Shown here one piece after another: positions 1 through 6,469 of a stretch of 6,469 nucleotides of DNA. The stretch spans positions 1-6,469 of IMG/VR virus record IMGVR_UViG_3300045988_151419; one strand, given 5' to 3'. How positions within the stretch are numbered: position 1 is the first letter of the stretch; every line of letters begins with the position of its first letter. This DNA is from a virus. Under the pieces are notes generated by a model. The model did no database searches and was not told where the DNA came from. It saw nothing but the letters and a program-made list of their open reading frames with translations. The translations under genes and the position numbers were made by a program.

Positions 1-119
1 ATCGAGATAAAGTTTTTACAATCTTATGTATACGCTGATGATGAAATTCAAGCGTATGAAAAACTAATTAAACACCTCACTCACTATGTACAATTTAGAG
101 TTAAAAACGCTTATGGGAC
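1..119. repeat. Terminal redundancy of a circular genome: 1-119 is identical to 6351-6469, giving a unit length of 6,350 nt. Features inside it are listed once.
   Basis: Exact 119-nt match between the window start and the window end, read directly from the sequence. This is the typical artefact of a circular contig. The partial second copy of the lipoprotein ORF start at 6436 is the same locus. Confidence 0.9.
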
Positions 120-379
120 TGATTTGTTCCACACTCAAGAAGATTTGGGTAACCCTGACTTTGAATAAAAAGCGGTTGTTGATTGTTGTCCTTTCCGCTT
201 CTGTTGCCGCTGTTGCTCTGCTCGTTATATCTTGCGGCACTACCCGAACCGTTGTCCGAACTCAGGGCAAAGGTACTACTAATGCTCAGATTAGTGTTAC
301 CACCAATAATCCTACAAGTGTTTCAGTTGAAACGCGTTTGGATAGTACCAAATTGCAAATCAATAAAACTGGTAAATAA
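86..379 (+). CDS. Small putative lipoprotein. The ORF is 97 aa from ATG 86; the TTG at 161 or ATG at 113 are possible true starts. The signal peptide N-K-K-R-LLIVVLSASVAAVALLVIS is followed by Cys50 (nt 233-235), and the mature part is ~47 aa and Thr/Asn/Ser/Val-rich.
   Basis: The translation shows a positively charged n-region (KKR), a 19-aa hydrophobic h-region and a lipobox-like V-I-S-C. The stop overlaps the rep start (TAATG at 377-381), indicating translational coupling. Function is unknown. Confidence 0.45.
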   Translation: MYNLELKTLMGLICSTLKKIWVTLTLNKKRLLIVVLSASVAAVALLVISCGTTRTVVRTQGKGTTNAQISVTTNNPTSVSVETRLDSTKLQINKTGK

Positions 380-1620
380 TGTGCTTTTGTCCAATAACTC
401 GTAAAATTGAAAATCACGGTTTTACACGTATAGTTACACATCCTTGCGGTAAATGCTTGGAATGTGTTGCTCAGTTGCAAAACGACTGGGCTAACCGTAT
501 GTCTGACGAGTTCATGAATTGGAAACACGCATATTTTGGCACTTTCACTTATGGAAATTCTTGCATCCCCTATGTTGACGTTATTCCCTCGGAATTGCCT
601 GCCGCGAAGTTGGCTTACCTTGTTCAGGCTATAAAAAAAATTCCTCAGTCTGCTTCCCTTGCTAAGGCGCGTGCGCGTAAAGATGTATTTTCTGATTATC
701 TTACGCCTGATTCTCTTGAAAAGTTGTCTATCCGTGTGCCTTATGTTTCTAAATACGACATTCAGTGCTTTATTAAGCGTGTCCGTACATCCTACGAACG
801 CAAGTATAATGAGCCTTTGGAACTGAAGTATTTTATTTGTAGCGAGTATGGCCCTTGCACCTTGCGTCCTCATTACCACGGTATTTTCTTTTCAAACTCG
901 TGTTGGGAACGGCTTGCGCCGTTCTTCTATAAACATTATACCTACGGTGCTATTCGTGGATTTCACGAACTTGAATTGCGTAACGGTAATATTAGTGATG
1001 CTTGCGCTTACTGTGCTAAATATTGTTGCAAGCCTGCGGAGTTTGAAAACCCCTATGTCGTTGCCGGTCTTATCCCTCGTCCTTTTCGTCTAATGTCCAA
1101 AGGTATCGGAGAGGTTGAGCGCGCTAAGGTAGTCGCTGCTGCTAACTCTTACAAAGGAATCAAGCGTAATGGTTGTAAAGAGTACTACGGATATAATCCC
1201 GTTTTTCTCGAATGGCTGCGGCTCAAGTTGTCGCGTTTCTCTCAGGATAAATCCGGTAATTGGCATACCGTTAAGCAACCTCGCTATTATACTGATAAGT
1301 GTTTCCCTCAAAGTGTACATTATTCACAACTTTATAAATTACAACCCAATGGCGAATATCAACCCGTTATTGTCAAGACTATGCGGAAAAATTGCGATAG
1401 TCTGCTATTCCTTGCATATACGCGCTATATGGAAAATAGATATATTCAACTATGTAATGACAAATTTCAGTCGCTTAAAGCCCAATTTCCTACCTTGTCA
1501 GATTCGGAAGTCATTCATAGGGCTGAAATTGAACGTGTTCAGAATCTTCGCGAACGTTACGCTAAACGGCTATCGTCGTTTGTCAAATTTTATGGTAAAT
1601 CATTCCTAAAGGATACCTAG
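379..1620 (+). CDS. Replication initiation protein (rolling-circle HUH endonuclease, Microviridae VP4 / phiX A-like), 413 aa.
   Basis: Translation contains motif I YFGTFTY, motif II RPHYHGIFF (HUH) and motif III AYCAKYCCK (the YxxKY catalytic tyrosine pair). An N-terminal Cys cluster (CFCP...HPCGKCLEC) is typical of gokushovirus-like Rep proteins. Length and position next to the capsid gene fit. Confidence 0.9.
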   Translation: MCFCPITRKIENHGFTRIVTHPCGKCLECVAQLQNDWANRMSDEFMNWKHAYFGTFTYGNSCIPYVDVIPSELPAAKLAYLVQAIKKIPQSASLAKARARKDVFSDYLTPDSLEKLSIRVPYVSKYDIQCFIKRVRTSYERKYNEPLELKYFICSEYGPCTLRPHYHGIFFSNSCWERLAPFFYKHYTYGAIRGFHELELRNGNISDACAYCAKYCCKPAEFENPYVVAGLIPRPFRLMSKGIGEVERAKVVAAANSYKGIKRNGCKEYYGYNPVFLEWLRLKLSRFSQDKSGNWHTVKQPRYYTDKCFPQSVHYSQLYKLQPNGEYQPVIVKTMRKNCDSLLFLAYTRYMENRYIQLCNDKFQSLKAQFPTLSDSEVIHRAEIERVQNLRERYAKRLSSFVKFYGKSFLKDT

Positions 1621-1644
1621 TTAAAACTTAACCTATAAAAAACT

Positions 1645-3375
1645 ATGTCACATTCTTCTAAACTATTCGAGCAGCACAAGGTTCAGATAAAAAATAAATC
1701 TGGCTTTGACCTTGCTCACTCTAATTTTCTCACGCAGACGTGCGGAACTTTGACGCCTGTTTGTACCGTTCCTATGCTCCCCGGGGATAGTATTTCTCTC
1801 GGTTTTATGAGCCAAATCAAGTTGCCGCCTATGGCTACTTCTTTCTATGGTCGTGTCGATTATCGTCTTGAAGCATTTTTTGTACCTTACCGCATTCTTT
1901 GGGGCGGTTGGGAAAATTTCTACACTCAGCCTATTGCCGACCCTTACGGTTCTATGGTTGATCGGCCACATTGTTTGCCTAATTTTGTTGGTTCTCTTGT
2001 TCCTGATTTGCTTAATTCTATGTTTGGCCGTGGCTCTCTTGCTGATTACTTGGGTTTGAAAGGTTATAAACTTGCTTCTTCTCCTACTAGTGCTCAGGTT
2101 GCGCTTAACAATATTCTTCCATTTCTTGCCTATCATAAAATTTATGATGATTGGTATCGTAATGCTAATATTCAGAAGCCGGTTTTTGTTCGTCATAATA
2201 GTTATGATGAAAAAACTGCTTTGTCTGGTTGTCCTTATATAAGTACGACTATTACTGCCGGTAATATTTCGACCGGAGGTATCCCCGCTACTAATATTAA
2301 CATTGATGTTGCTGACTCTAACTCGCCACTTACTTCTATAGGTTTTGCTAATTATTCTGACGCTCCGCGCGGTGTTGTTCATGCTCAGCCTGTTTTTTCG
2401 GACGGTAAATCTTTATTTTCCTTAAGACAGCGCAATTGGTCTAAAGATTATTTTACTACCGCTACTCTTTATCCTCAGCAGTCAGGTACTACCGCGGGTG
2501 CTTCTATTTCTGCTGTTACTCCTGCCGAGGGTGATTCTACTCAGTTTACTATTTCTCAGATTAGGCAGGCTAATATTCTTCAGAAATGGCTTGAGCGCAA
2601 TAATATAGCCGGTTCTCGTTATGCCGACCAAATTCGCGCTACCTTTGGCGTGCTTCCGTCTGATGCCATGCTCGATCGTGCTATTTTCTTGGGTGGTAGT
2701 TCTTTCGGCATTTATACGAATTCTATTGCTCAGAGCGTTAATTCTGATAAGGGCTCTTCTGCTAACCCTTATTCCGGTACTGCTGGTGCTGACTCCGGTC
2801 AGACTTCCGGTTTTGGTAAAGATAGCCTAATTGATAAATTTACGGCTACCGAGCATGGTATTATAATGGTTATTGGCTCTATTGTTCCTCACGCTACATA
2901 TTCCACCGGTTCATCTCGTATGTTTGCTATGTCAAGTTATGGCGATATTCCTAATCCTATGTTTGAGGGCCTTGGACAGGAAAGCATTCTTAACGCTGAA
3001 CTTATTCCGGTTTCTTTCGATTCTTCTTTTGATAACAAGGTTTTCGGGTATGTGGACCAGTATGCTTGGTGTAAATATATGAATGACGAAGTCCATGGTC
3101 TTCTTGTCGACGGTGAAAATCTTGAATCTTTTGCGCTTCAGCGTTCTTTTGATTTAAATTCTGCTAAATTGGATAGTTCTTTTATTACTATTCCTACTGA
3201 CTATCTTGACCAAGTTTTGGCTGTTAAACAATCCGGTTCGGGTTTTTCTGCTTGGGCTAATATGTATTTTGACATTAAGAAAACTTCTCTCCTTAGTCAG
3301 TACACTATTCCTACGCTCGGAGAGCCTAAGAATACTCATACCGAAAGTATCCCTAACACTGGTAGATACCTATAG
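1645..3375 (+). CDS. Major capsid protein (Microviridae VP1 / F-like), 576 aa.
   Basis: The N-terminal region (KSGFDLAHSNFLTQTCGTLTPVCTVPMLPGDSIS) matches the conserved FD.S/H....T..G.L.P....LPGD signature of microvirus MCPs. Conserved YDDWYRN and LQKWLERN blocks flank a Ser/Thr/Gly-rich variable insertion. It is the longest ORF and is similar in size to gokushovirus VP1. Confidence 0.9.
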   Translation: MSHSSKLFEQHKVQIKNKSGFDLAHSNFLTQTCGTLTPVCTVPMLPGDSISLGFMSQIKLPPMATSFYGRVDYRLEAFFVPYRILWGGWENFYTQPIADPYGSMVDRPHCLPNFVGSLVPDLLNSMFGRGSLADYLGLKGYKLASSPTSAQVALNNILPFLAYHKIYDDWYRNANIQKPVFVRHNSYDEKTALSGCPYISTTITAGNISTGGIPATNINIDVADSNSPLTSIGFANYSDAPRGVVHAQPVFSDGKSLFSLRQRNWSKDYFTTATLYPQQSGTTAGASISAVTPAEGDSTQFTISQIRQANILQKWLERNNIAGSRYADQIRATFGVLPSDAMLDRAIFLGGSSFGIYTNSIAQSVNSDKGSSANPYSGTAGADSGQTSGFGKDSLIDKFTATEHGIIMVIGSIVPHATYSTGSSRMFAMSSYGDIPNPMFEGLGQESILNAELIPVSFDSSFDNKVFGYVDQYAWCKYMNDEVHGLLVDGENLESFALQRSFDLNSAKLDSSFITIPTDYLDQVLAVKQSGSGFSAWANMYFDIKKTSLLSQYTIPTLGEPKNTHTESIPNTGRYL

Positions 3376-3399
3376 TTTCACTTTAGATGATTATTTTTT

Positions 3400-3690
3400 A
3401 TGTTACATAAATCTATTTCTTCAGGTCAAGACCGTGGGCCCGCTTTTGAGGGCCTTGCTGTTAATATCAACGAAATTATCGAACACCATACGATTTCGGA
3501 CGCTTCTCAGGAAGTTTCTAGTAATGAACTTCAGCGTATAGAAGATATTGGATTTCGCATTAACGAGGATTTCGATATGTTCCGCATTCTTAAGTCTCAG
3601 TTAGGTGTAAAAGCCGCTAACGCCGGTATAGGTGCTTCTCAGGGCCCTACGCCTACCGCTGACACTCCTGCTGCTCCTGCTGCAGAGTAG
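3400..3690 (+). CDS. Small acidic hypothetical protein (96 aa) with a Pro/Ala/Thr-rich C-terminal tail; possibly a scaffolding-type protein.
   Basis: The ORF lies directly after the MCP stop and shows the same T-biased third positions as the confirmed genes. Net charge is acidic (many D/E), as in internal scaffolding proteins of microviruses. No motif was recognised. Confidence 0.45.
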   Translation: MLHKSISSGQDRGPAFEGLAVNINEIIEHHTISDASQEVSSNELQRIEDIGFRINEDFDMFRILKSQLGVKAANAGIGASQGPTPTADTPAAPAAE

Positions 3691-3699
3691 TCAACCCTT

Positions 3700-3760
3700 T
3701 ATGGGCGGTCGCTATATTGGCGGCCGTCCGCATTTCTTGCGAAATATATGCGGATTGACA
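3700..3760 (+). promoter_or_regulatory. GC-rich dyad-symmetry block. Its parts are gggcggtcgc...ggcggccgtccgc, a palindromic cggccg at 3721-3726, and a 7-bp hairpin tccgcat(3727-3733)/atgcgga(3748-3754) immediately followed by TTGACA (3755-3760).
   Basis: Inverted repeats were read directly. The block sits between the 96-aa ORF stop and the 105-aa ORF start, a position consistent with a terminator/attenuator followed by a -35-like hexamer. The -10 partner is weak (gaataa at 3778-3783). Confidence 0.3.
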
Positions 3761-3803
3761 CACTCCTAAAAATCAATGAATAAAACAAAATTGTTACAAA
3801 ATT

Positions 3804-4121
3804 ATGGGTACTACTGCTATTATCGCCGGTATTCTTTCGCTTCTTGCTTCAATTGGCGGATTTGCCGGTAAGAAGTTACACGATAAAAATGCTCGTGAAA
3901 TGACTAATGCGATGTCCGATGTAGATGATTCCTCAAAAGGTATTACTGTTGCTTCTGACGTCACCGGTTTGGCTGCTCAGGCTCTTTCTATGTTTTCCGG
4001 TTTCGGCTCTCTTCCGTCTAAGCCTAATTCTACGCAGGTAGCCACCGAATACTTTAAGCGTTGGAATGCCGGTCGCGCTAAGTCGCTTGGTCTTGCGTTT
4101 AATCCTCAAAATTTGAAATAA
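3804..4121 (+). CDS. Small membrane protein (105 aa). It has an N-terminal transmembrane helix (TTAIIAGILSLLASIGGFAG) followed by KK, then a hydrophilic body and a basic C-terminus.
   Basis: The hydrophobic 20-aa stretch followed by lysines is visible in the translation. The stop TAA at 4119-4121 lies 1 nt before the ATG of the next gene at 4123, indicating tight coupling. Codon bias is consistent with a real gene. Confidence 0.5.
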   Translation: MGTTAIIAGILSLLASIGGFAGKKLHDKNAREMTNAMSDVDDSSKGITVASDVTGLAAQALSMFSGFGSLPSKPNSTQVATEYFKRWNAGRAKSLGLAFNPQNLK

Positions 4122-4122
4122 T

Positions 4123-5406
4123 ATGGCTGTTTCTTTTTGGGACAAAGTCGCTGCTGTTTTTGGCGGTAAACGTCCAGAATATTACGAACAACGTAGGCGG
4201 CAACGCAAGCAGAATAACGGTAAGGAACAAACCTCGCTTGTCGGTCAAGGTCTTGGCGATATTTTCGACCGTTATGGCAATATGGGCGCCGATGAAAATG
4301 GTGTCCGTACTTCTGCCGGTAATTCGCGCGGTGATTCATTCAACAATACTCAACTTGCAGAAATGCAGTATAACCACGATGAAGCGCAATTGGATAGGCA
4401 ATGGCAAGAGGATATGTATAGAAAATATCAATCACCAGAAGCACAAATGCGACAGTATGATGATGCCGGATTAAACCGCGCTTTGGCCTATAATGGTGGT
4501 GTTGATATCAATGGCCCGTCCGGCGGTTCTGCTGCTTCCGCTGATGTTGCTACCTCTGGTGAATCTCCTACTAATGGCTTTCAATCTGCTATGAGCGTTA
4601 TGTCAACCGTTATGGAGTTGCTTTTAGGTGGTTCTAACCTTGCCACTTCTTTGAAGTCTATTAGTAACCAGTCGCGTAGTGTTGATAATGATACCTCGCG
4701 TACAACTGCCCAAAATGCTCTTACTTCTGAAGAGCAAAAGAAAACCGCTGAGGAAACTAAAGGTATTAAGATTGACAATGACCGCAAACAACTTCAGTTC
4801 ACTATTGAACAGGCTACTAAAATGGATGTTATTTCTCAGAAGCAGGCAGAGGCGGCGATTGCTGAATGGAATGCTGACGTGTTGGCCGGTACTCCTGTTG
4901 AAGAGGCTACTAAGAATATTCTTACCAAGTATAATATTGATAAGGAAAATCTTGAAAATCTCAAGTCTGATACCGATAAAAATAAGGCTTACTCTGCTCT
5001 AATTCGTGGTCGTAATACTCGTGAAGAGGCTAAGAATCGGGCCGATATTGCTGAGATTCAGGCGCGTATTGAGGAAATCGGTACTGAGGCTGAGTTTAAC
5101 CGTGTTCATACTGACGTAGAAAGGGAAATACATAAATCCGCTAAGGCAAAAGCATTTTACGACAAGTATGCTGCTGATAACAATTTGCCGCTTGGCGATT
5201 ATACTGCTATCGCTCTTTTCCGTAACTATCATTTGTGGTACACCAAGACTCAGGATGCCAAGTATCTTACTATGATGAACGAAATCCGCGATATGCTTTA
5301 CAAGAATATGGGTAAAGATTTCAAAATTACGTGGAAAGATGTCGGCGGTTACCTTTCTGGTGCTCTCAATTCCGGCATTAAAGCCGCTGCAATTCTTGCC
5401 AAATAA
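4123..5406 (+). CDS. Probable DNA pilot / minor capsid protein (VP2 / H-like), 427 aa.
   Basis: It has a basic N-terminus (RRRQRKQNNGK), a Gly/Ser-rich segment (NGGVDINGPSGGSAASADVATSG) and a long charged heptad-like E/K/Q-rich C-terminal half (EEQKKTAEETKGIKIDNDRKQLQF...EIQARIEEIGTEAEF) typical of coiled-coil tube-forming pilot proteins. The size and position after the capsid gene are as in gokushoviruses. Similarity was not verified. Confidence 0.55.
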   Translation: MAVSFWDKVAAVFGGKRPEYYEQRRRQRKQNNGKEQTSLVGQGLGDIFDRYGNMGADENGVRTSAGNSRGDSFNNTQLAEMQYNHDEAQLDRQWQEDMYRKYQSPEAQMRQYDDAGLNRALAYNGGVDINGPSGGSAASADVATSGESPTNGFQSAMSVMSTVMELLLGGSNLATSLKSISNQSRSVDNDTSRTTAQNALTSEEQKKTAEETKGIKIDNDRKQLQFTIEQATKMDVISQKQAEAAIAEWNADVLAGTPVEEATKNILTKYNIDKENLENLKSDTDKNKAYSALIRGRNTREEAKNRADIAEIQARIEEIGTEAEFNRVHTDVEREIHKSAKAKAFYDKYAADNNLPLGDYTAIALFRNYHLWYTKTQDAKYLTMMNEIRDMLYKNMGKDFKITWKDVGGYLSGALNSGIKAAAILAK

Positions 5407-5442
5407 ATGCTCTTCGTTTGGTGGAACGTCGTACCGTTTTAT

Positions 5443-5480
5443 AGGCTATAATCTTGTATTATAGCCTTATTTACTTTCGT
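5443..5480 (+). terminator. Candidate intrinsic terminator: a perfect 10-bp stem aggctataat(5443-5452)/attatagcct(5458-5467) with loop cttgt, followed by a T-rich tract (tatttactttcgttatttcttattttatttt).
   Basis: The inverted repeat was read directly. It lies 37 nt after the pilot gene stop and is followed by a long T-rich run. The stem is AT-rich with only 3 GC pairs, so its strength is moderate. Confidence 0.5.
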
Positions 5481-5511
5481 TATTTCTTATTTTATTTTCA
5501 TTCTTACAAGA

Positions 5512-5547
5512 CGCGCGCGCGCGAAACCGTATAATCGCGCGTGCGCG
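5512..5547. promoter_or_regulatory. Alternating (CG)6 tract cgcgcgcgcgcg (5512-5523) paired with cgcgcgtgcgcg (5536-5547). It is a near-perfect 12-bp GC dyad that could form a hairpin or cruciform and has Z-DNA potential. The loop aaaccgTATAATcg contains a TATAAT hexamer.
   Basis: Read directly from the sequence. Pure alternating CG is highly atypical in a genome that is otherwise T/A-rich. It is a candidate origin or control element. Confidence 0.5.
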
Positions 5548-5563
5548 ACCTTGTCCACCTCAC

Positions 5564-5612
5564 GTGGCGGCCGATTGCTGGCCTTTAATAGCAATGCAAT
5601 CTTGGCCGCCAC
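5564..5612. promoter_or_regulatory. Long nested hairpin. The outer 9-bp GC stem gtggcggcc(5564-5572)/ggccgccac(5604-5612) continues into gattgc(5573-5578), which can pair with either copy of a tandem GCAAT-GCAAT (5591-5600). Candidate replication origin (+ strand nick site) or complementary-strand priming structure.
   Basis: Reverse complements were verified by eye: rc(gtggcggcc)=ggccgccac, rc(attgct)=agcaat and rc(gattgc)=gcaatc. The hairpin is adjacent to the CG dyad and is followed by an extreme AT block. Confidence 0.5.
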
Positions 5613-5646
5613 ACTATCTATAAATATATAAATAAATAAAATATTT

Positions 5647-5678
5647 TTTGGTTATGTAATTTTAAGTATATATATTTG
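5647..5678 (+). promoter_or_regulatory. Candidate Bacteroidota-type promoter: TTTG (5647-5650), a 20-nt spacer, then TAtaTTTG (5671-5678, matching the -7 consensus TAnnTTTG). The predicted transcription start is ~5685.
   Basis: Matches the published Bacteroides sigma-AB promoter architecture (-33 TTTG / -7 TAnnTTTG, ~19-21 bp apart). It sits in an extreme AT-rich block (5613-5680). Host assignment is inference. Confidence 0.3.
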
Positions 5679-5734
5679 CCATCAAATTATGATTTGTTAT
5701 GCTTATAACTGATGATCCTAATAAAGAAAAAGAA

Positions 5735-5751
5735 ATCCTATTATATAGGAT
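5735..5751. promoter_or_regulatory. Perfect 7-bp palindrome atcctat-tat-ataggat followed by GC then a T-run (ctcctttttcttggtgtgtttctttttgg). Possible weak terminator or protein-binding site.
   Basis: Inverted repeat read directly; T-tracts at 5756-5760 and 5772-5779. Confidence 0.3.
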
Positions 5752-5777
5752 GCTCCTTTTTCTTGGTGTGTTTCTTT

Positions 5778-5805
5778 TTGGCTTTGTCCTATTGATTGTT
5801 ATAAT
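5778..5805 (+). promoter_or_regulatory. Candidate sigma70-like promoter with an extended -10: TTGGCT (5778-5783), a 16-nt spacer, then TGtTATAAT (5797-5805). It would drive the 76-aa and 82-aa ORFs and, through coupling, possibly the lipoprotein and rep genes.
   Basis: Hexamers were read directly. It lies ~80 nt upstream of the ATG at 5885 and overlaps the imperfect inverted repeat ttgttataatgttaa / ttaacataacaa (5796-5831). Confidence 0.3.
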
Positions 5806-5884
5806 GTTAATACAGTAACTTAACATAACAATAAATTGTATAACACATCATGTTGCGATATTAACCCACAAATTTATTTATATT

Positions 5885-6115
5885 ATGGCTACTTTCAAAA
5901 TTACATTTAACTCCATTTCGCTTGGTCGGCGCATTTCGTTTGCTCAGTACATCGGCTTGAAGTCTGATTATATGAGCCTTCGTTCTTTTCTTGCTGCCTG
6001 TGCTGTCATCTCTAAGGAGCCTGAGAAGTTTCCATGTATTCAGGTTGTCGTTCATGATTCTGACGGTACTACTTGTATTTCCTCGGATTTTCTCTTTAGT
6101 GCTGTTCGTGTATGA
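5885..6115 (+). CDS. Hypothetical small protein, 76 aa.
   Basis: First ORF after the long non-coding region, with T-biased third codon positions like the confirmed genes. Its stop overlaps the next ORF's start (ATGA at 6112-6115). No recognisable motif. Confidence 0.4.
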   Translation: MATFKITFNSISLGRRISFAQYIGLKSDYMSLRSFLAACAVISKEPEKFPCIQVVVHDSDGTTCISSDFLFSAVRV

Positions 6116-6360
6116 AACGAGTTGCTGCTAAATCTCCTACCGGTATCGCGTATATAGTTGCTAAGTATATTAAGACTCCTGCCGGTGTTTGTTCTATGAT
6201 TCAGGAAAGTGTTACTGACTTCGGTTCATCTTCAAATAAGTGCTATTTTGGTCATGAAGATCTAAAGGATTTCTTGCGATACGTTGATTATCTCGACCAT
6301 AAATATACTGACTTGGGTTATAAAGTTCATCGTGTATGCAATATTTCGATATCGAGATAA
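6112..6360 (+). CDS. Hypothetical small protein, 82 aa, rich in Tyr/Lys/Asp. It may be a small non-structural, packaging or DNA-binding protein, but this is not established.
   Basis: The ORF is translationally coupled to the upstream 76-aa ORF by an ATGA overlap. It ends inside the terminal repeat (stop at 6358-6360, equal to positions 8-10). Codon bias is consistent with a real gene. Confidence 0.4.
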   Translation: MKRVAAKSPTGIAYIVAKYIKTPAGVCSMIQESVTDFGSSSNKCYFGHEDLKDFLRYVDYLDHKYTDLGYKVHRVCNISISR

Positions 6361-6469
6361 AGTTTTTACAATCTTATGTATACGCTGATGATGAAATTCA
6401 AGCGTATGAAAAACTAATTAAACACCTCACTCACTATGTACAATTTAGAGTTAAAAACGCTTATGGGAC

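Follow-up and report, generated by a model that had tools for sequence, protein, structure and literature searches.

The window, by which we mean the whole stretch of 6,469 nucleotides analysed here, carries the genome of a microvirus, a very small phage with single-stranded DNA. The capsid gene (1645-3375) matches Phage_F of Pfam at 7.6e-55, the rep gene (379-1620) matches PF23343 and phrog_942, and the region 4123-5406 matches pilot protein families, with phrog_8689 as the pilot match. A terminal repeat of 119 nt closes the sequence into a circle of 6350 nt. An F-type major capsid protein, a rolling-circle rep, a pilot protein and a circle of about 6 kb together make this a Microviridae genome, as the preliminary description of the locus had proposed. 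The virus belongs to the microviruses of gut Bacteroidales, which are Alpavirinae-like and often temperate. The host was narrowed to the Bacteroidales only, through a MAG carrying L001. In the gut of humans and animals, few phages are as abundant as microviruses.

Directly upstream of rep lies a small open reading frame with the 97-residue translation MYNLELKTLMGLICSTLKKIWVTLTLNKKRLLIVVLSASVAAVALLVISCGTTRTVVRTQGKGTTNAQISVTTNNPTSVSVETRLDSTKLQINKTGK. The features of this region are as follows:

1-168, plus strand: unannotated 60-aa gene in another frame, running from ATG 6336 across the circular junction to TAA 166-168, found via the 119-nt terminal repeat.
86-379, plus strand: prolipoprotein ORF, 97 codons plus TAA (377-379), with ATG86 as the most likely start.
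86-160, plus strand: N-terminal extension, residues 1-25, predicted to be helical (AF2 helix at residues 3-23, pLDDT 81-88).
161-163, plus strand: alternative start TTG, which would give a canonical 24-residue signal peptide (M-NKKR...VIS) with the Cys then at position 25.
167-175, plus strand: basic n-region K28-K29-R30, with NKKR kept in window-like relatives.
176-232, plus strand: uncharged hydrophobic core L31-S49, 19 aa, a predicted membrane helix (AF2 helix at residues 26-49).
224-235, plus strand: lipobox V47-I48-S49-C50, with Cys50 (233-235) as the predicted lipidation and cleavage site.
233-376, plus strand: predicted mature lipopeptide C50-K97, 48 aa, rich in Thr, Asn and Ser, with no second Cys and no acidic residue at +2 to +6.
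299-316, plus strand: family signature T72-T73-N74-N75-P76-T77, whose columns are nearly invariant in alignments A1 and A2.
341-349, plus strand: D86-S87-T88, fitting the Bacteroidota O-glycosylation sequon D-(S/T)-(A/I/L/V/M/T), nearly invariant in A1.
377-381, plus strand: TAATG junction (A-TAA-TG), in which the lipoprotein stop overlaps the rep start (rep ATG 379-381).

The reading frame had originally been described as a KKR cluster, a 19-residue core, a V-I-S-C lipobox and a Thr-rich mature peptide, with a stop codon overlapping the rep ATG. Each of these elements is present, the mature part amounting to 48 residues, among them 12 Thr and a single Pro, with T, S and N making up 42%. The hydrophobic core varies yet stays hydrophobic (pN/pS 0.28 within the group and 0.82 over all lineages). 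An AF2 model built from 54 sequences shows two N-terminal helices and a mature peptide without a fold (pLDDT 51-57), and the mature lipopeptide is accordingly modelled as largely unstructured.

The alternative starts named at the outset, ATG 113 and TTG 161, both exist. ATG86 is kept in 7/7 close relatives; ATG113 is ruled out as a start, being ACG in L003 and L014. TTG161 is also kept in 7/7 relatives, but the F-E-stop codons of the overlapping frame force the same letters, which accounts for its conservation. The outgroups L015 and L023 lack any start codon close to the basic residues and must therefore translate the long form. Furthermore, the segment before the Cys spans at least 30 aa in 159/176 family members, and the 25-residue N-terminal extension is a feature of the family. 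The signal had been called an almost textbook one, and this applies when translation starts at TTG161 (Cys at position 25), but not from ATG86, where the Cys stands at position 50 behind the extension.

The 60-aa gene, which encodes no hydrophobic segment, shares 83 nt with the start of the lipoprotein ORF. Over 7 genomes, its pN/pS is 0.09 at 1-84 and 0.24 at 85-165, and synonymous diversity of the overlapping frame drops from 0.62 to 0.23 inside the overlap stretch 86-160. The N-terminal module of the lipoprotein is kept where the mature domain is replaced (L031, L035/36/38), and in L051 the same slot holds a non-lipidated protein with a helix and a TM segment, which reads S-Y-G instead of S-C-G.

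When this T-rich genome is shuffled by mononucleotides, 36% of the shuffles contain an ORF of at least 60 aa with K/R, an uncharged stretch and a lipobox (0.43 such patterns per genome on average). In a single genome the lipobox pattern is thus not beyond chance, and its significance comes from conservation and selection only. This frequency would fit a frame that is open by chance, and the overlap of the first 83 nt with another selected gene would fit conservation that is owed to that gene or to a DNA element. The mature part argues otherwise. Its pS is 0.70 and its pN 0.14 in the ORF frame (pN/pS 0.20), whereas the shifted frames give 1.8-1.9 and contain stops. Compared with close relatives, the omega of the mature peptide is 0.004-0.03 with dS from 0.76 to saturated, so that amino acids are nearly fixed while synonymous sites are exhausted. 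Selection is therefore purifying in the ORF frame only, and the protein-coding status assumed for the ORF is confirmed. With dS saturated and the shifted frames looking non-coding, an overlapping gene or DNA element is ruled out as the source of conservation in the mature part; this explanation holds for nt 86-168 only. Together with the homologue clusters and their three genomic contexts described below, these data already refute the chance-frame reading, to which we assign virtually no remaining probability.

The lipoprotein has 66 close homologues. Among 1.84 billion representatives the family forms 64 clusters at 50% identity; at 90% identity, it comprises at least 154 clusters. The homologues are found almost exclusively on contigs of 5-7 kb with Phage_F and rep, or in Bacteroidales prophages, and all GenBank phages with tblastn matches are Microviridae. 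The gene is present in 12/15 complete GenBank relatives with a capsid identity of at least 40% and is therefore close to core among capsid-similar relatives; the relatives L032-34, L039, L052 and L053 carry neither the lipoprotein nor an M15 peptidase. The mature peptide is 88-96% identical where rep is 31-34% and the capsid 40-42% identical. Identities of peptide and capsid are uncoupled, as the peptide can be 91% identical with a capsid that is unalignable and 57% identical with a capsid that is 68% identical. The idea that the peptide tracks the host is unsupported, given that the L002 host fragment is identical to that of L003 and the peptides share only 55% identity.

No family assignment resulted from sequence searches of Pfam, PHROGs, PADLOC, NCBIfam and the PDB. 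The only PHROGs match, to phrog_6427, a family of unknown function, is sub-threshold (E = 0.018). A DUF6567 match of the L001 homologue (E = 0.0063, below cut-off) and NCBIfam matches at E > 0.004 were discarded as family assignments because they cover the signal peptide only. The microvirus literature examined makes no mention of lipoproteins. The earlier statement that the gene falls into no recognised Microviridae gene class thus holds, and the proteins form a previously undescribed family specific to gut Bacteroidales microviruses.

Lipidation was assessed by rule-based checks, using the PROSITE PS51257 pattern and a window of 15-35 residues for the Cys, with family-wide counts over 176 members and an alignment (A2) of 54 sequences. 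In the window, V47-I48-S49-C50 conforms to the lipobox [LVI][ASTVI][GAS]-C. The Cys is the sole invariant column of A2 and is invariant in A1 as well. Position -1 is S, A or G in 175/176 members (S159/A9/G7/N1), Gly occupies position +2 in 168/176, and 129/176 conform to the PS51257 core pattern. A Tat signal is ruled out, since RRR occurs in L028 only and most members have KKR, KR or K-W-x-K.

The distance of the Cys from the N-terminus varies within the family: with gene-called starts it lies within 15-35 residues in 37/176 members and beyond 35 in 139/176. This leaves room for a protein that would not be lipidated at all, namely a type II (N-in, C-out) membrane-anchored protein in which the long n-region blocks signal peptidase II and the Cys serves otherwise. 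The uncharged run, with a family median of 19 residues, has a membrane-spanning length, and the similar L051 protein does without the Cys. A long n-region could indeed impair cleavage, which counts against the lipoprotein model and against a lysis function built on it. On the other hand, the constraint on the Cys and on positions -1 and +2 is what a lipobox requires, not what a disulphide or another role requires, and a second Cys occurs in 4/176 members only. Moreover, the same mature domain also follows canonical short signals of 17-20 residues, as in MKTRFSLLLSLLAILTLNS or MKTTLAILASTSLLLFAS, each followed directly by the Cys. Such short signals, with the Cys within 15-35 residues, are found in 11/176 members plus L054-L058, which are textbook lipoprotein precursors. 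The sub-threshold NCBIfam alignments, too, are all to lipoprotein signal peptides, starting at residue 28-29. A non-lipidated anchor is therefore quite improbable. The lipobox hallmarks described for the window extend across the family, and judged by these sequence hallmarks the protein is a predicted signal-peptidase-II (SPII) lipoprotein.

In Bacteroidota, lipoproteins are exported to the surface by a signal at +2 to +6 that reads K-(D/E)2 or SDDDD (PMC5080379). The window reads C-G-T-T-R-T from the lipobox Cys onward, and none of the 176 family members has D or E at +2 to +6. The original argument from the non-acidic residues after the Cys hence holds family-wide: since the acidic surface-export signal is absent, the lipoprotein is predicted to face the periplasm, and probably does so. 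Furthermore, the Bacteroidota O-glycosylation sequon D-(S/T)-(A/I/L/V/M/T) (PMC8550257) is present in 31/54 representatives compared to 14.1 expected by shuffling and clusters at mature positions 36-37, an enrichment that would likewise suit the predicted periplasm-facing location.

Translational coupling to the replication initiator had been put forward as a characteristic of the gene. The TAATG overlap is real in the window, but it does not define the family. In L003, L020 and L024 the lipoprotein gene does not overlap rep; in a second lineage it is tightly joined to the capsid gene, and in a third it lies between the capsid and pilot genes. The gap to the next gene is at most 1 nt in 16/19 loci, and whether that gene is rep or capsid depends on the lineage, so that its adjacency to rep is incidental. 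Consensus matching found no promoter-like site belonging to the lipoprotein gene itself, which overlaps or abuts its neighbours. The sole Bacteroides-type promoter-like site, defined by consensus matching only, lies at 5647-5678, upstream of an attP-like site, so that integration would disconnect it from the gene. Many carriers are prophages that occupy one conserved site in the host, and in a window-type prophage no promoter-like site was found between attL and the gene. In L007, a single internal -7-like motif lies 160 nt upstream of the gene.

The tight joining to rep or capsid, the conserved N-terminal cytoplasmic helix with its membrane helix, and the similarly built non-lipidated protein in the L051 slot could all point to another envelope role in the lytic cycle, distinct from both lysis and exclusion. 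At the membrane, the protein might tether or organise replication, assembly or the delivery of DNA; it might also modulate the traffic of host outer-membrane vesicles or lipoproteins. Against such a role, the most conserved part is the exported peptide and not the cytoplasmic extension, and the short-signal members have no cytoplasmic part whatsoever. We regard it as unlikely.

Two functions had been suggested in the beginning, superinfection exclusion and lysis, the latter in the form of an o-spanin. The o-spanins (Rz1-like) and the unimolecular spanin gp11 of T1 are small outer-membrane lipoproteins as well, neighbour overlap is common among them, and mature Rz1 has about 40 aa. Neither an i-spanin partner, an endolysin nor an M15 peptidase was found in lipoprotein-bearing genomes, however. 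Unlike o-spanins, the mature peptide is not Pro-rich and extra Cys residues are scarce, and unlike gp11 of T1 it has no C-terminal membrane helix. NCBIfam spanin2_2 aligns at E = 0.053 only, and over the signal peptide only. These differences disfavour an o-spanin-like role.

Superinfection exclusion by receptor masking, like that of T5 Llp, Cor or the TrbK entry-exclusion lipoprotein, is a more substantial competitor, albeit one that we consider rather unlikely. The lipopeptide would act from inside on the outer-membrane protein used in adsorption (a TonB-dependent transporter of the SusC type would be plausible) or on the route of DNA entry, binding and inactivating its target; this would protect lysogens and infected cells and would spare progeny from being lost on debris and vesicles. 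Llp and Cor (of T5 and of T1-like and lambdoid phages, respectively, excluding via FhuA) are likewise small phage-encoded lipoproteins that face the periplasm. Their genes can adjoin that of the receptor-binding protein, and the lipoprotein gene stands directly upstream of the capsid gene, whose product is the receptor-binding protein, in two lineages. Cor is common to otherwise unrelated FhuA-dependent phages, which the near-identical peptides in unrelated microvirus lineages resemble. A disordered mature part on a small lipoprotein could fold on a partner. An exclusion factor would also be accessory-like, in keeping with the absence of the gene from some relatives and its three genome positions, and the carriers are often prophages; exclusion is the classical role of small lipoproteins in temperate phages, which at the same time counts against lysis. 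In addition, for the Bacteroides microvirus phiHBP1, host resistance takes effect at adsorption, in correlation with phase variation of susC/susD (PMC13064476).

Several observations speak against exclusion. The protein has no homology to Llp, Cor or any exclusion family of PADLOC or PHROGs, and in contrast to Llp and Cor it lacks disulphide-forming cysteines, has a long N-terminal extension and has no promoter-like site of its own. Its identity does not follow that of the capsid. Between attL and the gene a window-type prophage offers no promoter-like site, the putative promoter being cut off by integration, and the gene is embedded in overlapping frames instead of forming a self-contained moron. 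The exclusion genes of gokushovirus prophages, reportedly placed in hypervariable regions by Kirchberger et al. in 2021 (a study cited in PMC9239249) and not known to have been described as lipoproteins, are comparable as small accessory genes of temperate microviruses situated between core genes. The lipopeptide differs from these hypervariable genes by its extreme purifying selection and is among the most conserved products of its genome.

Over Llp/Cor-like exclusion we tentatively favour a single-gene lysis or release factor resembling the colicin lysis proteins, while holding this at less than even probability. The precursor would be inserted into the inner membrane via its uncharged helix, lipidated on Cys50 and then cut by signal peptidase II. 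The product would be a Thr/Asn-rich lipopeptide of 48 residues that stays tethered on the periplasmic side and is not flipped to the surface. Its gene would be expressed within the main phage operon during lytic growth, and the lipopeptide would attack, from the periplasm, some conserved part of the host envelope and so release the progeny. As in bacteriocin release proteins, the lipidated peptide and a signal peptide that is unusual and persists would both contribute, and the long, conserved N-terminal extension with the signal helix may belong to the effector or help to time it.

The observations counted as pointers toward lysis over exclusion are the near-core status of the gene, its overlap with neighbours and lack of a promoter-like site, the disconnection of the one putative promoter that integration would bring, the independence of the mature peptide's identity from that of the capsid, the retention of the N-terminal module and the non-lipidated protein in the L051 slot. 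Also counted toward lysis is that no lipoprotein-bearing locus has an M15 peptidase and that the peptidase genomes phiHBP1, L046 and L047 have no family member, an anti-correlation that comprises only 3 peptidase genomes of another lineage and is phylogenetically confounded. Strict mutual exclusion with the peptidase was set aside for the same reasons. On the opposite side, no homology to lysis proteins was found (Pfam Lysis_col and Rz1, PHROGs, NCBIfam). The gene is not universal, as some relatives have neither lipoprotein nor peptidase, which is accessory-like, and many carriers are prophages. Known single-gene lysis proteins evolve fast, and the mature peptide is, in contrast, extremely conserved.

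The closest known counterparts of such a lysis or release factor are the colicin lysis proteins or bacteriocin release proteins (Lysis_col; ColE1 Kil, pCloDF13 BRP), whose expression alone permeabilises the envelope and in which the lipidated peptide and an unusually stable signal peptide both matter. They too are very small lipoproteins on a small replicon, comparable to the 48-aa mature peptide and the conserved atypical signal region found here. Unlike them, the lipoprotein has no Pfam match at E <= 0.1 and hence no homology to Lysis_col. Colicin lysis proteins reside on plasmids of Enterobacteria and have mature parts of about 28-33 aa with another composition, whereas the present protein is encoded by a Bacteroidales phage and its lytic role is a candidate one. 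A second comparison is with protein E of phiX174 and the other single-gene lysis proteins of small phages. Here, too, a minimal phage encodes a small membrane-targeted protein in a partly overlapping gene, and the lipopeptide would likewise achieve lysis with no endolysin. Protein E does not belong to the lipoproteins, and it acts on MraY through its membrane helix; in the present family conservation is highest in the exported peptide, and the sequences show no similarity.

We know of no account of how microviruses exit their hosts outside the phiX174-like phages and a few genomes with an M15 peptidase. It is possible, though we lean against it, that the lipopeptide is the missing lysis effector of the peptidase-less Bacteroidales microviruses. 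It would then be the first lipoprotein among single-gene lysis proteins, acting from the periplasmic side on a conserved Bacteroidota envelope target, such as the biogenesis of lipoproteins or of the outer membrane, or a peptidoglycan synthase or its regulator, and the extended signal peptide would contribute to its action or timing.

Taken together, most relatives of this virus encode a conserved, unannotated, exported protein, the predicted location of which is clear. As the distribution of its gene demonstrates, small genes pass from one deeply divergent microvirus lineage to another, an exchange considered rare in published gene-content surveys. Were the protein an Llp/Cor-like factor, it would provide the first exclusion mechanism for Bacteroidales microviruses and a pointer to their receptor. 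A lipoprotein lysis factor would instead reveal a new envelope target in Bacteroidota, and if it proves to be the missing effector, gut Bacteroidales would have a new, druggable weak point marked by the near-invariant peptide that contains TTNNPT.

The window begins and ends with the same 119 nt (1-119 and 6351-6469), so that it represents a complete circular microvirus genome of 6350 nt, the end repeat being assembly redundancy. Every gene lies on the + strand, including several small ORFs and the following features:

86-379 (+), lipoprotein ORF, ATG 86 to TAA 377-379, 97 aa
379-1620 (+), rep (PF23343, phrog_942)
1645-3375 (+), major capsid protein (Phage_F, 7.6e-55)
4123-5406 (+), pilot protein (phrog_8689)
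6336-6350 joined to 1-168 (+), 60-aa gene without annotation, read in a different frame and spanning the circular junction (ATG 6336, TAA 166-168)

The pilot gene lacks the membrane helix expected for VP2/H, and an ORF of 105 aa at 3804-4121 that has a membrane helix at its N-terminus (MGTTAIIAGILSLLASIGGFAGKK) ends 1 nt before it. Together they look like a split pilot protein, an arrangement also seen in relatives. The non-coding region, AT-rich elsewhere, contains two GC-rich hairpins (5506-5612; -40 kcal/mol folded as DNA, z = -7.55 against shuffles), which are candidates for an origin, terminator or packaging element.

The lipoprotein ORF carries a basic cluster (K28-K29-R30, counted from ATG86), a 19-residue uncharged run (L31-S49), the lipobox V-I-S-C50 and a mature part of 48 residues, 12 of them Thr, and its stop overlaps the ATG of rep (TAATG), as the preliminary description correctly had it. 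Taken alone, this pattern is not more than chance: ORFs of at least 60 aa with K/R, an uncharged run and a lipobox occurred in 36% of shuffles of this T-rich genome. The case is made by comparative evidence. Over 45 codons from Cys50 onward in 15 diverse loci, the mature part shows a pS of 0.70 (near saturation) and a pN of 0.14 in its own frame, while the same DNA gives pN/pS of 1.8-1.9 in the other two frames. Homologues are abundant, and omega is 0.004-0.03 against close relatives, with dS from 0.76 to above 2. The lipoprotein ORF is a coding gene under strong selection. The hydrophobic region is variable in sequence with its hydrophobicity kept (pN/pS 0.28 within the group, 0.82 overall); signal peptides are free to change in sequence while hydrophobicity is retained.

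A protein search returned 66 homologues. A first profile search, run against 1.84 billion cluster representatives, gave 64 clusters at the 50% identity level, each of 46-156 aa, and a second one gave 154 family clusters at 90% identity. Nearly all members lie on 5-7 kb contigs with Phage_F and rep genes, and the remainder on long bacterial contigs with an integrated microvirus prophage. All tblastn matches among GenBank phages are Microviridae records, in which the gene is called a hypothetical protein or left unannotated. Its presence in 12 of 15 complete GenBank relatives places it close to the core in the window's clade. The family is annotated in none of the libraries searched, none of which assigns it a function, and the accessible microvirus literature makes no mention of lipoproteins. 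A small phage-encoded periplasmic lipoprotein is of a kind already known; what is new is the family itself, together with its confinement to microviruses, the extended signal and the extreme degree of conservation. One 14.7 kb contig (L016) holds two identical copies 6299 nt apart (424-705 and 6723-7004), either a tandem prophage or an assembled concatemer.

The family has the hallmarks of lipoproteins, and lipidation is predicted, in keeping with the initial reading of the ORF. The Cys is the sole invariant column of a 54-sequence alignment spanning the family. Among 176 scored members it is preceded by S (159), A (9), G (7) or N (1), thus by S, A or G in 175, and followed by Gly in 168; only four have a further Cys in the mature part. 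In some members, textbook signals of 17-20 residues precede the same mature domain (for example MKTRFSLLLSLLAILTLNS, MKSLLLSLFTLCTLVILPG and MKTTLAILASTSLLLFAS, each directly before C), and sub-threshold NCBIfam matches all fall on N-terminal signal regions of lipoprotein families, starting at residue 28-29. In Bacteroidota, lipoproteins reach the cell surface through an acidic export signal that follows the Cys directly (K-(D/E)2; in B. fragilis SDDDD; PMC5080379). None of the 176 members has an acidic residue at +2 to +6, which argues that the periplasm-facing location first predicted for the window protein alone holds family-wide. Furthermore, D86-S87-T88 fits the Bacteroidota O-glycosylation sequon (as defined in PMC8550257), which occurs at a fixed position in 31 of 54 sequences against 14.1 expected, an about two-fold enrichment that is another, less strong indication of protein export in a Bacteroidota host.

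A start at TTG161 would give a canonical signal, and ATG86 adds 25 residues; the mature product is identical from either. ATG86 is the likelier start, being kept in 7/7 relatives, and L015 and L023, two outgroups, offer no start codon close to the basic cluster. ATG113 was rejected since it is not conserved among relatives. The lipoprotein ORF overlaps (nt 86-168) the 60-aa gene (MQYFDIEIKF...GNPDFE), which also overlaps the end of ORF 6112-6360, has no Pfam match and was missed by the gene callers of all related contigs. Purifying selection clearly acts on this gene (pN/pS 0.09 and 0.24, seven genomes), and its synonymous diversity falls from 0.62 to 0.23 inside the overlap with the lipoprotein ORF, matching the dual-coding prediction. 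The segment before the Cys reaches at least 30 aa in 159/176 members, often with a helix-Pro-Trp-Lys motif (MEKIKKLLxWLKxxPxWxK) even where no gene overlaps, and AlphaFold2 places helices at residues 3-23 and 26-49, leaving the mature peptide without structure (pLDDT 51-57). The N-terminal extension is a real but dispensable feature of the family. It is retained where the mature domain is swapped, as in four loci with capsids 45-47% identical:

L031, 554-814, lipoprotein with another mature domain
L035, 4-414, the same
L036, 4909-5319, the same
L038, 2736-3137, the same

In these, extension and signal are homologous (MEKVIELLSSWLKSAPKWVKVV..YLLSS before C) and the mature domain is unrelated (CSAIR...); signal and mature modules appear to be exchanged independently. 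In L051 (MG945522), the slot before rep (5192-5470) holds a protein of 92 aa that is built like the lipoprotein precursor, with a helix at the N-terminus followed by a membrane helix; the latter ends in S-Y-G, not S-C-G, and there is no lipidation site.

The coupling to rep proposed initially stands for the window as the TAATG overlap, but not as a defining link, since the next gene varies with lineage. The junction to that gene is at most 1 nt in 16 of 19 loci. Window-like genomes have rep next (after gaps of 13 nt in L003 and 6 nt in L020, and an additional ORF in L024), a second lineage (L001, L002, L007, L025) has the capsid gene there, and a third (L049/50, L054-57) carries the lipoprotein gene between capsid and pilot genes. 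The association with rep is incidental. Identities to the window were as follows:

L021, L028, L045: mature peptide 88-96%, rep 31-34%, capsid 40-42%
L025: mature peptide 91%, rep 43% over 11% of rep, capsid not alignable
L030: mature peptide 57%, rep 60%, capsid 68%
L015: mature peptide 68%, rep 76%, capsid 73%

Peptide identities do not follow those of rep and capsid (one example being 96% for the peptide, 31% for rep and 42% for the capsid). The gene has therefore either moved between microvirus lineages or been kept almost constant by a target that has nothing to do with the capsid; the mismatch speaks for an exchange of the gene among deeply divergent lineages.

Relatives occur as prophages in bacterial contigs of 15-396 kb, one labelled an uncultured Bacteroidales MAG, and prophages of several lineages always occupy the same host locus, beside TrmA-like methyltransferase and Na/Pi cotransporter genes. 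A 27-nt dif-like sequence (TAAATTGTGTAACAAA...) stands as a direct repeat on either side of the L007 prophage (7678-7704 and 13305-13331, 5627 nt apart), and a similar sequence occurs at about 5833-5860 of the window. L002, an IMG/VR 'viral' contig of 5.9 kb from the second lineage, has at its end 28 codons (3-86) identical to the host Na/Pi cotransporter gene beside the window-type prophage L003 (7121-7204); both lineages therefore share an integration site in the same host species, with lipopeptides only 55% identical. By consensus matching (TTTG-N19-TAnnTTTG), the + strand around the small-gene cluster holds a single promoter-like site of the Bacteroides type, TTTG-N19-TATATTTG (5647-5678). 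It lies just upstream of the attachment site in the window, as does its counterpart in L007 (13220-13255); in L003, the stretch from attL to the lipoprotein gene lacks the motif. If these motifs are promoters, integration would separate the gene cluster from its promoter, a possible form of repressor-free prophage silencing.

Of the exclusion and lysis functions raised in the preliminary description, a lysis or release factor is tentatively favoured, at somewhat below even probability. It would act in the manner of the small colicin lysis lipoproteins. This role is favoured because window-type genomes hold no other lysis candidate, and because the Bacteroides microvirus phiHBP1 and two relatives (L046, L047) carry an M15 peptidase and lack the lipoprotein family, no such peptidase being found in lipoprotein-bearing loci. 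The near-core status (12/15), the gene's place within overlapping frames, where consensus matching shows no separate promoter for it, the N-terminal module kept with a replaced mature domain or a non-lipidated analogue (L051), and a peptide sequence that does not track the capsid point the same way. Receptor masking of the Llp/Cor type, or TrbK-like entry exclusion, is supported by temperate carriers, a gene adjoining the capsid gene in two lineages and absent from some relatives, and a peptide predicted to be disordered that could fold on a partner; phiHBP1 resistance also acts at the adsorption step and correlates with susC/susD phase variation. Such a role is a serious candidate too, at a somewhat lower probability than lysis. 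An o-spanin is unlikely, there being no i-spanin partner, no endolysin, a single Pro in 48 residues and no disulphide cysteines. Whether as the favoured lysis factor or in exclusion, the family gives direct experimental access to the ways in which non-phiX microviruses lyse their hosts or defend them.

Follow-up and report, generated by a model that had tools for sequence, protein, structure and literature searches.

A small membrane protein gene coupled to the pilot gene of temperate Bacteroidales microviruses: a possible accessory subunit of the DNA pilot

We analysed a 6,469-nt stretch of viral DNA (IMG/VR record IMGVR_UViG_3300045988_151419, positions 1 to 6,469; hereafter the window), a complete-looking microvirus genome in which all listed genes lie on the + strand (Table 1). 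The 427-aa ORF that had been taken for the pilot gene from the letters alone indeed gave a hit to PHROG 8689 (annotated 'pilot protein for DNA ejection'; E = 4e-12), and a few further small ORFs complete the gene set. Our subject is the 105-aa ORF directly 5' of the pilot gene (ORF105), which runs from an ATG at 3804 to a TAA at 4119-4121.

Table 1 Features of the window, with the basis for each assignment
Feature	Position	Strand	Basis
orf97, lipoprotein-like, 97 aa	86-379	+	signal peptide, lipobox
Rep/VP4	379-1620	+	Pfam REP_ORF2-G2P
VP1, major capsid protein	1645-3375	+	Phage_F, E = 8e-55
ORF96, acidic, 96 aa, between VP1 and ORF105	3400-3690	+	synteny, purifying selection
Conserved non-coding leader upstream of ORF105	3691-3803	+	contains 12-bp hairpin 3703-3729
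ORF105 gene, 105-aa small membrane protein (predicted)	3804-4121	+	ORF, homologues, purifying selection
ORF105 residues 4-24, small-residue-rich hydrophobic helix TAIIAGILSLLASIGGFAG, then KK	3813-3875	+	hydropathy, alignments, composition/motif comparison
ORF105 residues 46-64, second conserved amphipathic helix	3939-3995	+	alignments; AF2 helix, low confidence
ORF105 residues 76-105, variable net-basic C-terminal tail	4029-4118	+	alignments; AF2 helix 76-96
TAA-T-ATG junction, ORF105/VP2	4119-4125	+	sequence; comparison with relatives
VP2/H-type DNA pilot protein, 427 aa	4123-5406	+	PHROG 8689 match
39-aa ORF MLITDDPNKEKEILLYRMLLFLGVFLFGFVLLIVIMLIQ, C-terminal hydrophobic helix	5699-5818		hydropathy, comparison with L057

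The close relatives of this virus are prophages in contigs and metagenome-assembled genomes (MAGs) of uncultured Bacteroidales, adjoining a Na/Pi cotransporter gene. One integration site, with Na/Pi cotransporter and pyruvate kinase genes on either side, recurs among them (L003, L057-L059 and L072; L061 and L062), and in L058 the phage is present as two tandem copies. The shared site is consistent with site-specific insertion of temperate microviruses, possibly of the XerC/D-dif type.

Comparison with relatives confirms, at the level of sequence, that ORF105 is a real gene and argues against a chance ORF, because its frame is kept open and its pN lies far below its pS. A word-indexed search returned 16 clusters at 90% identity, all of 96-105 aa, and an exhaustive HMMER profile search over 1.84 billion cluster representatives returned 6 representatives at 50% identity, all of 92-113 aa; two GenBank microviruses from pig faeces also carry a homologue as an unnamed ORF. 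The reading frame is intact in all of these (16 clusters, 6 representatives and 2 GenBank genomes). The dN/dS ratio was 0.008-0.17 for close pairs and 0.26-0.68 for distant pairs, the latter being saturated, and was similar to or below that of VP2 in the same genomes; in the comparison of L057 with L012, pN was 0.005 and pS 0.40. As far as these searches reach, the family is small and confined to one clade of temperate Bacteroidales microviruses. Searches of Pfam, PHROG and NCBIfam with ORF105 found no family match, and a profile search of the PDB gave a YopE fragment at chance level (E = 0.007) and TatC (E = 1.2), neither of which we take as meaningful.

Two neighbouring features on the 5' side deserve description in their own right. 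ORF96 is under the strongest purifying selection among the genes tested (dN/dS 0.05-0.1) and has a G-L-x-x-T-P...G-[IV] motif that recurs in the positionally equivalent ORFs of many other microvirus clades. Its position corresponds to that of the ORF directly 5' of VP2 in fused-type genomes, those in which the pilot protein carries its own N-terminal hydrophobic segment. That ORF has been suggested to be an internal scaffolding analogue (PMC3091885), and ORF96 may be one as well. The non-coding leader that follows ORF96 is the most conserved DNA of the genome, with about 85 nt that hardly vary among nine relatives in which the synonymous sites of the genes have reached saturation. Four pairs of its hairpin show compensatory double changes, and downstream of the hairpin lies a nearly invariant 45-nt stretch, GTCCGCAWT..CTTGCGAAATATATGCGGATTGACACA. 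An Rfam search of the leader gave no match; candidate roles for the hairpin are a replication origin or complementary-strand origin, or a terminator or leader controlling ORF105-VP2 expression.

ORF105 is tightly linked to the pilot gene. In the window a single T (4122) separates its stop from the VP2 ATG (4123), as the sequence-only reading had it, and the gene order Rep, VP1, an acidic ORF of ~90-96 aa, ORF105 and VP2 was found in all loci examined (the window, L001-L006, L012, L057-L062 and L071-L074, which cover all six 50% clusters). Junctions consist of either a 4-nt overlap or a gap of 1, 2 or 5 nt, and the frame relation between the two ORFs is +1 in the window and -1 in L001, L002 and L003. 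The TAA-T-ATG arrangement suggests translational coupling of two separate genes by termination-reinitiation.

With a single nucleotide between the ORFs, a +1 slip at AAA-TAA could in principle join them, so that ORF105 and VP2 would be one protein, made by programmed frameshifting or divided by a sequencing or assembly error. Since junction geometry and frame relation vary between genomes, neither a conserved programmed frameshift nor an assembly error fits; a conserved slippery site is absent, and the split is seen in more than 20 independent assemblies. The lengths of the homologues also fall apart, at 327-445 aa for VP2 among the at least 120 matches listed, none of them fused, and at 92-113 aa for ORF105. 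Relatives with the 105-aa and 427-aa ORFs fused, which the earlier reading had proposed looking for, did not turn up in any related genome examined, and the profile search of the 1.84 billion representatives likewise found no fused ORF105-VP2 form. The comparative data effectively refute a frameshift or error fusion, which we regard as extremely improbable.

Conservation within ORF105 is concentrated in two segments. The first 24 residues are nearly invariant in the family (M1, G2, T3, I6, I7, G9, L11, L13, L14, G18, G19 and G22), as is a second segment with G46, A50-S51-D52 and G55, residues 46-64 following the pattern G-[IV]-x-[IV]-A-S-D-[VI]-[TS]-G-x-A-x-x-x-L. The C-terminal tail, by comparison, falls into at least three length and sequence types among relatives. 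An E-like gene overprinted within ORF105 was considered and rejected: stops fall at variable positions in relatives, and the synonymous sites of ORF105 are unconstrained. The hydrophobicity of the +1 frame is what T-rich third codon positions would lead one to expect. The alternative frames are unconserved, so the conservation of ORF105 is not due to an overprinted gene.

The description of ORF105 as a protein with an N-terminal hydrophobic helix, a KK pair and a basic end was borne out. The mean Kyte-Doolittle value over residues 4-22 (TAIIAGILSLLASIGGFAG) is 1.87; K23 and K24 come directly after them, and the C-terminal 22 residues carry a net positive charge. The helix contains 58% Gly/Ala/Ser/Thr, 21% Gly and no Pro, and a simple sum on the Hessa scale gives about +1 kcal/mol; because of this content of small residues and this sum, it is predicted to be a marginal transmembrane segment, of the 'small-xxx-small' type. 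AF2, run on a 17-sequence alignment, placed helices at residues 3-32, 46-64 and 76-96 with low confidence (pLDDT 53), and the model held no globular fold and none worth searching.

These properties bear on the proposal, also made in the sequence-only reading, that ORF105 is a lysis protein reminiscent of phiX174 E, whose lytic action consists in SlyD-dependent inhibition of MraY. It would act as an amurin that blocks a step of cell-wall synthesis, or as a pinholin-like permeabiliser, with an N-out/C-in transmembrane helix like that of E. The two proteins are indeed alike in being small (91 aa for E and 105 aa for ORF105), in having an N-terminal transmembrane helix with basic residues after it, here KK, and in their predicted N-out/C-in topology, to which ORF105 adds a basic C-terminal tail. 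The helix is moreover the most conserved part of ORF105, the family's helices exceed typical pilot N-termini somewhat in hydrophobicity (Kyte-Doolittle 1.9 versus 1.4), and a Pfam scan of the window's eight main ORFs matched no peptidase, amidase, lysozyme or endolysin family.

The three features of an E-type amurin that we tested (a profile match, overprinting and a Leu-rich, proline-bearing helix) were nevertheless all lacking, and this part of the earlier proposal is not supported. Neither phiX174 E nor any other lysis family was matched in Pfam, PHROG or NCBIfam at E <= 1, and ORF105 shows no sequence similarity to E. Whereas E is overprinted in gene D, ORF105 is free-standing and pilot-coupled, and no conserved ORF is overprinted within it. 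Its helix is Gly/Ala/Ser-rich, marginally hydrophobic and without proline, unlike the Leu-rich and very hydrophobic helix of E, in which Pro21 is essential: in 19-residue windows, ORF105 has 58% small residues and a Kyte-Doolittle value of 1.87, compared with 16%, one Pro and 2.79 for E. A holin or pinholin encoded beside an endolysin gene found no support either, the neighbours of ORF105 being ORF96 and VP2.

Gene context counts against lysis more generally. ORF105 lies within the structural module, coupled to VP2, in every relative, and a lysis function would not explain why ORF105 tracks the absence of an N-terminal segment from the pilot protein (see below). Nor can ORF105 be assigned to lysis by elimination, because orf97 and the 39-aa ORF are further small membrane-type ORFs of the same genome. 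Taken as a whole, we consider a lysis function unlikely, and its remaining specific form, a single-gene lysis protein unrelated to E whose glycine-zipper helix would act on an unknown Bacteroidota cell-wall or membrane target, is somewhat less probable still. Should lysis prove to be the function of ORF105, gut Bacteroidales microviruses would thereby have their first identified lysis gene.

The two other ORFs can be described briefly. The orf97 product has a signal peptide with the lipobox L-V-I-S-C (LLVISC), followed by GTTRT, and looks like a lipoprotein from its sequence. Its gene lies directly 5' of Rep in all clade genomes checked, including as an uncalled ORF in L057 (2059-2358), and its relationship to an ORF of a distant Sigmofec virus (L011, 585-800) can still be recognised; orf97 competes with ORF105 as a candidate for a role in lysis or superinfection exclusion. 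The 39-aa ORF, which may encode a small membrane protein, ends in a very hydrophobic helix and has 51% identity to a 45-aa ORF in L057 (7628-7765); L003 and L072 lack a conserved counterpart.

An N-terminal transmembrane domain and a coiled coil are characteristic of VP2/H proteins (PMC3091885, PMC3394797), and the hydrophobic N-termini of pilot proteins have been proposed to insert into the membrane (PMC11195240). We surveyed 45 IMG/VR loci and ~15 GenBank genomes with distant VP2 homologues for such segments. In other clades, the N-terminus of some 31 distinct VP2 proteins bears a hydrophobic segment rich in Gly/Ala/Ser, after which come basic or polar residues (for example, GGAAVSAIGSFFGNKSNRK, MISALAGSLIGSGISAIGSLFGN, ASSIGSIFGGSSRRK and ILGVLGIIAAVGSAIAGAVTSRKNRK), and a small membrane ORF directly 5' of VP2 is absent from the genomes of all ~31. 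The VP2 proteins of the window's clade, by contrast, all have no hydrophobic N-terminal segment, the best 17-residue Kyte-Doolittle values being 0.3-0.5 (0.42 in the window, for the best 17 aa before the AGLN motif), and here it is ORF105 that fills the position of the pilot's 5' end, 3' of the VP1-proximal small ORF. The combination of a segment-less VP2 with a small hydrophobic ORF directly 5' of it is found in other clades as well (L010 and L011, with L019 as a weaker case), but both the VP2 segment and an upstream membrane ORF are missing from L009, L015/L016, L049, L050, L055 and L070. The distribution of the two is complementary, not strictly so, and is given as raw counts with no phylogenetic correction.

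In a weak MAFFT alignment, VP2 residues ~38-60 (SLVGQGLGDIFDRYGNMG) stand opposite the hydrophobic segment of fused pilots and may be a degenerate remnant of an ancestral segment; if so, ORF105 would be an addition and not a split-off piece. Within VP2, the N-terminal ~190 residues are conserved (window versus L001, L003, L057, L073 and L074), whereas the C-terminal half exists in at least three unrelated types that do not track the type of ORF105 tail, which suggests modular recombination within the pilot gene.

How closely the ORF105 helix resembles pilot N-termini was measured on the most hydrophobic 19-residue window of each protein. The ORF105 family averages 55% small residues (G/A/S/T) and 18% Gly at a Kyte-Doolittle value of 1.9, compared with 59%, 26% and 1.4 for fused pilot N-termini, 68%, 26% and 1.4 for phiX174 H, and 16%, 0% and 2.8 for phiX174 E. 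We also built an HMM from 26 fused VP2 N-termini and used it to search 691 six-frame ORFs drawn from 9 loci, among them flanking bacterial transporter and membrane genes. The ORF105 family took ranks 1-6 of the 691, with weak scores (E from 6e-4 to 0.2, 5-15 bits), and HMM positions 5-36 aligned in register to ORF105 residues 5-36, around S-x-I-G-x-x-x-G-K/N...K..R. Neither phiX174 H nor phiX174 E was matched by this HMM; it is therefore not a pure composition detector and, since H was the positive control, it describes only non-Bullavirinae pilots.

Common descent of the ORF105 helix and pilot N-termini is plausible on this evidence. A profile-profile comparison by hhalign of ORF105 with fused pilot N-termini covered 11 columns only, at a probability of 10%, and was not significant, and the remaining ~70 residues of ORF105, including the second helix and the basic tail, have no counterpart in any fused pilot. 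The earlier alternative that ORF105 is the detached membrane-insertion segment of the pilot therefore divides in two. Its functional half, a link to the pilot, is favoured by gene adjacency, the segment-less VP2 and the pilot-like helix. Its historical half claims too much if read as plain gene fission, since the searches found no fused homologue, only the first ~35 residues are pilot-like and the profile-profile homology is not significant.

Our best explanation, to which we give somewhat less than an even chance, is that ORF105 is an accessory subunit of the pilot that supplies in trans the membrane-insertion helix present in cis in other pilots, so that the pilot here would have two components. 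Most non-Bullavirinae pilots start with a Gly/Ala/Ser-rich hydrophobic helix, with basic residues after it, and this helix is believed to insert into the host envelope at DNA delivery; in the window's clade, a helix of the same type would come from a separate gene that directly precedes VP2 and whose translation would be coupled to that of VP2. The ORF105 protein would be made with VP2 in fixed proportion, would associate with it, perhaps through the conserved second helix or the basic tail, and would provide the oligomerising, membrane-inserting element of a DNA-delivery conduit. The association with VP2, the presence in the virion and the role in entry are what we infer here. This partnership with the pilot is better supported than the amurin reading, by the adjacency and coupling to VP2, the absence of a segment from VP2, and the pilot-like composition and motif of the helix. 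Judged from its sequence and setting, ORF105 is a predicted small membrane protein, restricted to one clade and genetically inseparable from the pilot gene.

Tight coupling to VP2 and a membrane-type helix would also suit another role at the membrane, linked to VP2 or to lysogeny: ORF105 could tether VP2 or the procapsid to the inner membrane, act there as a chaperone, or mediate superinfection exclusion against incoming pilots. The relatives occur as prophages in Bacteroidales MAGs, a setting in which exclusion functions are frequent, and truncated phiX174 pilot proteins expressed in cells reportedly inhibit early infection, which we count in favour of exclusion. Exclusion genes usually sit in a lysogeny or accessory region, however, whereas ORF105 is embedded in the late structural operon, and its near-invariant helix argues for a conserved structural interaction and not for an arms race. 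We hold such a role to be improbable, to about the same degree as lysis.

If the accessory-subunit explanation is right, these phages offer a natural genetic dissection of the pilot, with a membrane module that could be deleted, swapped or tagged while the rest of the pilot is left untouched. The pilot protein is the least understood core microvirus protein: to our knowledge, no part of phiX174 H other than the central coiled coil has been solved structurally, and what the hydrophobic N-terminus does has been argued from indirect data. The phages described here are abundant temperate viruses of gut Bacteroidales, in which microviruses are almost unstudied experimentally.

Among the closest known systems is the N-terminus of pilot VP2/H proteins. 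Like ORF105, it has a Gly/Ala/Ser-rich helix of ~20 residues at the extreme N-terminus, with no positive charge N-terminal to it and Lys/Arg/Asn after it; the two have the motif S-x-I-G-(G/S)-x-x-G-(K/N) in common and are alike in coding position, at the 5' end of the pilot region. Unlike in the pilots, the ORF105 helix is on a separate polypeptide with ~70 extra residues, away from the A-G-L-N-P motif and the coiled-coil region, and is somewhat more hydrophobic. Comparable arrangements are seen in two other, uncharacterised cases, for both of which full-length homology to ORF105 is undetectable. In MG945445, a 100-aa ORF with an internal segment VAISNLLGLFSSLSTLGGLF lies directly 5' of a segment-less VP2, and its product has an LSTLGG motif in common with ORF105 relatives; in Sigmofec virus UA08Rod_4577, an 81-aa ORF with a C-terminal transmembrane segment takes the same position, again before a segment-less VP2. 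A further likeness, purely conceptual given the different virion architecture and the lack of any sequence or structural relation, is to the ejection systems of tailed phages (P22 gp7/gp16/gp20 and T7 gp14/15/16), in which separate internal proteins, some of them bearing membrane-inserting segments, jointly build a trans-envelope conduit for DNA.

Follow-up and report, generated by a model that had tools for sequence, protein, structure and literature searches.

A composite control region with conserved, strand-biased hairpins in the genome of a predicted temperate microvirus of Bacteroidales

Alpavirinae-like microviruses belong to the most common phages in the gut of humans and animals, but to our knowledge their replication origins have not been mapped, and we know of no study of how single-stranded DNA is primed in Bacteroidales. 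No paper was found in the literature searched that pairs 'Alpavirinae' with 'origin of replication', or that describes the hairpins reported here. The complementary-strand origins of phages such as G4 and M13 usually contain several hairpins. Origins of this kind are described as hairpins with imperfect stems that lie in a non-coding spacer and function on one strand only; host enzymes recognise them, they do not depend on Rep and they behave like cassettes (PMC5714925, PMC9865509). The BMV1-7 'Alpavirinae' proviruses have, like the virus studied here, a Rep-VP1-...-VP2 gene block, no integrase gene and Bacteroidales hosts, and they carry the same kind of dif-like attachment site, in the spacer between VP2 and the next gene and duplicated at both prophage ends (Krupovic & Forterre 2011, PMC3091885). 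Hairpins or stem-loops are mentioned nowhere in that paper, and it describes neither the hairpin block nor the promoter and small gene that we find by the attachment site.

The DNA analysed, hereafter the window, is the whole stretch of 6,469 nt and represents a complete circular microvirus genome of 6,350 nt with a terminal redundancy of 119 nt. Its mean G+C content was computed to be 41%, close to the 40% given in an earlier note on this DNA. The encoded proteins include a Phage_F capsid protein, a pilot protein and an HUH Rep (379-1620) that contains the two-tyrosine motif YCAKY (Pfam and PHROG matches), in a gokushovirus-like order, and the Rep matches Pfam REP_ORF2-G2P, a family that takes in the gene II proteins. 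No virus-encoded integrase was found, as none of the ORF products scanned matched a recombinase family. A megablast search of the window against GenBank phages gave two partial matches only, and close relatives therefore had to be drawn from metagenomes. The comparison set consists of about 15 relatives, many of them integrated in bacterial chromosomes. Those with a VP1 68-96% identical to that of the window sit in long contigs between bacterial genes, with a Na/Pi cotransporter on one side and a flavoprotein and pyruvate kinase on the other, and some of the relatives are located in Bacteroidales and Muribaculaceae MAG contigs. These contigs, together with a Bacteroides-type promoter, point to a Bacteroidales host. 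Judged from its sequence, the virus is a temperate, Bacteroidales-associated, Alpavirinae-like microvirus of the gut. A pattern search of IMG/VR for the attachment site gave 0 matches, which suggests that the clade is nearly absent from that collection. The comparison with the relatives also showed that the window itself is mosaic.

The region 5407-5884 appears from its conservation to be a real, composite control region of five parts, namely a terminator, two hairpins on the + strand (together the hairpin block), a promoter, a gene for 39 amino acids and a dif-like attachment site (Table 1). Inspection of the sequence confirmed every structure listed in the earlier note, and its proposal of a control region was borne out, with the terminator, the promoter and the attachment site all lying inside. 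The description of the region as non-coding was right for the hairpin block, across which no ORF is conserved, and wrong for the part occupied by a conserved 39-codon ORF, so this is a control region but not a wholly non-coding one.

Table 1. Coordinates of the features in the control region and of the candidate nick origin
Feature	Position	Strand	Basis
Leader	5407-5442	+	Directly 3' of the stop codon of VP2 (pilot protein); alignment A6
Predicted intrinsic terminator of the long gene block	5443-5499	+	Terminator scan, repeat I21, fold
Hairpin 1, alternating-CG stem	5506-5554	+	Folds; same hairpin in related intergenic regions
Hairpin 2, 9+6 bp stem with TT bulge	5564-5612	+	Folds
AT block with Bacteroides-type promoter	5613-5680	+	Composition, motif match
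Predicted 39-aa gene, unannotated, MLITDDPNKEKEILLYRMLLFLGVFLFGFVLLIVIMLIQ	5699-5818	+	ORF list, tblastn, alignment A3
Dif-like attachment site (attP)	5818-5846	+	Prophage junctions of relatives
Leader upstream of p76, the gene that follows (ATG at 5885)	5847-5884	+	Alignment by eye
Candidate rolling-circle (+) origin	3690-3763	+	Invariance, covarying stems, phiX174-like layout, fold

The terminator has the G+C hairpin and T-run, on the coding strand, that are typical of intrinsic terminators: a 10-bp hairpin at 5443-5467 (AGGCTATAAT-cttgt-ATTATAGCCT) precedes a T-rich tail, which extends over 5468-5499. In gamma-type relatives this position is taken by an unrelated hairpin with a T-run. About 30 nt of the leader in front of it (TGCTCTTCGyTTkGTGGAACGTyGyAC) are common to the lineage of L033, L024, L042 and L022, and the leader at the other end of the region carries a conserved ATTAACCyACAAAT motif.

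The AT block contains 13% G+C, the lowest of any 68-nt segment of the genome. It was proposed earlier as an unwinding element but is not demonstrably one, and we find it to be the promoter region of the small gene. The promoter follows the Bacteroides consensus from the literature (e.g. PMC4747536), with TTTG as the -33 element (5647-5650) and, after a spacer of 20 nt, the -7 box TATATTTG (5671-5678); the predicted transcription start is near 5685. This box is the sole intergenic TAnnTTTG on the + strand of the window. Of the 15 related regions tabulated, 11 have an exact TAnnTTTG 17-20 nt upstream of the ATG used for the small ORF. A sigma-70 promoter scan of the window was uninformative, since it gave no more matches than expected by chance and promoters of the host are of another type. 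The small ORF is predicted to be a conserved membrane-protein gene. Its product has a charged N-terminus and one hydrophobic segment of membrane-span length, tblastn matches were obtained in L022, L024 and L033, and 13 positions are invariant in the alignment of five homologues (A3). The DNA of the gene shows synonymous differences (ATA/ATT, ACT/ACA/ACC, GAT/GAC).

The attachment site consists of a XerD-arm-like part (ACTTAACATAA), the spacer CAATAAA and a XerC-arm-like part (TTGTATAACAC), and the prophages of the relatives are opened exactly at this site. Both attL and attR could be read in L017, L018, L022, L024, L034, L042, L185 and L186, the integrated copies being relatives and not the window itself, and the dif-like site of about 28 bp flanks these prophages as imperfect direct repeats. 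The attL in the hosts reads ACTTAACATAATATAAATTGTrTAAC, and at attR the viral sequence stops within the dif-like site (L017, L018, L019, L024, L025, L042 and L186). The chromosomal site of the host that corresponds to attP is ACTTAACATAATATAAATTGTGTAACAA. A folded single-stranded attP of the CTX-phi type was considered and rejected: the local inverted repeats around the site (I13) do not pair the same arms in all lineages, and attP matches attB directly as a duplex.

Hairpin 1 is formed by the (CG)6 tract CGCGCGCGCGCG (5512-5523), for which CGCGCGTGCGCG (5536-5547) is the partner. Positions 5512-5524 pair with 5535-5547 in a stem of 13 bp with one G.T pair, the loop is AACCGTATAA (5525-5534), and an outer 5-bp stem (ACAAG/CTTGT) extends the hairpin to its full length. 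With its alternating purines and pyrimidines over at least 12 bp the (CG)6 tract qualifies, by the sequence criterion, as a potential Z-DNA tract. Hairpin 2 contains the tandem GCAATGCAAT, and alternative registers of its loop region TGGCCTTTAATAGCAAT are possible via this GCAAT tandem. The earlier note had suggested folding 5500-5620 as single-stranded DNA; it reaches -40.0 kcal/mol as compared to -19.7 ± 2.6 kcal/mol for 200 dinucleotide shuffles, none of which folds as well (z = -7.7), and the whole of 5407-5884 has a z of -7.8. Together with the lack of a conserved ORF this gives the block a trait of single-strand origins (sso), extensive intrastrand pairing in a non-coding stretch.

The block is well conserved among the relatives. 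The alternating CG/TG hairpin 1 is present in all 15 related intergenic regions with 1-4 G.T pairs in each, and it varies only by C or T opposite G, never giving A.C. Its stem is kept as a sequence (alternating CG/TG, GCGCGTGCGCG) and not as structure alone. At the position of hairpin 2 the relatives have a long hairpin with an unrelated stem sequence, and alignment A5 shows compensatory changes in 9 pairs. The hairpin block of eight lineages folds with z = -4.8 to -8.3, and in each of them 0/200 shuffles fold as well. In six sequences, 97.1% of the cells are paired, a share that in shuffles is 87.1% (0/500). Changes on both sides are seen in eleven pairs (0/500 shuffles), and slid controls are at most 53% paired. 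The pair counts were made from the folds of the single sequences and from the alpha-type alignment A5; a MAFFT alignment of hairpin 1 from all lineages (A2) was left out, since the self-similarity of (CG)n makes it slip by two bases. In 15/15 regions the fold of the + strand is 3-11 kcal/mol more stable than that of the - strand, an asymmetry that a C-to-T mutational bias may mimic. The G.T-only pattern could also be due to such a bias of a single-stranded genome and not to selection, which would speak against priming. No reading frame is open across the block in all lineages, and we therefore rejected coding, also for an ORF of 41 aa that lies on the - strand (5487-5612). Of what the earlier note had proposed to look for in the intergenic regions of relatives, the stem-loops are conserved, with compensatory changes, but the nick motif in the loop of hairpin 2 (tggcctttaatagcaat) is not, among relatives with near-identical Rep.

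Some observations agree, indirectly, with a block that is independent of Rep. L017 and L018 have different types of intergenic region, though both are about 76% (Rep) and 73% (VP1) identical to the window. The alternating-CG hairpin and a GC hairpin with a TTTCGTAT loop recur in L256, with a VP1 48% identical, at another genomic position, upstream of rep and not after a long gene. GC-clamped hairpins occur in tandem in L020, with TTTCGTATTT loops in both, and in L017 and L019, with one TTTCGTATTT or TTTCGTATAT loop and a second TGTCGTTTTT loop. The block is also kept in L191 and L192, where the dif-like site was not found (up to 3 substitutions allowed), which implies that it is not an accessory of the Xer site. 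It is not universal in the wider group: L254 has only a GC hairpin pair of a different build, no strong hairpin away from the CTTG element described below was found in L253 and L255 at the threshold used, and the block was not found in L003-type genomes. The pattern CGCGCGCG-N6-30-GCGCGTGCGCG in IMG/VR retrieved mostly G+C-rich contigs of tailed phages and eight distant microviruses. In three of these eight the repeat is on the opposite strand, where it appears to encode an Arg/Ala-rich protein, and in four of the other five it overlaps mechanical ORFs, so the lead was given up.

Our best explanation, to which we would give an even chance of being right, is that 5407-5884 serves a temperate Bacteroidales microvirus as a composite control region, that the hairpins in it are a single-strand origin (sso/ssi) and that the nick site lies elsewhere. 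The long transcript would end at the terminator at 5443-5467, and the two very stable hairpins would occupy the gap between it and the next promoter, from which the 39-aa gene and probably the downstream genes would be transcribed. XerC/D of the host would insert the replicative form at attP into a chromosomal dif-like site. The hairpins themselves would act as DNA, and not as RNA, on the incoming single-stranded genome. We propose that the single-strand-binding protein of the host coats the + strand while the G+C-clamped stems stay folded, and that the conserved loops, with their CGTAT motif, are an entry site for the host primase or RNA polymerase, at which the synthesis of the complementary strand would begin. 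In the window the block is bordered by the terminator on one side and the sole intergenic TAnnTTTG box on the other, which argues for an action at the DNA level, and the cassette-like recurrence of the hairpin pair (L256) fits an element recognised by the host. The tandem GC-clamped hairpins argue for priming and against a nick site, since duplicate nick sites would be unstable. We know of no sequence similarity between the block and a characterised sso/ssi, which speaks against priming; Rfam, where DNA elements of this type are not expected, had no match to any part of the window at E<=1. The earlier note had left the choice between a rolling-circle and a single-strand origin; the latter is the best available reading, with a structure that is strand-biased and conserved by compensatory changes, and the rolling-circle nick origin is probably to be sought outside the region.

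A function in transcription or as RNA, with the hairpins as back-up terminators, as protection of mRNA 3' ends or as an insulator between terminator and promoter, seems unlikely to us. They do lie directly downstream of the last long gene, and since G.U is well tolerated in RNA the strand asymmetry fits RNA and single-stranded DNA alike. In the alpha and beta lineages, where there is no separate terminator, hairpin 1 comes about 6-10 nt after the VP2 stop and could end transcription, an observation that goes against priming. However, a canonical terminator precedes the hairpins in the window and in the gamma lineage, so that most transcripts should stop earlier, and a T-run is missing after each of hairpins 1-3; the 3' flanks of hairpins 1 and 2 are ACCTTGTCCA and ACTATCTATA. 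The conservation of the alternating-CG stem and the TTTCGTAT loop exceeds what a terminator needs, and the presence of the same hairpin pair upstream of rep in L256 is also difficult to combine with such a function.

It is quite improbable that the GC hairpins are the rolling-circle (+) origin, with Rep nicking the loop of hairpin 2 (CCTTT/AATAGC) and the AT block melting. The loop contains CTTTAATAG, the nine bases around the gene II nick site of M13/f1 (TT/AA in a hairpin loop), which taken alone would count against priming. The Rep matches the family of the gene II proteins, several relatives have loops with a pyrimidine run followed by AAAT (CACCAAAT, CCCCTAAAT, CTCCAAAT), and the arrangement resembles the Ff intergenic region, where hairpins, a nick hairpin and an AT-rich block follow in this order. 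But the loop varies, being ACTCTCCTACA in L018 and CGCTGCACCGA in L185, whose Reps score like those of the lineages with AAAT loops, and CTTTAATAG is found somewhere in 22/200 shuffled genomes. The YCAKY two-tyrosine motif is of the phiX174 protein A type and not of the Ff type. The GC-clamped hairpins are, furthermore, not single-copy, as would be expected of a nick origin, but tandem in L020, L017 and L019, and there is no conserved CTTG nick motif within 5407-5884. With a loop that is not conserved and a 9-mer that is weakly significant, the M13 resemblance was given up as the main reading.

The nick site of Rep, i.e. the double-strand origin, is most likely at a CTTG hairpin at 3727-3762, and the (+) nick origin that the earlier note looked for in 5407-5884 is thus probably elsewhere. 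Here two hairpins lie within an outer stem, GTCAA/TTGAC: a GC hairpin (3702-3730) and the hairpin 3727-3733/3748-3754. The loop of the latter contains CTTG (3736-3739), and TTGACACA follows this hairpin at 3755-3762; ATTGACAC comes 14 nt after the loop CTTG. The 27 nt at 3736-3762 (CTTG-N14-ATwGAC, in the covarying hairpin) are the only k-mer of at least 12 nt that is exact in 13/13 genomes of the clade, and the element occurs in about 18 distinct versions, whose stems covary. The 30-nt viral-strand origin of phiX174 (CAACTTG/ATATTAATAACACTATAGACCAC) likewise has CTTG, 14 nt with an AT-rich stretch and ATwGAC..CAC, and both are invariant among diverged relatives. Unlike the phiX174 origin, this element is intergenic and has its CTTG in a covarying hairpin loop. 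The base after CTTG is C in the clade of the window, as compared to CTTGATA in many related lineages. It is the resemblance of the motif to phiX174 and pC194 that places the double-strand origin here and the sso in the hairpin block; invariance alone fits either role. The hairpin at 5443-5467 likewise has a CTTG in its loop, but we rejected it as a second origin, as no TTGACACA follows and the hairpin is replaced by unrelated sequence in relatives. The pattern CTTG-N12-GGATTGACACA gave 59 matches in IMG/VR, by a rough estimate mostly due to chance, and the only relative among them was L001 (found again as L251).

It is very unlikely that the hairpins are binding sites of a viral or host protein for some other DNA transaction (a bind or enhancer locus of Rep distant from the nick site, a Xer accessory, or a supercoil-driven cruciform or Z-DNA switch of the promoter in the double-stranded or prophage state). 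In favour of this reading, the conserved stem sequence of hairpin 1 (GCGCGTGCGCG) suggests a sequence- or conformation-specific recognition, the distance from this hairpin is about 120 nt to the promoter downstream and about 270 nt to attP, and some RCR replicons (pMV158) have a second, distant Rep-binding locus. Against it, the block persists where the dif-like site was not found, different types of intergenic region go freely with Reps of like score, and a purely duplex role leaves the preservation of pairing on the + strand only unexplained.

The structured spacer can now be divided into five bounded, separately testable elements, with a 27-nt nick-site candidate elsewhere in the genome. 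If the hairpins are a priming signal, as we prefer, the block would report how Bacteroidales turn incoming single-stranded DNA into duplex, a step that also matters for conjugative and mobilisable Bacteroidales elements, for the building of vectors and for the resurrection of phages from sequence. More tentatively, and with some doubt, the alternating-CG hairpin and the GC-clamped hairpin with the TTTCGTAT loop may represent a new class of sso that is used by the priming machinery of Bacteroidales and spreads as a cassette among gut microviruses; with the nick site at 3727-3762 they would be the first defined origin pair of microviruses outside the phiX174 group.

We know of no counterpart to the alternating-CG stem with its CGTAT loop among complementary-strand origins. 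In roodoodoo- and reekeekeeviruses, predicted, conserved spacer hairpins with compensatory changes were proposed as possible sites of negative-strand initiation (PMC9865509), but these belong to other clades, positions and sequences, and have neither the alternating-CG stem nor the link to an attachment site. The intergenic region of Ff (M13/f1) has (-) strand priming hairpins, a nick hairpin and an AT-rich flank in one spacer and shares CTTTAATAG with the window. It differs in that this 9-mer, weakly significant here, is not conserved in the relatives of the window, whose Rep is of the two-tyrosine phiX type and whose AT block is a promoter. A further likeness is to the ssi of phiX174, a hairpin for primosome assembly, to the (-) origins of G4 and Ff and to the sso of plasmids; the hairpin block is strand-biased, non-coding and conserved in structure, and it seems to recombine independently of Rep.

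The structures in the 478-nt spacer between VP2 and p76 (5407-5884) are real and far beyond chance. All elements that an earlier note on this sequence had named are in place: a 10-bp terminator hairpin at 5443-5467 followed by a T-rich tail, a (CG)6 dyad formed by 5512-5523 and its partner CGCGCGTGCGCG at 5536-5547 (a stem of 13 bp, one of them G.T, inside another stem of 5 bp), a 9+6 bp hairpin at 5564-5612 that holds the GCAAT tandem, and an AT block at 5613-5680 with 13% G+C, the genome minimum. The single-stranded DNA fold of 5500-5620, a check the note had suggested, gave -40.0 kcal/mol as compared to -19.7 ± 2.6 for shuffles (z = -7.7, 0/200).

In relatives the hairpins are kept as structures. 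The related spacers compared, fifteen from about eight distinct lineages, all have hairpin 1 (5506-5554 in the window) with an alternating CG/TG stem of 13-17 bp, and hairpin 2 (5564-5612), which is long and has a stem sequence wholly different from lineage to lineage. Most lineages add a hairpin 3, present once or twice, which is G+C-clamped and has TTTCGTATTT or a near match as its loop; the window and the gamma spacer lineage instead have the CGTAT motif in the loop of hairpin 1 (AACCGTATAA in the window). Folding z-scores were -4.8 to -8.3 in eight lineages, with 0/200 shuffles as good in each. Across 40 pairs in six aligned alpha-type sequences the paired state was 97.1%, as compared to 87.1% when shuffled (0/500), both sides had changed at eleven pairs (0/500), and slid partners, the control, were at most 53% paired. 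The seven variable pairs of hairpin 1 each had a change in a single partner, C/T opposite G in every case and never A.C, a G.T asymmetry that could be of mutational origin. The + strand fold was 3-11 kcal/mol better than that of the - strand in 15/15 spacers, and no frame was open across the hairpin block (hairpins 1 and 2) in all lineages. Some members of the group that are more remote were without the block at the threshold used. Some distant gokushovirus-like microviruses have alternating-CG repeats on the opposite strand that apparently encode an Arg/Ala-rich basic protein, thus a CG repeat in a microvirus need not be a hairpin element.

The first 119 nt of the window recur at its end, which makes it a circular genome of 6,350 nt; all its long ORFs are on the + strand, and the same genome was assembled from two other samples with one mismatch. 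Its VP1 is 93-96% identical to that of three relatives with alpha-type spacers (L025, L034, L035), yet its spacer is homologous to the gamma type, with the leader, the terminator position and hairpin 1 in common. The C-terminal half of VP2, like the spacer, resembles the L033/L024 lineage, to which VP1 identity is no more than 68%. The genome is therefore mosaic, 4123-5884 and 1645-3375 being of different affinity.

Coordinates of genes and other features in the window and in related genomes (L-numbers)
Feature	Genome	Position	Strand	Remarks
p97	window	86-379	+	
Rep	window	379-1620	+	Pfam REP_ORF2-G2P; HUH motif RPHYHGIFF; two-tyrosine motif YCAKY
VP1	window	1645-3375	+	major capsid protein; Phage_F
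p96	window	3400-3690	+	
p105	window	3804-4121	+	
VP2	window	4123-5406	+	pilot protein
Small ORF	window	5699-5818	+	slightly under usual length cut-off
attP	window	5818-5846		reads ACTTAACATAA-CAATAAA-TTGTATAACAC
p76	window	5885-6115	+	
p82	window	6112-6360	+	
Small-ORF slot	L027	2640-2816		
Small-ORF slot	L018	10938-11090		
Small-ORF slot	L185	11435-11542		
Small-ORF slot	L191	about 5286		
Small-ORF slot	L020	5999-6106		
Opposite-strand CG repeats	L089	about 1933-1961		VP1-oriented coordinates
Opposite-strand CG repeats	L126	about 3463-3487		VP1-oriented coordinates
Opposite-strand CG repeats	L148	about 2045-2077		VP1-oriented coordinates

Contrary to the note, the spacer is not wholly non-coding, since it carries a conserved ORF of 39 codons. 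By tblastn the ORF has counterparts in L022, L024 and L033 (40-44% identity) whose position is the same, its N-terminal part was detected in L186, and the L042 protein was included via the ORF at this position. The six proteins have in common MLITDDPxKEK, a basic stretch and a hydrophobic segment of membrane-span length (alignment A3). Within the conserved N-terminus the DNA differs by synonymous changes in third positions, which indicates selection on the protein. Upstream, 11/15 related spacers have an exact match to the Bacteroides -7 promoter element (TAnnTTTG box) 17-20 nt 5' of the ATG used, and the window and the gamma lineage also have a TTTG another 18-20 nt upstream of the box (12 nt in L022). 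The best reading of the extreme AT block is therefore a promoter region for the small gene. The box at 5671-5678 is the sole intergenic + strand TAnnTTTG match in the window, and for that reason it may possibly serve the whole gene set. What follows the conserved -7 box differs with the lineage, and small ORFs of three families unrelated to each other occur in this slot. The window has the membrane type, another type is basic (MNWxxRLFxFRxxKRS), and the third is that of L020, L017 and L019.

A VP1 search of metagenome contigs gave 47 loci, and many relatives with 68-96% identical VP1 sit in contigs of 9-124 kb. There the viral genes run p76 ... Rep-VP1-p96-p105-VP2 with bacterial genes on both sides, a Na/Pi cotransporter and a tRNA methyltransferase on one, a flavoprotein and pyruvate kinase on the other; MAG assignments of these prophage contigs were two Bacteroidales and one Muribaculaceae. 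A comparison of circular L033 with prophages L024 and L042 mapped both junctions to an overlap of 43 nt that lies between the small ORF and p76. The viral attachment site is TTAACATAA-CGTTAAA-TTGTGTAACAA and the chromosomal half-sites read ACTTAACATAA-TATAAA-TTGTrTAACA. Palindromes were correctly reported in the spacer, and part of them is the attachment site. In L020 (732-10736) and L022 (4760-15728) two viral genome copies stand head-to-tail within one contig, and as that of L022 is a 77-kb bacterial contig, it is a tandem prophage; such arrays are known for CTX-phi. The contig of the closest IMG/VR relative, L001, begins exactly at the p76 ATG and stops exactly at the last VP2 codon (positions 1 and 5896); it is without the entire spacer, and the record was probably trimmed or the assembly broken there. 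Between attP and the p76 start (5847-5884), the motif ATTAACCyACAAAT is kept across lineages with differing surroundings. The window site is the same dif-like site as in the Bacteroidetes microvirus proviruses described by Krupovic and Forterre, who proposed the use of host XerC/D (PMC3091885), and the window is therefore an Alpavirinae-like and probably temperate microvirus.

We searched 13 complete clade genomes for conservation beyond coding need. The only k-mer of at least 12 nt exactly common to all 13 was CTTGCGAAATATATGCGGATTGACACA (3736-3762) in the p96-p105 spacer, an element that can still be discerned in relatives whose VP1 identity is as low as about 40%. It forms a hairpin with a covarying stem (TCCGCAT/ATGCGGA, AGCGCACTATAT/ATATAGTGCGCT, TGCGCCCTATAT/ATATAGGGCGCA, ATAGCCCTATAT/ATATAGGGCTAT, TCCTGCCA/TGGCAGGA, TCCGCCAATAT/ATATTGGCGGA) and CTTG, often CTTGATA, in the loop. 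Directly 3' of the stem, TTGACACA pairs with an upstream GTCAA and closes a multi-hairpin fold (3690-3763). The phiX174 origin is CAACTTG/ATATTAATAACACT-ATAGACCAC, nicked after CTTG, and the corresponding window sequence is TTTCTTG-CGAAATATATGCGG-ATTGACACAC, with identical CTTG, identical 14-nt spacing and a similar right-hand motif (CTTG-N14-ATwGAC layout). CTTG/ATA is the nick site of the pC194 family, and Rep has the YxxKY motif of the phiX-type protein. From this resemblance and conservation, 3727-3762 is the best candidate for the double-strand (Rep nick) origin. The note's interpretation is partly borne out: the spacer at 5407-5884 is a conserved composite control region, and the rolling-circle nick origin that the note had proposed in it is better placed outside. 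The terminator hairpin at 5443-5467 has the loop CTTGT, with CTTG between TATA-rich stem halves, but it resembles the CTTG origin hairpins of relatives only superficially, being neither followed by TTGACACA nor conserved.

A further 27-mer, TTTGTCAAATTTTATGGTAAATCATTC, is almost invariant as well; it lies at the 3' end of rep (1579-1605) and has 0-1 mismatches in each clade member, L021 (2) and L022 (4) excepted. At this stretch synonymous codon identity is 0.91-0.95, as compared to 0.58 overall. An alternative-frame ORF overlaps the same part of rep (1169-1609; 146 aa in the window, about 200 aa in relatives). The conservation may reflect an overprinted gene, a signal for the expression of VP1 or an element that acts in replication.

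For its DNA replication a microvirus depends on two cis elements: one is nicked by Rep, and at the other host enzymes prime complementary-strand synthesis on the single strand that comes in (PMC5714925; PMC9865509). Every clade member examined has two structured non-coding elements, 3727-3762 and the hairpin block, one of which looks like a phiX-type nick site. The other, 5506-5612, has traits to be expected of the priming site, and we read it as the single-strand origin with about an even chance, the allocation of the two roles being based on motif resemblance. Several observations argue for it. The fold is specific to the packaged strand, the block lies between the terminator and the promoter in the window, which argues for action as DNA, it persists in L191 and L192, where the dif-like site was not found, and it recombines independently of Rep. 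It can also sit elsewhere in the genome: in L256 (VP1 48% identical, pig faeces) the stretch directly upstream of rep (5421-5600) has a hairpin of the alternating-CG kind and a GC hairpin whose loop is TTTCGTATAT, which implies that the pair moves as a unit within genomes. Furthermore, the GC-clamped class occurs as two tandem copies in some lineages, which favours a single-strand origin since duplicate nick sites would be unstable. A role at the RNA level or as terminators is improbable. Slightly more doubtful is the (+) origin that the note had proposed for these hairpins; what speaks for it most is that CTTTAATAG matches the nick site of M13, but this match is weakly significant and not conserved among relatives. 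Another protein-binding or conformational role is the least probable of these, and what likelihood remains belongs to functions outside the readings considered here.

In the published work that we searched, which lies outside subscription journals, neither these hairpins nor any Alpavirinae origin was described. The att site of the control region is of a kind already known; the hairpin block, if the single-strand origin reading holds, would be an undescribed variant of the complementary-strand origin theme of ssDNA phages.
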